Assembly (NCBI GenBank): GCA_020348925.1
Contig: CP070758.1
Span: 3,611,688 to 3,675,687, forward strand
From: Gemmatimonadota bacterium
GTDB lineage: Bacteria; JBHIER01; G020348925
Direction: 5' to 3'
DNA: 64,000 bases
Part shown: positions 1-64,000 of the stretch, one piece after another
Layout of the letters: the number at the start of each line of letters is the position of its first letter
Numbering within the stretch: the first letter of the stretch is position 1
Notes under the pieces: generated by a model
Databases searched by the model: none
What the model saw: only the letters and a program-made list of their open reading frames with translations
Told to the model about the DNA's origin: nothing
Made by a program: the position numbers and the translations under genes

Positions 1-17
1 AGGATTCGATAGCAGAG

Positions 18-740
18 GTGGATGCGTCCACAAATTTGGCTTTATATATGCGGAATGCTTATTCCGAAAAAATTGAAGCAATTCTTAATTCATGTTTCGA
101 TGCGGGTGACTTCGTCTTGGATATAGGCTGCGGAATCGGAAAGTGGGTGACATACCTTCTGGGGAAAGATATAAATTGCATAGGGATTGATTCTTCCGAA
201 ATTGCCATTGAAAAGGCAAAGACACATCTGGAGAAAATTTCCCGTGCAGACGCAGTGAAAATGGGTGACGCAGCCCGTTTAGAATTCAAAGGGAAAAGCT
301 TTGACGGAATAATATCCTTCGGCCTTTTGGAACATTTTCCGGATCATGAAAAAATACTGAATGATTGGGTTTCACTGTTAAAGGATGGCGGTAGGATCGT
401 TCTTTCAGTCCCGAATGCTCTCAGGCTCGATTGGTTGATTTGGAATGCACTCTGGGTTCATATGATCAGAAGGCGCCGTGCGGTCACTTTGGCTCCCCGA
501 TTGAGAGGATTCGTGACAACGTTTCACGGCTATGAAGAAAGGTGGACACCCAGGTATTTTACAAAACTCTGTCGGCGCAGCGGACTCAGATCTATAGAGA
601 CGAAAACTCTGTTTACTTTACCCGCCCCGCTGTTCTATCATCTCTCAAATCGATTACCGAGCAAAGTATTCAGGCTATTAACCTCTGAAAATGAGTCGAA
701 ACGATGGGGACTCTATATTGTTGTGGTGGCACGGAAGTAG
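18..740 (+). CDS. Class I SAM-dependent methyltransferase (may be 5'-truncated by window edge)
   Basis: VLDIGCGIG motif I, GDA..L.F...SFD, LLEH and LLKDGG motifs. Confidence 0.85.
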   Translation: MDASTNLALYMRNAYSEKIEAILNSCFDAGDFVLDIGCGIGKWVTYLLGKDINCIGIDSSEIAIEKAKTHLEKISRADAVKMGDAARLEFKGKSFDGIISFGLLEHFPDHEKILNDWVSLLKDGGRIVLSVPNALRLDWLIWNALWVHMIRRRRAVTLAPRLRGFVTTFHGYEERWTPRYFTKLCRRSGLRSIETKTLFTLPAPLFYHLSNRLPSKVFRLLTSENESKRWGLYIVVVARK

Positions 741-814
741 TTACGTAGGATCGTGCCAGGGCATATGACGTTGCACGATACCGTTTCTACAGGAATTGTT
801 GGGGAGAAACTTCG

Positions 815-2191
815 GTGGAAAGAATAACAGCGAAAGGGATATCTCTGAGGAATATAAGTGTTTCAATGTGGAAGGTGGCGCTGATACAGGGCGTGGGAAT
901 TTTAGCGTTCCTGTATCTTTTTTTTCATAAAGAGCTTGGGATACTGGGGATACTTCTTTTCTGTTCCGTATTGGCTGGACTCCTGATCCTGTTTGAGCCA
1001 AAATTGGGCCTTCTCTTATGCATCGCTTTCAACATCACGAGCGCTTCTGCCTTTTTTCTTGGCGGTTTGTATCTGGGTGTTGCGGCGGTGACTATTGCAG
1101 CCTGGATTCTACAAAGATTGGCCACCGAGCCAGTTGTTCTTCGGTCTCCTCAGAATCAGCTCATTTATGCATTTACAGCAGTGGCAACTTTCTCCCTCGT
1201 TTTCTGTACCGATCTTGGTCGCGGGTTCGAGTCAATGACGGTCTATTTAAAAGTTGTCGCGTTATACATCTTGATTGTTAATATCGTCGACTCGGCAAGA
1301 TTCTTGAAAGTGGTATTATGGGTCATTATTCTATCCGGACTTTCAATTTCGCTTTTGGGTATGTATCAATTTCTCTCTTCACCCCACTTTGCGGTATGGA
1401 TGAACCGAATTGCAAGTACCAGACAAGACCCAAATAATCTGGCCCTGACGCTTGTTTCTGTGTTTCCCTTAGCAATTGCACTTCTGAGGGCCGAGAGAGG
1501 AAAAAAGAGAAAAATATTCCTGTTTTTTGTTAGCGTAATTATTTTTTTTACAATTCCACTTACTCTCTCAAGAGGTGGATTCCTCGCTTTAAGTGCTATT
1601 CTTTTTGTCTTTATGATGAAAGCTCGGAAGAAAAAAATAGCCGTGTTGCTCCTTGTATCGATTATAGGATGTTCAATCCTTCTTCTTCCTGGTGAAGTCT
1701 GGGAGCGGATTGGAACATTAAGTGCAAAGTCGATCGATCGATCCATTCAGATGCGTATGATGCTTTTTAAGGGTGGTCTCAATATGTTTCTTGATCATCC
1801 ACTTTTTGGGGTTGGCATTGGAAATTTTATAATCCATTCTGTGCATTATTCAGGGGTGTTCATACCGAGCTTCGCCCATAATATGTTTATACATGTCGCT
1901 GCAGAGATGGGTATTTTGGGAATTCTTTTTTTCTCATCTTTACTTTGGATGACGTGGCGATATCAACGACGAGTGCAACAGGCGGCTTTTCACGAAAACG
2001 ATTCGTTCTTTCTCCAGATATCGCAGGGTCTGGAAATATCCCTTATCGGCTTTTGTGTCGGATCTTTATTCTTGTCGCAGCATTTCAATAAGATGCTGTG
2101 GATAATTATTGCGCTGACCGTGAGTATCAACCATATTTATTTTCAGAGACAACAATCGGTCATGCATTCGAAGGAAACGGGTTTTGACTGA
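815..2191 (+). CDS. O-antigen ligase / Wzy-like membrane protein
   Basis: Many TM segments; DPNNLA, TLSRGG, HPLFGVGIGNF and AHNMFIHVAAEMGILG motifs; start uncertain. Confidence 0.85.
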   Translation: MERITAKGISLRNISVSMWKVALIQGVGILAFLYLFFHKELGILGILLFCSVLAGLLILFEPKLGLLLCIAFNITSASAFFLGGLYLGVAAVTIAAWILQRLATEPVVLRSPQNQLIYAFTAVATFSLVFCTDLGRGFESMTVYLKVVALYILIVNIVDSARFLKVVLWVIILSGLSISLLGMYQFLSSPHFAVWMNRIASTRQDPNNLALTLVSVFPLAIALLRAERGKKRKIFLFFVSVIIFFTIPLTLSRGGFLALSAILFVFMMKARKKKIAVLLLVSIIGCSILLLPGEVWERIGTLSAKSIDRSIQMRMMLFKGGLNMFLDHPLFGVGIGNFIIHSVHYSGVFIPSFAHNMFIHVAAEMGILGILFFSSLLWMTWRYQRRVQQAAFHENDSFFLQISQGLEISLIGFCVGSLFLSQHFNKMLWIIIALTVSINHIYFQRQQSVMHSKETGFD

Positions 2192-2310
2192 GAATGGGAA
2201 CAGCCTTCTCGGAGAGAAACATCAGGGATTTCAATGTATTGATCCCTGCATAAAGATGCAACCCGGTATGTTCTTCACCGCATGGTCGATCGTGAGTCTG
2301 AACTAATAAA

Positions 2311-3450
2311 ATGAAAATTTGCCTTGTATGTAATGCCAGGAGTATCCACTTTCAAAGATGGGCAAGGTATCTTCAAATACGAGGCCACAGGGTAAAAATG
2401 TTTTCTCAGGAATTTGAATCCATTCGTGGTGTTGAGGTTTCGAAATTGGGTGCTCCGAAGGCCCCATTTCCGATGTTCAAGTCAGTTAAAAAAATTTTAA
2501 AAGCACTTTATAGAATTGAAAGAGCTTTCAATATGAAGAGAGTACTGAAGGAGTTCAAACCTGATATTGTGCATGCTCATTTTTTAACCGATTCGGGTTG
2601 GATCGCTTCATGGACAGGGTATCATCCGTTGATCTTGACTGCTCATGGATCGGACGTGTTAGTGCATCCGAAGCATTCCCTGATTGACAGAATGGTAGTT
2701 CGTTTCGCTCTGCATAAGGCTGATGTTGTCACTATTGTTGCGCAGCACATGAAGAGAAAAGTGATAGAGCTGGGGTGTGCGCCTTCAAAACTTGTTCATC
2801 TTTCAAACTTTGTTAACACCGATCATTTCAACGCAATTTCACGGGAGCGACGGTACCGGGGAACCAGGCTTGCGAACCCTCTGATTATCTGTGTCAGAGG
2901 TCTCAACCCGATTTACAATGTGAGAATGCTCATAGAGGCCGTACCGAATGTTGTCGAGGAAATTCCTGACGCACGCTTCCTTATAATTGGTGACGGTGAC
3001 CAGAAAGAACAATTGGTGACTCTCACATGTCAACTGAAGGTGAATGGCTTCATCAGGTTTATTTCACATGTACCTCATGAGGAGCTTGCACGATATTTCC
3101 AGCAAGCGGATATCTACGTTTCAACCTCCCTATCCGACGGTCTTAGCGTTGCTCTGCTTGAAGCGATGGCCTCGGGACTTTATCCGATAGTGACCGATAT
3201 CCCTGGAAACAGAGAAATCATTGAGGACGGAGTCAACGGTTTCTTGATCCCGATAGGGAATACGGAAGCTCTCGGCGCACGAATCATCGAAATTATCAAC
3301 AAACCGAAACTTTTTCAAACCGCTTTCAAGAAAAACTCCGATCTCATCAGATCGAAGTATGATGAGAAACTGGTCATGAGCAAGATAGAGGAGTTATACA
3401 TGGGTCTCAGTGGAACAAAGGGGATAAGACGGTCCTTTAGAAAGGAATAA
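2311..3450 (+). CDS. Glycosyltransferase family 4
   Basis: PDIVHAH, HGSD and DGLSVALLEAMASG motifs. Confidence 0.9.
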   Translation: MKICLVCNARSIHFQRWARYLQIRGHRVKMFSQEFESIRGVEVSKLGAPKAPFPMFKSVKKILKALYRIERAFNMKRVLKEFKPDIVHAHFLTDSGWIASWTGYHPLILTAHGSDVLVHPKHSLIDRMVVRFALHKADVVTIVAQHMKRKVIELGCAPSKLVHLSNFVNTDHFNAISRERRYRGTRLANPLIICVRGLNPIYNVRMLIEAVPNVVEEIPDARFLIIGDGDQKEQLVTLTCQLKVNGFIRFISHVPHEELARYFQQADIYVSTSLSDGLSVALLEAMASGLYPIVTDIPGNREIIEDGVNGFLIPIGNTEALGARIIEIINKPKLFQTAFKKNSDLIRSKYDEKLVMSKIEELYMGLSGTKGIRRSFRKE

Positions 3451-3455
3451 GAACA

Positions 3456-4769
3456 ATTAAAAGACTCTTGATAATTTCCCATAATTTCGCGCCTGCAGGG
3501 GGTGGGGGTGTGCAGAGAACTGTGAAATTTGTGAAATATCTGACGCGTTTCGGATGGGAACCCATAGTCCTCACGGTCTCCGGTGAATATTTTGATGTGA
3601 TCGATGAAGATATAGTAAAGGATGTACCCGGAGATACAAAGATATATCGGACAAAAAGCTTGGTGAGTAAGAAAAGGACCGATGTCTTTCGGAGAGAGAC
3701 ATTAAGAGGTCAAGTCAATTCCGCCTTGGGAAGGAAGCGACAAATCACGGGGATGAAAAATAAGTTTCTGTGGTTCATTCGTGACCTCATTTTGATACCG
3801 GATACGCAAGTAGGGTGGATGCCCATGGCTTTCGTTTCAGCGATGAAAATAATAAAAAAACATAAGATCGACGTTATTTACACAACTGGAGGTCCTTTCT
3901 CTACTTTTCTTACGGGATATGCTTTGAAAAAACTTACCCGGAAACCATGGTTGGTCGACTTCCGCGATGCCTGGACACAATTCTCCTACCGAGCATGGGA
4001 GAATCGGTTTCGAAAACGGGTTGAACATTTCATGGAACACAGGATTCTGCTTAATGCGAATACGATTGTCACCGCAACGAAGTCTATGTCTGATTATTTT
4101 GGGAAAGTGTACCCGGATATACCGGCCTCGAAATTTTCGGTAATTCAGAATGGATTCGACCCATGTGATTTTAAGAATATTCCGAAAAAAGAGTTCCTCA
4201 AATTTACCGTATGCTATACTGGGCAAGTAAGGTTCGATATGTATTCGCCAGAGTATTTCTTTGAGGCCATGGCGTTGCTGTTACGTGAATTTGTTGAAAT
4301 CAGAAAAAATATTCAGGTTATTTTTGTTGGCACTTTCGCTGAAGATTGCAAATCCTTAATTTCGGAATATGGATTGAAAGATGTTGTTAAAATAATGGGT
4401 TACGTTCCCCATCGGGAGGCCATCAGTTATCAAAAAAGCGCCGACGTTTTATTGATGTTCCTGAATGTCGGCCATGGAGGAGAAGAAATGCTTACGGGGA
4501 AGCTCCTCGAATATTTGAATCACGAAATACCCATTTTAGCTTTGATTCCAAAAGAGAGCGAAGCCGCGAAGCTTATTTGTCGGACAGAAGCCGGCGTGGT
4601 GGTGCATCCAAAAAATATTCAAAACATAAAAGAAAACTTATATAATTACTACATGCTTCATAAAGAGGGACGTTTATCGATGAAGAAAGTTGAGAGGGGT
4701 GTATTGGAGAGGTATAACAGAATTGAATTAACGGGCAAATTAGCGGAGCTTCTCCAAGATATTGGCTGA
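3456..4769 (+). CDS. Glycosyltransferase family 4 (possible ATT start at 3456, otherwise TTG at 3468)
   Basis: FAPAGGGGVQRTVKFVKYL, DFRDAW and GKLLEYL motifs. Confidence 0.85.
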   Translation: MKRLLIISHNFAPAGGGGVQRTVKFVKYLTRFGWEPIVLTVSGEYFDVIDEDIVKDVPGDTKIYRTKSLVSKKRTDVFRRETLRGQVNSALGRKRQITGMKNKFLWFIRDLILIPDTQVGWMPMAFVSAMKIIKKHKIDVIYTTGGPFSTFLTGYALKKLTRKPWLVDFRDAWTQFSYRAWENRFRKRVEHFMEHRILLNANTIVTATKSMSDYFGKVYPDIPASKFSVIQNGFDPCDFKNIPKKEFLKFTVCYTGQVRFDMYSPEYFFEAMALLLREFVEIRKNIQVIFVGTFAEDCKSLISEYGLKDVVKIMGYVPHREAISYQKSADVLLMFLNVGHGGEEMLTGKLLEYLNHEIPILALIPKESEAAKLICRTEAGVVVHPKNIQNIKENLYNYYMLHKEGRLSMKKVERGVLERYNRIELTGKLAELLQDIG

Positions 4770-5136
4770 CAGATCGTGATAAGAATTATGAGTCGGGGAA
4801 TCGAGCTTCATGGAGATAGAGCGAAAGATTATGCGGACGTAATGGATGACATCCTTCATACGTGGAACCGCGTTTTGAAGTTTGAAATCTCAAAAAAAGA
4901 TCATACCTGAAAGACTTTGGTACGTTAAATTATGAGTCTTGAAGAGAGATTTTCAGGTAGACGTGAATTGGCTCGGACATGGGACTGTGAGGCGTGGCAT
5001 GGGGCCGACATGTGAGTGTTACCTAATTGAAGAAATCGCGTGTTGTGTGTGGGGACCGCAGGTTGAACAGGAGTGGAGAGTACGTTACCCGTGATATGAC
5101 AGAATGGCGGAACTGCCTCATTTCAACAGAAGTTGA

Positions 5137-6306
5137 ATGCAGGTAAAACATATGCGCATTTTGATTGATACACACCTTTCGGATGAGAAAACCGACGGAA
5201 TTGGTAGATACCTGAATGAGCTGGTGCGTGCATTACTGCGGATCGATCAACAAAATGAGTATGTTCTTTTAACCAATTCTGGAATCGGTGTTACTCATCA
5301 GCTCCAAAGTTTGGAGGCTCCCAATCTGGTGAAAATACCCGTGGGATTGCGTGGTCTGGATTGGAGAGCGCATTTTGTCATTCCCAGAATTATGAACCGT
5401 GTTCGTCCCGATGTCTATCATCATCCGCATTTTGATTTACCGTGGTTTCACAATATTCCATCGCTCATTACTGTTCATGGACTCAAATACATTAAACATC
5501 CTGAGTTTTATAAATGTCAAAGCGGTTCCACACGAGTTTATTTGAAGCGAGTTTACATGGAAACAATGATGGGTCTCTCAATTCGAAAGGCTCAGCGAGT
5601 GATTGCCGTGTCGAGGAGCGTGAAAGATGATATCATGTCGGTCTTCAAGACCACCCACGATAAGGTTTCGGTTGTACACCTTGGAAGTCCTTTGAAACAC
5701 AATATATCTTGTACCGACGCGGATATCTCGAAATTCTACAAGAAATACGGAATCAAAGGGAAGGTTATTCTTTTCGTGGGTGCCCAGCTCCCCCACAAGA
5801 ATCTCATTCGCCTGATTGAGGCGTTCGATATTTTTCAAAAAAGCATCGGAGGAATGTTCCAACTTGTCATTGCGGGGAGGTCTTACTCCAGTTATTCAAA
5901 ACCCCTTGATAAGGTTCAAGAGCTTGCCTTAGAGGAAAAGGTGATCTTCACCGAACATCTTAGAGATGATGAGTTAAAGATCATATATCGGACTGCAGAA
6001 GTATTTGTAATGCCTTCACTTTACGAAGGTTTCGGTTTGCCCGTTCTGGAGGCTATGAATAACGGTGTTCCTGTGATTGCTTCCAATCTGAGTTCCCTTC
6101 CCGAAATTGTTGGTGAGGCCGGTATATTGGTGAATCCGTTTCATACGCAAGAAATTGCGGCAGCCCTGGAGAAAATTGTTACGGACAACACTACTTTCAG
6201 GGAACTGAAAGTCAAAGGTGTGGAGAGAGCCGGGAATTTTACATGGGAGACAGCGGCACAGCAGACCCTGGAAACCTATAGAGAGGTGTATGAGAAGTCG
6301 GGATGA
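5137..6306 (+). CDS. Glycosyltransferase family 4 (mannosyltransferase-like)
   Basis: GIGRY, HKNL and [15 protein letters not shown] motifs. Confidence 0.9.
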
Positions 6307-6315
6307 ATCCGAAAC

Positions 6316-7491
6316 TTGAGAGGAGCGGTTTTGCGGAAGATTAAAGTCTTACATATGATTACCGAACTGCCTGTGGGAGGTGCACAGGACAACACTCTTC
6401 TCACAGTGAGTCACTTAGACAAAAGGAAATATGACGTCACATTGCTGAGTTCTCCAGCGGGGTCCTGGGTTCAAAGAGCCCAAAACATTCCGGGAATCAG
6501 AGTTCTCCTTGAGAAAAGTATCCAGAGGGAAATTCACCTCATTAGCGATTTTGTCGCATTTTGGAAAATCTATATGCATATTCGACGCGAACGATATGAT
6601 ATTGTTCACACCCATAGCTCGAAACCTGGTGTTTTGGGGAGAGCGGCTTCGAAATTGGCCGGGGTACCTGTCGTTATTCACACCATTCATGGCTTTCCAT
6701 TCAACGATTACATGAATTTTTTTGTGAGGAAGTTTTACATCTTCTTAGAAAAAATGGCCTCAAAGTGGGCCGACAAAATGATTACGGTGTCCAATTTGAA
6801 TTTGGAAAAAGCTGTGGCTTTAAGAATAGCCCAGCGGGAAAAATTTGTAAACATCTACAGCGGGATAGATTTTGATAGTTTCAGTATAAAAACGGACGTC
6901 CCTCAAAAGAGAAGGGAGCTCGACATCCCCCCAGGACATTTTGTGGTCGGCATGGTGGGCAGGCTTTCTCCGCAGAAGGCACCCCAGTATTTTATTCAAG
7001 CCGCGGCACATGTGCTCAAAGATATCCCCAACGTCATGTTCCTTCTCGTCGGCGACGGCAGTCTCCGAGAAGAACTGGAGAGACTTTCATACAGGCTCGG
7101 TCTCGAAAACCATATTCGTTTCTTAGGCGAGAGAGACGATATACCGGAAATTCTGAATGTTTTTGATGTCTTCGTTCTTTCATCCCTGTGGGAAGGTCTG
7201 GGGCGGGCACTCACCGAGGCGATGGCTATGGCAAAACCCACTGTGGCCACATCTGTGGAGGGGGTGCCGGAACTGGTTGACAATGATAAAACTGGAATTT
7301 TAGTGCCTCCTAAAGATCCGGAATCGTTGGGCGCTGGAATTCAAAGGCTATTGAGAGATAAGTCTTTTGCCGCGGAGTTGGGTCAGAACGCTCAGAGCAG
7401 AGTATTGAGAGATTTCAGCGCGGAGATAATGATTGAGAGAATAGATGCTCTTTATGAGCAGTTGTTATCGCACACAGGAGAGTGGCAATAA
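6316..7491 (+). CDS. Glycosyltransferase family 4
   Basis: GGAQ, DIVHTHSSK and EGLGRALTEAMA motifs; true start may be TTG at 6331. Confidence 0.9.
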   Translation: MRGAVLRKIKVLHMITELPVGGAQDNTLLTVSHLDKRKYDVTLLSSPAGSWVQRAQNIPGIRVLLEKSIQREIHLISDFVAFWKIYMHIRRERYDIVHTHSSKPGVLGRAASKLAGVPVVIHTIHGFPFNDYMNFFVRKFYIFLEKMASKWADKMITVSNLNLEKAVALRIAQREKFVNIYSGIDFDSFSIKTDVPQKRRELDIPPGHFVVGMVGRLSPQKAPQYFIQAAAHVLKDIPNVMFLLVGDGSLREELERLSYRLGLENHIRFLGERDDIPEILNVFDVFVLSSLWEGLGRALTEAMAMAKPTVATSVEGVPELVDNDKTGILVPPKDPESLGAGIQRLLRDKSFAAELGQNAQSRVLRDFSAEIMIERIDALYEQLLSHTGEWQ

Positions 7492-7729
7492 TTTTGATAA
7501 GTAGCGCGGGATTGGACTTGTGCGCAGACTCAATACTTGGCGCTAGCGGTGTCTCATAGTATGCGCGAATTCCCGGTCGTCTTTTCTCATGTCTGTTCTC
7601 TTCAGAAACAGTCGTTCCGGTCGATGTACNNNNNNNNNNNNNNNNNNNNNNNNNNNNNNNNNNNNNNNNNNNNNNNNNNNNNNNNNNNNNNNNNNNNNNN
7701 NNNNNNNNNNNNNNNNNNNNNNNNNNNNN

Positions 7730-8433
7730 ACGAAAATGAAGGCCACACGACGATCCGCCTCGCCGGGAAAGCCGGAGGTGAAAATCAGAAATTCACGTAT
7801 GAAGGTTCGTTTCCTTCTCGTTCCGAAACGAACGATTTCATCCCCCGCCTGTGGGCTTCCCGAAAGATCGGATACCTCATCGATCAAATCCGGCTCCACG
7901 GTCAGAACAAGGAGTTGGTCGACGAAGTTGTCAGGCTGAGTAAGAAATACGGCATCATGACCGAATACACATCCTTTCTCGTCGACATGGATGTTCACGT
8001 GGCCATGGAAGAACTCGAAGACAGGGCCCGGGAGAATTTTGCCAGGGCGAAGAAAGTTGAAAAGGGCGCGTGGGCTGTGGGCCAGGCCCAAAACGCCAAG
8101 AGGTTGAGGGCTCAGGCCATGGCACCGACGAACGAGTTCTTCGACGCCTCAGGTGAAATGCAGCGGATTACAGGAGTGAGACAGATCGCCAACAAAACTT
8201 TCTATTTCAAGGACAATGGCTGGGTGGACAACGACTACACTCCTGATCAGAAGCTCATCAAGGTGAAACGGTTCAGTGAGGCCTACTTTCAGATCAGTCG
8301 GGCCTTGCCGGAAACAAACCAATTCTTGGCCCTGGGAAACGATGTCATTATCAACATCGGACATCAGTCGTTTCAGATAGGCGAGGACGGAGAGACACGG
8401 TTCACCCAGGAGGAGATCAAAAAGTTCTTCTAA
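7730..8433 (+). CDS. C-terminal part of a VIT/VWA-domain (inter-alpha-trypsin inhibitor-like) protein; partial at contig start
   Basis: FIPRLWASRKIGYL...LSKKYGIMTEYTSFLV signature. Confidence 0.75.
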
Positions 8434-8456
8434 TTCAATCACTTTCCTTCTCTTTC

Positions 8457-8503
8457 GAATACCGCCGGATAGGAACTGGCGTTCCGGCGGTATTCACTTT
8501 TTC
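8457..8503 (+). terminator. Intrinsic terminator
   Basis: GAATACCGCCGGA/TCCGGCGGTATTC 13-bp stem followed by a T-rich tract. Confidence 0.7.
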
Positions 8504-8643
8504 AGGGGAAATGAAATCAAAAAAATATATGAAACCATTTGACGATTCTTCACGTCCAAATTGTAAAAGACGAACGCGAGATCTAAAATATTCCGAACGT
8601 ACCGTTTCAACGAATTCACAACTTTTACGCAAGGGGGATTTCG

Positions 8644-9528
8644 ATGAAAATCTTAAAACAGTCATGCGTCGCCGTGGCCATAATTGTTCTGGCCTCAGGT
8701 CTGCTTCTGGCTGATACCATCGAAGAACGGTTCGAGAAAACAGTGCCATTGGAATACGGTGGATACTTCGCCCTGGCAAACAAGAACGGGAGTATCGAAA
8801 TCTCATCGTGGGATCGGGAGGAGGTTCGTATCGAGGCCCTGAAAAAGGTGAAAAGCTCCAGTCGTCGAGTGGCACGAGAAGCCATGGAGGAACTCCGTAT
8901 CGAAATTGATACGCGCGGAAGCGATGAGGTCATCGTCGAAACGGACTATCCGTACGAGCACGGGGGCGAAAGCCTCGGGGGTGCGCTCAGCGCCATTTTC
9001 GGCGGTCAAAAGAAACCCCAGATTTCCGTAACCTACAGGATCACCGTCCCCGAACGGGTCGACTTGAAAATCGGAACGACGAACGGGAGTATTGAAGTCG
9101 AGGACATTGAGGGTGAAGCTCAAGTGAGCAGCACCAATGGAAAAGTTGAAATGGCTTATATGAAAGGGTTTCTTGACGTTTCAACGACCAACGGGAGAAT
9201 CGAATTGATCGACATAGATGGCGGTCTCGATGCGGGCACGACAAACGGAAGTGTCGAGGTGCGATATTCTTCCCGCGCTGACATCACTGAGGATATCTCC
9301 ATTCGTACCACAAACGGCGGCATCGAGCTCAGACTGCCTGAAGACATAGACGCCGATGTCAACGCCAGGACGACCAACGGTCACATCGATACCGATTTCC
9401 CAATCACTGTCCGCGGGCGATACGGCAAGAAACATCTCTCCGGACAGATCAACGACGGCGGTCCGCTCATCGAGCTGAAAACCACAAACGGAAGCATCAA
9501 CATCCGCAGCAGCAGGGTTCGCATTTAA
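8644..9528 (+). CDS. DUF4097 / putative adhesin beta-strand repeat protein, secreted
   Basis: Signal peptide; repeated TTNG.I motifs. Confidence 0.85.
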   Translation: MKILKQSCVAVAIIVLASGLLLADTIEERFEKTVPLEYGGYFALANKNGSIEISSWDREEVRIEALKKVKSSSRRVAREAMEELRIEIDTRGSDEVIVETDYPYEHGGESLGGALSAIFGGQKKPQISVTYRITVPERVDLKIGTTNGSIEVEDIEGEAQVSSTNGKVEMAYMKGFLDVSTTNGRIELIDIDGGLDAGTTNGSVEVRYSSRADITEDISIRTTNGGIELRLPEDIDADVNARTTNGHIDTDFPITVRGRYGKKHLSGQINDGGPLIELKTTNGSINIRSSRVRI

Positions 9529-9707
9529 GCTCTTCCAAACCTTGCAAAAACTTCGTACTCGTTCGTTCAGGAGATGTCTCTTGAACGAAAAATAGCAGAG
9601 GACTTAAGTCCCTTTCCGTTCATCCCTAATGGGGATATCTCTCTGACGATCTTCAATCCCTCTAACTTCTCCATCGTCTATACTCGGAGGGAATCTCACC
9701 CTTACCC

Positions 9708-9751
9708 AAACAAAAGAAAACCTCCCAGAGGTTCAATATCTCCGGGAGGTT
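9708..9751 (-). terminator. Minus-strand intrinsic terminator, probably the original terminator of the 11525-12430 gene
   Basis: Minus strand reads AACCTCCCGGAG-loop-CTCTGGGAGGTT-TTCTTTTGTTT. Confidence 0.7.
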
Positions 9752-9801
9752 GTATCACTTGAATCCTTGGACCCTTGAATCCTATGTATTACTTCATGTT
9801 C

Positions 9802-9822
9802 GTATCATTTGACCCCATGAGG
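9802..9822 (+). repeat. Left inverted repeat of the DUF1670 element
   Basis: 19/21 match to the reverse complement of 11505-11525. Confidence 0.85.
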
Positions 9823-9837
9823 ATTGTGGTTTATATT
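9809..9837 (+). promoter_or_regulatory. Sigma70-type promoter for the DUF1670 pair, with the -35 inside the left IR
   Basis: TTGACC (9809-14), 17 bp spacer, TATATT (9832-37); RBS GGAGG 9865-69; ATG 9875. Confidence 0.6.
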
Positions 9838-9874
9838 CGCATTTAACATTGCATTTTTTCTCATGGAGGTTCAT

Positions 9875-10690
9875 ATGATAGTCCAATCTAAAGATCCTTA
9901 TGGTTCTATCCGGTTGAAATCCAAGAACGTTAAGAATGCCATCGTTCAGAAGATCTCCCAGGACTTCAACCTGACACCTATTATTGCCGAAGCGTACTTT
10001 CGACAAATCTCTGCCTACTTCAACGAGCACCTCAACATCAAACTTTCATCAGGCCAGATCGCCTATGAAGCTATTGCCGCCGAGGAGCCACCCAGCAAAC
10101 ACATCGCCCTGGCCAGAAAAATCACCACCACGCTGACCCTCAATGACTTCAATTCCGATCTACAGATTCTGGCTGACCAGGGCCTGGCAGGTTTGAGGCG
10201 ACATCGCATCCTCAGACTCACCAGAGAAGCTCATGACCAGAGTGCCGTCCTCTCCTATGAAGACTTGGCTGTCCTATTAACCACCAGCCCGGCCACCGTC
10301 AAACGCGATATCCGGGCACTGCGACAAAGGGGCTTGTTCATCGTGACCAGAGGATGGAAACACGACATGGGACCCGGCATCTCCCACAAAACTCAGATCA
10401 TCGACCTCTACCTCAAAGGATACCAGTTCACACAGATCGAGCAGAAAACCAATCACTCCGAAACCGCCGTGCTCAAATACCTCAAGCACTTTACCCAGAC
10501 TGTCCAACTCCACACCCAGAACTTCTCACCAGGACAGATCCGAACCGTCACAGGCTTCTCTGACAAACTCATCGGCGAATACATCGAACTGTACAAACAG
10601 TATCAGCATCTTGACAACCAACGGTTGAAGCTGTTACTAAACCCCGAACCCAGGGAAAAAAAAGGAAACACCGATGAAAAAACTCTCTAA
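9875..10690 (+). CDS. DUF1670-like protein A
   Basis: RLTREAHDQ..LSYEDLAVLL, TRG..HDMGPGISHK.QII.LYLKG and HS..AV.KY, the pattern I recall for DUF1670; RBS GGAGG before ATG 9875. Confidence 0.75.
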   Translation: MIVQSKDPYGSIRLKSKNVKNAIVQKISQDFNLTPIIAEAYFRQISAYFNEHLNIKLSSGQIAYEAIAAEEPPSKHIALARKITTTLTLNDFNSDLQILADQGLAGLRRHRILRLTREAHDQSAVLSYEDLAVLLTTSPATVKRDIRALRQRGLFIVTRGWKHDMGPGISHKTQIIDLYLKGYQFTQIEQKTNHSETAVLKYLKHFTQTVQLHTQNFSPGQIRTVTGFSDKLIGEYIELYKQYQHLDNQRLKLLLNPEPREKKGNTDEKTL

Positions 10691-11477
10691 ACAGGACACC
10701 TGTCTCAAGAAGTTCCGACGCATCAACGACAAATCTCTTAAACAGCTTCTTCTCTATCGGTTCCTCAACCACTACGGCTACGATAAGGGAGAAATCAGCG
10801 CCAGAGCCATTGTCGATGATATCATTAAACTCATCGAACGCTACTTCATCCTGGCCAATCCTCAACCCGAAGGCCTCTACATCAACTACGGTCATCTGGT
10901 CTGGATGGCTGTTGATGTCGAAGCGCGGCACAAACGAGGCCAGAGAATGCTCAACACAAAGCTCAAACCCGTGCTGTTGACCTTTCTGGCTGACGAGGAC
11001 ATCGAGTCCCTCAAAGAAGGCTTCTCATCTCGTCAGCTCCGAATCCGACGGATGGTCAGATGGTGTGAACAAGCCTATGACCAGGGAGCATTACTCTCTC
11101 AACTGGACCTGGCTGTTCTACTCAACGTCTGCGATGCGGCAGTCACCGACTATGTCAATGAATATCAAAGAACAACGGGGCGAATCCTTCCCACCAGGGG
11201 AAACATCCATGACCTCTCCGGCGCCATCACTCACAAACGGGAGATCATTGCCCTCTATCTACAGGGCTATCTCACCCCGACTATTGCCAGAAAAACCAAC
11301 CATTCCAAAGAGGCTGTCGATCGATACATCAAGGACTTTGAAGCAGTCCAAACACTCTATCAACATGGCATCTATGACCTTGATCGTATCGTCCAACTGG
11401 CCAGACTCAGTAAAAAAGTGGTTCAACAATACCTCGATCTAATACCCAGGGAGAAAAACCTTGAAAAATCAACTTGA
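10674..11477 (+). CDS. DUF1670-like protein B, paralog of A, overlapping its 3' end
   Basis: RWCEQAYDQGALLSQLDLAVLL, PTRGNIHDLSGAITHKREIIALYLQG and HSKEAVDRY. Confidence 0.75.
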   Translation: MKKLSKQDTCLKKFRRINDKSLKQLLLYRFLNHYGYDKGEISARAIVDDIIKLIERYFILANPQPEGLYINYGHLVWMAVDVEARHKRGQRMLNTKLKPVLLTFLADEDIESLKEGFSSRQLRIRRMVRWCEQAYDQGALLSQLDLAVLLNVCDAAVTDYVNEYQRTTGRILPTRGNIHDLSGAITHKREIIALYLQGYLTPTIARKTNHSKEAVDRYIKDFEAVQTLYQHGIYDLDRIVQLARLSKKVVQQYLDLIPREKNLEKST

Positions 11478-11504
11478 CATCACTATATTTTTTCATGATT
11501 TATC

Positions 11505-11525
11505 CCTCCTGGGGTCATATGATAC
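11505..11525 (-). repeat. Right inverted repeat of the DUF1670 element
   Basis: CCTCCTGGGGTCATATGATAC, complementary to the left IR. Confidence 0.85.
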
Positions 11526-12430
11526 TATTTCATCAACACCATCCGTTTCGTGGCCGTGAAATCATTCGCCTCAATTCGGTAAAAGTAGACCCCACTGGCC
11601 ATATCGGACGCATTCCAATCGACCTTGAGATAGCAGGCCTCCTGTCTCCTGTCCACCAGCACCTCCACCACCTGCCCCAGCAGGTTGTAAACCGATACCT
11701 TCACCTTCGCCGCCTCCGGCAAGGCATATTCGATACGCGTCACAGGATTGAAGGGGTTCGGATAGTTCTGGGCCAGACTGTACGCCGCCGGCGCAAAGTC
11801 ACTGGCTTTCACAGTAAACATTGAACCATGCCCGAAACCGATCCCCTCATCAGCGGTGAAGACAATCGGCTCCACAACATCAATACTCACCTCGTCCACA
11901 TCATGTACCACGGTGAACGGAACACGCACCACCGAACCGGCTCCGGCCTCTATAGATTCTCCCCTCATGCTCGACAGGAAGACCACCAGCTCTTCGCCGA
12001 CAATCCTGGAATGAACCTCCATCCCCTGAGACCGCTGCGTCAGATCAGGGTTGCCCGGTATCACCATATCCTGATCGTACCGAAACCGCAGCACCATACC
12101 GGCCACATCCACCTCGGAAGCCACACTCACCGGCACGACCACAGTCCTGCCACCCACACCCATCACATCACCCATCTGTACATCGGTCACCGTCACCTTG
12201 GGATCGCACACACCCACGGCCCGGTTGATACACTTCATCAAATCGATGACGTTCACCAGGCCGTCGCCGTTGGCATCGGCCGCCCAGATCAATGTCTTCG
12301 GGTCGAAAACATCTTCCAGCGAACCCAGGCTCTTCTCGCCAACTATATGGTACAGCATCTCAAACAGATCCATCAACGTCACCGTCGTATCCGGCACCCC
12401 GGACGAACCCGTCACATCACACTTGGCCGG
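11525..12430 (-). CDS. Secreted protein C-terminus with dockerin-like, cohesin-like and FlgD-Ig/T9SS-like sorting domains; partial at gap
   Basis: ADANGDGLVNVIDL; VVVPVSV..FRYD cohesin-like pattern; LAQNYPNPFNP...GVYFYRI...KRMVLMK. Confidence 0.8.
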   Translation of the reverse strand, partial: PAKCDVTGSSGVPDTTVTLMDLFEMLYHIVGEKSLGSLEDVFDPKTLIWAADANGDGLVNVIDLMKCINRAVGVCDPKVTVTDVQMGDVMGVGGRTVVVPVSVASEVDVAGMVLRFRYDQDMVIPGNPDLTQRSQGMEVHSRIVGEELVVFLSSMRGESIEAGAGSVVRVPFTVVHDVDEVSIDVVEPIVFTADEGIGFGHGSMFTVKASDFAPAAYSLAQNYPNPFNPVTRIEYALPEAAKVKVSVYNLLGQVVEVLVDRRQEACYLKVDWNASDMASGVYFYRIEANDFTATKRMVLMK

Positions 12431-12530
12431 NNNNNNNNNNNNNNNNNNNNNNNNNNNNNNNNNNNNNNNNNNNNNNNNNNNNNNNNNNNNNNNNNNNNNN
12501 NNNNNNNNNNNNNNNNNNNNNNNNNNNNNN

Positions 12531-12675
12531 AGTGGAGGTCTTGGTCGATTCGGATCTTGAAGCCGGGTACTACAGCGTTTCTTGGGACGCCTCCGGAGTG
12601 ACCACAGGCGTGTATTTCTTCCGTATCGTGGCATCGAACTATACGGAGACAAGGCGCATGGTTTTCATGAAGTAG
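12531..12675 (+). CDS. C-terminal fragment of a sorting-domain protein; partial at gap
   Basis: VLVD...AGYYSVSWDAS...GVYFFRI...RRMVFMK. Confidence 0.75.
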
Positions 12676-12840
12676 AAACTCAATTGTCGTTTGCGATGAG
12701 GACCGTCTTCCTGACGGTAGGACGGTGCGGACGCTCGAGCGCATGAGACGGCTTCGTTCCACCCCCTCGCTCGCCACGACAGGCAAAGGTCCAATCTCCC
12801 GGTGGGTTCACTTCTCAGGGAGACCATTGCTCTACAGGAG

Positions 12841-12874
12841 GCCGCTCCGGTTTCAAAACCGGAGCGGTTTTTTT
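12841..12874 (+). terminator. Intrinsic terminator
   Basis: GCCGCTCCGGTTT/AAACCGGAGCGGT stem followed by a T run. Confidence 0.8.
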
Positions 12875-12950
12875 ATACGGAGGTCGGTTTGGAAAGGATC
12901 AGTACATGGTATACTCAACATCTTATTCCTGTCGTGGAGGATGCTCGCAT

Positions 12951-13904
12951 TTATATGAGGAGCTTACCGTCTCTCATAATCGTTTGGTCGTCGATTTCGA
13001 GAGTTGGATTGAGAAGGAGCCCATCCATGTGGCTGGGGACACTCACCGTTCCGCCAATTGATGCGTTGTCACCGAGAGCGATATGTACGGTGCCGGCCAC
13101 TTTTTCATCCTCCAAGATGTTTCCGGTTATTTTCGCCTTGTAATTCGTTCCCAGTCCCAATTCGGCGATGTTTCGACCCGGCCGGCCGAAGGACCGCGTC
13201 AGTTTGCTGAGCTGCTGTGCCTCTCTTCCGCCGGAAATTTTGGTGGCGTAGCCGTTTCGAACCGTTAACCGGATGGGCGCTGAGAGCAGGCCGATGCCGG
13301 CCATGGAGCCGTCGATGACGATCGTCCCGTGGGCGCTGTTTTCGACGGGAGCAATGTAGGCTTCCCCTGAGGGAAGGTTACCGAACTCCCCAGGTTTGTG
13401 AAACTGCCCGGTGTCGGCCATGCCCTTCATGCCCACGAGGGACATGATGAGATTGGTGCCCTCTCGGGTCGTCAATTTGGCAGTGGCTCCTCTGGTTAAA
13501 TATTCGGCCACCCTGAGAGATGCCTCAGCGATCCTTGTGTAGTCGGCCTGCAGCGCACGTCTCATTATGCTCAGGGTGATGTTGGGCAGAGTGGCCCCTC
13601 GCGCCCCGGCCTCGCATGCCCTTTGCCTCGCTCTGGTGTGGGAAAGTGATTTCGATGTCGGACCAATGAAAACGTCGACGTGCTTCATGAATTCGGCCAG
13701 GGCTTTCGGCGGTTCCTCGCCGTGGGTTCTTCTGGGGAGAATCTCGGTCATCATCGCTTCGGCGCCCAAGTCTCGGGCTGCCTCCCAGAGGGCGTAGCCG
13801 ATCTTTCTTTTTTCGATGTCAGTGATCACAAGGACCGATTCACCCGGTTTGACACCAAGGCAATCTCGGACGGCAATATGCGCCGCTTCCCGAAGTGAGT
13901 TCAT
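12951..13904 (-). CDS. Aminopeptidase, M29/AmpS-like family
   Basis: GEEPP, SLSHT, GNLPSGE, IAELGLGTN, EDEKVAGTVHIALGDN and H.DG motifs. Confidence 0.85.
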   Translation of the reverse strand: MNSLREAAHIAVRDCLGVKPGESVLVITDIEKRKIGYALWEAARDLGAEAMMTEILPRRTHGEEPPKALAEFMKHVDVFIGPTSKSLSHTRARQRACEAGARGATLPNITLSIMRRALQADYTRIAEASLRVAEYLTRGATAKLTTREGTNLIMSLVGMKGMADTGQFHKPGEFGNLPSGEAYIAPVENSAHGTIVIDGSMAGIGLLSAPIRLTVRNGYATKISGGREAQQLSKLTRSFGRPGRNIAELGLGTNYKAKITGNILEDEKVAGTVHIALGDNASIGGTVSVPSHMDGLLLNPTLEIDDQTIMRDGKLLI

Positions 13905-13999
13905 AAAATTTCAACCTCCCTTGAAAAGTCGAGTCTGCGGAAAGAGAATGACCCCACCGGCGATGCTCTCGCTGAGAGTGTCGTTTCTCCAGGCACGTT

Positions 14000-14374
14000 C
14001 TATTGATCCATTGCCCGGTCGTTCTTTTCCGTGAGTTGAATAAATCGTTCGCTTTGTAATCGTTTTATGAAAACGCCCAGGCGATCATAGACAGGTTCAA
14101 CAGAATTGCCGAACCGTTTTTTGAGACTTTGACCAATAGCATGCACGGTTTTGGAGCCATCGCAGTTGAGCCAGACGTGGCTTCCAAAAGCGTCGAGCTT
14201 CACTCTGAAGTGCTGGCTGCGAAGTCTCGGGAGAAGCCACGAGACGAGGAGACGGTTCCGAAACTTTGGGACGAGGACGACGACCGCATTGTCGCCGTCA
14301 GTCTCCCATCGGTGATTTCGATGCGGTGTCAAATCCAGAAGATTCAGAGCGACCCCGTTTTCCTTCTCTTTCAT
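14000..14374 (-). CDS. PqqD family (RRE-like) protein
   Basis: VKLDAFGSHVWLNCDGSKTV..IG..L...F motif. Confidence 0.8.
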   Translation of the reverse strand: MKEKENGVALNLLDLTPHRNHRWETDGDNAVVVLVPKFRNRLLVSWLLPRLRSQHFRVKLDAFGSHVWLNCDGSKTVHAIGQSLKKRFGNSVEPVYDRLGVFIKRLQSERFIQLTEKNDRAMDQ

Positions 14375-14384
14375 TTCCTTCGCC

Positions 14385-16406
14385 TCACGTGACAGGACTG
14401 GGTGGCGCCGGCTCATCAGGGCTGCCCGCGTTCTTCAGGGGGAAGTAGTTCAGGATGAAGCCGATGATGACGAAGACGAAGAGACTGGTGATGAAAGACG
14501 AATTTCGGAAAATCTGAGGCGCAGAAATATTGTAAAAGGCGAGGGCGGCGAAGACAAGTCCAACAAGAGCCTCACCGGCGATGAGACCGGAGGCGATGAG
14601 GATGCCGTTGTTTTCCACCCGGGCGTTTTGCGCCGCGTTGAATTGGCGTTTCGCCGCGAGCTTATCCAAAACACCCCGGAACAGCCCGCCGATAAAAATG
14701 GCGAAGGTCGTTTCCAGGGGTAAGTACATGCCCACGCAGACGAGCATGGGGCTTTTCACCTGAACCAGAATCATGGCGATGGCCATGAGTATCCCGACGA
14801 TGATGAGGGGCCAGGCCATCTCACCACCGACGATTCCCTGAGAGAGCAACGCCATGAGGCTGGCCTGGGGAGCGGGCAGAGCCCTTCCGCCGAAGCCTGT
14901 CCCGCCGGAATTGATATCGCCCTGATGGAGAATGAGCAAGGGAAAGAACATGATGGCACCGGCCAGGATGACACCGATGACATCACCGATCTGCATTTTC
15001 CAGGGGGTACCGCCCAGGATGTGGCCGACCTTGAGATCCTGGAGCATCTCACCGGCAACGGCTGCGGCGACACAGACGACGGCGGCGACCCCCAGAACGG
15101 CTGCCACACCGGGTTCACCTTTCATGCCCAGGATGACCATGAGGATAGCTGCGACGATGAGGGTGGACAGGGTGAGTCCGCTGACCGGGTTGTTGCTGGA
15201 GCCGATGAGGCCGCACAGGTAACCGGACACGGCCGCAAAGAAGAAACCGGCCACGATCATGACGAGCGTCGCGACAAGGGCGGCCCCGACGTTGTGGCTG
15301 AAATGCTGATAGATGATGAACGTGAAGATGGCTCCCAGCCCAATACCGGGCCCCACCCATTTCAGACTGATATCCTTGTCGGTGCGTGAGATCTGGGCGG
15401 CTCCGGCGGCACCCTTTTTGACATCGCCGATGGACCGTTTCAGGCCGCCAATGAGGCTGGCGCGCATGCGGTAGAGGGTGTAGATGGCACTCATAAGCAT
15501 GCCACCGATGGCGATGGGCCGGACCATATACTTCCAGACAGCGATGGCTTGGTCCGTCCAGCCTTCTTCTCCGTGACCCATACCGGTTTCCAGGGTCGGA
15601 CCGACGAAATAGAGAAGCAGGGGCACGAACAATCCCCAACTGAGGAGACCGCCGCTGAAGTTGAGGGAAGCCAATCTGGGGCCGATAATATATCCGACGC
15701 CGATATAAGCGGGGCTGACTCCAGGTGTCGAGAGGAGCGCACCACCGCTGCCTTGGATGGCACTTCCGGTTCTCAGATCGATGCTTGATCGGGCAAAGGG
15801 GACGAATTTCTCCCAGCTGGCAGCAAAGACGTTCAGTTGCTTGAGAGCCTGAACCAGCGCTCCCATGAGACCGGCTCCTAAAAGATAGAGGGCTCCTGTT
15901 CCGCCGGCTCGACCGGCCTTGTGAATTTCCGACGCGGCCACGGACTCAGGGAACGGCAGTTCAACATCCTCGACCATGACCCGTCGCAACAGGGTGACGA
16001 AGAGGATGCCGATAATACCTCCGACGATCATGATCGCTGTGGATTCCACGTAATGTTGGAACGTGCCGAACTTGGCCCATACGCCGGAAATGAGAAAGGC
16101 CGGGATGGTGAAGATGGCGCCGGCGGCGATGGACTCTCCGATGGAGCCCACGGTTCGGGCCAGGTTCTCCTCGAGGATAGAGCCTTTGAACAGACGAAGC
16201 ACCGCCATGCCAATGACGGCCGCGGGATAGGTCGCCGCAATGGTCATGCCCGCCTTGAGGCCGAGATAGGCGTTGGCCGCACCTAAGATGACGGCCATGA
16301 CAAGGCCGATCAAGAGTGCCAGGAAAGTGAACTCCTTCATCGAGGTATCTGCCGGTACGTAAGGCTTCCATGTTCCGGATTGTGCGTCGCGTTCTTCTGC
16401 TGCCAT
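14385..16406 (-). CDS. OPT family oligopeptide transporter
   Basis: NAYLGLKAG, LPFPESVA, GSSNNPVSG, QDLKVG..LGGTPWKMQ and LPAPQA motifs. Confidence 0.92.
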   Translation of the reverse strand: MAAEERDAQSGTWKPYVPADTSMKEFTFLALLIGLVMAVILGAANAYLGLKAGMTIAATYPAAVIGMAVLRLFKGSILEENLARTVGSIGESIAAGAIFTIPAFLISGVWAKFGTFQHYVESTAIMIVGGIIGILFVTLLRRVMVEDVELPFPESVAASEIHKAGRAGGTGALYLLGAGLMGALVQALKQLNVFAASWEKFVPFARSSIDLRTGSAIQGSGGALLSTPGVSPAYIGVGYIIGPRLASLNFSGGLLSWGLFVPLLLYFVGPTLETGMGHGEEGWTDQAIAVWKYMVRPIAIGGMLMSAIYTLYRMRASLIGGLKRSIGDVKKGAAGAAQISRTDKDISLKWVGPGIGLGAIFTFIIYQHFSHNVGAALVATLVMIVAGFFFAAVSGYLCGLIGSSNNPVSGLTLSTLIVAAILMVILGMKGEPGVAAVLGVAAVVCVAAAVAGEMLQDLKVGHILGGTPWKMQIGDVIGVILAGAIMFFPLLILHQGDINSGGTGFGGRALPAPQASLMALLSQGIVGGEMAWPLIIVGILMAIAMILVQVKSPMLVCVGMYLPLETTFAIFIGGLFRGVLDKLAAKRQFNAAQNARVENNGILIASGLIAGEALVGLVFAALAFYNISAPQIFRNSSFITSLFVFVIIGFILNYFPLKNAGSPDEPAPPSPVT

Positions 16407-16811
16407 GCGGTTATCCTCCGCGGTTATGGGTGAATACGTTATGCGTTTGTGTTATCGCTTGTGAACATGGGGATGATTGAGGGGAGGACTTCGTACCTCC
16501 TGGTCCACGCTTCCCTCCTTCGTTGTCAGGTTGACCCTTTCGGTTTCCATTTCGCAGAGATGTAACATACTGGCTTGCAGAAAGTTAGTATTCGCCAGCT
16601 GTATCCATGTCTATCATTGTGTGGCTGCAGTACGTCACCTATTCTGAGGATATACGTTATCATTATTTCAATACAAAGTCAAGGGAAAAATCAAAAAATT
16701 TTCCCTTGTTATTAAATATACCGGTGGGTATATTACCACAGGATCTGTTTCTTTTCGTTTTTTAATGCGTTGTTTCAGGAACAGGCATGCAGACAAGGCC
16801 GCTACAGTATC

Positions 16812-18425
16812 ATGAATAGAAATGTACAGAACGGTGTTGTCTTCCTTCTCCTGAGCCTCGGCTGGATCGTCTGCTTCGGAGCGGGAGGATGTGCTCACAG
16901 AGTCCCGGCCCCATCCTCGGGAGAGGCTCCCGCGCAGCCCCATCCCAAGGCCCTCGAGTATTACCGCCAGGGCGTTCTGTATGATATTGAGAAGGAGTAC
17001 TATCGTGCTCTGGTCGAGTACTATCAAGCCTTGGATTATGATTCCACATCATCGTCGATTTATCTGGCTATTGCTAAAGATTACCGGGCCCTGAATAAAA
17101 ACGAGAGCGCGACGTTGGCTGCGCAAAAGGCCGTCCGGGTGAACAACGAGGATCTTGAAGCTCATCGTTTTCTGGCCAGCATGTACAAATTGAGCGGTCA
17201 GGCGGAAAAGGCGCGGGATCAACTCGAAAAAGTCGTCCTGCTGGATTCAACTGACGTCGATTCGTGGTTTGAACTGGGGACATTGTACAGCGACGGGGGT
17301 GATTTTCAAAAGGCACTCTGGGCCTTCCGAGGAGCACTCGCAGCGAATCCCGATTTTTTCAAGGCCCATTACGGTCTGGGATCCGTCTACGAAGCTCTCG
17401 AGGAGACGGAGAAGGCTGTGGAAGCGTTTCGGCAGGTCCTGTCCCATAATCCCGAGAATCTGGGGCTCAGGCGTCGCATCGCGGAGTTGTCGGTTACGTT
17501 GGAGAGGTGGCAGGATGCTGTCGAACAGTTCGAATACATTGTCTCAAGAACACCGAGAGACCGGGTGGCGAGACGAATGCTGGGATTTCTTCATTACACA
17601 GCCGGTAGCTATGACGAAGCCGAGACTGTTTTTCGCGAGTTGTTGAAAGACGATTCCTCTGATATCGACGCCCTTTTTTATCTTGGGCGAACGTACCTGG
17701 CGCGGGATGATTATCCCCGGGCAAGCCAGCATTTTTTAAAGGTTGTGGCATTGGACAGCACCGATCCGAGAGGCTGGATGAATCTTGGCTACGCCTATCT
17801 CGATCAACGGGAGACAGAGAAAGCCGTGGATCTTTTCCGCGATGCCACGGTGAAATTTCCCCAAAACAGTCGTTTCTTGTACCTGTTGGGCGTTTCCTAC
17901 ACTCAACAGGAACAGTATCCGGAAGCCATTGCGGCTCTCCAACGCGCTCTCGAGCTGGAGCCCGATTTCCCGCCGGCCCTCCACGATTTAGGAGCAAGCT
18001 ATGAGCGAGCCGGAATGTTCGAGGAAGCGGTGGAAATTTTCGAGCACCTTCTCGACATTGATCCTGACAACGCTTCCGGCTTAAACTATTTGGGATATAT
18101 GTACGCCGACAGGGGAGTGCGCTTGAAGGAATCTTTGAAGATGCTGAAAAAAGCGGTGTCCCTGGACCCTGAGAACGGAGCCTATCTTGATAGTCTGGGC
18201 TGGGTCTATTTTCGTCTGGGAAAGATAAAGGAGGCTGAGGCGTATATCCTCAAAGCGCTTCAACACATCGAGGACAACGCCGTCATTTACGACCATCTGG
18301 GGGAAGTCTATTATCACCAGGGGAGATTGGAAGAGGCTGCGGCCCAGTGGCAGAAAGCCTTTGAATTGGAAGAGGACAGCGAAGACATATTACGGAAATT
18401 GGAGCGGATCAGGGGCAAGGAGTAA
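16812..18425 (+). CDS. TPR-repeat lipoprotein
   Basis: Lipobox-like AGGC; many TPRs; LNYLGY..A...YLDSLGWVYF...DHLGEVY C-terminus. Confidence 0.85.
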   Translation: MNRNVQNGVVFLLLSLGWIVCFGAGGCAHRVPAPSSGEAPAQPHPKALEYYRQGVLYDIEKEYYRALVEYYQALDYDSTSSSIYLAIAKDYRALNKNESATLAAQKAVRVNNEDLEAHRFLASMYKLSGQAEKARDQLEKVVLLDSTDVDSWFELGTLYSDGGDFQKALWAFRGALAANPDFFKAHYGLGSVYEALEETEKAVEAFRQVLSHNPENLGLRRRIAELSVTLERWQDAVEQFEYIVSRTPRDRVARRMLGFLHYTAGSYDEAETVFRELLKDDSSDIDALFYLGRTYLARDDYPRASQHFLKVVALDSTDPRGWMNLGYAYLDQRETEKAVDLFRDATVKFPQNSRFLYLLGVSYTQQEQYPEAIAALQRALELEPDFPPALHDLGASYERAGMFEEAVEIFEHLLDIDPDNASGLNYLGYMYADRGVRLKESLKMLKKAVSLDPENGAYLDSLGWVYFRLGKIKEAEAYILKALQHIEDNAVIYDHLGEVYYHQGRLEEAAAQWQKAFELEEDSEDILRKLERIRGKE

Positions 18426-18433
18426 CGGGATTC

Positions 18434-19270
18434 GTGAGACGCGGTCGACAACGGAGGGCCCTTTTCGCGGGCTCGAGGCAGCGGTTCCAAACCTTCGCCG
18501 TCTGCGGTGGCGTCCTGCTCCTTCTTCTCGGTCAATGTACTCCTTTTTTTCTGAGACCGCCCCTGACTCTGGACGCCACTCCCGAACAAATTATTGAGTC
18601 CATCAGCGATAACGTCGACAAGTTGATCGACCTGGAGGGCAAGGTTCAGATCAGACTGTATGCACCTGCAACGCGTGAAACGGCTGTGGCCAAGCTGGCC
18701 TATCGGAAACCCGATCTGTTGAAGGTTGAGGTGAAGGGGTTTCTGGGCGTCACCGTGGCCAATGTTTCCGTCAGGGGCGACACGATCTGGGTCTACTATC
18801 CCTTGTCGAACTACTTGGTTCAGGGGAGACCGACGGCGGAAAACTTTGAGCTGATGACCGGGATACGGCTCGACATCGGGGATCTGGAAAGTGTCATTTT
18901 GGGGGAGGCGGGATTGGCCCGGGATGCTTTGGATTCTCTCGTCGATTTTCACGTCGAAGGAAGGGAGTATGTCCTCACCTTTCGCGGAGATGGAGGCGGG
19001 CACACCCACCGGGTGGAGCCGAGACGTCTCATGGTGACGCGAAGTGATTTTTTCGACGATCAGGGACACCTGGAGATGCGATACGACTATATGCATTACG
19101 AAAAGTTCGACGGCCTCCGGCTTCCGACGAAAATCGAAATTCATAAGGGCACTGAGGACCATCGTGTCCTGTTGACGCTGGAGGAGGGGAGGGTCAATCG
19201 CGGAATTTCTGAAGATCGATTTCACATGAATGTGCCGGAGAATGTGGAACGCATCGAACTGAGTAATTGA
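18434..19270 (+). CDS. DUF4292 / LolA-LolB-like fold lipoprotein
   Basis: Hydrophobic stretch ending LGQC; beta-rich; LPTKIEI and F.MNVPE motifs; follows the TPR gene. Confidence 0.6.
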   Translation: MRRGRQRRALFAGSRQRFQTFAVCGGVLLLLLGQCTPFFLRPPLTLDATPEQIIESISDNVDKLIDLEGKVQIRLYAPATRETAVAKLAYRKPDLLKVEVKGFLGVTVANVSVRGDTIWVYYPLSNYLVQGRPTAENFELMTGIRLDIGDLESVILGEAGLARDALDSLVDFHVEGREYVLTFRGDGGGHTHRVEPRRLMVTRSDFFDDQGHLEMRYDYMHYEKFDGLRLPTKIEIHKGTEDHRVLLTLEEGRVNRGISEDRFHMNVPENVERIELSN

Positions 19271-19392
19271 TGCCCGTGGGCCCACAAGAAATTGAGGACG
19301 AAGATGCGTTCTGAGGGGAACTTGTGAAGAGGGCCTGAGTTGTGGGGTGTGATTGCGGTTGGCGAGGATCGAACGGAGTTGAGGAGCTGGAT

Positions 19393-20424
19393 ATGATGCG
19401 ATATCTCTTTCTGGTCGGACTGATGTTTCCGATTGTGCTCGGTGGTTGTCTGAAGCCCGAGGCCATCGGATCAAACCATGAGATCGTTGTGGTCGTTTCT
19501 CCGGCTACGTGGGATCGATTCGAGAACACCATCCGATCCCTGTTCGGACGGACCGTCGTCACCCCCCAGGTGGAACAGATCTTCTCCCTCCGAATCGCCG
19601 ATCCCGAGGATTTCGATTTTTTTCAAAAATTTAAGAACATCTTGCTTCTTGCGCCCCTGCGTGGCGAGGATCCTACGGTGGCGTTGATCGGTTCGCTGAT
19701 CAGCGGTGAGGTTCGGACCCGGGTGCTGGCGGGTCGAGCCTATATGTTTCAGAAGAGGGATATCTGGGCGCGGGAACAAACCCTGACGATTCTCACAGGC
19801 GAGGATGAGACCGCGCTGGAAAAACATCTCAGGGAGAACGGCGAGGAGATCTTTGAGACGATGGAAGCCGATCTCAACGAAAAAGTCAAAGCCTGGCTCT
19901 ATGAGGAAATGGAGCAGAAAAAAATTGAAGAGAAGTTGCTCGGCACTTACGGCTGGGCGATTCGGGTACCCCGCGACTACTGGATCGATGGGGAATTCCC
20001 CGAAGAACGTTTTCTCTTTTTTCGAAAAACCGTTCCGGATCGGTGGCTGTTCGTCTATTGGGAGGATGCCCGGACCCAGGAGGTGTTGACGGAAGCGTGG
20101 TGTTTGGGCAAACGGGCTGAAATTGGTGCGACCCATTATAACGGCGATGCAATTGTTGAGGAGTACACGTCCGTTACGAGAGAACGGTTTCTCGAGTGGG
20201 AGGCGTACCGAATTTCTGGATTATGGCAGAACGAGACACCTGCTTCGGGATACGCGGCAGGAGGCCCTTTCCGCAGCTACTGTTTCTATGATGAGGCGAA
20301 CAGGAGGATCTACATGATCGATATTGCGGTCTTTGCACCCGGCATGAGCAAAGAACCGTATTTGAGACAGTTGGATGTTATCGCCCATACCTTTCGGACT
20401 GGGGAAGCCGGAAAGGATCGGTAG
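19393..20424 (+). CDS. DUF4837 family lipoprotein
   Basis: Lipobox LGGC; PQVE..F, D.WAREQ, GLW..GGPF.SY and FAPG..K..YLRQL motifs. Confidence 0.75.
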   Translation: MMRYLFLVGLMFPIVLGGCLKPEAIGSNHEIVVVVSPATWDRFENTIRSLFGRTVVTPQVEQIFSLRIADPEDFDFFQKFKNILLLAPLRGEDPTVALIGSLISGEVRTRVLAGRAYMFQKRDIWAREQTLTILTGEDETALEKHLRENGEEIFETMEADLNEKVKAWLYEEMEQKKIEEKLLGTYGWAIRVPRDYWIDGEFPEERFLFFRKTVPDRWLFVYWEDARTQEVLTEAWCLGKRAEIGATHYNGDAIVEEYTSVTRERFLEWEAYRISGLWQNETPASGYAAGGPFRSYCFYDEANRRIYMIDIAVFAPGMSKEPYLRQLDVIAHTFRTGEAGKDR

Positions 20425-20497
20425 TGACGCACAGATCCCGTTCGCAAACAGCATACTCTGTTCTTGGAACGGGGCCTTCAAGAGGTGAGGAGGGACG

Positions 20498-21427
20498 ATG
20501 AATATTCTTGTGACTGGAGGAGCCGGATTCATCGGTTCCCACGTTGTTGATGCCTATTTGGACCAAGGATACCGGGTATCCGTTCTCGACGATCTCTCTC
20601 ATGGAAAGAGAGAACACCTGCCGTCTCAGGTTCCTCTCTACGTGGTGGATATGTGTCGACCTGAGGTGGAGGACGTGTTCGCTCAGGTGCGGCCCGACGT
20701 CTTGAACCACCATGCGGCCCAGATTGATGTACGAAAATCGGTGGCTGATCCTGTGGATGATGCCCGGGTGAATATCCTGGGATCGTTAAACCTCTTTCAG
20801 CTGTGCGTAAAATTTGGTGTCCACAAAGTAATTTTCGCCTCGACCGGTGGAGCCATTTACGGCGAACAGGATTCATTTCCGGCTACTGAGGATCATCCGA
20901 AGAGACCCATATCCCCCTACGGCGTGGCGAAGCTCTCGGTCGAAACGTACCTTCATTTTTTCAGAGTCGTTCACGACCTCAGCTCAGTCTGTCTGCGGTA
21001 TGCGAATGTGTACGGACCCCGACAGGATCCTTTGGGTGAGGCCGGTGTGGTGGCCATCTTTTCTCGCAGGTTTCTGCAGAACGAAGGGCCGATCATCAAT
21101 GGGGACGGGACGCAGACACGCGATTATGTGTACGTCGAAGATGTCGCGCAGGCGAACCTTTTGGCTCTGAAGCAGGAGACGTCCGACATATTCAATATCG
21201 GAACCGGTACAGAGACGGATGTGAATACGATCTGCAATATGCTCTGGAAACTTACTGGTGCTGATACGGAACCGACTCATGGCCCTGCCTGTCCCGGCGA
21301 GCAGCTTCGAAGTGTTATTGATGCCGCGAAAGCAGAGCGATCCCTCGGGTGGAGATCAAAGATCTCGCTTGAAGAGGGACTCAGGAGGACGGTGCACTTT
21401 TTCAGAAACCTTCACGAAAAAAGTTAA
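20498..21427 (+). CDS. NAD-dependent epimerase (UDP-glucose 4-epimerase-like)
   Basis: TGGAGFIGSH, YGVAK, RYANVYGPRQ and GDGTQTRD motifs. Confidence 0.9.
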   Translation: MNILVTGGAGFIGSHVVDAYLDQGYRVSVLDDLSHGKREHLPSQVPLYVVDMCRPEVEDVFAQVRPDVLNHHAAQIDVRKSVADPVDDARVNILGSLNLFQLCVKFGVHKVIFASTGGAIYGEQDSFPATEDHPKRPISPYGVAKLSVETYLHFFRVVHDLSSVCLRYANVYGPRQDPLGEAGVVAIFSRRFLQNEGPIINGDGTQTRDYVYVEDVAQANLLALKQETSDIFNIGTGTETDVNTICNMLWKLTGADTEPTHGPACPGEQLRSVIDAAKAERSLGWRSKISLEEGLRRTVHFFRNLHEKS

Positions 21428-21435
21428 AAAAGTAC

Positions 21436-21464
21436 TTGACAATATTGTATCTTGGATGTATAAT
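21436..21464 (+). promoter_or_regulatory. Consensus sigma70 promoter
   Basis: TTGACA, 17 bp spacer, TATAAT (exact match). Confidence 0.8.
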
Positions 21465-21806
21465 TGTGTAGTTTAGGGCAGTAAGAGATGAGAACTATGG
21501 GGGAGGATGTTGCCTTTTTTAAACATTCTTCTCAAAACGAGGGACGAGAGAGGGATAATTGCGGGAGCCAAAGAGAAGGAGTGTATACGCATGTCTCTCT
21601 TTTTTTATGAGTTATATTTGATTTGTCATTTTTGAGGGATAACTTATGTAATGAGAAAGAGATATGTCCGTGAATGCCTTCGGTGACGTCTGAATATTTT
21701 TATGCATATATGTAATTTTTTTATTGCGTTAGGAACATTTATTTATTATTATTGCGACAAGTATAGCCCATCTCTGGGTAAGGATTACATTTTTTAATGA
21801 CTTGGA

Positions 21807-23807
21807 ATGAATAAGAGAACGGAGCGATATACTGTGCGATATACATTCCTGATGTGCGCTCTTGTTTTGTTTTTTATCAATACGGTTCACACCCAACCCG
21901 ACATCGATCCTTCGGAATTGAGTCATGACTTCGGTCCTGTAGGTATCGGACTCTCCTCTGATTGGGGGCTCTATGTCGCGAACAGAGGTGATGAATCATT
22001 GGTCATCCATTCGGCGACGTTTGCTCTGCCCGAGTTCACCATTGACCAGCCCACATTTCCCAGAACAATCGCTCCGGGTGGGAGCCTCGAGGTTTCCGTT
22101 CTCTTTCAACCCTCTCTTGTCGGGATATATTCTGATACGCTGTCCGTCATGAGCACTGATCCTGACGAGGCGGAGGTGCGCATTCATGTGATCGGGGAGG
22201 GTGTCCCTGTGGTGAACGTAACCGTACCGGACACGTCGGTTCCAGCGGGTTCTCATCTCGTCTTGCCCATCGTCGTCGATGATGTATCAGGATTGAACAT
22301 TACCTCGGCCGAGATGAGGTTGGTCTTCGATAAAAGGATACTGGGAGCGCGGGGTGCCTCGAACGTCGGGACTATTGCCGAGTTTTGGGATCTCCAGGTT
22401 GATACCGATGAGGATCAGATCTGGGTTCACATGTCCGGAGCCGTGCCACCTGCACCTGCACCACCGCTCGGTGGTCATGGAATTTTGGTCTTTATCGATT
22501 TCCAGGTGTTCCATGATGCCACACCAGGCCAATCGACACCCGTCGTCATGGGCGATATGGTCTTCAACGAGGGGGTTCCGGTGGCACTTCCCCATGACGG
22601 CTCGGTCACGGTGGCCGCCTACACTCTTTCCGGAAGAGTCAGTTATTACAAACATCAGACTCCGGTGAATGGTGTGCTCCTGACGCTTGAGGGGGGAGTG
22701 GAGGACAGCGTCTGGAGTGATGATGAGGGTTTGTATCAATTCGACGATATTCCCGGCGGGCGCGATTATACAGTGACCCCTTCGAAATCTGGGGGTGTGC
22801 GCACCGCCATCAATTCTTACGATGCGGCCCTCGTGCTACGATACATTGTCGATCAGCAGGAGTTGGATTCGCTCCAGCTTGTAGCCGCAGACGTGACAGG
22901 ATCGCAGATCACGTCGTACGATGTGTCCCATATTCTACGGTTTCGAGTGGGGATAATTGATGCCTTTCCCATTGGCAAGGAGTGGCTCTTCATCCCCCAA
23001 GCTCGGGATTATGGTTTTCTCGCTTCCGATTTGCAGGGTCAGAATTACACCGCCCTCGTGTACGGCGACGTGAGTGGAAATTGGAGCGGAGCCGGCGCGG
23101 GGAAAGAGGTTGTTCGTTCTCCTCAGCCGCGAATCGTTGTTCCCGAAGACATTGCAGTTGTTCCGGGAGACCCTGTCACGATGCCAGTGCTGTTGGAAGG
23201 AGCCGACGGGATCATCTCGGCTGATATTCAATTGAAGTACGATAGTGCATTGCTCGATCTTGTTGGCGTCGAAAGGACACCGTTTACCTCCGCCTTTATG
23301 ATTCAGTACCGTGACCAGAGGGGCCGCGTGGATATCGCGTTGGCAGGAGCCGAACATCTTGAGGGTGGAGGAACGCTTGTGCGTCTGACATTTCTGGTCT
23401 CGCCTGCGGCAACCGCTGTCGCAACTCTCTCTTTCGAAATTTCGGGGATCGTCAATGAGGATATCGTTGCGGCCGATCATGTCACAGGGCTCTTCATGCT
23501 ACCCGAATCTTCTGTTCCCGAGCAGCACAGTCTTTCTCACAACTATCCGAACCCATTCAACGCGACGACGAAAATTGGGTATGCCTTGGCAAACATCGAT
23601 CCGAGAACAAATGTGAGCCTCATAATTTATAATGTCTTAGGGCAGGATGTTCGAACATTGGTGGATGAGTTGCAGCAACCAGGCTATTACAACGTCCTCT
23701 GGGATGGGAGGGATGACCAAGGGCGTGAGGTACACAGCGGTGTGTATTACTGTCAACTGAGAACCGGAAGTTTTACAGCGACACGCAAAGTTCTCTTACT
23801 CCGTTGA
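21807..23807 (+). CDS. Secreted protein with an Ig (ASH/choice-of-anchor D-like) domain, two cohesin-like domains, a dockerin-like module and a FlgD-Ig sorting domain
   Basis: Signal peptide; STDPDE; LVLPIVV..LVFD; YDAALVL..AADVTG..GDVSGNW; NYPNPFN. Confidence 0.75.
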   Translation: MNKRTERYTVRYTFLMCALVLFFINTVHTQPDIDPSELSHDFGPVGIGLSSDWGLYVANRGDESLVIHSATFALPEFTIDQPTFPRTIAPGGSLEVSVLFQPSLVGIYSDTLSVMSTDPDEAEVRIHVIGEGVPVVNVTVPDTSVPAGSHLVLPIVVDDVSGLNITSAEMRLVFDKRILGARGASNVGTIAEFWDLQVDTDEDQIWVHMSGAVPPAPAPPLGGHGILVFIDFQVFHDATPGQSTPVVMGDMVFNEGVPVALPHDGSVTVAAYTLSGRVSYYKHQTPVNGVLLTLEGGVEDSVWSDDEGLYQFDDIPGGRDYTVTPSKSGGVRTAINSYDAALVLRYIVDQQELDSLQLVAADVTGSQITSYDVSHILRFRVGIIDAFPIGKEWLFIPQARDYGFLASDLQGQNYTALVYGDVSGNWSGAGAGKEVVRSPQPRIVVPEDIAVVPGDPVTMPVLLEGADGIISADIQLKYDSALLDLVGVERTPFTSAFMIQYRDQRGRVDIALAGAEHLEGGGTLVRLTFLVSPAATAVATLSFEISGIVNEDIVAADHVTGLFMLPESSVPEQHSLSHNYPNPFNATTKIGYALANIDPRTNVSLIIYNVLGQDVRTLVDELQQPGYYNVLWDGRDDQGREVHSGVYYCQLRTGSFTATRKVLLLR

Positions 23808-23911
23808 GGATGACCTATGGGCAGAAAATTCTTTTGGGCACAAAGAGAGGTACTTCTGGACCTGATACATGATGGGATTATGATATCGGAATTGCACAAA
23901 GGAGGCCGGTT

Positions 23912-26900
23912 TTGAAGAGACGAATCCCGTTCTTTCTTCTGATCGTATTCGTTATGGGTATCTCTTTCAACTCGGCCGATGCTCAAATTGATTCGCTCAT
24001 TGTGCGAGACGGAGCTGGTGACCCGGGCAGTACGGGCAATATTGTATCCGTTGATTTAAAGAACAGTGTTGGCGTTGGCAAGATGCAGTTTACGCTGAAC
24101 TACAACACGAGCCTTCTGACAGTCACCGATGTATTGTCCACAGGCCGAACGAGCTCAATGGGAATTTTTAACTGGTCGGAATCGATCCCTGGCCAGATCA
24201 CGGTTTTGATTTGGGATTTTGAGGGGGACACGATAGCCGCAGGTACGGGCTCAATAACCAACGTTCGTTTTACCGTGCATTCCGGGGTTCATTATACCGA
24301 TGTCCCGTTGACCCTTTCCGGCCTCATTGTGTACGATTCGGAGGGTGGGATCATACCGACGACGGCCGTGAGCGGTGTCTTCACTGTGACCGAACCGGAT
24401 ATTTCCATCCCTGTGACCCACCATGATTATGGTCAAATTGTGGTGGGCAACGAATCTATCTGGAATATGACCGTGACCAATATCGGGACGAAAAATTTGA
24501 CCATCAATTATATCACGTCCTCCAGTGGAGATTTCGTTGTGGGTGCCGTGTATCCGCAATCCTTACCACCGGACAGCAGCCTTTCCGTGAACCTGACTTT
24601 TCGGCCGGCCAGTCCTGGGTTGAAGTCCGCCAATGTTTACATTGTCAGCGACGATCCGGATGAAAACCTTTCGACCATCACACTCTCAGGATCCGGCATT
24701 GCACCTGATATCTCCGTCTCTGCCACGAGTCACGATTTCGGAAGTGTCATGGGCTACGACACGGAAACCTGGGTCGTGACGATCTCCAATCTGGGGAGCT
24801 CGGCGACGTTGACCATCGATGATATTGCCTCGAATCATTCGGATTTCGAGGTGTTGGATCCCAGCTTTCCCCGCTTTGTGCCCGTTGACGGGAGCTTGGA
24901 TGTCACTGTGAGTTTCACCCCCTCCCAGTTGGGTCTGATCTCTGGAACGGTGACGATTTTCAGCAATGATCCTGACGAAGGGGTTTTGCCCCTTTCTGTG
25001 ACAGGAACCGGTTACTATCCGCCAGCAACACTCTCGGTGGTCGGCGGTTCCGGCCAAGAGGACAGCCAGGGGAATATCGTGCCCATCGCCTTGGGAAATG
25101 ATATGGCAGTGGCCTTAGTCCAGTTTACACTGAATTATCCTGCCAGCCTGCTGACCATTACCGATGTCGAGCGCACATCTCGCGTCAGCAGTATGAGCTA
25201 CTTTAACTGGTCAGAGATAAGTCCGGGAGTTGTCGATGTCCTTTTAGCGAGCACGACCGGCTCAATTATCGGTCCTGGGACCGGGCCTGTCGTCGAAACC
25301 GTTTTTGATGTCGATCCCGGAGCTCTTCCCGGCGCTGTTCCCCTTGTCCTCTCCGATGTCGTCTTTATGGATATGAGCACGAACCAAATACCGCCCCAAT
25401 CGTTGGATGAATTCTTTACTATTTTGCCAGGACCGGATATTGATGTGGCTGTGGACAGCCTCTTTTTCGGAGATGTTCTCGTGGGTGATTCTCTCGGACG
25501 TGCACTGCGGATCTACAACCGGGGGACACTCCAATTGACCCTGAACGCCATAACCGTTGCGCCGAATCAATTCGGAACTCAATTTCCGCCGTTTCCACAG
25601 GTCATCGCGTCCGGGGACAGTCTCACCGGAATTCTGACGTTCAAACCGACAGCAACCGGTCTTCTCGGCGGCACGGCTACGGTTCATTGTGATGATCCGA
25701 ACGAAGGGCAGAAACAGATCGTTTTGTTCGGAAGAGGTGTCCTGCCGGACATTGACGTTTCGTCCCTGAGTGTCAATTTTGGGGAAGTGTGGGTTGCGGA
25801 CACGGCCCGGACTCTGTTGTCACTGTTCAACACCGGCACGGCCGATTTGACGATTCAATCTGTTTTTGCTTCACCCATTCAATTCGAAGTGGCAACCGAT
25901 CCCATGCCCTTTGTGCTGCATGAAGGGGAAACGCTGGAGGCGATGCTTTCGTTTCATCCGATTGCTGTTGGATTGTTGAGCGGTACGGTGACCATTGAAA
26001 GTGACGATCCTGACGAGGGGACGTTGATTATTGACGTGAGCGGTGTGGGGATCGATCCGGAGATAAACCTCTCAGCCACGAGTCACGGGTACGGAGAAGT
26101 GCTCTTGGGTGAATACAGGGACTGGATGATCGTTATCGAAAATCTCGGATTGACCGATCTTGTGGTTTATGCCGTGGATTCCGACCATTCTGATTTCTCC
26201 CTCGTGGGATCAATCCTGCCTGATACTATCCCGGCAGGGGAGAATGGCTCTGTGACAGTGCGCTTTGCTCCCTCGGGAGTCGGTTTGAGAGCCGGAATCC
26301 TGTCACTGTTCAGCAATGATCGGGATGAATCACCACTACTGGTGAGTGTTGTGGGAACCGGAGTCGTCCCTGATATACACCTGTCTGCAACGACGCATGA
26401 TTTTGGCGATGTTGTCGTCAACGCCTTTGCCGAGTGGGTTTTTACCGCGTATAATCTTGACGACGGAGACCTCATTGTGAGTGCCGTGACGACGAGCAAC
26501 AGCGATTTTTCAATCATGAGCCCTCTCTTTCCCGACACGGTTCGAGCCGGCGATTCGCTCTCGGTCACCGTCAGATTCCAACCGTCCAAAACAGGACCCA
26601 TATCCGGGATATTGAAGCTCATGTCCAATGATCCGGACGAGTCTCAGCTGTCCGTCTCTGTGGGAGGGAACGGCGTTGTGCCTGACATAGCCATATCCGC
26701 TACGAATCATTATTTCGGTCTCGGTGTGCTGTGCGACACGCTGACGTGGGAGCTGCTTCTGCTGAACGTGGGCACAGCGGCCATGACGGTGGACACAGTC
26801 TACGCCGATACCTCCGATTATGTCGCTCTCGATCCTCTCTTTCCCCAGGTGGTACCGCCGGGTGACACCTTGACCCTTACGATAGGATTTGTGCCTTCCA

Positions 26901-29554
26901 ATCTCGGTTCAATCATAGGAACCATGTTTATCCGTTCCGATGATCCTGATGAGGCTATCCTGAGCGTTTCGTTGAGCGCCATATGTGTCGCTCCTGATAT
27001 ACTTCTCTCGGAAGACTACTGTGACTTCGGACCCGTCGTGATCGGCCGGTCAGGGGAGCGAACGGTGAAAGTGACCAATGTGGGGACGTGGAATCTGAAT
27101 GTCGATACCATTTATACGAGTTCTTCACAGTTCGAATTCAGCTCACTCGCCTTTCCGCAGACGATTTTGCCGATGGAGAACATATCGATCCCTCTGTCGT
27201 TTCATCCCATGGTTCAGGGGCGGACAGCGGCCAGCTTGACCAATGTGAGCGACGATTGCGATGAATCGGTGCTGAATATCATGCTCTACGGGACGGGCTA
27301 CTATGTGATTGTGGAATTTCCCGATTCATCGGCCATGCCGGGTCAGGAGATTTCGATCCCGGTGTTGGTCGAAGATGTGACGGATTTGGACGTCTTTTCC
27401 CTTGAGATGAGCGTCTCTTTCGACAATACTCTCCTTACGGCCCTGAGGGCGTTTTCGGGTGGAACCATTGCCCAGGGCTGGGGATCACCGACGTACAGTA
27501 TCACTTCGGGAGGAATTGATATTGAGATGTCCGGTGTGACACCGCTGTCCGGACATGGTCCGCTCGTCTATATCACCTTCGCCGTCGATACCACCCATTC
27601 CGTGGGCGATTCATCGGTGCTCCACTTCGAGGACTTCCGGTTCAACGACGGTGCGCCGGCCGTTGACACCCTGGATGGCATCTTCTTCATCAATCGTCCG
27701 CCGAAGTTCGATCCCGTTGATGACAAAACGGCCCACGAGGGACTTTCCCTCGTCTTTGAGGTCACAGCTTCGGATCCTGACCGCGATCCACTGACGTTTT
27801 CGGCGGCGAATGTGCCCGCGGGAGCAACGTTCGATGCGGAAACCCAGACGTTTCGCTGGACACCCAATTTCGGTGATATCGGGATCTATCCTGACATCAC
27901 CTTTTACGTTTCCGACGGTCAATTCGCTGATACGACAACGACAACCATCACAGTGGAACACACCATTCGTGTCGTGGTTGCTGATACGACACGACCGGCG
28001 GGGGTTGTTTTCGGCCTGCCCATCGTCCTTTTGGATACGGTGCGGACCGAGGATTCGGTCTTTTCAGTCGATTTGACGCTGACCTACGATTCCGATGTGC
28101 TGACCGCCCTCGGCGTCACAATCGATGAAACCATGACGCAACCCTGGGGGCCCCTGGCGTATCATATCACTGAGGGTCAAATAGATTTCGGTATTGTTGG
28201 AAGTCTCTCGCCTCTGAGAGGAGCAGGCACCTTACTCTATATCAATTTCGCTGTCTCGTCCCGCGTTGTGCCCGGGGACTCCAGCGATCTCGTCTTGACG
28301 CAATTTCAGTTCAATGACGGCGATCCAGCGGCCTTTACGATTCCGGGTGTTCTGAAAATTCCACTCTATTCCATCAGTGGAGCGGTTCGATATTATATGG
28401 AGCACAGTCCGGGGTTGCCCATTGATAGCGTGCTTTTGAGTATCACCGGTTCCGCCGCGCTTAACGAATTCACCGATGAGGGTGGAGGCTATCACTTTGG
28501 GAATTTGGTTGGCGGATTAGGGTATGCGGTCAGGCCATCCAAGGAAGGTGACCGTCATGACGCTGTTACAGCTTTTGACGCGTCGATGGTGACACGGTCC
28601 ATTGTCGGCTTGGAAACGCTCGCTGAAGATCAGCGGATTGCGGCGGATGTTACGGGAAATGGGACTATCAGTGCCTTGGACGCCTCTCAGATCCTTCGGT
28701 TCGTGGTCGGCATCGTTTTTGATTTCGGCATCGGAAGGGATTGGACCTTTCGGCCGGAGCGAATCGATTTTCCGGTTCTCGATGCCGATTATACGGACCA
28801 GGACTTTAAAGGGATCCTGTTTGGGGATGTCAGTGGGAACTGGGGCGAATTGGGGGGGCTGAAGGGAGTGCCTCAACAACCCGACCGAATTAAAGTGTCC
28901 CATGTGAAGGGTACACCGGGTGAGATTCTCCGCGTGCCCGTTGTTCTTGTGAATCCTGAAAATGTCCTCGCCGCCGATTTCGATCTGACGTACGATCCGG
29001 ATTTTATCACGGCGCTGTATGCCATAACGACAGATCTGACGTCAGAATTTCTGCTCGAATTCAAAGTGACCGAGGGGCGCATGCGGATTGCGATGGCCGG
29101 TACAAAACCGATTGATAAGGGCGGCGAATGTATTGAGATCGCCGTGCAGGTATCTCCGCGCGCGCAACCGGGCGATGCCTGTCCCTTCGAATTGAAGGCG
29201 CGATTGAACGAGACACACTTGCCCTCGCTCACGGGCAGAGTGACGGCGTCTGCCGCGCCTCCGAGGGAATATGCGCTCTCCCAGAACTATCCCAATCCGT
29301 TCAACCTGACGACGAGTATTCAATATGCGGTTGCCGGTGATGAAGCCAAGACGCAGCACGTCACTTTGAAAATCTTCAACGCGCTCGGTCAAAAGATCAG
29401 AACGTTGGTGGATGAAGGCAGGGAAGCGGGGTACTATACCGTGATTTGGGACGGGAGAGATGTGTACGGCAACGAAATTGCCAGCGGCCTGTACTTCTAC
29501 CGTCTTGAAGTCGGAGCGTATTGTGCCACGAAGAGAATGATTCTCATGAAGTAA
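23912..29554 (+). CDS. 1880-aa secreted scaffold-like protein: ~5 cohesin-like domains, 8 ASH-type Ig repeats, a putative Ig domain, a dockerin-like module and a FlgD-Ig domain
   Basis: Eight PDI....HDFG...S[DN]DPDE-type repeats; cohesin-like V.L.N...QFTLNY; AADVTGNGTISALDASQILRFVVG; NYPNPFN; RBS GGAGG. Confidence 0.8.
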   Translation: MKRRIPFFLLIVFVMGISFNSADAQIDSLIVRDGAGDPGSTGNIVSVDLKNSVGVGKMQFTLNYNTSLLTVTDVLSTGRTSSMGIFNWSESIPGQITVLIWDFEGDTIAAGTGSITNVRFTVHSGVHYTDVPLTLSGLIVYDSEGGIIPTTAVSGVFTVTEPDISIPVTHHDYGQIVVGNESIWNMTVTNIGTKNLTINYITSSSGDFVVGAVYPQSLPPDSSLSVNLTFRPASPGLKSANVYIVSDDPDENLSTITLSGSGIAPDISVSATSHDFGSVMGYDTETWVVTISNLGSSATLTIDDIASNHSDFEVLDPSFPRFVPVDGSLDVTVSFTPSQLGLISGTVTIFSNDPDEGVLPLSVTGTGYYPPATLSVVGGSGQEDSQGNIVPIALGNDMAVALVQFTLNYPASLLTITDVERTSRVSSMSYFNWSEISPGVVDVLLASTTGSIIGPGTGPVVETVFDVDPGALPGAVPLVLSDVVFMDMSTNQIPPQSLDEFFTILPGPDIDVAVDSLFFGDVLVGDSLGRALRIYNRGTLQLTLNAITVAPNQFGTQFPPFPQVIASGDSLTGILTFKPTATGLLGGTATVHCDDPNEGQKQIVLFGRGVLPDIDVSSLSVNFGEVWVADTARTLLSLFNTGTADLTIQSVFASPIQFEVATDPMPFVLHEGETLEAMLSFHPIAVGLLSGTVTIESDDPDEGTLIIDVSGVGIDPEINLSATSHGYGEVLLGEYRDWMIVIENLGLTDLVVYAVDSDHSDFSLVGSILPDTIPAGENGSVTVRFAPSGVGLRAGILSLFSNDRDESPLLVSVVGTGVVPDIHLSATTHDFGDVVVNAFAEWVFTAYNLDDGDLIVSAVTTSNSDFSIMSPLFPDTVRAGDSLSVTVRFQPSKTGPISGILKLMSNDPDESQLSVSVGGNGVVPDIAISATNHYFGLGVLCDTLTWELLLLNVGTAAMTVDTVYADTSDYVALDPLFPQVVPPGDTLTLTIGFVPSNLGSIIGTMFIRSDDPDEAILSVSLSAICVAPDILLSEDYCDFGPVVIGRSGERTVKVTNVGTWNLNVDTIYTSSSQFEFSSLAFPQTILPMENISIPLSFHPMVQGRTAASLTNVSDDCDESVLNIMLYGTGYYVIVEFPDSSAMPGQEISIPVLVEDVTDLDVFSLEMSVSFDNTLLTALRAFSGGTIAQGWGSPTYSITSGGIDIEMSGVTPLSGHGPLVYITFAVDTTHSVGDSSVLHFEDFRFNDGAPAVDTLDGIFFINRPPKFDPVDDKTAHEGLSLVFEVTASDPDRDPLTFSAANVPAGATFDAETQTFRWTPNFGDIGIYPDITFYVSDGQFADTTTTTITVEHTIRVVVADTTRPAGVVFGLPIVLLDTVRTEDSVFSVDLTLTYDSDVLTALGVTIDETMTQPWGPLAYHITEGQIDFGIVGSLSPLRGAGTLLYINFAVSSRVVPGDSSDLVLTQFQFNDGDPAAFTIPGVLKIPLYSISGAVRYYMEHSPGLPIDSVLLSITGSAALNEFTDEGGGYHFGNLVGGLGYAVRPSKEGDRHDAVTAFDASMVTRSIVGLETLAEDQRIAADVTGNGTISALDASQILRFVVGIVFDFGIGRDWTFRPERIDFPVLDADYTDQDFKGILFGDVSGNWGELGGLKGVPQQPDRIKVSHVKGTPGEILRVPVVLVNPENVLAADFDLTYDPDFITALYAITTDLTSEFLLEFKVTEGRMRIAMAGTKPIDKGGECIEIAVQVSPRAQPGDACPFELKARLNETHLPSLTGRVTASAAPPREYALSQNYPNPFNLTTSIQYAVAGDEAKTQHVTLKIFNALGQKIRTLVDEGREAGYYTVIWDGRDVYGNEIASGLYFYRLEVGAYCATKRMILMK

Positions 29555-29582
29555 TGAACACGCTTTGTGTGTAGAGAGAGAG

Positions 29583-29617
29583 AACCGCTGCCGGTTGAGA
29601 CCAGCAGCGGTTTTTTT
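29583..29617 (+). terminator. Intrinsic terminator
   Basis: AACCGCTGC/GCAGCGGTT stem followed by a T run. Confidence 0.8.
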
Positions 29618-29669
29618 GTCTGATATCAGGTGGAAAAAGTGTTGACGAATTCATGAGCACACAAAAAAA

Positions 29670-32600
29670 CTATCGCAGCAGGATCATCCGTTTCGTCTCC
29701 GACAGTCGGCCACCGTCTGCGATCAACTGGTAGAAATAGATCCCGCTGGCGGTGTTCTGGCCGGTCTGATCCCGGCCGTCCCAGTTCGTCAGATAGAAAC
29801 CCGACGCCTGCTGTTCATCCACCAGGGTCCGCACCTCCTGACCCAAGAGATTGTATATTTTCAGAGAGACGTCTGCCTGACGTCGTCCCTCGGGCAGCTC
29901 GTAGCGAATATCCGTCCCTGCATTGAAGGGGTTGGGGTAGTTTTGCTGCAGGGTGAACGCTTCGGGGATCATAGCGGCGGTGTGCTGGTCGACGCCTGTC
30001 ATTAACATATCGACCCAGAGGGTGATGTCGTCGAGGTGCCAGCCGTCGTTCGTGTCACTGGCGTCGCTGACCAATCTGAAACGCAAGGCAACCTGTTCGT
30101 TGCCAGGACCGCAGTACTCGTCGAGGGACAGGCTGTCCTTCACCGTCCGGAACTGGTCTCCCGTGTAGCTGACGAGTTGATGCCATGTTTCGCCGCCAGG
30201 AGAGACCTCCACGAATCCGAAATCATGATCTCGCTGCATGTTATAGCGGTGCCAGAAGGTCACTGCCGCCGTCGAACAGGCCGACAGGTCGAGGGGTTCG
30301 AGGAGGGTGAGGGCGTTGTCGGCGTTGTTTTCGTAAAATTTGGAGGGGCTGTCGGTCATGAGATAGACAGAATTGTGCCCCGGCAGGACCGGGCCCCATT
30401 CCTCCCCCAGATCCCACTTGTCCGTGCCCGACTCGAAATCATCCAGAAGAACCGTATTGACAATGAAAAACGAGAACGTGGCCGAGGTGGTTGTATTGGC
30501 ATTGGCCGAAGAGTCTGTGGCCTCGATCATGTACCCGATCTCGTCGCCTGTATCTCCGGACCAGGTTATAAAACCTTCGTACTCATGGGGTTGCCCTGTC
30601 GGCGTCATGGTCACGCTGTCCACGGGACTGTCGTTCTTTTGAAAATAGAGGGATACCAATTGAATACCGATATTATCCCTGACGACGGTCTTGACCGGCA
30701 CCGATCCGTTCTTCCGGTACGTATCCTGGAGTTGCTCGATGCTTTGAAATTCCGGTGGGACCATGTCGAGCCCCAGGTGGAAGGAAAATATGTCCCCGTG
30801 TGCCGAGCCGGCCCCGACCGGTGTCTTCCACTGGAAGTAAGGATTGTGGGCTGCAAAATAGTACGAAAACGTCGTCGAATCCCCCGGTGGTGGGATCTCC
30901 GCCGTGTAGTGGCCCCCTCCCTGGTGACTCATATGGGTTTCGATGAAGTCCGCATCTTCCCCCTTTTTCCAGAACAGGCTCACATCTGTGATGTCGGTAT
31001 CTTCATCCGTAATCTGTGCTGCGACAGGAATGGGTTGGGTCGTGCCCTCCCGATCCCGTATTTCCTTATGTTGAACGAAGTTCATCCAGTTGAGGATTCG
31101 TTTCAGGACTTCCAAGCGGGTTTCCCAGCGGGTTTCCGGGTCCGGATTGGGCGTGTAGCGTTCATCAATGGCCTCAAAACCAATACCGAGATAGACGACT
31201 TTGTATGGTCCTTCAAATTTAATCCCTGTCTTGTGGTGTTGGTTCCCGCTGTAGAAGAAAATGGCATCGGCATCCGGCGTCGGTTCAATCTCTTCAGGAT
31301 ACTGTTCATCACTCTTGCGCCCGGGCTGCCAGATTCCGAAGGAGAGACCGTCGCCAATGACGTCACCGTCGACCCCGACGACGTCGTGAACCGGACTGTC
31401 GTCCTCATAGTAGACGGCATGTAGGTATGTTTCATACCACTCCGAAAATCCAAAAGCGTATCCGTCCGGATCGTAGAAATCCCAGCCGATGTCCTGACCT
31501 GAGATAAAGAGGTTGCCGCCGTTGTCCAAATAGTGGCCGATGGCGGCTCGATCTTCGGGTTCAAGGCTTGGGAAGGCCCACTCGCACAACCATATCACAA
31601 CAGGGAAGGCGGACAGCAGATTTCCCGAGGGCGGTCCCATGATGAGGTGGTCCCAGTGGGCGTATTGCACATCCAGTGAATCGAAGAGGAACGTGTAGAA
31701 ATCTTCGACGTTGTTATCCCCATCGTCGTCGTCCACGAGCAGTATGGGCATCTGGCCGATGATGACAAATATGGTGTCCGATCCGCTGCCCCCTTCCGCC
31801 GCGGTGAAATCGATGTACAGCTTTGCCATGTGGGCTTCGGCTTCGTCGGCAACGGAAAAGGACATGGGTTCCACCGTTGTGGCGAAGGTATCGCTGGGGA
31901 AATAGGACATGACGGAAGAACCGTCCTGAATCACAAGATCGGGATCGGTCGTGCCGATGGTTACAGCCACGTTCGTGGCAGGGCTGACGGCGTAGTTCCG
32001 GAGTGTTACTGCCACAGTGATCTCTTCCCCCCGCTCGAAGAGGCCATCTCCGTCGCCTCTTGAAGCATCGTCCGTGGACACCGAGAAAAGCTCTAATCTG
32101 GGCGTCACTTCGGGCGGCTCGATTTCTGTCAGAGCACGCAGGGCGTTCATCCGACCACTGCCCAACTGCCCCACGTAGGCGGGATTCTGCTCATCAATAT
32201 TGTCCGCTGTCAGGACGACCTGACGAACGATCTCGTCGTTGCTCCACTCCGGGTTGTGCGCCTTGACAAGCCCGCACAGCCCGGCCACGAGGGGACAGGC
32301 CATGGAGCTGCCGCTGCTGTACCCGTAGTAGGGACTGTTCGGGACCGTGCTGTAGAGACTCACGCCCGGTGCACAGACATCGACGCCGATGCCCCATGCC
32401 CCGGTTGGGGCCTTGACATCCTGGCTGCTGACCCAACCGACGCTGATGACGTTGACGTACCCTGAGGGAAAGTGAGGATCACTTGAGGGATCGTTGCCGG
32501 CGGCGGCGACAACGATGCTGCCGAGGCCGTAAGCATAATTGACTACATCTTGATCGGCCTGGGAGTAATTCTTGAAATTTCCCCAGCTGAGGCTGATGAT

Positions 32601-33497
32601 GTCGGCTCCATTCTCAGCAGCGTAAAGGATTCCATCATAGCCGACGTCGACGTACTGTGGTTCCTCGTCGAAACTGGCCTTGACCGGCATGATTTCGCAA
32701 TTCCAGCTGATGCTGGCTATGCCAAGACCGTTGTCCGTAACGGCCCCTGCCAAGCCGGCTGTATGCGTGCCGTGATTATTGGAAAACCCGGAAGGCGCAT
32801 TGGTCGGGTTGCTGTCGTCTTCGGCGAGATCGTACCCGTGGATGTCGTCGATGTAACCGTTGCCGTCATCATCCACGCCGGGGAGGCCCTGGGCCTCAAG
32901 CTCGTTCGTCCAGATATTATCGTGAAGATCAGGGTGTCCCCAGTCGGTCCCGTTGTCGACAATGGCGATGACAATGGTGCTGTCACCGTGCTCAATATCC
33001 CAGGCTTCCGGAGCGTAAATCTGAGTGAGATATCTCTGCTTGTCCTCGAGGAACTTGGGATCGTTCGGATTCTCTTCGACGGTGTTGATGAAGATCGGCT
33101 CGGCATATTCGACGGACGGATCTTCTGCCAGGGCTGCGGAGATCTGTCTCGGCTCGTACGTCTCGGGAAAACGGAGTCGATAGATCCGCGAGAGGTCGGG
33201 CAGGCCGGAATTTTTGGGAATCGGCTTGTGCCTGAACCGTTTCTCTATGCTCCTCACCTCGTAGCGGGCCAGAAGTTTGTCAACGGATGCGATGCCCGTG
33301 TGAGCAACGGTTCCGGTCCCTTTGATCGTGATCGTCTCCACAGCGGGTCTGAATTTTACGGCAATCTCTCCTTTTCTATATTTCCCTTTGCTCCGTCCGT
33401 GGAGCGATGGCCTTGTCGAGTCACTGCTTTCTGTCACGGAGACACACAACATACCGAGAAGAGACGCACTCCAGAGAAGAAGTCGGACTGTTCTCAT
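29670..33497 (-). CDS. Secreted S8 (subtilisin-like) serine peptidase with accessory beta domains and a FlgD-Ig sorting domain
   Basis: Catalytic triad IVDNG / HGTHTAG / SGSSMACP; AAAGN; DDDGNGYIDDIHGYD; NYPNPFN. Confidence 0.92.
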   Translation of the reverse strand: MRTVRLLLWSASLLGMLCVSVTESSDSTRPSLHGRSKGKYRKGEIAVKFRPAVETITIKGTGTVAHTGIASVDKLLARYEVRSIEKRFRHKPIPKNSGLPDLSRIYRLRFPETYEPRQISAALAEDPSVEYAEPIFINTVEENPNDPKFLEDKQRYLTQIYAPEAWDIEHGDSTIVIAIVDNGTDWGHPDLHDNIWTNELEAQGLPGVDDDGNGYIDDIHGYDLAEDDSNPTNAPSGFSNNHGTHTAGLAGAVTDNGLGIASISWNCEIMPVKASFDEEPQYVDVGYDGILYAAENGADIISLSWGNFKNYSQADQDVVNYAYGLGSIVVAAAGNDPSSDPHFPSGYVNVISVGWVSSQDVKAPTGAWGIGVDVCAPGVSLYSTVPNSPYYGYSSGSSMACPLVAGLCGLVKAHNPEWSNDEIVRQVVLTADNIDEQNPAYVGQLGSGRMNALRALTEIEPPEVTPRLELFSVSTDDASRGDGDGLFERGEEITVAVTLRNYAVSPATNVAVTIGTTDPDLVIQDGSSVMSYFPSDTFATTVEPMSFSVADEAEAHMAKLYIDFTAAEGGSGSDTIFVIIGQMPILLVDDDDGDNNVEDFYTFLFDSLDVQYAHWDHLIMGPPSGNLLSAFPVVIWLCEWAFPSLEPEDRAAIGHYLDNGGNLFISGQDIGWDFYDPDGYAFGFSEWYETYLHAVYYEDDSPVHDVVGVDGDVIGDGLSFGIWQPGRKSDEQYPEEIEPTPDADAIFFYSGNQHHKTGIKFEGPYKVVYLGIGFEAIDERYTPNPDPETRWETRLEVLKRILNWMNFVQHKEIRDREGTTQPIPVAAQITDEDTDITDVSLFWKKGEDADFIETHMSHQGGGHYTAEIPPPGDSTTFSYYFAAHNPYFQWKTPVGAGSAHGDIFSFHLGLDMVPPEFQSIEQLQDTYRKNGSVPVKTVVRDNIGIQLVSLYFQKNDSPVDSVTMTPTGQPHEYEGFITWSGDTGDEIGYMIEATDSSANANTTTSATFSFFIVNTVLLDDFESGTDKWDLGEEWGPVLPGHNSVYLMTDSPSKFYENNADNALTLLEPLDLSACSTAAVTFWHRYNMQRDHDFGFVEVSPGGETWHQLVSYTGDQFRTVKDSLSLDEYCGPGNEQVALRFRLVSDASDTNDGWHLDDITLWVDMLMTGVDQHTAAMIPEAFTLQQNYPNPFNAGTDIRYELPEGRRQADVSLKIYNLLGQEVRTLVDEQQASGFYLTNWDGRDQTGQNTASGIYFYQLIADGGRLSETKRMILLR

Positions 33498-34021
33498 ATT
33501 CCTTTCCTTTAACTTCAGATTCTTTTTCCCACCGTGCCTATCAAAATCCGCTCGATCGTATTATATTCTCAGACTCCCATCTCCGAGAATTGTTTCAAAT
33601 AGTAACGTCTAAAAGCCTTCGTGTCAAGGATAAGTTGAAAAAATGGGGCATTTTCGTCTGAATTCTTCATACTTTTTTTCACAAAAACACCGAATCACAA
33701 CGAATATTGGAGTGCACGATACGATTTGAAGAGGCCCGGTGTTTCAGAAAAATGATACAGGTATCAGAATTATCTTGACAAGTTTATTTGTTTTTAGTAA
33801 TTTAAGACAATTTTTAAGGAGTCAAGTGGAGGTTGCATCAGCTCATGAGGGAGTAAGCCTCTATCTTTTGCGGATTCTTTTTTTCACATGCTGTAACCCG
33901 ATGCGAGAGATTTTTTTGAGGGACATTGCACGTGAAAACACCAATGCTTCGAAACCAGCCAAATACACATACTTAAGGCGGTCATGATTGTGGATCCGGT
34001 GATAATGATCGAAAGGCGGAG

Positions 34022-37000
34022 ATGATGAAAAAAACAAATCTTATTGCAAAAGGTGTGGTTATTATTGTTGTCATCGCAAGTATTCTGCTGCTGGTTGCCC
34101 CTTCGGAATCCAGCGGGCAGACGGCCTGTGACTGCTGGAACACCGACGGCTGTGATTGCCTTGAAACGTACACTGTCTCTGTGACTGACTCTGTGACTGA
34201 GATACTGAAGTGCGGGGCGACCATAAGCTCGGACTCGATGGTCTCCTGGACCTGTCAGTTGCTCGAGTGCCCTGATGTCTCTGTTTCTGACATCATTGCC
34301 GCGTATTCCAGTATGTACGCGAATAATGCTATGGCGGCCGGCGTTCTCTATTGTGAGTGTGAAGTGTCTCATACTGACCTTTTGGCGGCCGGACTGGTGT
34401 GGGACGATATCACTCAGGGAATTGCAGGTGTACAGTTTTTTCTCGGTCTCACGTGCGACGTCGATCCCTGCGCGCTCTACGCTGCCGGCGCCAGCGTATC
34501 AGGGATTCTGATGATCGGCATGGGAGGGGGGATGGACTTTGAGACGTTGATCTCCTGGACCTGTCAGTTGCTCGAGTGCGGCGTTACTGTTTCTGACATG
34601 GTTGCTGCGTATGAAAGTTTTTTGGCGAGTGAGACTGGGGCAATAATCGCAGCTGCTGTTCTGTATTGCGGGTGTGGTGTGTCTCTTGCTGATCTGATAG
34701 AGGCCGGGCTGGAGTGGAACGATATCAAAATGGGACTGTTATATTATGAGCAGTTAGGCCTTTCTGAGTGCTCCGTGGATCCCTGCGCGCTCTTCGCTGA
34801 CGGCGCCAGCGTATCACAGGTGCTTGAGGCTGGTTTAATGCTGCATCCGATGAACACGGATACGTTGGTCTCCTGGACCTGTCAGCTGCTCGAGTGCGGC
34901 GCCACTGTCTCCGATCTGATCGATTATTTTCGCAGTATGAGTTATCCTGATGCCATTGTGGCAGGTATACTCTATTGTGGGTGTGGAATATCTGTCGCTG
35001 ATCTGGTGGCGGCCGGATTGCAGGCCTGCGATATCGTTACAGGGTCGCTCGGTGGTGGCGGCTTTTTCGAATTCCCTGATTGTACCGTCGGTTCGTGTGA
35101 TCTCGTCGCTGCCGGCGCAAGCCCTTCCGAGGTGCTGGAGTGTTGGCAGACGGCATATCCTGACGACTTGGATATCTTGATCTCCTGGACCTGTCAGTTG
35201 CTTGAGTGCGGTGTCTCTGTCTCCGAGATCGTTTCCGCTTATGAAAGTGTATTCGGAGGTGGAATTATAGCAGCTTATATTCTGTATTGTAATTGTGGTG
35301 TGTCTGTCGCCGATCTGATGGCGGCCGGATTGGAAGCGTGCGACATCATTACAGGATCGTTGTATCCAACCTATTCAGGTCTTCCAGAGTGTGCCATGCC
35401 TTCTCCGTGTGATCTCGTCGCTGCCGGCGCCAGCGCCTCTGAGGTGTTTGAATGTGCGACACTGATATTTTCTACGTACCCCGATACGTTGCTTTCCTGG
35501 ACCTGTCAGTTGATCGAGTGCGGTGTCTCTGTCTCTGAAATGGTTTCCGTTTTTCGCAGTATTGCCGGGAATGAGACTGGGGATGTTGCAGCGGCAAGTA
35601 TTCTCTACTGTCGTTGTGGTGTGTCTGTGGCCGATCTGATAGCGGCCGGATTGGAAGCCTGCGACATCATTACAGGATCTTTGTATGCAAGCTTTTTGGG
35701 ACTTCCCGAATGTGCCGTACCCCCTCCCTGTGATCTCGTTGCTGCCGGCGCGAGCGGCTCAGATGTGTTAGTATGTGGTGCGCAGTTATTTTCATCGAAT
35801 CCTGATACATTGGTTTCCTGGACCTGTCAGTTGATCGAGTGCGGTGTCTCTGTTTCTGAAATAGTCTCCGCTTATCGGAGTTATATGGATGTGGGCGCAG
35901 ATCTTATGGCAGCCGGAATTCTCTATTGTGGTTGTGGTGTGCCTGTGGTTGATCTGCTCAATGCCGGAGTGGCACCGTGTGATGTCATTAATGGACTGCA
36001 GAGCGTAAGTTTATTATTCCCGGATTGCACCATTACGCCCTGCGATCTCATTGCTGCTGGCGCTTCGATTGATGACCTTCAGGACTGTGTGGCCAGTGAG
36101 TATTGGGAGAGCGATGAGGACGAAGATGGGTACCCGACCGACTGCGATTGCGACGATACCGACCCGGAAATAAACCAGGGCGTGCCGGAGGTGTGCAACG
36201 GGCAGGACGACGACTGCGACGGTCTGGTGGACGATGACGATCCAAACCTGACAGGCAGTCCGTGGTATGAGGAGAGCGACGGTGACACCTACGGGAACCC
36301 GAATGTGTCCCAGCAAGCCTGTAGCCAGCCCCCGGGGTATGTGGCCGACAACACCGATTGCGATGACACCGATGCCGCGATTTATCCCGGCGCACCGGAA
36401 CGATGCAACGGGCTGGACGACAACTGCGATACGGTGGTGCCGGCGAACGAAGCGGACAACGATGGAGACGGACTTTTGAATTGTGCCGACAACTGTCCGA
36501 ACGCCTACAACCCAGGCCAGGCGGACACCGATGGCGACGGTCAGGGGAATGCCTGCGACTCCGACGACGACAACGACGGCGTGGCGGACGGTCCGGATAC
36601 CGCCCAACTGGACCCGGACGTGTGCCAGGACATCGATACCGACGGCTGTGATGATTGTGCCGTGGGCACCGATGACTTTGGCCCGAATCCGGACAATGAT
36701 CCGGCCAACGACGGACCGGACGCGGATACCGACGGCATATGCGACGAGGGCGACAACTGCCCGAACGAGCCCAACGATGATCAGGCGGACAGCGATATTT
36801 TCGATTGTCCCGGTGGAAGCCCCAAGGGAACAGGATACGGTCTCGGGGTCAATGGATGTCCTGACGGCTTGGGTGACGCCTGCGACAACTGTCCGAACCA
36901 TTACAACCCCGGCCAGGAGGATTTCAATAACGATGGGATCGGCAACCTCTGCCAGGATACAGACGGCGACGGTCTGCGCGACAGGGACGAGGGCGACGGC

Positions 37001-38751
37001 GACCGGGATGGTGACGGCATTCCCGATTATGAGGATTACGACCCCACAGGATATTTCTACGACGAAGTGACCGGTGGCATCGTATCCGGAGGGCGGGTCG
37101 ATGTCATCGGACCTGGTACGATCACGATCATTCACAATGGTTCTTCAGGGTATTACCAGTTCATCGTTTCCCCGCCACCCGGGGGAGGGACGTACGACCT
37201 GGTTTTAACCCTGCCGCCGAGCACGCTCTTGAGCTCCACGTGTCTGGACCAGGGCACGCTGGATCCGAACCCGGCTACTGATCCCAATCCCCTCGTTCTG
37301 GGCCACGGTGAGATGGGCAATTCCGGTGTGCTCTCGTCGAGCGATTGCACCGATTATTACACCAGTTTTTTTGTGGAGGCAGGGGATCCGTATGTTTTCA
37401 ACAACAATTTTCCCCTGCGCGTGGCACCGGCCGTGGGCTGGGGCGATACGTGTCTGGATCACAACCTGATAGGCCAGGCGGATGATTTTCTCGTGGGCAG
37501 CAATCCCCAGATAGCGGACCAGGACACCTATGCCGTGGGTTTTTACAATTTTGGTGGTGAGGCCCGGTTGACGTCGATCTCCTTCCAGTGGTACGATCCC
37601 GGTTCTGTGAATCTGTCGGTCCATCTCGGCCCTGAGGGGGTGTGTCCGCCCTGTGTGCCGCTCGGTCTTGGAGAGAGTCCCTTGGGTGCGCCCTTGGCTG
37701 GGTTTGACTCGGGCAGTATCATAGGGAATTGGAACTGGGAGACGGTCGATTTGGGTGATGGGCCGTGTATTCAGATTCCGGCCAAGCGGTGTTTCTATAT
37801 CGTCTGGACGATGAAGGCGGGCAGGGACAGACCCAGAATATTGGGTGATGCCGGCCATACTGAAAGTTTCTCGTGGATCTATAATGCGGAGCAGGAGGCG
37901 TGGAAGTGTTATACCGGCTACGAGTACATGGTGAAAGTCTGTCTGGAATACAACGCCGGCTGTATCGAGATCCGGGAGTCGGACATAACGTGGCACCATC
38001 CTTACCGCGGTGCGTATCCGTGCGTCTGCGATGATTACGCGGTGCGCGCCGTTTTTCACAGTGCCTGTGATACCGGTGCGATCGTGGACGTGGAATTTTA
38101 TGATGCGCCGTGGGGGCTGTTCACCGTGCCGCTCAATGGCGATCCGCTGTGTCGTGAGACGGCGTATGTTCCGGCCGGTGGGGTCGATACGGTGATGTGT
38201 GAATGCGGGTATCATCACGATTCTGACGAGGAGAACTGGTGGGCGCGGAATAGTGTCGTGCGGTGGACCAGGGATATGACTTTCTGTTCCGAAGATCCGG
38301 AGCCGACATGGTACATGAGCCGCCGCTGTCGGATGACGATCTGGCCGGATGAGCCGTGGGATCATGAGCCGGTGCGGTGGGGGCTCGATCCGATCGCCAT
38401 ACCTGTGTACAACGAACACGACGAGGCGATGCGGTTTCAACTGTCCCTGGAGGATCTTCCGGGCGCATGGGAGGCCCTTCTGAGTGCTGAAGATTTTATT
38501 GTCGAGCCAGGTATTGCAGATACAGTCTATCTGACAGTCGTTCCAAACGGTTTGGAGCCGGACGGATCAGTGATCCTGAAGGTGCGGGGGTTCAAATGTA
38601 ATGGCGAGTGGGGTGAGGTGGAGATCGAGTTTCTGCCCTATCCGGAGCGGATCTACGTGGGGCCGGACGGGCGTCGGGTGCAGCCGGTGCATGCGCGGGC
38701 TATTCGCTGGAGTCCGCGTTACCCGTGTGAGAATGTGCCCTACGATGTGTG
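34022..38751 (+). CDS. Large secreted protein: six ~105-aa Cys-rich repeats, putative metal-binding (MopE-like) motifs, thrombospondin type 3 repeats and unknown beta domains; truncated by gap
   Basis: Signal peptide; SWTCQL x6; DCDDTD...PEVCNG.DDDCDG; DNCPN.YNPGQ.D.DGDG.G.ACD. Confidence 0.8.
34200..36090 (+). repeat. Intragenic tandem repeat, six units of 309-321 bp
   Basis: TCCTGGACCTGTCAG at 34244, 34553, 34871, 35183, 35495 and 35816. Confidence 0.9.
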
Positions 38752-38851
38752 NNNNNNNNNNNNNNNNNNNNNNNNNNNNNNNNNNNNNNNNNNNNNNNNN
38801 NNNNNNNNNNNNNNNNNNNNNNNNNNNNNNNNNNNNNNNNNNNNNNNNNNN

Positions 38852-41254
38852 GATGGAAGTGTCCCCATCTTCGGTGTATATGAGCTTATAATCGGAGGGA
38901 ACAGGGGTAAAGGGTGAAGCGAAAAAATCCATATTGGTCGTAACCGTATTGTCCCCGAGAACCATGTAACTGGAATCGGCCCAGAAATCGACACCATCCC
39001 AGCTTCTGATGCTCAGTCGCAAACCATCAAAGAATGGCCCTTCAATCTCGGGGCCACATTCGGTGGCTATCTCATCTCTATGCTCTAAAACATATATGCC
39101 TCTGTCCTCATCGAAAACATCGTAGAGGAGCATGTCAAACATGGTTGAATCATCGAAGGAGATAATGTAGCGATGCCCGGTTACTACTGTTGAGTCGATG
39201 ACAATAGCTCTGATGAATCCATTGCCCAATGAACCGGGCAGAGGAGTTACCGCTATGGTCGCCCTTCGCTCATTGTATAGTGTGAATATCGTGTTCGACT
39301 GATCTTCCCCCATGAGGGATGTCGGATCTTGTGCGTTCACTCGAATCAGTCCGAAGTTAGTGTTGGCGAAAGATCTCGTATCCCACATGTAGCTGCCGCT
39401 GTTCTCCTGTCCGGAAACGACGAACTCCCAGAATCCGCCCCCGTTGGCGCTGTACTCAATTGAAATGGTGATGATATCCCCGTCGGCATCTCCAGCGTCC
39501 CATGTGATTTCGTACACACCACTGATATGTTCTCCGCCGTTGGGTGATAGCACCATCACCTCCGGTGCCACTTCTCCAGGATTGTCGATCGCAAAGAAGC
39601 CGTCGGAGATATCCTCGCCGCACAGTTCACCCCCGCTGACAATCCTGATGAGATAAAAAACGCCATCAGGAACATCTGCCGTGTTCCAACTGTATACTCC
39701 GTCGTTTTCTTCATCAACTGCTATGATCTCCCATGTTCCACCAGCATTGCGACTGAAAGAGATATCCACTTCAGAAATCGGCTCTCCTGTAATGCTCTGG
39801 GTCTCCCATGTTATCTCTTGAATACCACTACAGATCTCCCCTCCGTTAGGAGATAGAACGGTTACTTTTTGGTGCTGATAATGAGTATTATACATACCTT
39901 GCGCGATTCGGGCATTGTATTTCAGATCCTCACGATCGTCACCCATGATCAGGCAGAATGAGAAAGCTGTGGTCTCATGAGGAGCCCATTCGAAAGGGCC
40001 TGAACTCATGATGAACACACAATCGGTCCCGTTGGGATACATCGTTCGAATTTTTTCCGGAGAATCGAAATGGGGATCGAGATTACTCTCTGGATCCGGA
40101 TGGAAATAGGCCATATCTTCCTCAGGTCTCAGGTCGGTAGTGTCACCACTCATCACTTTATATTGTATCAGCTCCTTACGTTCCTCTATAACCATACCGG
40201 GTCTGTTCTCCCACTCGAACCAGTGCCAGTCGGTTAGACCTAACTCCCTGCCATTCGATCCATTGGGGGTCTCCAGTAATTTTACTCCAACATAGGGTCT
40301 CCAGTTGGGCGCCGGCCTGTAGTCATAGATAAAAGCCATGTTATAGTGGACCGTATCCTGCAGATCCTCGTCCCATTCTTTTTTGATCAAGTCCATCCAA
40401 TCCATTCGATCATTAATAATACCATTCACATCGTATGTTTCCACGTCTGCGTCGAAATAGAATCCTGCATAGACGCCAGTGTAATACCAGTCGCTGTCGT
40501 TGATCAGCTTGCAGGTGTAGAAGAGAAAATCCTCCGCGCAAAATCCTTCGTAGGAGAGAACCTGGATGTCCACTTGAGCTCCAATGGGGAATCCCTGGTC
40601 GGGCAGCTCATCCCGGCTGGCGAAAGGGTCGTCGGTGATACTGAAGAAAACCTCTTTATCAGCCGTAAAAAGGCCTTCTATTTCCTCTCCGGTTATCGGG
40701 TCTTTGGCCCAAAAACCCGGCCAGCATCTATTGCCGTCCCGATCCCAAGGCCAGGTTTCCGGAATGGTGCTGGTAGCCACGAGAGAAAGACTCGAAAGTG
40801 GTGCACCGGCAATCACGTCACCAACAGTCACATCCCCCGAGTGATACTTACCCAGGGAACCCGGGGTCGGATCCCAATCGGATTGAACAGTTCCCCCATG
40901 AAGCTGTGCTTCGGAAACGGTCGGACCTGGAATCCCCGGAGGATTCCACGACCCCTCCGGGATTCCAATCCAGAGGTTAAAGTCAGGGATATATCCGTAT
41001 CCCTTATACCATCCGGCGGGCAATTCAGGAACGATATATCCTGACCATCCCGATGTCGCCAGAAGTCCGTTATTATAGACCGAGTTTTGCAGTTCACCGG
41101 AATCCAGAATCCCGGCCGCCAAATCGATGCTTGACTGGGAAGAAGATGTTTTGTCCGAGGTTCTGTCTGCGGCGATTGTCTCTGGGACTGGAACGAACGT
41201 ATTGACTCCAATCGCCAGGAGTAATACTGTGACGAACAACACAACCTGTCTCAT
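38852..41254 (-). CDS. Secreted protein of unknown function with two SPNGGE Ig-like domains; 3'-truncated by gap
   Basis: RBS GGAGG; signal peptide; V.SPNGGE...ITW...N.G..WE...N.G.Y.W[DN]T twice. Confidence 0.7.
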
Positions 41255-41325
41255 TTTCCGTCACCTCCTTGAAAGATCTGGAAAGCGTTTGAAAAAACGT
41301 TCTAAATTTATGAAACATGAAAACA

Positions 41326-43557
41326 TTACTTCAAAAGTACCATGCGTTTGGTGTACGTGAAATCAGAAGTAGAGAGCCGGAAAAAATACACACCGCTGGC
41401 TACATCTTTACCGAATTGATCGCGGCCATCCCAGGTCACCGTGTAATACCCCGGCTCCTTAACCTCATCCACCAACGTCCTCACCTCCTGCCCCAAGATA
41501 TTGTAAATCTTAAGAGTGACGTGGGGTGGGGACTGATCACTGACCACTGAATACTGAATACTGGTTGTTGGATTAAACGGGTTCGGGTAATTCTGGGCCA
41601 GGTTACAACCCTCTGGCAATTCGACAAAATGATTGTTATCTTCTCCTATTGAAGTAGTACCGCCAGTTGTTGTATGTAAGATTGTGCCACCTTTTCCCAC
41701 AACCCAACCTGAATTGGAATTAGTAAAATAGATACAATTAAAACTATTGAGCGTTCCACTTTTTTGACTCGTCCAACTTGTCCCACCATCCGTAGTCTTG
41801 AGGATTGTACCATAATCTCCAACCGCCCAACCCGTGTTTGAATCAATGAAATAGACAGAATTCAAATCCCATGACGTTCCGCTTGTTTGACTTGTCCAGT
41901 TTGTTCCACCGTCCGTTGTTTTGAGAATCGAACCATAATAGTTTTCACCGTCGTAACAGCCACCAACTGCCCAACCTGTGTTTGAATCAATGAAATAGAC
42001 AGATCCTAAAAAGCTGGATATTCCACATACGTAATGTTGTACATCCCAGTTGGTTCCGCCGTTTGTAGTTTTGAGAATCATACCATGGTTGCCTTCATCG
42101 TCGTAATAACGCCCAACTGCCCAACCTGTGTTGGAATCCGTAAAATAGACAGAACCCAGCCAGTTGTATGTTCCCTCTACAAAGTGTTGTACATCCCAAT
42201 TTGTCCCACCATCTACAGTTTTGAGAATTATTTCACTACGACCTCCAACTGCCCAGCCCGTGTTGAAATCTATAAAATTGATAGACTTCAAATTGATTGG
42301 CATTCCGCTTATCTGGGTTGTCCATTTTGCCCCACCATCTGTTGTTTTGAGAATAACACCATAATCTCCAACCACCCAACCTGTGTTTGAATCAGTGAAA
42401 AAGACAGAATTTAACGTGTATGAGTCACTGATTGGTTGGGAAATCCAGTCTGTTCCACTATTTGTGGTCTTGAGAATTGTACTGGAGACATCAGAATATC
42501 CACCTACTGCCCAACCATTATTGCCATCGATGAAATAGACAGACCTCAAAGATCCTGTTATCCCATTCGTTTGAGGTCTCCAGCTTGTTCCACCATTTGT
42601 GGTTTTGAGAATAGTGCCCCGCGCTCCAACCACCCAACCGGTGTTAACATCCGCGAAATGGACGGTTTCCAACCACAGTGATGTTCCACTTGACTGAATT
42701 GTCCAGTTTGTTCCCGCATTTGTAGTTTTGATAATCGAGCCTTGGATTGAAACTGCCCAACCCGTATTGCTATCAGTGAAATAAACAGATCTAAGATTTT
42801 CCAAAAAAGGTTTCCATACAGTTCCAGCCGTCTGACTTATCCAGTTTGTACCGCCATCTTTGGTGTGGAGAATTGTGCCGTAATTCCCAACCGCCCACCC
42901 CGTGTTGGGATCGATGAAACAGGCGGAATTCAAACCCTCTGATGTTCCGCTGGTTTGAGAAGTCCAGTTTGTTCCGCCACCCGTCGTTTTTAAAATTGTC
43001 CCGTATCCTCCAACAACCCAACCTGTGTTCATATTTGCGAAACAAACGGTACTCAACCATTCTGTTGTCCCACTTGTCTGGCTCGTCCAGTTTGTTCCAC
43101 CATTCGTAGTCTTAAGAATTGTTCCATCGTCTCCAACTGCCCAACCTGTTGTAGAGTCGATAAAATAGACCGAAAGCAACCAATGTGATGTTCCACTTAT
43201 CTGACTCGTCCAGCTTACTCCGCCATTTGTGGTCTTAAGAATTCGACCATAAATATTAGTGTTGTAGTAGTAGACCCCAACTGCCCACCCTATGTTGGAG
43301 TCTGTAAAATACACTGATTCCAACCCGCTTATTACTCCTATTGTGTAGTTCTGCACATCCCAGTGTATTCCACCATCAGTAGTTTTAATAATTGTACATC
43401 CATCTCCAACTGCGACTGCTATATTTTGGTCAAAAACATAAATGGCTCTTAGTGAATTCCCCTGCGGTAAAGGATTTTGCCAGTACCAACCTTCCTGGGC
43501 ATAGTTTGCAACTGCTACAAGCATCAAGCCTAAAACGATAGAGAATCTCTTATACAT
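41326..43557 (-). CDS. YCF48/BNR-repeat beta-propeller protein with FlgD-Ig sorting domain
   Basis: About 13 repeats of SV.F.D..TGW.VG..G.ILKTT.GG..W; NYPNPFN. Confidence 0.9.
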   Translation of the reverse strand: MYKRFSIVLGLMLVAVANYAQEGWYWQNPLPQGNSLRAIYVFDQNIAVAVGDGCTIIKTTDGGIHWDVQNYTIGVISGLESVYFTDSNIGWAVGVYYYNTNIYGRILKTTNGGVSWTSQISGTSHWLLSVYFIDSTTGWAVGDDGTILKTTNGGTNWTSQTSGTTEWLSTVCFANMNTGWVVGGYGTILKTTGGGTNWTSQTSGTSEGLNSACFIDPNTGWAVGNYGTILHTKDGGTNWISQTAGTVWKPFLENLRSVYFTDSNTGWAVSIQGSIIKTTNAGTNWTIQSSGTSLWLETVHFADVNTGWVVGARGTILKTTNGGTSWRPQTNGITGSLRSVYFIDGNNGWAVGGYSDVSSTILKTTNSGTDWISQPISDSYTLNSVFFTDSNTGWVVGDYGVILKTTDGGAKWTTQISGMPINLKSINFIDFNTGWAVGGRSEIILKTVDGGTNWDVQHFVEGTYNWLGSVYFTDSNTGWAVGRYYDDEGNHGMILKTTNGGTNWDVQHYVCGISSFLGSVYFIDSNTGWAVGGCYDGENYYGSILKTTDGGTNWTSQTSGTSWDLNSVYFIDSNTGWAVGDYGTILKTTDGGTSWTSQKSGTLNSFNCIYFTNSNSGWVVGKGGTILHTTTGGTTSIGEDNNHFVELPEGCNLAQNYPNPFNPTTSIQYSVVSDQSPPHVTLKIYNILGQEVRTLVDEVKEPGYYTVTWDGRDQFGKDVASGVYFFRLSTSDFTYTKRMVLLK

Positions 43558-43697
43558 AACTACCTCCTTTCTTAATGCCATCTTTAGAAATAGTGAAATT
43601 GTCTATTAATCTCCAAAGCCATGTAATTCTCAACGAAGCAAATGGATCAAATAAACATATGATTATAGCATCAATTCCTCCCAAGATTTGAAAAGAC

Positions 43698-45431
43698 TCA
43701 CTTCAGAAGTAACATCCGCCTGCTCTGGGTAAATGTTCCTGCTTTCAACCTATAGAAATAGATCCCGCTGGCCACGTCCTTGCCAAAGTGATCCCACCCA
43801 TCCCAGGTAACAGTATAATACCCAGCATCCTTGGGCTCATCCACCAAGGTTTTAACCTTCTGACCGAGAACGTTGTAGATCGTCAGACGGACCTTACATG
43901 CTCTGGTTAGTTCATAACCTATCGTTGTCCGAGCATTAAACGGATTCGGATAATTCTGATAGAGGATGAAGGTTCTCGGAATTCCCGACGATCCCACCTC
44001 TTCCTCAACAGCAGTGGAGATGTCTATTGTGATGTTTTTGATCATGTCCTCTTCGACTACGACATTTTCGATATATTGTTCTGTAGATTCGCCTCCCGGA
44101 AGAAAAGAGACGAGGGTAAAGGAATAAGTCCCTGCTGGCAAAACAAGCCAGTACATGCCCAGGTAGGTGATAATGCAAGAGAAGTTGCCCGTTGTTGACT
44201 CGTAAGCACTGATGTAGACCTCAGACATGGGCTGTCCATAATTATCCCTGATGATTCCCCGAACTTCAAACGACTCGTACAGAGGCGCGAGCGTTATGTC
44301 CAATGTCCTATCTTGGTCCATCTCGATATTCGAAACCCTCCGACCGGAGAGAACTCCGTCATCACCAATATACGTACCGAAGGTCACATCATACGTGTTC
44401 CCTTCAATCACCATGAGTTGATAGGTTCCATCCGATGCCGTCTCGGTCATAAATGTCCCCCAAGGCCAGTGAACATTCGTTGGCAGTTTGTGGGCCGTGA
44501 CTAAAAATCCCTCCAATGTCTCTCCGTCGGTGTCGGAGACGCAGCCCGAGAGAACAACACCCGCCTTCAACTCTACATCCAACGTAGTGTCGCCGGTGAC
44601 CTGAACAGTACTGATACTTTGTCGGGGCAAACCACTTTCCTCAGGTGGGAAAATATCTAATTCGTATGTGCCTGCTGCCAGATTTATGACGTAGTTTCCA
44701 TCGATCGAAGTACAACTATTCCCTGAGGGATGGACTGTCGCTCGACCCAAGGCATTTTCATCCCAGACGGTTACAGAAACATCGGCAACCGGCTCCCCTT
44801 CAGGATCAGTAACCCATCCGGAGACGGAGACCCCAATCCTCAGCGTAATATTCAGAGTGATGTCTTCACTGACGTTCACATCGGTAATGGTCTGACAAGG
44901 AAATCCACTCTCCTCAGCGGGATTGATTTCCAATATATAGGTTTCAGGTTTGAGTCCGGTGAAGCCATAGGCTCCAGTAGAGTCTGATGAGGCACTGCTC
45001 TGCCACGTTCCCGTCCCGAGCCACAGGTGAACGTCTGCCGCAGGGTCGCTATCGGGATATGTAATGCGCCCAGCGAGTGTCAATCCGGTTTCCAACACGA
45101 TGTCCAAGTTTGTATCCGACGGAACCTCGACGTCAAAAATGGTCCGATCAAGAAGTTCACTGCCCCAGGGTGACGAAACCTCAAGTATATAGGTGCCTCG
45201 TGCCAGAGTGATCCTATAGATGCCATCTTCGGTAGTGGCCCCATATCCTTGCCGATTGTTCAACCAATCCGTGGCCCTTATGGAAACGCCTTCCACTGGA
45301 TTTCCTCCTGGATCGGTAACCTGTCCAGAGAGGAAGACTGTAGTATCAGAGGTGGCCGATTCAACGTTGACCGGAACAACCACTGTCGACAAGGCTACTA
45401 AGGACATCATGAGTATCGATACTTGCTTCAT
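43698..45431 (-). CDS. Carboxypeptidase-regulatory-like (prealbumin-fold) repeat protein with FlgD-Ig sorting domain
   Basis: Five G.V.D..G.P....V...T..DG.Y repeats; NYPNPFN; RBS AAGGAG. Confidence 0.8.
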   Translation of the reverse strand: MKQVSILMMSLVALSTVVVPVNVESATSDTTVFLSGQVTDPGGNPVEGVSIRATDWLNNRQGYGATTEDGIYRITLARGTYILEVSSPWGSELLDRTIFDVEVPSDTNLDIVLETGLTLAGRITYPDSDPAADVHLWLGTGTWQSSASSDSTGAYGFTGLKPETYILEINPAEESGFPCQTITDVNVSEDITLNITLRIGVSVSGWVTDPEGEPVADVSVTVWDENALGRATVHPSGNSCTSIDGNYVINLAAGTYELDIFPPEESGLPRQSISTVQVTGDTTLDVELKAGVVLSGCVSDTDGETLEGFLVTAHKLPTNVHWPWGTFMTETASDGTYQLMVIEGNTYDVTFGTYIGDDGVLSGRRVSNIEMDQDRTLDITLAPLYESFEVRGIIRDNYGQPMSEVYISAYESTTGNFSCIITYLGMYWLVLPAGTYSFTLVSFLPGGESTEQYIENVVVEEDMIKNITIDISTAVEEEVGSSGIPRTFILYQNYPNPFNARTTIGYELTRACKVRLTIYNVLGQKVKTLVDEPKDAGYYTVTWDGWDHFGKDVASGIYFYRLKAGTFTQSRRMLLLK

Positions 45432-45478
45432 TGATGCTCACTCCTTTGTTTAGAATTGAAGAGCTATTCTGGGAAAAG

Positions 45479-45545
45479 ACAAAAAAACGCCCCCTTACTC
45501 ATTAATCTATCAAACGAGCGTAAAGAAGGCGTCGTGACATCGACG
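45479..45545 (-). promoter_or_regulatory. Leader terminator/attenuator containing the repeated motif (copy 1)
   Basis: Minus strand ACGCCTTCTTTACGCTCGTT...AATGAGTAAGGGGGCGT followed by a T run, ~50 nt before the ATG at 45431. Confidence 0.55.
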
Positions 45546-45663
45546 AAAAAAATGGCAATAGAAACAACATTATCGTCTATTCCTCAGCCGTAAAATTTCC
45601 TGAACCAAACCTCCACCTGCCATGGTAATGCGCTCTTTCAAAGGTCAATCCACTGCTGATCGA

Positions 45664-46584
45664 CTACTTGTAAGCACTCGCTGCCTCCATCTTCAATCTG
45701 CTCTGAAATTGCTCAACATTCCTGGAGTTGTATTTTCTGGCCGAGTTGACCGCACCATAAATGTTTCCTGTGTAAAAGGAGAATCCCAAGAAACCAAGAA
45801 AGCAGGCTGATGTTTTTTTGTCATCCTGATACGACTTTATTGCAAAATACGTAAACGTACCCGTCAGCAGGAGTGAGAAGAATCCATCCGCCACTCTCCC
45901 ACACCAAACCTGGCCTGCTCCTGGAATAACCGCCGAAAGTATACCAGAGGCGACAGCTGAACGATGAGGCAGTTGACTACCACTTGCCGATTCCAAGGCC
46001 AATCTTTCAGCCAGCGGTACGAATGGACTCTGGGGAAATTTCCTGGGTAGATTCATAAACTCATCGGCAGCCTCCAACCAGAGACAATCATCTATGTAGG
46101 TCAGTGCTAACATAAATTGTGCATCATCCGCCAATTCACTTCGGGGAAACTCTCCAATCACTTTATGGTACTGAATTCGAGCAAGATCGAACTCCCCCTT
46201 CCGGGAAAAGCAAGAGCCGCTGCTAAAAAGGGAAACCTCAACAAACTTATTTCGTTCCTCCTCATCAGTTATTTGTTTGAAGACCTTTAGGGCTTGATCC
46301 CATTTCTCACATCCCATGTAGCAAAGCCCCAGCTTATATTTAGCCAGAGTTGCCAATGAGTCCATGGGGAAATTGAAAAGAAAACGTTGATACTCCAATA
46401 CAGCTAAGTTGTAATCCTCCTGTGCAAGAAGCCTGTCGGCAAAAGCCAACTGTCTTCCCCGCATCTCACAAATCGGCATGTTCTGCTCTTGTCCATTCCC
46501 GGTGAGGGGAACAAATACAAATACAAGTAATGCCACAGTCACGAGCACAACGAATTTAACTCTTTTCAATTCACATGAATTCAT
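45664..46584 (-). CDS. TPR (BamD-like repeats) protein with a C-terminal TM2-like membrane segment
   Basis: FP.S.LA..A TPR units; SAVASGILSAVIPGAGQVWCG. Confidence 0.7.
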   Translation of the reverse strand: MNSCELKRVKFVVLVTVALLVFVFVPLTGNGQEQNMPICEMRGRQLAFADRLLAQEDYNLAVLEYQRFLFNFPMDSLATLAKYKLGLCYMGCEKWDQALKVFKQITDEEERNKFVEVSLFSSGSCFSRKGEFDLARIQYHKVIGEFPRSELADDAQFMLALTYIDDCLWLEAADEFMNLPRKFPQSPFVPLAERLALESASGSQLPHRSAVASGILSAVIPGAGQVWCGRVADGFFSLLLTGTFTYFAIKSYQDDKKTSACFLGFLGFSFYTGNIYGAVNSARKYNSRNVEQFQSRLKMEAASAYK

Positions 46585-47081
46585 TTTCTGTAGTGATTCC
46601 CTCTGTTGTTTTTGAAGATATAAATATCTTCAACTGGATCAAGAAAACGTCCATTTTCATCCCTGGGATATCCCCCGAAGGGGATGAAGCCGTGGTCTCT
46701 GCTCAATCGGTCAGCAGTCATCATGGTGCCAATCAGAAAACCGTACTTTCTGTAAGCTTGAAACCCGAATTCCGAGCAACTTGGATAAAAATTGCATCGC
46801 GCTCCCAAAAACGGCGAGACAAATACCTTATAGAGGTGAATCGTAACCAGGGGTATTATTTGTACAGTTGAGACACAAAGTTCATCGGTTCGCTGATATT
46901 CACTTTCAAAATAATAGAAGACGGGAATCCCGTTGATGTCTCGTACAAGAGGCTTTGATCTTAGTGATAGTTCACTATCACACGTCACACCCTTGCCCTG
47001 AGCTTGAACCGGAGGAGCGGATAAGATCCAAACCAGGACTGTGACAAACACAACCCCGAAGAGAGGAATTCGTGACCCCAA
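46581..47081 (-). CDS. YidD-like (haemolytic domain) protein with an N-terminal signal peptide
   Basis: LYKVFVSP..GARCNFYPSCSEFG.QA..KYG...G..M..DRL.R motif. Confidence 0.75.
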   Translation of the reverse strand: MGSRIPLFGVVFVTVLVWILSAPPVQAQGKGVTCDSELSLRSKPLVRDINGIPVFYYFESEYQRTDELCVSTVQIIPLVTIHLYKVFVSPFLGARCNFYPSCSEFGFQAYRKYGFLIGTMMTADRLSRDHGFIPFGGYPRDENGRFLDPVEDIYIFKNNRGNHYRK

Positions 47082-47126
47082 AAAACATCACTCCCCTATC
47101 TCAATGAGATAGCATTAAAGAAATAT

Positions 47127-47149
47127 TCAGGACTGATATTCAGTCCTGA
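47127..47149. repeat. Perfect intergenic inverted repeat (stem-loop)
   Basis: TCAGGACTGA-TAT-TCAGTCCTGA. Confidence 0.7.
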
Positions 47150-47198
47150 CAGTAAAAGTGTTTTGATTATCTCACGGTAATATCATGTACAGCAATTA

Positions 47199-47825
47199 TT
47201 AATCAGCTTGCGATACAATGAGCACTAACAACAGGAGTGCTGCCGCTACTCCTGCGCAGCCGCCCAAGAAACCTGCTGCAAAAGGGTCACCTTTACCCTT
47301 TTCCTTTTCCTTTCCCTTCTCCTGTTCTGCCTTCAGTCTTTTTTCATACATGTCCATTTTAATGCACGCTTTGATCATTTGAGAAGCAACTTCGGCGTAA
47401 AAGGTCGAAGGAGCATCTCTGGCTACTTTCCGGAATTGAACAACAGCTTCATGGTAAGCTCCGTTCTCAAACAACACTATCCCATAGTCGTAGAGGACCT
47501 TAATTTCAAGTTCCTCATCTGTTTCAGGTGCAACTTCCTCTGTCGTCGCAGGTTTAACGTCACTTTCAGGTTCAGAAGGTTCCTCCTGGGGAACCGCGGG
47601 CTCAGTTTCCGGAATTTGCTTCTCAGGCTCAGGTTGTGTGACCTTCTCAGGCAATTTGTACCCACACTTGGAACAAAACTTAGCTCCAGCCGGGTTTTCG
47701 GTACCACAATTGAGACATTGAACCGTCTCCTGTTTTTGCTTCTCCTGAGCAAATGAGGGTGAGACAAACATCAAAATCAAAGAGAAGATGAGAACATACG
47801 AAATATTTCTATTTATAAAAATCAT
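47199..47825 (-). CDS. Exported zinc-ribbon + TPR protein with a C-terminal TM anchor
   Basis: Signal peptide; CLNCG.EN..GAKFCSKCG; TPR-like helix; hydrophobic tail. Confidence 0.7.
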   Translation of the reverse strand: MIFINRNISYVLIFSLILMFVSPSFAQEKQKQETVQCLNCGTENPAGAKFCSKCGYKLPEKVTQPEPEKQIPETEPAVPQEEPSEPESDVKPATTEEVAPETDEELEIKVLYDYGIVLFENGAYHEAVVQFRKVARDAPSTFYAEVASQMIKACIKMDMYEKRLKAEQEKGKEKEKGKGDPFAAGFLGGCAGVAAALLLLVLIVSQAD

Positions 47826-47937
47826 ATTATCACCCCCCTTATTTTTCAAAAAATACAAAATGAGAATCGTCCTTTAATGCGAACAAAAAATGAACTAAGA
47901 TGTGACCAACTGGCCTCTGAAGAGTTAAGTGGCTTTG

Positions 47938-49059
47938 CTATTTCGCCCGCCGGGCCTTCACTATTTTCGGTAATGGCAAGTTGATATTGACACCGGCATG
48001 AATGTGCATATCACCGATGCCATGATAGTCACCTCGATACATTACGCCGCTGTCAAGAGGCAACCAATCAAAAGCAAAGAATCTTAGCCCAGCTATCACC
48101 ATCCATACTGCCTCAATTTGCTCTCGAGTGACAGTCGGATCCTCTTCGTCGAAATCATATTCGGGGATATACTCAAATTCAATCATCAGCAAAGTTTTAG
48201 GATTCGCTTCTACCCGCAAACCCGCAAATGGACGAGTGATGTTTTTATTCACGTATTCCTTGTCCCAAGCCTCTACCTGTTCAGGAGTTGGAGAAAGAAG
48301 CGCATTATTATGTCTGTATTTCGTCCTGATACGCAAGTCGCTGATGCTGGTTCCTAAGTGCAGGCTTAAAGCCCCAAAAGTCTTAGATCCCACGAAATAG
48401 AGTGTGGATACTCTCTTCTGGAATTTGACCGTGTCACGCTCCTCTGAATGCCAAAGGGAGCTTCGCAGTGCACCGGCAAAGCCAACATAGGGAAATGTGT
48501 CTCTCTCAGGTAGAATTTTCAGCTTAAAGGCAGCGGTTGGGATGGCGGCGGATCCCTTGGCAAGACCGCTGATCATCCCGATGGTACTGGCTTCGATTTC
48601 GGCTACATCTCCTAAGCCAATACTGGCACGTCCCAAAAAGGGTCTCTTCTCCTCCTTCATTTCACCAATGATACTACCCCCACCCAAACTGATTTCGAGT
48701 GAATTGAGCACCTCAGCAGTGGGGATGAGAAAGAGGCGACAGGGATCAATCGGACCCTCATAGATTTTTACCGATGTTTCCTTCGGTTTTTCCTCCTGAA
48801 GTTCAGGAATTAGCGCCTTTTTTGCCGTGCGCTCGGCCTCCAAATTTTCCTCTTCGGCCTTCTTCTTTGTTGCTTTGGCCTCTTTCAGAGAATATCCACA
48901 GTTAATACAGAAATCATTGGACCAATCGTTGGTGTGCCTACACTTAGGGCATGTGATGGTTTCTTTTGCTGCTTCTTGAGCCGAAGAGCTTAATACAAAG
49001 GTGAAAAGGAGCCCTCCAACAAAAAAGACCACGCCCATTTTTTTTAAAATGTTCACCAT
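47938..49059 (-). CDS. Exported zinc-ribbon protein with a probable beta-barrel domain
   Basis: Signal peptide; CPKC...FCINCG; RLFLIPTAEVL followed by amphipathic beta strands. Confidence 0.6.
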   Translation of the reverse strand: MVNILKKMGVVFFVGGLLFTFVLSSSAQEAAKETITCPKCRHTNDWSNDFCINCGYSLKEAKATKKKAEEENLEAERTAKKALIPELQEEKPKETSVKIYEGPIDPCRLFLIPTAEVLNSLEISLGGGSIIGEMKEEKRPFLGRASIGLGDVAEIEASTIGMISGLAKGSAAIPTAAFKLKILPERDTFPYVGFAGALRSSLWHSEERDTVKFQKRVSTLYFVGSKTFGALSLHLGTSISDLRIRTKYRHNNALLSPTPEQVEAWDKEYVNKNITRPFAGLRVEANPKTLLMIEFEYIPEYDFDEEDPTVTREQIEAVWMVIAGLRFFAFDWLPLDSGVMYRGDYHGIGDMHIHAGVNINLPLPKIVKARRAK

Positions 49060-49169
49060 CAAAATCACCTCCTTTGAACAACAAAATCACCAGAAACTGT
49101 TTTAGATCTGTGTAGAATCACTAAGAAGGAACCTACACTTCACTCGTTTAGAACAGGAAAACGATTAAT

Positions 49170-49240
49170 TTTCAAAAAAACATCCACCTCCACATTTATG
49201 TATTTTTCAACCGAGCGTAAAGAAGGCGTCGTGACCAACT
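49170..49240 (-). promoter_or_regulatory. Leader motif copy 2 with a terminator-like pairing
   Basis: 49212-49235 is identical to 45515-45538; downstream on the minus strand are TGTGGAGGTGGATGT and a T run. Confidence 0.5.
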
Positions 49241-49553
49241 CCACGCACGTTTTTTGGCGTGGCTGCAAACTCCAAAGGTGTGAAGTCTAAATACCGGACC
49301 TATTCAATTTTAGAGTGGGAACGGTTTCTTATTCTGAACAGAGTGACTCTATTCGGGGGTTCTCAGTCCCACGGCCGAAAGCAGCGTCGTGACCGCTTTC
49401 GCATCCCACGAACAATTATCATGTGGAAAATCAGAACCAGGACATTGAGATTGAAGTGGATGGATAAGGAGTGTATGTGCTTAGCCAACAATTTTTGAGA
49501 GACACCACCTCCCTGTTTAATTTCACAGGTGAACATTCAATAAATATGCATCG

Positions 49554-49582
49554 AATATAGCACGTTCCGATCCTACTGTCAA
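49554..49582 (-). promoter_or_regulatory. Sigma70-type promoter
   Basis: Minus strand TTGACA, 17 bp spacer, TATATT. Confidence 0.65.
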
Positions 49583-49647
49583 GTATTTTTGTGAACAACA
49601 CGCCCCCTCAAACTATTTCGCAAGAAATATTTAGGAATTTCTGAAAT

Positions 49648-51771
49648 TTAATATGATTCCCCCGTTTCACCTCGATCGGCTGGTAATACGATCGTGAAGG
49701 TGCTGCCCTTGCCAACCTCACTCTCAACTTTGATTTCACCACGGTGGTTTTGAAGTATGTTATAACTGATGGATAAACCGAGGCCCGTGCCCACACCTAC
49801 ACCTTTGGTGGTAAAACCCGGATTGAAAATCTTATTAATATTTTCAGATTGAATCCCACACCCGTCGTCCGCAATTTTTACAATGACGTCGGTATCCTGG
49901 AAGGCCGTTTTGATCGTTATCGTCCCTTTCTCTTCAATAGCTTGTACGGCATTCATCAATACATTCATGAAAACTTGATTCAACTGATTCAGGGAGCAGT
50001 GTATTTCAGGAATCTCCCCATAGTTTCTGACAACGGTTATTCGGTCCTTCAGTTCGTGTTCAACCAACGTCAGGGTACTCTCCAGACCTTCGTGAATATC
50101 CGCCTGTTGGTATTCAGCTTCGTCCAGGCGAGCAAATGCCTTCAGACTTCTGACTATTCTTGCTATCCTTTCGCTTGCCGTAATGGTGACTTTGTTATTG
50201 TCCTCGAGTATTGCAATCGAGTTTTGGAACTGCTTGCTGCTTTTGACTTCATCCAAGTCCCTGCTGGATGTCAGGACACTTTTTATTTTTTCAATACAGC
50301 GTTTTGTGACATCGGCTGCACTATGGACGGCCCCGATAGGGGTGTTCACTTCATGGGCAACTCCGGCAACCAAATTTCCCAATGATGCCATTTTCTCTCT
50401 CATAATGAGCTGGTCCTGTGCTTCCCTGAGTTCTCTGGTCCGTTCCTCAACTTTCTGTTCCAGTGTCTGGCTGTATTCCTGCAAAGCTACGTTCGATTTT
50501 TCAAGCTCAACGGCATACTGTTGGAAACGGCGCTCCAGAACAAATCCCAAAGAGACGATAAAAAAGAACATGCCCCACTGGTACGTATTCTTGGACCAGG
50601 GAACAACTTTGAAGACTCCACCCAGAATATCATAGATGCCGAAGACGCAGAGGGCAGCTAATCCTTTTGTTATAATTTTAGCCTCTTTATTTCCACGAAG
50701 GGCTGCTGCGAGACTGGTGCCGAACAAAACAAGGATCGCCGCTCCGAAGAAGGCAAAAAAGATCATCAGAATTGTCAGGAGTGTACGCAGAGGCAAGAGA
50801 CTTGTGTATGTTAACAGCAGGGCAACAACCATATATAAAAGAAAGAATTGCCACATCCGCCTCAGTATCGCCTTCCGTCCGGCGCCGAAGATTTGCTCAA
50901 AATAGGCACAGAGCGTGACAGCCGTAAGAAACGGAAGTGCCGTCGAAAAAGAAAACCAAAACCTGGAAGCAGTGAAAAAGTACTGATCCATGGGGGTTCC
51001 TGCTACCGACCACAATCCAAAACTAAAGCAGAGGGAAGCGAATATAAAATACGTTTTCCCCTTTCGCCTGGTGATAAAGAGCATGAGTGGTATGAGCCCT
51101 GTGGACAGAAACAAAAACCCGAAAATAATTCCCATGGAACTCTCTTTAACGAGGAGGTGTATGATATCCGCATGAGAACCGATAAGCACCTTTTGGAGGC
51201 CTACAAATGAAAGATCTTCAGAATATATTCGGAAGTACAAAACTTTCTTCTGGAAATCACTGTCAATCGGAAACAGGTGAAAAGGATCCTCGGTGAATCT
51301 GCCTTGCCCCGAAACATTTACTGATTTAAAGCGATACAGAAGTTTGCTCTCGAGATATACTTCACCGGCAAATCTCAGATTTCTGATAAAAATCTGCGGG
51401 TCCCGCCAGGTTTTTTCAGGCAGAGGAACTCGCAACCACAGAATTTTACGGTCCTGACGGTCCGGAGGATTGACGATGCCTTTTGCGTAATCAATCCGTC
51501 TCCAATGAGAGTCCTCGCTTTCCTCTGACGTCCAAACAGGCACGCGGTCTTTGTCGAAGGGAGAATCTCCCCAGCGATATTGCCAACCTTCGGTTATCTC
51601 AAAAGGAAGTGAAGGGTTCTTGTGTTGGAAATCGGAACGACTCAATTTCGAATGGCGGGAGGTGCATCCGGAAAGAAAACCGACTGCAAGAACGAAAATG
51701 AATATGAGTATCATTACAATTAGGGTCCGTTGGCAGCATCCTCGAAACTTGAACTTTTTCTCATGGAGCAT
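49648..51771 (-). CDS. Sensor histidine kinase (extracellular domain + 7TM-DISM-like + HisKA/HATPase)
   Basis: EKMASLGNLVAGVAHEVNTP, LNQVFMNVLMNA, DDGCGI and GTGLGLS motifs. Confidence 0.92.
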   Translation of the reverse strand: MLHEKKFKFRGCCQRTLIVMILIFIFVLAVGFLSGCTSRHSKLSRSDFQHKNPSLPFEITEGWQYRWGDSPFDKDRVPVWTSEESEDSHWRRIDYAKGIVNPPDRQDRKILWLRVPLPEKTWRDPQIFIRNLRFAGEVYLESKLLYRFKSVNVSGQGRFTEDPFHLFPIDSDFQKKVLYFRIYSEDLSFVGLQKVLIGSHADIIHLLVKESSMGIIFGFLFLSTGLIPLMLFITRRKGKTYFIFASLCFSFGLWSVAGTPMDQYFFTASRFWFSFSTALPFLTAVTLCAYFEQIFGAGRKAILRRMWQFFLLYMVVALLLTYTSLLPLRTLLTILMIFFAFFGAAILVLFGTSLAAALRGNKEAKIITKGLAALCVFGIYDILGGVFKVVPWSKNTYQWGMFFFIVSLGFVLERRFQQYAVELEKSNVALQEYSQTLEQKVEERTRELREAQDQLIMREKMASLGNLVAGVAHEVNTPIGAVHSAADVTKRCIEKIKSVLTSSRDLDEVKSSKQFQNSIAILEDNNKVTITASERIARIVRSLKAFARLDEAEYQQADIHEGLESTLTLVEHELKDRITVVRNYGEIPEIHCSLNQLNQVFMNVLMNAVQAIEEKGTITIKTAFQDTDVIVKIADDGCGIQSENINKIFNPGFTTKGVGVGTGLGLSISYNILQNHRGEIKVESEVGKGSTFTIVLPADRGETGESY

Positions 51772-53240
51772 TACACTTCTCTCTCATTTTCGAAATCCGT
51801 CGGTAACATGACAGTAAACAGACTGCCCTTTCCAACTTCACTTTCTACCTTTAATTGTCCCTTGTGCTTCCGTACGATGTTATAACTTGTAAAGAGTCCC
51901 AATCCCGCCTTCACCCTCGATCCGTTCCTCTCAAAGCTCGGATCGAAAAGTTCTTGAATCCTGTCCGGCGACATACCAACTCCGGTATCAGCAATCTGAA
52001 TATGCACAGTTCCTTTTTCGACAAACGTGCGGATTCTGATGTTCCCTTCCCTTTCAATCGACTGGAAGGCATTCGTCAACAGGTTCATAAACACCTGGTT
52101 TAACTCTGCCGGATAACAGGCAATCGCGGGAACATCCCCATATTCTTTGACGATATGTATCCCATCTTTCATTTCATGCTGAATCACAGTCAGGGTATTG
52201 TCAAGACCCTCATGAATATCGACTTTCCCAAACTCAGCTTCATCCAAGCGGGCAAAATGTATAAAGCTGCTCACCGTATTTGCAACCCTATCACTGGCGG
52301 ATGAAAAAATTCGGCTGTTGTCTTTAAGGATTTGAAAGAATTTCTGAAAATCGATATCTTTCTCAATCTCGGAAAATCTCTCGTTTCTTTTGAAATAGTG
52401 CTCCATCTTCGAAAAACATTTGGCCGTAATATCTGCGGCACTTTTGAGCGCACCAATTGGATTGTTGATCTCGTGAGCGATACCTGCAGCCAGCTTTCCC
52501 AAAGAAGCCATTTTTTCGGAGTGGACCAATTCTATTTGAGTTTCTTTCAGCTCGGTCAGCGTCGCTTCAAGTTCGCTGTTTGTTTCTGTTACGTCAAGTA
52601 CTAATTGCTCGGCCCGGGCGTGCTCTTTTTGAAAAGCGTTGACAAAATAACGCATGGAGATAAATATGATTATCGACAGCACAATTATAGTTATTCCATA
52701 ACTCACCATTAAGTCACCATGGGAAGGGGTTAATTCTGAAAATGATATGGGAAAATCTGCAAATCGTGCAAAATGTTGGTCTAGAGACAGAAAAAGAAAA
52801 ACCAGTACAAGATAGGCAACGAACCACCAGGTCGCTTTTCGGGTGTCCTGAAACATCAATGAACCAAAGGGAGCTAAGATTGACCAGAATATGATGGGAA
52901 CAGAACCTTGTCCTGAGAAACCGCCGATACTGATCTGGAAGAAAACGGGAATAAACAGGATCATAATTAAGAAGGGATAAAGAAGATGAGGGAATCGTTT
53001 GGTCCGGAAATAAAAGAATAAAGCAGTTCCAACAACAATGGTAAATAGAAGAGGCATTAAAATTTCAACCAAAGGACGTGAATTACGTATACCCTGTGCA
53101 ATAGATATGACGCCGGTCAGGCAGCAGAACAGCGCAATCATAACCAAAATGACTTTCTGTCGCCTCTGAGCAGGAGAATCTGTGTCCAAGACACTGATCC
53201 TTTCCAAACGATTCCACAACGTGTAGAAAACGCGTTTCAT
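51771..53240 (-). CDS. Membrane sensor histidine kinase
   Basis: About 6 TM segments; EKMASLGKLAAGIAHEINNP, DTGVGM and GLGL; TAATG coupling to the next gene. Confidence 0.92.
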   Translation of the reverse strand: MKRVFYTLWNRLERISVLDTDSPAQRRQKVILVMIALFCCLTGVISIAQGIRNSRPLVEILMPLLFTIVVGTALFFYFRTKRFPHLLYPFLIMILFIPVFFQISIGGFSGQGSVPIIFWSILAPFGSLMFQDTRKATWWFVAYLVLVFLFLSLDQHFARFADFPISFSELTPSHGDLMVSYGITIIVLSIIIFISMRYFVNAFQKEHARAEQLVLDVTETNSELEATLTELKETQIELVHSEKMASLGKLAAGIAHEINNPIGALKSAADITAKCFSKMEHYFKRNERFSEIEKDIDFQKFFQILKDNSRIFSSASDRVANTVSSFIHFARLDEAEFGKVDIHEGLDNTLTVIQHEMKDGIHIVKEYGDVPAIACYPAELNQVFMNLLTNAFQSIEREGNIRIRTFVEKGTVHIQIADTGVGMSPDRIQELFDPSFERNGSRVKAGLGLFTSYNIVRKHKGQLKVESEVGKGSLFTVMLPTDFENEREV

Positions 53241-53602
53241 ATTGCCTCCTGGAGCTATTCCTGATTCAAATTGTATCGATGTATGTCTACCAGACTATGA
53301 GTCTCTTTTCTGATGTCTGCCCTTAAACCGGCCATATTCTCCTTTTCCCAGAGGGAAATTGAGAGGGGGTCAATAAAATAATTCCTTCCATTGACATCTC
53401 CCTTTCTTAAAGGGAGAATGAGAGGGATTTATAAATGGTATGTACTAATTTTTTAAATTTTGAAGGCTTGATCCGCGTAGACTTCAACTTCGTAACTTTT
53501 TGACCTTTCGACTTTTAGATCTTTGGACTATTTGATGAATAAAGGTTTGACCCCGATTGTGAACTTGGGGTGAATCGGGAGAAGATGGGATATTGTATGT
53601 CA

Positions 53603-53797
53603 TTAAGGAACTTCCACCAGTTCCAACTGCCCGTCCGGTGGTACTTCAACCTCAGTTTTTAGCATATCTTCCGCACCGATTCGGAGAGATTCCAGCAATT
53701 TCTCTTTTGTTTTCTCCTGAGCATTAACCCCAGGCAAATCTACTAACCAGCCGATCCACCACTCAGCACTTTGTTTTATGATTGCTCGATATTTCAT
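53603..53797 (-). CDS. hicB: HicB-family antitoxin (short, no DNA-binding domain)
   Basis: Y.AII.Q..EWWIGW..DLPGVNAQ..T.E.L...L. Confidence 0.8.
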   Translation of the reverse strand: MKYRAIIKQSAEWWIGWLVDLPGVNAQEKTKEKLLESLRIGAEDMLKTEVEVPPDGQLELVEVP

Positions 53798-53801
53798 ATA
53801 A

Positions 53802-53984
53802 TTACCTCTGGTATGGAATATCCAAATCTTTACAGATTTTCATCGCCAATTGGTCAAGTATTTCATTATGGCGAGGAATCTCACTCCTTATCTTACCTTT
53901 TTAAACAATCGTATGTCGCCTTCCTTCTCTGATGACCTTGTCACCATGCAAAGTAAGATGCCTTATCAATTCCTTTCTCTTCAT
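53802..53984 (-). pseudogene. hicA: HicA-family toxin with an in-frame TAA at codon 28
   Basis: MKRKELIRHLTLHGDKVIREGRRHTIV*KGKIRSEIPRHNEILDQLAMKICKDLDIPYQR; TAA at 53901-53903. Confidence 0.8.
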
Positions 53985-54179
53985 ATGCAAATCACAATCT
54001 AATCCGGAGTCATCTCATTGTCAACGGACAAAGCTATGGACACTCTATTCCCCTCAATTTTCCTCAATCCTCGCCTTTCAGACTTTGCTGCTCAGCAATT
54101 CAGCAACCAAGGAACTAAGAAACTTTATAAGCATGCAGACATAGAGATTGAGAGGGATTAAAAATAGGAGCTTAACATC

Positions 54180-54440
54180 ATGGATTGCAATCAACTATAA
54201 GGAGTATACCCGGTTCCTTACATCGTCGTAAGGCTTATCATCGGCAGCGCCGTCGGTGAAGTGCTGGCTTTTATTCTTCCCCAGGGGAGTCTTGTCGAAA
54301 TGTTCTTCACGCATCCCATTGTCCGGTCGGAAGTTGGTCCGGCCACACTCAACCTCATCGTTGCCACGATCACTTTCGGATTTTCTCTGAAGGTGAACAG
54401 TATCATTATACTGGGTATTATTTTTTTGTTGTTTTATTGA
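54180..54440 (+). pseudogene. DUF4321-like membrane protein, apparently disrupted (TAA at 54198-54200 after ATG 54180)
   Basis: IIGSAVGEVLAFILPQG..VEMFF...VGPATLNLIVATITFGFSLKVN..ILGII; lies upstream of tatA. Confidence 0.55.
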
Positions 54441-54500
54441 GAAGATATCTTTTCTTTTATAGATGAAAAAAAGGTGTATTGAGTAAAGGAGGTGTACACA

Positions 54501-54725
54501 ATGTTTGGTGGCGCCATCGGACCAGGAGAGATATTGATAGTTTTGTTTGTGATATTACTCCTCTTTGGAGCAAAACGATTGCCAGAACTCGCCCGGGGTA
54601 TGGGCAAGGGAATACGGGAGTTCAAGAAAGCAACCAGTGGTATTGAAGAGGAGATGAAGCTGGAGGAGAAGACGAAGGAGAAGACGGAGGAGAAGACGAA
54701 GGAGAACGAAAAAAAGGCAGGCTAA
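54501..54725 (+). CDS. tatA: Twin-arginine translocase TatA/E subunit
   Basis: IGPGEILIV...LLLFGAKRLPELARGMGKGIREFKKA; RBS AAGGAGG. Confidence 0.93.
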   Translation: MFGGAIGPGEILIVLFVILLLFGAKRLPELARGMGKGIREFKKATSGIEEEMKLEEKTKEKTEEKTKENEKKAG

Positions 54726-55038
54726 CGAGATCGCCATGTGTGGACAGAGATGTGCGGGTTGGATCGGACACTGTATCGCAGTGCTCTCCAACCCGCTGTA
54801 CTCTTCGACTTTTTGACTTAAAAAGGTCCCTTTCACCTTCTCCTTCCCACAAAGCAGCCTGTCCCCTTTTCCTCTCCAAAATTAAATCTTCTTTAACAAT
54901 CAAAAGCAAAATTGCAAAACCCTGGTCAAGATTAAGGCGATGGTTCACTTTTAATAAAAGGAGTTGAAATTTTTTTTCTCTCTCTCGGAAAGGGGCATAG
55001 AGAGAGCATTTAGAAACAAGATTTTTTCTTAAGGTTGA

Positions 55039-55548
55039 CTATATACTTGGCTTCCAAATATGAAGAACGGGAATTCTGTCGAAATCAGTGTCGTTCGTTG
55101 CAAGGTTCTTAATCCCGTTCCTATCCATCAGCGCTGCGGTAATCGAGTCGTTCACCATCAAACCATAATTCTCGCGCCAAGTTTGACTATCCAAGATTGT
55201 TTGATAGGAGATGGTGAAAATTTGAGTGCCAAAATCCAAGATTCTTTGAGGGATTGTTGAATATTGAGTGAGATTTTGTATGAACTCAGGATTCTTCTGT
55301 AATTTGTGCATCGCACCCTTTGGTTCTAATCCTGCTTTTTCTGTGGCCTCGTAAATCATCGCCCTATGTAACGTCTCCAAAACAACAGACGTGGAAGTGA
55401 ATGCTTGAACTACACCACTTTCTACTTTTTGAAGAAATTCAGTACACCTATCATCGATTGAATCGGCAGTCATACAAAAATGGTACACAAATATATTAGC
55501 GTCGATAAAAACAGTTTCCTCGGTTGGTATATTAACTAAAGGTTCCAT
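55039..55548 (-). CDS. PIN-domain (VapC-like) toxin
   Basis: VFIDANIF, E, YGLMVNDS and LATNDTDF acidic PIN motif. Confidence 0.88.
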   Translation of the reverse strand: MEPLVNIPTEETVFIDANIFVYHFCMTADSIDDRCTEFLQKVESGVVQAFTSTSVVLETLHRAMIYEATEKAGLEPKGAMHKLQKNPEFIQNLTQYSTIPQRILDFGTQIFTISYQTILDSQTWRENYGLMVNDSITAALMDRNGIKNLATNDTDFDRIPVLHIWKPSI

Positions 55549-55739
55549 TCATCAAACTCCTTGCTCTCGGCAACCTCTTTGATGAATTTGGGATTTCCCT
55601 TAACCATCCCTTTTGTTTCTAAAACCGTGCTTTTTTCATTCACGACTTTTAGATTTACTTTTTCGTGTTCCTTGAAGTCTACAGGTGTTAAAGGTTTTAA
55701 TATGCCATCCTCATAGACTGCAATGAAACTGTCTCTCAT
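55536..55739 (-). CDS. AF2212/DUF104-like antitoxin
   Basis: AVYEDGILKPL.PV...E.EKV; overlaps the PIN gene. Confidence 0.8.
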   Translation of the reverse strand: MRDSFIAVYEDGILKPLTPVDFKEHEKVNLKVVNEKSTVLETKGMVKGNPKFIKEVAESKEFDEWNL

Positions 55740-56171
55740 GAGTTCCCTCCTCTTCGATCAGCTATAGCTGAACAGAACATGAAATTTACACATATGAATT
55801 TACCCATCGAGCATACAAAAATCAAGTAAATTTCACTATACCCGAAGTCGTTATAAACAGGGTCACACCCCATTTAAAAGAACGAAAGCGGTTTATGATG
55901 CCTGTACTCCTTTTAGCACATTGACTCCCCGTCAGTCATCCGGACTTCGATGGAAGCTAACCTCCTCCTGAACCAAATCCCCCTCCCAAATCATCCCATT
56001 CTTTCTCAAAGTCGATGAGCATCAATCCTTTAAAATCAATATTAAAATTTACGGGTTGACCCTCTCCGACACTGTCCTTCGATATCTTTAATGAAAAATG
56101 GAACATAACCTTTTATGGCAAATTGCATTGTAAAGAGTGTTCCTCTTTACTTTTCTGATCTCTCCAATACA

Positions 56172-56478
56172 TCATGCCGCCTGCACATAAACACTCTTCC
56201 CCTCCCCGTAATAGGAATCATAGATATGCTGATAAACAGCATCACACTTCCGACTGTAAATGTCTGGTGTGAAGATACGGGGAAGTTCGTCGAGCATTAG
56301 CTCAATAGTTAACTTAACATCTGCTCTCGTTTGCTGATGTTTCCGCCAATCTAGAACCAATTTTTCATCTTTCAACTTTTCAAGTAACTCCTTTGCCACT
56401 TTCTTAACTTTAGATTTATCTTTCCGAGTCAAATCCATCTCGGGTTTGGTAAGAATATCAAATAAAGAAAGCTCTTCC
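56172..56478 (-). CDS. hsdR: Type I restriction endonuclease R subunit C-terminus (DUF3387-like); partial at gap
   Basis: EELSLFDIL...VAKELL..LK..KLVLDWR...TRA.V...I...LD.LP...KC..VY.HIY. Confidence 0.75.
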
Positions 56479-56578
56479 NNNNNNNNNNNNNNNNNNNNNN
56501 NNNNNNNNNNNNNNNNNNNNNNNNNNNNNNNNNNNNNNNNNNNNNNNNNNNNNNNNNNNNNNNNNNNNNNNNNNNNNN

Positions 56579-57101
56579 CGTGCCGACACCGACCGGGAAG
56601 CAGGGTGTCTGGCTCGATTCGCCCATGATTGACATGCTCGAAGGGGAGGGGACGGTGCGCCGGGAGTTTCCGGGCAAGTGGAAGATCTTCAACCGGTACG
56701 AGATCGACATCACTAAGGAGCCGATGCTCATATTCCCGACGCTGCACTATCAGAACGGCGGCTTGGAGATCAACTCGAAGTGTGAGACAAGTGTTCCAGG
56801 CCTCTATGCTGCCGGTGAGGTGGCCGGTGGCATACACGGCGAGAACCGGCTCATGGGCAATTCGCTGCTCGATGTGACCGTCTTCGGTCGGATTGCCGGT
56901 GTCAGTGCGACCGAGTACGTCAAGGAGAAGGCAGCCGCTGATGGAACATTGACCTTGGAGCACGTCAAGAAATACAACAAAGAGCTCGAGGATGCGGGCA
57001 TCGAGAAGGACAAAATTGCCCCCATGATTCTCCCCGACTACAGCAATCCTCTTGTTCGCAAGCGCCAGCTCACGACGCATTACGAAGGGACATTGCGGTA
57101 G
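56579..57101 (+). CDS. FAD-binding succinate dehydrogenase/fumarate reductase-family flavoprotein C-terminus; partial
   Basis: PTLHYQNGG, PGLYAAGEVAGGIHGENRLMGNSL and VFGR.AG motifs. Confidence 0.85.
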
Positions 57102-57154
57102 GACTGATTCAGAACGAAGAAACAAAACACATTACCCAGAAACTGAAAGGCCGT

Positions 57155-57181
57155 AAACCGGGTACATCACCCGGTTTTTTT
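57155..57181 (+). terminator. Intrinsic terminator
   Basis: AAACCGGGT/ACCCGGTTT stem followed by a T run. Confidence 0.75.
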
Positions 57182-57784
57182 GTCTAATCGTAGTATGGGT
57201 ATGCCGCCTATCAATTTCCCACAGCAAAATCGTATTTGACAAAAAATTGTCAAATAACACATTATTTGGCAATGGCACGTATTGAGACAAAAATGTTTCT
57301 GAATTGGAATTTCCTGTAATTTTTTCTTGACATTGGTGGAAAGATTTCATATAGTAAATATAGTTTCATTCTTAGTATCAGTGAACGTGAATGATGGGGC
57401 AGGTTGAGAAGAGAAATCATTCTGTACATTTTTGCTTGTTTGCTTATGCTACTCCTGTAATTTTGGCGAGAGGATGCACCGGTGGTTATGACTGCCACCA
57501 TTGCCTCAGAGGCCACGGTTGCCTCGAATTCTTTCTTCTTTTCGGAGAAGGGGAGATATTTCTACTTCACACTTGAATAGGTTCTATATCATTTAAAAGC
57601 GCATAAAATGATAGCGAGCCAAAGCGGTCGAGGATATTGTTACGGCAGCTCTGTCCTTCGTCACGGTCGCGAGCTTTCAGTGTGCTCACTTCTGATATGC
57701 AAATTGAGAAGTGAGCGATCAAAGGGAGTTCAGTTCTTCCCCAGTAATCTATTTTTCCCGATCATCACAGAGCAGGGTCAAGCG

Positions 57785-58855
57785 ATGTCGCATCATCGAA
57801 ATCCAGAGAGAAAAAATGACAATTTAGTATCGGAGTCTGACTTCCGTGCGGAGCGCGAGTCTGCAAAGAAGGCGCTCAAGAGAGAGCTTGGATTACAGAA
57901 GATCCTGGGGAGGAGCAAGGGTGTTCAGGAACTCCGTGAAAAGATCGACCGGATATCGTCCTGCGATGTGAACGTATTAATTTCAGGTGAAAGCGGCACA
58001 GGCAAGGAGTTAGCAGCCAGAGCCATTCATTATTTATCAAGTAGAGCTGATAAACCTTTCGTTCCGGTAAACTGTGGTGCTATTCCCGAGAATCTCTTTG
58101 AAAATGAGCTTTTCGGCCACGTGAAAGGTGCTTTCACGGATGCCAAATTCCCACAGTCCGGTCTCGTGAAGGAAGCGGAAGGTGGTACTCTTTTCCTGGA
58201 TGAAATTGGAGCAGTCAGTCCTTATATTCAGATTAAATTCCTTCGCCTTCTTCAGGACAACGAATACAGGCCTCTCGGGGGCTCGACATACCACAAGGCA
58301 AATATACGAATAATCGCGGCCACGAATCAGGATCTCCCAAGTCTCGTCAACAGAGGAGCTTTTAGGGAAGACCTCTTCTATAGACTGGACATTATCTCAA
58401 TTCATATTCCACCCTTGAGAGAGAGAATAGAGGATATTCCGATTCTTGTGGAGCATTTCATGAATCAATATTCTAAAGAATTTTGCATGGAATCGAAAGA
58501 AGTGTCTCATGATACCATGAAAACCTTCATCGGATATTCTTGGCCCGGCAATATCAGAGAACTTGAGAATCAGATCCAGCAACTTTTAGTAATGTGCCCT
58601 TCTGAACTGATATGTGCTGAAGATGTTCAATTTTCTTCCTTACCCGAGGAACAAGAGGAAAATCAAGAGTTCGAACATTTTCAAACGGCAAAAAAGAGAG
58701 TCGTTGATGATTTTGAAAAAACTTACCTCACCCAACTCCTCACCGAACACAAGGGCAATATGGTTATAGCTGCCAATGCCGCGGGAAAAAGTCGCACAGC
58801 CCTGTGGAACCTCCTCAAGAGACACAATCTCTCCCCGAAAGAATTTCGCATCTGA
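57785..58855 (+). CDS. Sigma54-dependent enhancer-binding protein (AAA+ and Fis HTH, no evident sensory domain)
   Basis: GESGTGKE, ELFGHVKGAFTDA, LFLDEIG, FREDLFYRL and WPGNIREL; start uncertain (ORF open from 57608). Confidence 0.9.
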   Translation: MSHHRNPERKNDNLVSESDFRAERESAKKALKRELGLQKILGRSKGVQELREKIDRISSCDVNVLISGESGTGKELAARAIHYLSSRADKPFVPVNCGAIPENLFENELFGHVKGAFTDAKFPQSGLVKEAEGGTLFLDEIGAVSPYIQIKFLRLLQDNEYRPLGGSTYHKANIRIIAATNQDLPSLVNRGAFREDLFYRLDIISIHIPPLRERIEDIPILVEHFMNQYSKEFCMESKEVSHDTMKTFIGYSWPGNIRELENQIQQLLVMCPSELICAEDVQFSSLPEEQEENQEFEHFQTAKKRVVDDFEKTYLTQLLTEHKGNMVIAANAAGKSRTALWNLLKRHNLSPKEFRI

Positions 58856-58894
58856 ACGAACTTGGGACACCATACGTGAGCCTCTAAAACGCCA

Positions 58895-58990
58895 CGTCAT
58901 TACAAAGTGACGAAACCGTCACAAAAATTGTACTTCGAAACTAACTGGTATTCAGCACATCCTCACTGAAAAAGTAATCCGTTTGTGACG
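58895..58990. promoter_or_regulatory. Putative upstream activator sites
   Basis: CGTCA-N8-TGACG palindrome at 58895-58912; half-sites CGTCAC at 58917 and GTGACG at ~58985. Confidence 0.45.
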
Positions 58991-59063
58991 ATTTCTCTCC
59001 TAACTCTCTCGAAGCGTATTCATAACATCAAAAATATTATTATGTTATAAATATCAAATGAAT

Positions 59064-59079
59064 GGGCATAACCTTTGCA
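59064..59079 (+). promoter_or_regulatory. Sigma54 (-24/-12) promoter
   Basis: GGGCAT-AACCT-TTGCA, i.e. GG-N10-GC, preceded by an AT-rich tract. Confidence 0.7.
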
Positions 59080-59103
59080 ATATGTGTCAAAAGGGACAAA
59101 CCA

Positions 59104-59343
59104 ATGAATGGACACGTACGTAGGGAAGAGCGTGCAGAGAGGATCCTGAACTACCTTCGGAAGCATCCTGATGCCGGTGATACGGTGGAGGGCATTACGA
59201 GGTGGTGGTTGGAATTTGAAAGAGCGGATCAGTATGTGGATGATGTGACAGGCGTCTTGGACTCGTTTCTTGAAAAAGGTCTGTTACGAAAAGTTCAATA
59301 CAGGGATGTTTTTTTATACAAAATCAATAAAAATAAACGATAG
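59104..59343 (+). CDS. Small winged-helix-like protein
   Basis: ILNYL..HP.AGDTVEGI.RWWL...V...L..L...G.L pattern. Confidence 0.6.
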   Translation: MNGHVRREERAERILNYLRKHPDAGDTVEGITRWWLEFERADQYVDDVTGVLDSFLEKGLLRKVQYRDVFLYKINKNKR

Positions 59344-59394
59344 TTCATTAATGATATCTTATAATTAAGAATTTTTATGGAAGGAGGATAAACC

Positions 59395-59784
59395 ATGTCT
59401 GAGACGATTAATTGGACGTTGAACGTTCAGGTTGTCGGCGGACCGAAGATATCGACCTCCCAGACCATAACTGTTGACGCCTATGATAAGATCGAGGTGG
59501 TCATTCCCCAAGACGCGGAAAATGAGGACATCGAGATCCAACCCGGCGGTCCAGGTCAAGTGCAGTTTCTATTGATCAGATCCGATCAGTATGACGATAA
59601 TCTGACTTACAAAGTCAATGTAGATACGGCCACCCCCATTAAGCTGGATGCACAGCAGTTGCTCATGGGCGACGGCGCAGTAGGGTTGCTTAGTGAAGAG
59701 GCGCCGGGAAAACTTCTCTTCTCCAACGCGATGGGAGCAGACGCGTCCATCGAGATCCTCGTCGGCAGAAAGGCGACGACCTAA
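59395..59784 (+). CDS. Hypothetical beta-rich protein preceding the tail sheath gene
   Basis: Strong RBS AAGGAGG; 129 aa ORF in the operon. Confidence 0.65.
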   Translation: MSETINWTLNVQVVGGPKISTSQTITVDAYDKIEVVIPQDAENEDIEIQPGGPGQVQFLLIRSDQYDDNLTYKVNVDTATPIKLDAQQLLMGDGAVGLLSEEAPGKLLFSNAMGADASIEILVGRKATT

Positions 59785-59846
59785 TAGAGATTGACATCAT
59801 CATTCGGTGTTAGCAACGAAAAAAAATTGAGAAAGGAGGGATAACA

Positions 59847-61110
59847 ATGCCTATCACACCAACATATCCAGGCGTGTATATCGAGGAGATACCCAGCGGT
59901 GTACGGACTATTGTGGGTGTTGCCACTTCAATCGCCGCCTTCATAGGATATTTTACGAAAGGACCAATGGATAAGGCTGTTCAGATCTTCAGCATGGCCG
60001 ACTTTGAGCGTGAATTCGGAGGACTGAACATCAACAGCGAAGCTTCATATGCCATCCAGCAATTCTTCCTCAACGGCGGTTCTGAAGCTTGGGTAATTCG
60101 TACCGCTAGCGGCAATCCCTGTAAAGCGGATGTTCAAATTCAGGATGGCATAGAAGGCATAACCGCACTTACAGTGACTTCAATCAGTGAGGGAATCTGG
60201 GGAAACAACCTACGTGTTAGCATTGACTTAAACACTACGGATCCCAGCAATCTGTTCAATATGGTTGTCAATGAGTATGTTGGTTCCCGGATAAATCGGT
60301 CGGAGTCCTTCCGTAACCTTTCTATGAATTCCGCAGATGAGAACTTTGTGGAGACAGTAGTCAACGACGATCGGACTGGTTCTAAGCTGGTGCAGGTCAA
60401 TGCAGGCAATTCAACCTTGCCACTTCCGAACGGCACCGTATCAGGAAATCTCGCGGTTTTCCCTTCATTGACATCATCCTCACCGACTGTAGATGTGACT
60501 ATTGATACCGATACTGCCTCGGCAGTACTTTCCAGCGTTCCAACTACGCTAACTCAGGCTCGCTCGATACTTGAAGCTGCTATCCGCAAGGCCAAGCCGG
60601 ACAACACCAGCTTTGCCTCCGCCCGAGTCGAGATACAGGATAAAAAGTATCTGCGTGTGCTGTCTGGTTCTGGTAATCCCAGCAACAGGATCACATTTGC
60701 TACATCCGCATCAGATACCACGACAGTGGTAGAACTCAAGCTTGACACGCTCAGCGGTGCTACAAACAACGTCCAGGAATACACTTTGGGCGCTGGAACA
60801 GCTATTGGCAGTTCTGCTCAAGGGGATGGGGAATCTGGCCAAGACGGAAATCCACCTGATGGTAGTGCGTTGATTGGCGATCGTGCCAGCAAGACCGGCA
60901 TCTACGCCTTAGAGGATGTGGATCTTTTCAATATTTTATGTATCCCGAGAACGGCTATTGTGTCTGGTACTAACCTTCTACCTTCAACTGAAGCAGCCAC
61001 AGTGATATCCGTGGCGACCAGTTATTGCGAGGAGCGACGGGCTTTCTTCTTGATGGATACACCTAATGATATTGATGAGACACAAGAGATAAAGGATTGG
61101 CTGGATGAAC
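59847..61110 (+). CDS. Contractile tail sheath protein (eCIS/Afp-like); truncated by gap
   Basis: PTYPGVYIEEIPSG.R.I.GVATSI.AFIG, FFLNGG, G.WGN.L.V, GIYALEDVDLFNIL.IP and YCEERRAF..D.P. Confidence 0.9.
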
Positions 61111-61867
61111 NNNNNNNNNNNNNNNNNNNNNNNNNNNNNNNNNNNNNNNNNNNNNNNNNNNNNNNNNNNNNNNNNNNNNNNNNNNNNNNNNNNNNNNNNN
61201 NNNNNNNNNNCGGGGGTAAAACTCAAGAATGAAATTCGCTTGGATTATTAATAAAATCAACGTAAATGTAACGTAATATAAAAATATTTATAGAGTTAAA
61301 AAGAATGTTGGTTTGAACATTGTACCGCCCTACTATCCACGATTCTGTGATATGTCATTACGGGTTTATCCAGGAATCTCCTGAGTGGAGCGTGTGTTAA
61401 AAAAAGCGAGGAGATTTCGGCATCCTAGAACAGGTTCCGGCCGGAATAACAGTTGTGAATAAAGCAGGTGAGGTATACCAGTATTTTATCATCCTTGAAA
61501 AAGGATGATCCAAGCAATGCCACTGAGCAACATGTGTAACCTGAGCAAATCGTGGTGCTTCAATTGAAATTCAGGATTTCAATCTAAAATTATGTTCATC
61601 GCTACAGTGTTTGTGAAAACGGTTTGACAGGTGATCATTCCCGTTGGTAATGCCGTAAGAACGACATGGAGCTTTGGTTGTACTTGGCGTCACGATTAGA
61701 TACGCGTGTATATCGAGAGAGGCTCGGTGAGCGTTTTGAAACATATAAACGTGCCTCTCTTGTGAAGGTGAGACAACAGAGGGGTGTCATTCACGTCCGT
61801 TCAATTCGAGTACAATTTCGTCGTCATGCATAAATTTCCAAATCAGGCTTCTCCCCTGAATCTCGCA

Positions 61868-62851
61868 TTACAGCCACCCCTGCTCCCGATACCAATCGGC
61901 CGTTATTCTTAATCCTTCTTTCAATCCGACCTGGGACTCGAATCCGAAATCGCGTTTGGCCTTGGAGGGATCGCACAGCCAGTACCTCTGGACCAGCTCC
62001 CTGGCTTTCCCCCAGGAGAGGGTGGCGGACTTCGGGGCGATGCGGCTCAGGAGTGGCGAGAATCCCGCCGCTGCCTGGGCGAAGAAGTCTGGCACATGAA
62101 GCGTGACGGCCCTGACTGACAGCACCTCGGCGATGGCGTCCAGCACCTCGGCCCGGGAGTAAGGTTTTTCGTCTCCGATGTAATAGGTCTGTCCTGCGGC
62201 TCTTTGACTTTCCGCGGCCATAATGAACCCTCGGACGAGATCCTCCACGAAACAGAGGGTGATGTATTTCTTGCGGCCCAGACCCAAAAGCGGCTTGATC
62301 CCTTTTTTCACTATTTGAAAATAGCTCAGTACCATGGTATCCCTGGGACCGTAGACGGCAGGCGGGCGGATGAGGGTCACGGGAATTTTCTCTTTGTAGG
62401 AGAGCACCTTTTCTTCGGCCTGGAGGTTGCTGCGCCCGTAATGGGTGATGGGTCGAGGCGGATCGGACTCGTCCACGCATTCTCCCTTGGTGCATGGTCC
62501 GGCCGCCGATTGACTGCTGGCGTAAACGAATCTTTTCAGATTGGGGGCATGCTCGAGGCAGGTCTGAAGGAGAAGACCGGTTCCCTGAACATTGACCTCG
62601 TAGAAGGTTTCCGCCTCTTTCGCCTCCACGACACCGGCGATATGGTAGACGTAGTCCATCCCGTTCGCGGCCCCGGCCAGAGAGGAGGGATCTCTGACCT
62701 CACCGTACACGTATTCCACAGAGACATCCTTCAACCATCTGAGATTGCTTGTCTTCCGGATCAAACACCGGACCTGGTATCCCTTTCTCACCAGGGCTTC
62801 GACCAGATGGCTGCCGATGAAGCCATTTCCTCCTGTAATGAGAACACGCAT
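61868..62851 (-). CDS. NAD-dependent epimerase/dehydratase (extended SDR)
   Basis: TGGNGFIGSH, HIAG, SSQSAAGP, YGRSN (the YxxxK lysine is replaced by N) and RPPAVYGPRD. Confidence 0.85.
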   Translation of the reverse strand: MRVLITGGNGFIGSHLVEALVRKGYQVRCLIRKTSNLRWLKDVSVEYVYGEVRDPSSLAGAANGMDYVYHIAGVVEAKEAETFYEVNVQGTGLLLQTCLEHAPNLKRFVYASSQSAAGPCTKGECVDESDPPRPITHYGRSNLQAEEKVLSYKEKIPVTLIRPPAVYGPRDTMVLSYFQIVKKGIKPLLGLGRKKYITLCFVEDLVRGFIMAAESQRAAGQTYYIGDEKPYSRAEVLDAIAEVLSVRAVTLHVPDFFAQAAAGFSPLLSRIAPKSATLSWGKARELVQRYWLCDPSKAKRDFGFESQVGLKEGLRITADWYREQGWL

Positions 62852-63063
62852 ATTAAATTTTCGTTTTAAAAAACTTCTCTTGATTCTGATGAAGGTGATA
62901 CGTATATTAAATCCTTGTTTTAAGATACGCCCTTTTGCAAGTCCGTCGTCACGCATAGACTTCGGCCTCTTCGGACCCGGGCGTGTTTCAGGTAAAGTAT
63001 ACCACTTTCCCCCACGGGGCGCAAGTTAAAAATTGGCATGAATTTGGTGTAAGGAGTCTCATT

Positions 63064-64000
63064 ATGGATCTCTTCGCTCGATGTCGCAACTTCACGCGTG
63101 CCAAAGAGGCCATGGAAGCCGGCATATATCCCTACTTCAAACCCATCCAGTCCGGGGCCGGGTCCGAGGTGATCATTGACGGCCGGAAAATGATTATGAT
63201 CGGCTCCAACAATTACCTCGGCCTGACCAATCATCCCAAGGTGAAGGAGGCGGCGGTCAATGCCATCGAGCGCTATGGTACCGGATGTACCGGTTCACGT
63301 TTTCTCAACGGCACCCTGGATATTCACGAGGAGTTGGAGGAGCGGCTGGCTGCCTTCGTTGGGATGGAATCATCGCTCGTCTTCAGCACGGGTTTTCAGA
63401 CGAACCTCGGGACCATAGCGACCATCGTAGGCAAAGACGATCTCATGTTCACCGACCGCTCCGATCACGCTTCCATCGTCGACGGCTGCCGCATGGCCTT
63501 CGGAAAGACTCTCAAGTATAAGCATAATGATATGGAAGATCTGGAACGCGTATTGGAGGCTCACAAGGATAAAGACGTGGGTAAAATCGTCGTGACCGAT
63601 GGAGTGTTCAGCATGGAAGGTGATATCGTCAATCTGCCGGAATTGGTTACCCTGGCGAAAAAATACGAGACGAAGGTATACGTCGACGACGCCCACTCCA
63701 TTGGGGTTCTGGGCGATCACGGACGGGGTACCGCAAATCACTTCGGCATCGGGGACAAGATAGACCTGGTTATGGGTACCTTCAGCAAGTCCTTCGCCTC
63801 ATTGGGTGGTTTCATCGCCGGAGACGAGATCGTCATCCAATACATCAAGCATCACTCCCGGGCTTTCATCTTCAGCGCCAGCATGCCGCCCTCCGCCGTG
63901 GCCACGGTTCTGGCCTGCCTCGAGATTATGGAGAGCGACACCGAGCGCCTGGAACAACTGTGGCACAATACCCGGAAGATGAAGGAGGGATTTGACAGTA
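63064..64000 (+). CDS. Alpha-oxoamine synthase, serine palmitoyltransferase-like; runs off the window and is absent from the ORF track
   Basis: RBS AAGGAG; MDLF...GIYPYF, GSNNYLGL, GTGCTGSRFLNGT, STGFQTNLG, DHASIVDG, DDAH and GTFSKSFAS. Confidence 0.85.
   Translation, partial: MDLFARCRNFTRAKEAMEAGIYPYFKPIQSGAGSEVIIDGRKMIMIGSNNYLGLTNHPKVKEAAVNAIERYGTGCTGSRFLNGTLDIHEELEERLAAFVGMESSLVFSTGFQTNLGTIATIVGKDDLMFTDRSDHASIVDGCRMAFGKTLKYKHNDMEDLERVLEAHKDKDVGKIVVTDGVFSMEGDIVNLPELVTLAKKYETKVYVDDAHSIGVLGDHGRGTANHFGIGDKIDLVMGTFSKSFASLGGFIAGDEIVIQYIKHHSRAFIFSASMPPSAVATVLACLEIMESDTERLEQLWHNTRKMKEGFDS

Follow-up and report, generated by a model that had tools for sequence, protein, structure and literature searches.

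In the genome of a Gemmatimonadota bacterium, two paralogous genes of the DUF1670 family lie between inverted repeats at the 3' end of a gene for a type IX secretion (T9SS) C-terminal-domain protein. The locus raises the question of whether such a gene pair can be a mobile element in its own right and, if so, what carries out its insertion. An earlier note on this DNA had proposed a minimal mobile element here, and its statements on the sequence of the locus were all found to be correct on re-check. The stretch analysed, referred to as the window, comprises 64,000 nucleotides of contig CP070758.1, and the copy lies within a 4701-bp contig (window 7730-12430) between two 100-N assembly gaps. 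It is concluded that window 9795-11530 is probably an intact, recently active copy of a family of site-specific insertion elements whose genes are the two DUF1670 paralogues, A and B, a judgement that takes in a role for both in recombination.

Limits and parts of the element

The features of the locus are collected in Table 1. The limits of the element can equally be worded as 9795-11528 with TT on either side. A and B are the only genes in the repeated unit and their reading frames overlap.

Table 1. Features of the element and its host gene, in window positions
Feature	Position	Strand	Remarks
Displaced intrinsic terminator of host gene	9705..9751	-	hairpin arms 9719-9730 and 9740-9751; stem 9734-9718 with T-rich tail
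Host gene's original last codon (AAG) and stop (TAA), now displaced	9789..9794	-	alignment with uninterrupted paralogue L196
Insertion element	9795..11530	+	1736 bp, counting the supplied Lys codon; from metagenome contig, L003/L002 ends and family junction tables
Element-borne spacer (GAAC on minus strand) and triplet ATG	9795..9801	-	identical in L003; within the collapsed X1 contig
Left (gene-distal) inverted repeat	9802..9822	.	core TCATTTGAC at 9805-9813, half-palindromic, conserved in relatives
Promoter-like site TTGACC-17-TATATT	9809..9837	+	consensus match only, 10/12; overlaps left repeat, upstream of A
ORF A, DUF1670 protein, 271 aa	9875..10690	+	Pfam, alignment, AlphaFold model, dN/dS
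A8 run, candidate slippage site for A-B fusion protein	10656..10663	+	inside a 50-nt zone open in both frames
ORF B, DUF1670 paralogue, 267 aa	10674..11477	+	Pfam, alignment, AlphaFold model, dN/dS
Right (gene-proximal) inverted repeat	11505..11525	.	core GTCATATGA at 11514-11522
Last codon AAA (Lys) and stop TAG brought by the element, present end of host gene	11525..11530	-	sequence; family junctions
Host T9SS C-terminal-domain gene, 3' part	11531..12430	-	Por_Secre_tail; truncated by assembly gap 12431-12530

The two 21-bp inverted repeats match at 19/21 positions, as had been noted, and at 90% complementarity they stand at the top of the 43 inverted-repeat pairs found. Because three further 21-nt pairs (71-81%) occur within the same 2.1 kb, the pair is by itself only modestly above chance, and it draws its weight from conservation in relatives. 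There the motif is present on both sides in 59/67 loci, with a repeat core of the CAWWTGAC type and a palindromic core (G)TCAWATGA(C), and pairs that are only about 33% identical (L188 and L189) retain the repeats, the target and the junction layout. The spacing between repeat and element end is not the same on the two sides (3 and 7 nt).

Copies and distribution

The proposal that the segment is mobile is supported by further copies in this genome, in metagenomes and in closed genomes. Two more element ends were found in this genome at contig breaks, with 99-100% identity, and loci L003 and L002 have the same ends as the window copy and diverge in sequence outside them. A fourth match to the repeat core (about 408,511) falls within an ordinary coding region and was dismissed as chance. 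A 1740-bp contig from a sediment metagenome (X1) is the equivalent of window 9791-11530 with 0 differences and has a depth of 81.4, about 16 times that of the contig crossing the right junction in the same metagenome (5.14). Among the best 120 homologues of B, 103 are on contigs of 5 kb or less. In closed Poribacteria genomes copies are numerous, measure about 2.0 kb and have the same ends but different flanks; in one such genome 15 of the 17 loci examined have both canonical junctions. All full copies in closed genomes hold A and B only, and an internally deleted derivative was also found (L199). At one locus in one Poribacteria genome (L198) a gene for an Rpn/YhgA-like nuclease lies between DUF1670-type ends, suggesting that other enzymes can ride in, and perhaps act on, ends of this type. 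At E <= 0.001, 1336 cluster representatives were obtained among 1.84 billion proteins. The family was also found in MAGs labelled Zixibacteria and Eisenbacteria and in a methanogen (an archaeon), and there is a DUF1670 family match in Methanosarcina acetivorans. A tblastn search of a plasmid collection with B gave no match.

Neither the empty-site joint (9797>11534) nor a circle back-joint was present among the contigs of four sediment and mangrove metagenome runs. The single joint seen in those runs, 9734>11529, has just 23 nt on one side and is most likely a paralogous gene end. No orthologous empty site was found in G001, the only genome of the same family, where the matches were to paralogous T9SS tails only. 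At locus L096 the flanks are adjacent in 3/5 other Poribacteria genomes; this was rejected as a clean empty site because an indel of about 4.2 kb takes the T9SS gene as well.

The host gene and the choice of target

The minus-strand gene ending at 11525-11527 encodes a Por_Secre_tail protein (E 2e-11 over the last 110 aa) that, in agreement with the earlier reading, ends MVLMK-stop. It had further been argued that insertion displaced the original stop and terminator and left the protein intact. The left flank, read on the minus strand, is ATGAAGTAA, and a terminator-like hairpin with a T run follows at 9718-9751. In the paralogous T9SS gene L196 the gene end, stop and downstream region are contiguous, which bears the argument out; L196 aligns with the right flank of the window copy up to ATGAA and with its left flank from ATGAAGTAA on. 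This alignment supports the pairing of the flanks in the window, which itself comes from short-read assembly; another contig (X3) joins the left flank of L003 to a right flank of the window type with 2 differences.

Preservation of the host reading frame is the rule across the family. The ORFs flanking relatives are of the Por_Secre_tail type in 34/34 and 62/68 cases, and insertion into T9SS C-terminal-domain genes is of a single orientation and occurs at the last sense codon, or in one subgroup of elements at the stop codon. Several genome loci lie outside T9SS genes (L099, L120, L168 and L187). This genome has 81 T9SS-type gene ends besides that of the host. Because each genome offers dozens of such harmless landing sites, the element is able to multiply without inactivating genes.

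The junctions and the supplied codon

The segment had been described as bounded by a direct repeat, TTCAT, and this was taken to be a duplicated target core. The repeat is present at 9793-9797 and 11529-11533, but it is not a duplicated target core, the same 5-mer being found on both flanks in 2/45 and 0/75 relatives. Comparison across the family assigns the CAT of the left TTCAT to the element and the TT of the right one to the element's own Lys codon, and the repeat is evidently mimicry with no 5-bp target duplication. The triplet ATG at the left end mimics the penultimate codon of the host. In relatives each element lineage has one fixed triplet beside the left end, independent of the host codon opposite, and the distal 5-mer is TATAA in 71/75 genome loci. 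A Tn916-like 'coupling sequence', with the distal 5-mer taken from the previous site, was ruled out, since the distal triplet is lineage-constant and its composition is unlike that of host codons.

The element, judged from its junctions, brings its own last codon and TAG. It starts with ATAG in 41/45 metagenome loci, and the replacement codon at the gene-proximal end is AAA, AGA, CGA or TAA, followed by TAG. The distal end consists of a spacer ending in AAC and the lineage-specific triplet, beyond which the native last codon and stop remain. When the last codons on the two sides are compared, the second base is equal in 44/45 loci and the first in 40/45; for the triplet before the last codon the sides match at 9, 35 and 16 of 45 for its three positions. 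The junction dinucleotide, which by lineage is AA, TA, CG or AG, is equal on both sides in 39/45 metagenome loci (the rule being broken in the other 6) and in 69/75 genome loci. Four Arg-type loci (L012, L016, L068 and L092) have AG proximally and CG distally, so that the junction reads AGA and the displaced native codon CGN. Exchange can be located to the boundary between the penultimate and the last codon in those cases in which the first base of the latter is not the same in element and target. No fill-in duplication of more than 2 nt was found.

The DUF1670 proteins

The assignment to DUF1670 was confirmed by HMM search against PF07900 (220 model positions, curated cut-off 25 bits), with A scoring 194.9 bits (model 2-220) and B 210.3 bits (4-220). 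The paralogy of the two proteins is also upheld, B as query matching the A gene at 35% identity (E 6.6e-22). In the literature searched, no function or link to mobility is described for DUF1670/PF07900. A is made up of an N-terminal helical domain, a winged HTH, a conserved loop (TRG..D.GPG.SHK) and a second HTH; B carries the loop as PTRGNIHDLSGA.THK. The invariant form of this loop between the HTH domains is TRG..D.G..S/T-H-K, with Ser in A (Ser170/His171) and Thr in B (Thr186/His187), and its polar character is common to both paralogues down to about 30% identity. AlphaFold models (pLDDT 80.7 for A and 75.6 for B) are helical with one beta hairpin, the conserved loop being the least confident part and the arrangement of the domains uncertain (pTM 0.46-0.47). 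Values of dN/dS (0.10-0.22 for A and 0.14-0.18 for B) indicate that both are under purifying selection.

A is found directly upstream of B in 77/80 metagenome loci; in the 3 exceptions the upstream sequence is shorter than 240 nt. In the A/B overlap of relatives a run of at least 7 A is present in 62/67 loci, with the frame of B at +1 in 63/67. We infer that slippage at the A8 run of the window copy might yield an A-B fusion. Proteins that hold two DUF1670 units in one chain were found (504-544 aa), the A-type unit coming first in P0190 and P0193, and tandem fusions reach three DUF1670 stretches. Prediction of an A+B complex (alignments A1 and A2) gave a score of 0.19 against a mark of 0.32.

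The earlier note had recognised no known transposase at this locus, and searches of A and B with Pfam, NCBIfam, PDB sequence profiles and Foldseek likewise detected no recombinase domain of DDE, HUH, serine or tyrosine type. Pfam returned DUF1670 and HTH families for the two proteins and nothing else, with no match to the rve (IS3 DDE), DEDD or Y1_Tnp/HUH families, and it returned nothing for six alternative-frame ORFs of the element. No resolvase was found in Pfam or NCBIfam and the models have no alpha/beta domain; a tyrosine recombinase of the Phage_integrase type was found neither by sequence profile nor by fold. Foldseek searches with the models gave 0 matches at E <= 0.001, the weak matches being to tandem HTH or winged-helix proteins, including the double HTH domains of Pax and DUX4. 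Comparison of the element proteins with PHROGs yielded weak regulator-type HTH matches and no more, and the best look-alikes of B without PF07900 in the ESM Atlas (0.76-0.81) were small archaeal HTH proteins, below a meaningful level. No other transposase is linked to the element. Searches for PF04754, the Rpn/YhgA-like family, gave no match in this genome (96.3% complete) or in three other non-Poribacteria DUF1670-positive genomes (3/3 searched; G278, G161 and G158). Non-coding sequence at the element ends ranges from 45 to 171 nt at the left and from 10 to 210 nt at the right. A search of 9 loci with Rfam at a permissive threshold found nothing inside the elements, and returned no more than a flanking tRNA and one chance-level snoRNA match. 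Given ends of as little as 45 and 10 nt and the lack of an Rfam match in them, an RNA guide is unlikely to be general.

How the element may be inserted

Conservative site-specific exchange, which the earlier note had preferred to classical transposition, does suit the evidence better. On balance we lean towards A and B, possibly with an A-B fusion made by slippage, being themselves the recombination machinery. A and B would bind the palindromic cores as dimers and bring both ends together; the joined ends would then read like a gene end, with a hydrophobic codon, a Lys or Arg codon and a stop, and A/B would carry out a conservative exchange between them and a look-alike T9SS gene end. The invariant loop between the two HTH domains is a candidate active site, and it could also simply be a minor-groove-binding linker. 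It is conceivable, if somewhat doubtful, that DUF1670 proteins make up an unrecognised class of recombinase or transposase in which HTH modules and a Ser/Thr-His-Lys loop, acting as an A/B heteromer or a slippage fusion, bring about scar-free, orientation-specific insertion at a last codon.

A and B may instead merely recognise the ends and the target, strand exchange being left to a host enzyme such as a Xer-type tyrosine recombinase (in an IMEX-like manner) or another housekeeping nuclease or ligase. That no catalytic domain was detected is in keeping with this, as is the resemblance of A and B to pure DNA binders, with two HTH domains each and weak HTH fold matches, and a spread over distant phyla and an archaeon could be served by a universal host enzyme. 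We nevertheless regard it as rather unlikely. The invariant polar loop in both paralogues suggests more than binding, two large conserved proteins with fusions of up to three DUF1670 stretches would be much machinery for targeting alone, and no dif-like 11-6-11 site was seen at the ends on visual inspection. It is improbable that A/B are a cryptic transposase, of cut-and-paste or copy-paste type, which cuts with a 2-bp stagger and leaves a genuine AA duplication, as IS630/Tc1 does at TA, even with an equal dinucleotide at most junctions, terminal inverted repeats, a bipartite HTH like the DNA-binding part of Tc1/IS630 and the weak Pax and DUX4 matches in its favour. Neither protein has a DDE or RNase H-like domain or fold, and proximal AG against distal CG in four independent Arg-type elements is not possible by fill-in duplication; the unequal spacing of the ends from the repeats and the mimicry of the target by the element end, needless for a DDE mechanism, also argue against it.

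The deleted derivative L199 and the Rpn-like copy L198 keep their ends, which are thus usable in trans, and the unit might on that account be non-autonomous, moved by an unlinked canonical transposase with A and B as passengers or regulators. This is made very improbable by the maintenance of an undamaged A-B pair under purifying selection in hundreds of lineages, by closed-genome full copies that hold nothing else, by the lack of any other linked transposase and by the negative searches for PF04754 in the four non-Poribacteria genomes named above. It is scarcely credible, finally, that the locus is no mobile element and is either a regulator operon of ordinary kind that follows a T9SS gene or an artefact of assembly: the HTH proteins do look like regulators and the copy is on a 4.7-kb contig of a gapped assembly, but identical units stand at many unrelated loci in closed genomes, the collapsed high-depth contig has the exact limits of the element, its ends are conserved and the paralogous site L196 is uninterrupted.

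Implications

Prokaryotic insertion sequences are classed by the chemistry of their transposases, and to our knowledge only a handful of these chemistries are known. The coding capacity of this abundant, mobile family consists of two proteins without a recognisable catalytic domain, and A and B would represent either a new kind of recombinase or a new way to hijack host enzymes. If they are the recombinase, DUF1670 would be a further enzymatic type beside the DDE, DEDD, HUH, serine and tyrosine enzymes, and the family would be a naturally occurring inserter by which the stop codon at the landing place is rewritten. The tails of T9SS cargo genes form a multi-copy safe landing pad at which the element supplies a replacement codon and stop, and it is by virtue of these that it can spread without killing genes. 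The displaced terminators may alter 3' regulation of dozens of secreted-protein genes, and a compact, sequence-specific, scar-free inserter would be of interest to genome engineers.

Comparison with known systems

The family is apparently undescribed, no description having been found in full-text searches of the literature. Elements of the IS630 / Tc1-mariner group encode a DDE/D transposase with an RNase H-like fold and insert at TA with a 2-bp duplication. The DUF1670 element is likewise small, has inverted repeats at its ends and a bipartite HTH and shows a fixed dinucleotide where it inserts, but it has no DDE domain, two genes rather than one, a gene end of about 20 nt as target instead of TA and no true duplication, with which the four AG/CG loci are incompatible. 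IS3 elements have orfA and orfB, a programmed -1 frameshift giving the OrfAB fusion, a DDE (rve) domain in orfB and a 3-5-bp duplication. Overlapping ORFs, an A-rich slippery run in the overlap and an HTH in the first ORF are held in common, whereas in the DUF1670 element the second ORF encodes no DDE enzyme but a paralogue of the first product, a shift of mostly +1 would be required and a 3-5-bp duplication is lacking.

IS110/IS1111 elements have a DEDD enzyme and subterminal repeats, and a long non-coding end encodes an RNA that guides them to specific sites. Both they and the DUF1670 element have subterminal inverted repeats, are strict as to site and orientation and cause no regular duplication; the DUF1670 element differs in having no DEDD domain and in the shortness its non-coding ends can reach. 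IS607 uses a small serine recombinase and IMEX elements exploit the host XerCD with no recognisable recombinase of their own. Conservative exchange without duplication is shared with both, and the want of a recognisable recombinase with IMEX, but the DUF1670 element lacks a resolvase domain or fold and encodes two large conserved proteins. In IS200/IS605 and IS91, which employ HUH Y1/Y2 enzymes, subterminal hairpins take the place of inverted repeats, whereas DUF1670 ends are inverted repeats with loop-less palindromes of 8-10 bp. As to Rpn/YhgA-like elements (PF04754, PD-(D/E)XK Transposase_31), such a gene lies between DUF1670-type ends in one Poribacteria genome only. Integrative elements that enter a tRNA gene or another gene at its 3' end bring a substitute for that end, and Tn7 uses attTn7 behind glmS. 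Like these, the DUF1670 element lands harmlessly at a conserved gene end, and like the tRNA type it restores that end. By contrast it is of 1.7-2.0 kb, has neither Tns proteins nor a recombinase of the tyrosine or serine type, and has as its target a multi-copy protein-coding tail in place of a single site.

Ends and flanks of the element in the window

The two DUF1670 genes, A and B, lie between 21-nt arms that are complementary at 19 of 21 positions and that rank first among the 43 inverted pairs found in 9600-11750. As three further 21-nt inverted pairs of 71-81% are present in the same interval, the inverted repeat is unconvincing taken alone. The pentamer TTCAT occurs on both sides of the segment, and the minus-strand gene that enters its right end (the host gene) is a type IX secretion (T9SS) cargo gene with a Por_Secre_tail domain and the C-terminus MVLMK. 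The left flank encodes Met-Lys-stop on the minus strand, and a hairpin and a T run come next. The earlier note had described these arms, repeats, genes and flanks by direct reading of the sequence, and that description holds. It had also proposed that the insertion displaced the native stop and terminator while leaving the protein intact. This is backed by L196, a T9SS paralogue of the same genome in which gene end, stop and homologous downstream terminator region are all contiguous, and which aligns with the right flank of the window up to ATGAA and with the left flank from ATGAAGTAA onward. L196 is the nearest approximation to an empty site obtained here and supports the earlier reconstruction of the uninterrupted gene end.

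A second promoter-like site near the right end, recognised by consensus match only, points outward, reading antisense into the host gene from its 3' end. Another T9SS-type gene end is found past an assembly gap. The window contains five such gaps, so that gene models spanning them are not real.

Coordinates of features in the window and in compared loci
Feature	Sequence	Position	Strand	Remark
Element	window	9795-11530		1736 bp
TTCAT, left	window	9793-9797
Triplet CAT	window	9795-9797		left end
Left arm	window	9802-9822
ORF A	window	9875-10690	+	overlaps B; between arms
A run	window	10656-10663		8 A, uninterrupted
ORF B	window	10674-11477	+	overlaps A; between arms
Promoter-like site	window	11461-11489	+	TTGAAA-17-TATATT
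Right arm	window	11505-11525
Host gene stop	window	11525-11527	-
TTCAT, right	window	11529-11533
T9SS-type gene end	window	12292-12675	+	C-terminus RRMVFMK
Assembly gaps (n=5)	window	7630-7729, 12431-12530, 38752-38851, 56479-56578, 61111-61210		100 N each
Element plus host gene	L096	1398-5622
Copy outside T9SS gene	L187	2256-4288	reverse
Distant relative	L188	2218-4018
Distant relative	L189	1744-3719	reverse
Rpn-like element	L197	~1150-2484		left end only
Rpn-like element	L198	1279-2722		complete
Deleted derivative	L199	~1316-1764

Junctions and the last codon

Along the coding strand of the host gene, the proximal junction, which abuts that gene, consists of host codons, a final codon, TAG TA and the repeat core. 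The distal junction starts with the repeat core and continues with a 7-nt spacer that ends in AAC, then a triplet, then the native last codon with its stop. Across the 45 metagenome loci in which both junctions are readable, the two sides share the second base of the last codon in 44 and its first base in 40; for the three bases preceding that codon the counts are only 9, 35 and 16. An identical 5-mer is present on both sides in only two of these 45 loci, one of which is the window, and in none of 75 genome loci, 71 of which have TATAA as the distal 5-mer irrespective of the host codon opposite. The proposal of the earlier note that TTCAT is a duplicated target core does not survive this comparison. 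The CAT triplet at the left end belongs, judging from these junctions, to the element, and the TTCAT repeat of the window arises because this triplet equals the commonest penultimate codon of the host.

In four independent elements of the Arg type (L012, L016, L068 and L092) the proximal codon is AGA and the displaced native codon is CGN. Fill-in duplication is incompatible with this pairing. It follows that the element brings its own last codon plus TAG, this codon being AAA, AGA, CGA or, in a subgroup landing at stops, TAA. On the sense strand the point of exchange falls between the penultimate and the last codon, and any overlap there is at most two bases and only where element and target agree. 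Codon types are paired: elements of the Lys type are found at Lys codons, those of the Arg type at Arg codons and stop-type ones at stops. The ends of the element, once joined, would themselves read like a gene end. Such matching, together with gene-end-like joined ends, is what we would expect if, in a conservative site-specific exchange, both partners are recognised by the same proteins.

The target

The ORF entering the proximal end is of the Por_Secre_tail type in 34 of 34 cases (the window and 33 metagenome loci); one more metagenome locus with enough flank has a 5-codon ORF only and is outside the 34. For 68 genome loci the counts are 62 for Por_Secre_tail, 65 for CHU_C and 66 for FlgD_ig. 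Insertion is in one orientation throughout. Exceptions to the target are several Poribacteria copies (L099, L120, L138, L140 and L168) adjoining short or non-T9SS ORFs, and the copy in L187, which lies outside a T9SS gene, inside the loop formed by a terminator-like palindrome, its two flanks being inverted repeats of each other. The present genome has 81 other gene ends of the T9SS type.

In one Poribacteria locus (L096) the outer flanks of element and host gene are adjacent in three other Poribacteria genomes (G041, G043 and G045). About 4.2 kb is missing there, which makes element and T9SS host gene a single indel.

Copies in the genome and in public data

The genome is a draft in which contigs are joined by 205 runs of 100 N, and the element copy of the window is on a contig of 4701 bp. 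Two further ends were found, a left end of 108 bp (L003, 100% identity) and a right end of 129 bp (L002, 99%), each cut by an assembly gap, as is expected where a repeat breaks assembly. The L002 end abuts the last codon of a gene whose tail, judged by eye from the sequence, is of the T9SS type, and the flank of L003 again reads Met-Lys-stop. L002 and L003 may be the two ends of one second copy.

Part of the stretch was present, always as contigs, in 20 public runs from nine studies, mostly sediment metagenomes, with at least half of the sampled words in eight runs. In one of these (X1) a 1740-bp contig matches window 9791-11530 with 0 differences at a depth of 81.4, and a contig across the right junction has a depth of 5.14, contig depth being taken here as a sign of repetition and not as copy number. 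The 1740-bp contig, with limits that coincide with those of the element, bears the signature of a collapsed repeat. Among the best 120 homologues of B, 103 are known solely from contigs of 5 kb or less. The reading of the earlier note, that the segment is mobile, finds support in the two additional ends, the collapsed contig and genomes with multiple copies.

In a 2193-nt contig from another run (X3) the element is preceded by the left flank of L003 and followed by a right flank of the window type; the contig spans window 9788-11690, with two differences in the right flank (11628 and 11635). It stems either from rearrangement between copies in some related strain or from chimeric assembly across the repeat.

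Breadth of the family

Scanned with B, metagenome contigs yielded 224 relatives; 80 loci with 58-76% identity were kept. An A-type gene is immediately upstream of B in 77 of the 80, the remaining three having less than 240 nt upstream. Enough flank is available for 67 units (the window and 66 loci). In 48 of them the best inverted repeat enclosing the pair has a CAWWTGAC-type core on both arms, and a motif of this type is found on both sides in 59 and, within the searched range, on one side only in eight. The repeat core is itself palindromic, (G)TCAWATGA(C), which is the classic form of a dimer binding site.

Genome contigs gave 232 relatives, mostly in Poribacteria MAGs, many of them closed. 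Of the 80 kept, the closest (L092, 80% identity) is labelled Zixibacteria and one is labelled Eisenbacteria. Many copies with the same ends occur within single genomes; in one, both canonical junctions are present in 15 of 17 loci examined, and in these 15 the repeat cores are 1997-2005 nt apart. Of 301 sampled genomes from many families, 10 contain PF07900, mostly as adjacent pairs, and it is also present in the control, Methanosarcina acetivorans. When 1.84 billion cluster representatives were searched with a profile, 1336 matched at E <= 0.001. Two loci about 33% identical to A (L188 and L189) retain inverted repeats with a related core, a T9SS-type gene end and the junction layout. In both, the T9SS gene end abuts the A side and the T9SS gene runs in the same direction as the element genes, the opposite of the family of the window. 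A Poribacteria derivative (L199) is internally deleted and MITE-like, having lost most of A and B; both ends and repeat cores are retained, and it adjoins a T9SS gene end.

Proteins A and B

Both proteins match DUF1670 (PF07900) over its full length, at 194.9 bits (A) and 210.3 bits (B) against a cut-off of 25, so that the assignment in the earlier note is borne out by HMM, and Pfam places a winged HTH and a homeodomain-like HTH in each. They are paralogous, query B matching the A gene with 35% identity (E 6.6e-22). NCBIfam and PHROGs gave weak HTH matches to A and B and nothing else, and Pfam gave no matches to six alternative-frame ORFs within the segment. Estimates of dN/dS were limited to relatives with computable dS, which is near saturation, and were 0.10-0.22 for A and 0.14-0.18 for B (four of nine pairs each). 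On these values, both genes are under purifying selection.

In the AlphaFold models (pLDDT 80.7 and 75.6, pTM 0.47 and 0.46 for A and B respectively) a helical N-terminal domain carrying one beta hairpin is followed by a winged HTH, a loop modelled with low confidence and a second HTH that has additional helices. Neither model has a Foldseek match in the PDB at E <= 0.001; the best-ranked matches are weak and are to proteins with tandem winged helices or double HTHs, among them SelB, DUX4 and Pax. Profiles of A and B found no relative among solved structures. Conservation is most striking in the loop that separates the HTHs, TRG..D.GPG.SHK in A and PTRGNIHDLSGA.THK in B. It has many invariant residues and is still recognisable in pairs about 30% identical, where the A type has Ser and the B type Thr; residues of the loop include R159, D164, S170, H171 and K172 in A and R175, D180, T186, H187 and K188 in B. 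This loop may serve as an active site or as a linker lying in the minor groove. Long family members contain extra DUF1670 units only, and none is fused to a catalytic domain: five proteins of 504-544 aa have two DUF1670-matched stretches each, with the A-type unit first in the two that have a clear A/B assignment (P0190 and P0193), and proteins of 930-952 aa have three or four. One DUF1670 protein has a CHC2 zinc ribbon.

The A run in the A/B overlap

An uninterrupted run of 8 A, mostly 9 A in relatives, lies inside the zone where the frames of A and B overlap. At least 7 A are present in 62 of 67 metagenome units and at least 6 A in 69 of 80 genome loci, and the B frame, open upstream through the run, is +1 relative to A in 63 of the 67. 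The run looks like a programmed slippage site that would give an A-B fusion, and single-chain proteins with two DUF1670 units exist. Alternatively, the run may be kept by selection at the protein level for KKK, given that AAA is used for 72% of Lys codons elsewhere in genes of the A/B type.

Candidate enzymes

A and B are candidates for the enzyme, and recruitment of a host enzyme by A and B is a serious alternative. A cryptic transposase making a 2-bp duplication is disfavoured by the AG/CG junctions and because the two element ends lie at unequal distances from their repeats. In view of the selection on A and B and of what the repeated unit contains, it is unlikely that an unlinked transposase moves the element in trans.

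One Poribacteria genome has, at the end of a T9SS gene, a gene for an Rpn/YhgA-like nuclease (PF04754, E 1.7e-30) flanked by ends of the DUF1670 type. In the complete example (L198) a 371-aa Rpn/YhgA-like putative transposase at the T9SS last codon replaces A and B; L197, which has the left end only, is about 75% identical to it. PF04754 was not found in searches of the present genome (96.3% complete) and of three other DUF1670-positive genomes, and is therefore not a general partner. An RNA guide directing insertion is unlikely to be general, since the non-coding ends are as short as 45 and 10 nt; Rfam gave no matches within the elements.

Comparison with known elements

All membership tests against known enzyme families were negative, and the portions of the literature reached by a full-text search on DUF1670, PF07900 and related topics contained no description of such an element. 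The interpretation of the earlier note, a new site-specific mobile element without a known transposase, is right in substance; its 5-bp duplication gives way to an element that brings its own codon and stop. In function the present element resembles both Tn7, with its safe-site strategy, and those integrative elements that rebuild the 3' end of the gene they enter. In form it resembles a small IS with inverted repeats and overlapping ORFs.

What the first reader, a model, noticed from the sequence alone, without database searches (positions are those of the whole stretch)
10340..11345. DUF1670 C-termini resemble tyrosine-recombinase box II, suggesting a possible heterodimeric recombinase
Seen: A has SHKTQIIDLYLKG-x11-HSETAVLKY and B has THKREIIALYLQG-x11-HSKEAVDRY; both are preceded by TRG..HD. 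Established: XerD box II is RHAFATHLLNHG-x11-HSDLSTTQIY, ending in the catalytic Tyr. The H..G-x11-H..Y spacing is within one residue, and paired recombinases acting on two slightly different arms is the XerC/XerD logic. Caveat: HxxR is not conserved, and the same segment also fits an ordinary helix-turn-helix, so it may only bind DNA.
Basis: inference. Interest (0 to 1): 0.72.

Follow-up and report, generated by a model that had tools for sequence, protein, structure and literature searches.

The report
DUF1670 helix-turn-helix pair of jumping element
The recombinase-like motif is a DNA-binding helix-turn-helix in two sister proteins that are the only genes of an undescribed jumping element sitting exactly in the last codon of a secreted-protein gene.

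Summary

- **Proteins.** A (9875-10690) and B (10674-11477) are DUF1670 paralogues.
- **Fold.** AlphaFold models (pLDDT 87 and 81) put TRG in the wing of a winged helix. H..G-x11-H..Y falls in a sigma-region-4/LuxR/resolvase-type helix-turn-helix.
- **No recombinase signal.** There is no PF00589 hit. hhalign against the genome's own two Xer-like proteins gives 2.1% and 0.4% probability.
- **Mobile element.** The two genes are the whole cargo of a roughly 1.74-kb element (about 9795-11528) with inverted ends built on TCA-NN-TGA.
- **Evidence for mobility.** Another genome holds 3 + 4 copies with sharp edges. One metagenome holds the element at five-fold higher depth than its flanks. The window's own genome holds an empty-site paralogue.
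- **Target.** The element sits in the last codon of a type IX secretion cargo gene and supplies a new A+TAG. The same target was seen for 40 of 42 tested relatives.
- **Open point.** No known DNA-cutting domain was found, so the chemistry is unassigned.

This scan had noted the element family on other DNA. I found no paper on it.

The parts
9795..11528 (+). DUF1670 two-gene insertion element (edges good to about 3 nt; flanked by TT at 9793-9794 and 11529-11530)
   Evidence: A metagenome contig of 1740 nt equals window 9791-11530 with 0 differences, at depth 81 against 5-17 for flank contigs. Homology to L003 starts at 9798. The T9SS paralogues of the own genome start matching at 11523-11526. 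An empty-site paralogue joins 9797 to about 11523.
9789..9794 (-). Displaced original end of the target gene: Lys AAG (9792-9794) and stop TAA (9789-9791), read on the minus strand
   Evidence: The empty-site paralogue L057 reads ...ATTACTTCATCAACACC.... In the same register a stop codon is present in 46 of 50 related loci (TAA 23, TAG 12, TGA 11), preceded by Lys or Arg in 43 of 50.
9803..9823 (+). Left inverted repeat, TATCA-TT-TGACCCCATGAGGA (palindromic core TCA-NN-TGA at 9805-9812)
   Evidence: Matches the reverse complement of 11504-11524 (read). The consensus of 60 left ends is GTTtnnnTCAtaTGACCnnagGAg.
9875..10690 (+). Gene A, DUF1670, 271 aa
   Evidence: PF07900 E 1.5e-57. 1144 homologous clusters. 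AF2 pLDDT 87.3.
10163..10369 (+). A residues 97-165: winged helix; TRG (158-160) lies in its wing
   Evidence: VIA-align: NiaR Z 6.6, rmsd 1.8, 56 aa; also BirA and LexA. A profile hit to a GntR-type wing reads ...TVRGTG.
10379..10525 (+). A residues 169-217: three-helix HTH holding the 'box II-like' string (H171, H194, Y202)
   Evidence: VIA-align: DesR LuxR-type HTH Z 5.5, rmsd 1.7, 49 aa, model 169-217; SigA region 4. Pfam HTH_28/HTH_40 weak.
10656..10663 (+). Run of 8 A where both the A frame and the B frame are open (B is in the +1 frame)
   Evidence: An A run of at least 6 stands in this overlap in 71 of 81 pairs. Elsewhere in the genes there are 21 runs of at least 7 in 111 kb.
10674..11477 (+). 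Gene B, DUF1670, 267 aa; overlaps A by 17 nt
   Evidence: PF07900 E 2.9e-62. 33% identical to A, E 2e-24. AF2 pLDDT 80.7.
11025..11213 (+). B residues 118-180: winged helix, TRG at 174-176
   Evidence: VIA-align: NiaR Z 6.4, rmsd 1.8, 57 aa; topoisomerase VI-A CAP domain Z 6.2.
11223..11387 (+). B residues 184-238: sigma-region-4 / LuxR / resolvase-type HTH with H187, H210, Y218
   Evidence: VIA-align: DesR Z 6.1, rmsd 1.9, 49 aa; sigma-28, SigE region 4 on DNA; Tn3 resolvase HTH Z 5.3. Pfam HTH_29 E 8e-5.
11504..11528 (+). Right inverted repeat CCCTCCTGGGGTCA-TA-TGATA followed by CTAT. CTA (11525-11527) is the TAG stop now used by the target gene.
   Evidence: The consensus of 75 right ends is cTCcTntgGTCATnTGAtACTAT. 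TAG in 63 of 64, and third base of the last codon A in 64 of 64.
11525..12652 (-). Target gene: type IX secretion cargo protein ending ...KRMVLMK*, convergent with B (part of it is masked N)
   Evidence: Por_Secre_tail PF18962 E 2e-11, 44.4 bits, cut-off 27. ORF.

Best explanation
**What the motif is.** The 'box II-like' string is the second helix-turn-helix of a multi-domain DNA-binding protein.
- The domain order is: an N-terminal two-helix plus beta-hairpin part, a winged helix, a sigma-4/LuxR-type HTH, and a last three-helix unit.
- TRG is the wing of the winged helix.
- H171/H187 opens helix 1 of the HTH.
- H194/H210 caps the recognition helix, and Y202/Y218 lies on it.

**What the genes belong to.** A and B are paralogues and the only genes of a roughly 1.74-kb insertion element.

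**Inferred working.**
- A and B act together, either as a heterodimer or as an A-B fusion made by slippage on the poly-A run.
- They bind the TCA-NN-TGA near-palindrome in each inverted end.
- The conserved His-His-Tyr (with Ser and Arg) are most simply the contacts to this equally conserved DNA core.
- The proteins bring the ends to the 3' end of a type IX secretion cargo gene.
- The element is joined inside the last codon, with about 2 bp shared on both sides.
- The right end supplies the third codon base and a TAG stop, so the host protein is unchanged.

**Shown versus inferred.**
- Shown: the fold assignment, the element and its ends, the target, and the codon repair.
- Inferred: that A and B bind the ends, that they work together, and that they carry out or direct the cutting and joining.
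- No catalytic centre was identified. They are not members of the tyrosine recombinase family.
For: **Fold**
- AF2 models have pLDDT 87.3 and 80.7.
- In A, residues 97-165 match winged helices and 169-247 match HTHs. In B the ranges are 118-180 and 184-238.
- Pfam gives only DUF1670 plus weak HTH families.

**Not a tyrosine recombinase**

**Mobile element**
- Genome G041 has 14 DUF1670 genes in 7 pairs, as 3 copies sharing a 1855-bp unit (98% identical) and 4 copies sharing 1763-1834 bp (about 99% identical), with sharp edges.
- Run X1 has a 1740-nt contig equal to 9791-11530, at depth 81 against 5-17 for the flanks.
- Many homologues lie on contigs of about 1.8-2.1 kb.
- The own genome has an empty-site paralogue, one left-end fragment and one right-end fragment.
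- Hosts span Zixibacteria, Eisenbacteria, Fibrobacteraceae and Melioribacteraceae by record titles, at 57-78% identity.

**Pairing**
- An A-type gene stands upstream of B in 85 of 90 loci.
- Single-chain A-then-B forms of 532-546 aa exist, as do three-module forms of 930-952 aa with no other Pfam domain.

**Target**
- The right-end motif was found in 66 of 80 metagenome loci.
- The convergent ORF tail hits Por_Secre_tail, FlgD_ig or CHU_C in 40 of 42 tested, window included.
- At the right junction the stop is TAG in 63 of 64, and the third base of the last codon is A in 64 of 64.
- At the left junction there is a variable stop codon in 46 of 50 loci.

**His-His-Tyr as one functional unit**
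- In 24 multi-module proteins the strong modules keep all three residues.
- The degenerate first modules lose them together, with Tyr replaced by Ile, Leu, Trp or Ala.
Against: - No experiment or complex model links A or B to the inverted repeats.
- Nothing shows that A and B cut DNA. A host or other enzyme acting in trans is not excluded.
- Tyr202 is never Phe or Trp in 123 sequences. That is stricter than expected for a purely structural aromatic residue: Y179 is F, W or L in 29 of 123.
- The first two bases of the last codon agree on both sides in only 34 of 43 loci, so a clean 2-bp duplication is not proven.
- 14 of 80 loci lack the right-end motif under my pattern. At least three of these (L067, L113, L114) have more than 700 nt of sequence downstream of B.
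- Two tested tails (L083, L138) are not T9SS-like.
- Structural Z scores (6.6 or less) are in the range the tool calls common for small helical domains.
- The N-terminal 100 residues were barely tested by the fold searches.
Confidence: 0.62

Rival explanations
1. A and B only bind DNA: they choose the ends and the target, or repress their own genes. The cutting and joining is done by an enzyme encoded elsewhere, such as the host's two Xer-type recombinases or another element's transposase acting in trans. On this reading the element is a passenger cassette.
For: - No catalytic domain was detected in Pfam, NCBIfam, PHROGs, PADLOC, PDB sequences or the fold libraries.
- The own genome does encode two PF00589 proteins.
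Against: - The two-gene layout is kept in 85 of 90 loci across several phyla, as expected if the element depends on its own genes.
- In the own genome the exact end motif occurs only at the element's two ends and at the two end fragments, not at the ends of another element.
- The ends do not look like a dif site; that comparison rests on recalled knowledge.
- No helper gene was seen beside any copy.
Confidence: 0.25
2. R159, H171, H194 and Y202 (and their B equivalents) form a tyrosine-recombinase-like active site, with the Tyr as nucleophile making a covalent phosphotyrosine. A and B would work like XerC and XerD on the two arms of each end.
For: - Tyr is 120 of 123 and never Phe or Trp; the two His are 118 and 117 of 123; Arg is 123 of 123 in single-module proteins.
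- His, His and Tyr are lost together in degenerate modules.
- Insertion is orientation-specific and base-precise, with no consistent long duplication. That is recombinase-like behaviour.
- Each end has two unequal arms.
Against: - No PF00589 signal, and hhalign gives 2.1% and 0.4%.
- Ser or Thr stands at the aligned Arg-II position in 123 of 123 sequences.
- The 'HD' His is conserved in only 41 of 123.
- R159 is Lys, Thr, Ala or Val in the B-type modules of fused proteins.
- The segment models as a compact HTH of about 50 residues, not as part of a catalytic domain of about 170 residues.
- The Tyr sits on the hydrophobic stripe V199-Y202-L203-F206, and in degenerate modules it becomes Ile, Leu or Trp.
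- The bare spacing motif is near chance level.
Confidence: 0.08
3. The pair is an ordinary chromosomal pair of transcription regulators of the neighbouring secretion cargo gene, and is not mobile.
For: - HTH domains only.
- Always next to T9SS cargo genes.
- One full copy in this genome.
Against: - Near-identical multi-copy units with sharp edges.
- Five-fold depth excess of exactly the unit.
- An empty-site paralogue.
- Inverted terminal repeats.
- The same element next to different cargo genes in several phyla.
Confidence: 0.03

Closest known systems
Tyrosine recombinases XerC/XerD (Pfam PF00589 Phage_integrase)
   Same: Two paralogues; site- and orientation-specific joining; DNA sites with two unequal arms; conserved Arg, His, His and Tyr letters with roughly similar spacing.
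   Different: - No sequence or profile similarity.
- The fold of the segment is an HTH.
- Arg II is absent.
- His-to-Tyr distance is 8, not 9.
- The arms are 6-7 bp apart by 2 bp, not 11 bp around a 6-8 bp spacer. The Xer figures are recalled, not tested.
IS630 / Tc1-mariner elements
   Same: Short inverted ends; bipartite HTH DNA-binding region (weak Foldseek hit of B to the Tc3 bipartite domain 1u78, prob 0.84, E 0.57); about 2 bp shared at both junctions.
   Different: No DDE/D catalytic domain. Two genes instead of one. The target is a gene's last codon, not any TA (the IS630 properties are recalled).
IS1 and IS3 families (two overlapping ORFs fused by slippage on an A run)
   Same: Upstream HTH ORF overlapping a second ORF in another frame, with a conserved poly-A run in the overlap. 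Natural fused forms exist.
   Different: The second ORF is a paralogue of the first, not a DDE transposase. Fusion by slippage is not shown here. The IS1/IS3 mechanism is recalled.
Tn7 insertion at attTn7 through TnsD
   Same: Orientation-specific insertion at the 3' end of a conserved gene that leaves the host protein intact.
   Different: No TnsA/B/C-like genes. The target is a whole family of genes (T9SS sorting-domain tails), with about 40 such 3' ends in this genome. The insertion is inside the last codon, with the stop codon replaced (Tn7 properties are recalled).
Small serine recombinases (Tn3 / gamma-delta resolvase)
   Same: The HTH of B superposes on the Tn3 resolvase HTH (Z 5.3, rmsd 2.8, 43 aa) and the Sin HTH (Z 5.2). 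The sites are palindromic around a central dinucleotide, and about 2 bp are shared at the junctions.
   Different: No N-terminal serine catalytic domain was detected.

Membership tests
Tyrosine recombinase (PF00589) | Sequence or profile match to the catalytic domain | tested here: not met
   No PF00589 among all families at E <= 1 for A or B. hhalign of the 123-row profiles against the genome's own XerD-like and XerC-like proteins gives probability 2.1% and 0.4%, and the aligned stretches are not box II.
Tyrosine recombinase (PF00589) | Catalytic-domain fold | tested here: inconclusive
   No recombinase among the Foldseek PDB hits (none at E <= 1e-3) or the 50 best VIA-align rows for A and B. 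The segment itself superposes on sigma-4/LuxR HTHs. The tool warns that a family not listed is not excluded.
Tyrosine recombinase (PF00589) | Box II His-x-x-Arg (Arg II) | tested here: not met
That column is Ser 105 and Thr 18 of 123 in A6, and Thr 65 and Ser 58 of 123 in A7, never Arg.
Tyrosine recombinase (PF00589) | Conserved His/Trp III and nucleophilic Tyr | tested here: inconclusive
   The letters are conserved (H194 117 of 123, Y202 120 of 123). But the spacing is 8 against 9 in the own XerD-like protein, and the residues lie on an HTH recognition helix.
Tyrosine recombinase (PF00589) | Covalent 3'-phosphotyrosine intermediate | not testable with these tools
   Needs biochemistry.
DUF1670 (PF07900) | Pfam model above the gathering score | tested here: met
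   A scores 194.9 bits and B 210.3 bits; the cut-off is 25.
Insertion sequence (general) | Discrete unit repeated within genomes | tested here: met
   G041 has 3 + 4 near-identical copies. The X1 contig has 5-fold depth. This genome has one full copy plus two end fragments.
Insertion sequence (general) | Terminal inverted repeats | tested here: met
   52 loci show a mean of 70% identity of the left end to the reverse complement of the right end over 25 nt. The core TCA-NN-TGACC is at least 90% conserved.
Insertion sequence (general) | Target-site duplication | tested here: inconclusive
   The first two bases of the last codon are the same on both sides in 34 of 43 loci; the whole codon in 25 of 43.
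Insertion sequence (general) | Recognisable transposase (DDE, DEDD, HUH, Ser or Tyr) | tested here: not met
   None found in Pfam, NCBIfam, PHROGs or PDB sequences. Other ORFs inside the element have no Pfam hit.
Sigma-70 region 4 / LuxR-type HTH (fold level only) | Three-helix HTH superposition | tested here: met
   A 169-217 on DesR: Z 5.5, rmsd 1.7, 49 aa. B 185-233 on DesR: Z 6.1, rmsd 1.9, 49 aa. Many sigma region 4 chains score Z 5.1-5.9. Z values are modest.

The most novel reading that the evidence does not exclude
DUF1670 proteins are a new class of transposase or site-specific recombinase with no known catalytic fold. The co-conserved His-His-Tyr triad on the second helix-turn-helix would be the active site, with Tyr as nucleophile and the two His as acid/base or metal ligands. 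An A-B heterodimer (or slippage fusion) on each near-palindromic end would make a 2-bp staggered exchange inside the last codon of type IX secretion cargo genes.
Probability: 0.12. Interest if true: 0.95.

Novelty: new variant of a known kind. Interest (0 to 1): 0.74.

Why it matters
- It gives a first biological context to an uncharacterised Pfam family of more than a thousand sequence clusters.
- It describes a mobile element that lands to the base in the last codon of one family of genes and repairs the codon and stop it breaks. That is a natural, orientation-specific, gene-sparing integration system.
- The element carries none of the known DNA-cutting domains. Either a new kind of recombinase is hidden in these helix-turn-helix proteins, or there is a new way of borrowing a host enzyme. 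Both are directly testable with a simple transposition assay.
- It also warns that short 'catalytic' letter patterns can arise inside helix-turn-helix motifs.

Tried and rejected
- **Complex prediction of A with B** (alignments A3 and A4): no verdict, score 0.19 and 0.16 against a mark of 0.32. The controls were not run. This says nothing either way.
- **Foldseek against PDB** for A and B, and **against BFVD** for A: no match at E <= 1e-3.
- **VIA-align wide:** no tyrosine recombinase, DDE, HUH or serine catalytic domain among the 50 rows shown for either model. The N-terminal 100 residues were barely tested.
- **Profile against PDB sequences:** only winged-helix or HTH hits at E >= 0.056.
- **ESM Atlas** with A residues 1-100: no usable hit and no model held.
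- **Rfam** over 9400-11800 at E <= 1: three chance-level rows, far below gathering scores.
- **PHROGs and PADLOC:** only weak HTH-type rows.
- **Literature:** 'DUF1670' and 'PF07900' gave 0 papers each. 'insertion sequence' + 'type IX secretion' + 'stop codon' + 'target site' gave 0 papers. 'insertion sequence' / 'T9SS' / 'last codon' (2 of 3 terms) gave 44 papers, of which I saw the listing of 10, and none held 'last codon'. I read no paper.
- **Joint in run X1** that skips 9734 to 11529: it has only 23 nt on one side and lies at a different left position, so it probably comes from a paralogous empty site. It is not used as evidence.
- **Inverted and direct repeats inside the genes** (I1 and D1-D13) look like chance, apart from D8.
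- **First pattern for the right end** found nothing because of my own register error. It was corrected.
- **First left-junction register** (second half) was wrong. It was redone.
Full report
**1. The observation**

Window 9875-10690 (+) encodes A (271 aa) and 10674-11477 (+) encodes B (267 aa).
- Both are DUF1670, PF07900, with E 1.5e-57 and 2.9e-62. The only other Pfam rows are weak HTH families.
- They are 33% identical over about 200 residues, E 2e-24.
TRGWKHD / TRGNIHD come first, then [ST]HK...G, 11 residues, and H-x7-Y.
- In 123-row alignments reaching about 25% identity (A6 and A7, which share 75 rows), the counts are R159 123 of 123, H171 118, H194 117 and Y202 120 (2 Cys, 1 Pro).
- The His of 'HD' is conserved in only 41 of 123.
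- So the letters are real and conserved.

The bare spacing pattern is not rare. It hits 19 of 6634 crude ORFs of this genome, against 6, 11 and 9 in shuffles.

**2. Is it box II of a tyrosine recombinase?**

No evidence says so, and several tests say no.
- PF00589 does not appear even at E <= 1.
- The genome has two PF00589 genes, XerD-like (296 aa) and XerC-like (323 aa).
- hhalign of the DUF1670 profiles against them gives probabilities of 2.1% and 0.4%. The best local alignments lie elsewhere than box II.
- In the own XerD-like protein the His-to-Tyr distance is 9; in A and B it is 8.

The AlphaFold models have pLDDT 87.3 for A and 80.7 for B.
- They show two helices, a beta-hairpin, a long helix, a winged helix (A 97-165, B 118-180), a three-helix HTH (A 169-217, B 184-238), and further helices.
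- VIA-align places the first unit on NiaR, BirA, LexA and other winged helices (Z up to 6.6).
- It places the second on the DesR LuxR-type HTH (A: Z 5.5, rmsd 1.7, 49 aa; B: Z 6.1, rmsd 1.9, 49 aa). It also matches many sigma region 4 chains and the Tn3 resolvase HTH.
- These Z values are modest, and the tool notes such values are common.
- A profile search of PDB sequences aligns '...PTRG' with the wing of a GntR-type winged helix.
- Foldseek found nothing at E <= 1e-3 in PDB or BFVD.

This gives the following assignments:
- TRG is the wing.
- H171 is the start of HTH helix 1.
- H194 is the cap of the recognition helix.
- Y202 lies on that helix, in the stripe V199-Y202-L203-F206.

I could not measure whether R/H/H/Y cluster in space, because no coordinates are returned.

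**3. What the pair is**

Many homologues lie on contigs of about 1.8-2.1 kb. That is typical of collapsed repeats.

*Multiple copies in another genome.* A Melioribacteraceae genome (G041) has 14 DUF1670 genes in 7 pairs.
- Three copies share a 1855-bp unit at 98% identity.
- Four copies share 1763-1834 bp at about 99%.
- The edges are sharp.
- Five short right-end fragments are also present.

*Hosts.* By record titles the hosts include Zixibacteria, Eisenbacteria, Fibrobacteraceae and Melioribacteraceae, at 57-78% protein identity.

*In the window.* The unit is about 9795-11528.
- Homology to L003 starts at 9798.
- About 40 paralogous cargo-gene 3' ends of this genome start matching at 11523-11526, which is the stop codon.
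- In sediment run X1, a contig of 1740 nt equals 9791-11530 without a difference. Its depth is 81, while flank contigs have 5-17.

*Copies in the own genome.*
- One full copy.
- One left-end fragment of at least 109 bp, 100% identical.
- One right-end fragment of at least 135 bp, 98% identical, next to another cargo gene.
- The inner limits of both fragments run into masked N.

*The ends* are inverted repeats around a near-palindrome.
- Left consensus: GTTtnnnTCAtaTGACCnnagGAg.
- Reverse complement of the right consensus: ATAGTATCAnATGACCAnAGGAG.
- 52 pairs show a mean of 70% identity over 25 nt.

*Other content.*
- Other ORFs inside the element have no Pfam hit.
- An A-type gene precedes B in 85 of 90 loci, not de-duplicated.
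- Single-chain A-then-B proteins (532-546 aa) exist. So do three-module proteins (930-952 aa), which carry nothing but DUF1670 modules.

**4. The target**

Immediately right of the element, on the other strand, is a gene ending ...KRMVLMK*. Its tail is a type IX secretion sorting domain: PF18962, E 2e-11, 44.4 bits against a cut-off of 27.

*Empty site.* A paralogous empty site in this genome (G000:514887-515169) joins the window's left flank directly to such a gene end.
- It reads ...ATG AAG TAA on the gene strand.
- In the window the gene now ends ATG AAA TAG.
- The A and the TAG come from the element's right end (CTAT).
- The old AAG TAA sits at the left junction (9789-9794).

*Relatives.* Of 80 metagenome loci found with the B alignment, out of 366 relatives:
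- 66 have the right-end motif.
- 14 do not. At least L067, L113 and L114 have ample sequence downstream; several others end at the contig edge.
- Of 42 convergent ORF tails of at least 55 codons, window included, 40 hit Por_Secre_tail, FlgD_ig or CHU_C at E <= 0.01. L083 and L138 hit nothing.

*Right junction*.
- The stop is TAG in 63 of 64.
- The third base of the last codon is A in 64 of 64 (AAA 40, CGA 13, AGA 6, TAA 4, CAA 1).
- In the four TAA-TAG cases the element sits in the stop codon itself.

*Left junction*, in a fixed register.
- A stop codon is present in 46 of 50 loci and varies (TAA 23, TAG 12, TGA 11).
- It is preceded by Lys or Arg in 43 of 50.
- The left side therefore keeps the target's own end.

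*Agreement between sides*.
- The last codon is the same on both sides in 25 of 43 loci.
- Its first two bases are the same in 34 of 43.
- This fits a 2-bp overlap or duplication blurred by later exchange of flanks.

*Flank exchange* is seen directly.
- L104 and L105 share the right flank but not the left.
- A contig of run X3 joins the window's element and right flank to the left flank of the own genome's left-end fragment.
- In L106, a short right-end-like motif abuts the left end with TT between, as expected if an element re-inserted at an occupied site. The junction in L097 looks similar but its spacer was not resolved.

**5. How it most likely works**

*Shown:* the fold of the segment, the element, its ends, the target and the codon repair.

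*Inferred:*
- A and B bind the TCA-NN-TGA cores of both ends. The core is conserved in all lineages, which would explain why the HTH residues His, Ser, Arg and Tyr are conserved in both paralogues.
- The two unequal arms of each end may take one paralogue each.
- In 24 multi-module proteins the strong modules keep H171, H194 and Y202. The degenerate first modules lose all three together, with Tyr becoming Ile, Leu, Trp or Ala.
- The triad therefore behaves as one functional unit at a position that tolerates hydrophobic residues.
- R159 is Lys, Thr, Ala or Val in the B-type modules of fused forms.

*Not settled:* whether A and B also cut and join DNA.
- No known catalytic domain was found by any library.
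- No partner enzyme was seen.
- The strict Tyr (never Phe) leaves room for chemistry.
- I put about 0.5 on A and B being sufficient for movement, and about 0.1 on the Tyr being a nucleophile.

**6. A further transposase-like trait**

A and B overlap by 17 nt, and B is in the +1 frame. A run of 8 A (10656-10663) lies where both frames are open.
- Among 81 pairs, a run of at least 6 A lies in this overlap in 71, and of at least 7 A in 57.
- Elsewhere in the genes there are 21 runs of at least 7 A in 111 kb.
- B is in the +1 frame in 51 pairs, where runs are mostly 8-11 A.
- B is in the -1 frame in 30 pairs, where runs are mostly 6-7 A.
- This recalls the slippage fusions of IS1 and IS3 (recalled knowledge). 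It also fits the natural fused forms.
- It could equally be Lys codons plus a ribosome-binding site.

**7. Comparison and novelty**

The pair is a member of DUF1670 and is not a member of the tyrosine recombinases. In behaviour the element resembles several known systems:
- Site-specific elements such as Tn7 at attTn7 (gene-sparing, oriented).
- IS630/Tc1 (bipartite HTH, 2-bp junction).
- IS1/IS3 (two ORFs with an A run).
- Small serine recombinases (HTH, palindromic site with a central dinucleotide).

It lacks the catalytic domain of each.

On prior description:
- I found no paper naming DUF1670 or PF07900, and none on insertion into T9SS gene ends (listings only).
- Earlier notes of this scan, on other genomes, reached the same reading of the element and its target. 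I had derived both before reading them.
- None of those notes had tested the tyrosine-recombinase idea.

**8. Verdict**

- The box II interpretation is not supported as homology or fold.
- The suspicion of a paired recombination machine is circumstantially supported by the mobile-element context.
- The thing itself is an undescribed site-specific insertion element without a recognisable transposase. That is of high interest, and the key step, who cuts the DNA, is still open.

Noticed in passing
window 10656-10663 (and the A/B junction of 81 related pairs): A conserved poly-A run sits where both the A and B reading frames are open. Long runs go with B in the +1 frame and shorter ones with -1. 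This may be programmed slippage giving an A-B fusion, as in IS1/IS3.
   Followed up: partly
own genome G000:4827215-4827323 and G000:2971180-2971314 (L054, L053): A left-end fragment (100% identical to window 9788-9896) and a right-end fragment (98% identical to 11405-11539, beside another T9SS gene ending ..KFVIIK*). Both run into masked N, so their inner limits are unseen.
   Followed up: partly
L106:1525-1580 and L097:30-80: In L106 a short right-end-like motif abuts the left end of a full element with only TT between, as if an element had re-inserted at an already occupied site. L097 shows a similar abutting motif, but its spacer was not resolved. The right end rebuilds the target codon and stop.
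   Followed up: partly
L104 vs L105; run X3 contig over window 9788-11690: The same element and right flank appear with different left flanks. This points to exchange of flanks between copies (homologous recombination or transposition by-products).
   Followed up: partly
L077:2474-3322, L067:2098-2901: B-type gene with 2 kb of upstream sequence but no A-type gene. Possibly truncated or B-only elements.
   Followed up: no
G041 (L027-L031): Five solo right ends of 46-110 bp, each directly after the stop codon of a T9SS cargo gene and without DUF1670 genes nearby.
   Followed up: partly
window 9868-9880: A third copy of the core TCATATGATA overlaps the start codon of A (direct repeat D8 with 11512-11524). 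It could be an autoregulatory binding site. It was not seen at this place in L003 or the Melioribacteraceae copies.
   Followed up: no
own genome, about 40 places: The 3' ends of T9SS cargo genes share 70-80% DNA identity over about 170 nt, starting exactly at the stop codon. This gives the element many potential targets.
   Followed up: no
window 8644-9528: ORF of 294 aa with repeated TTNG(S/R)I-type segments just left of the element. Not analysed.
   Followed up: no
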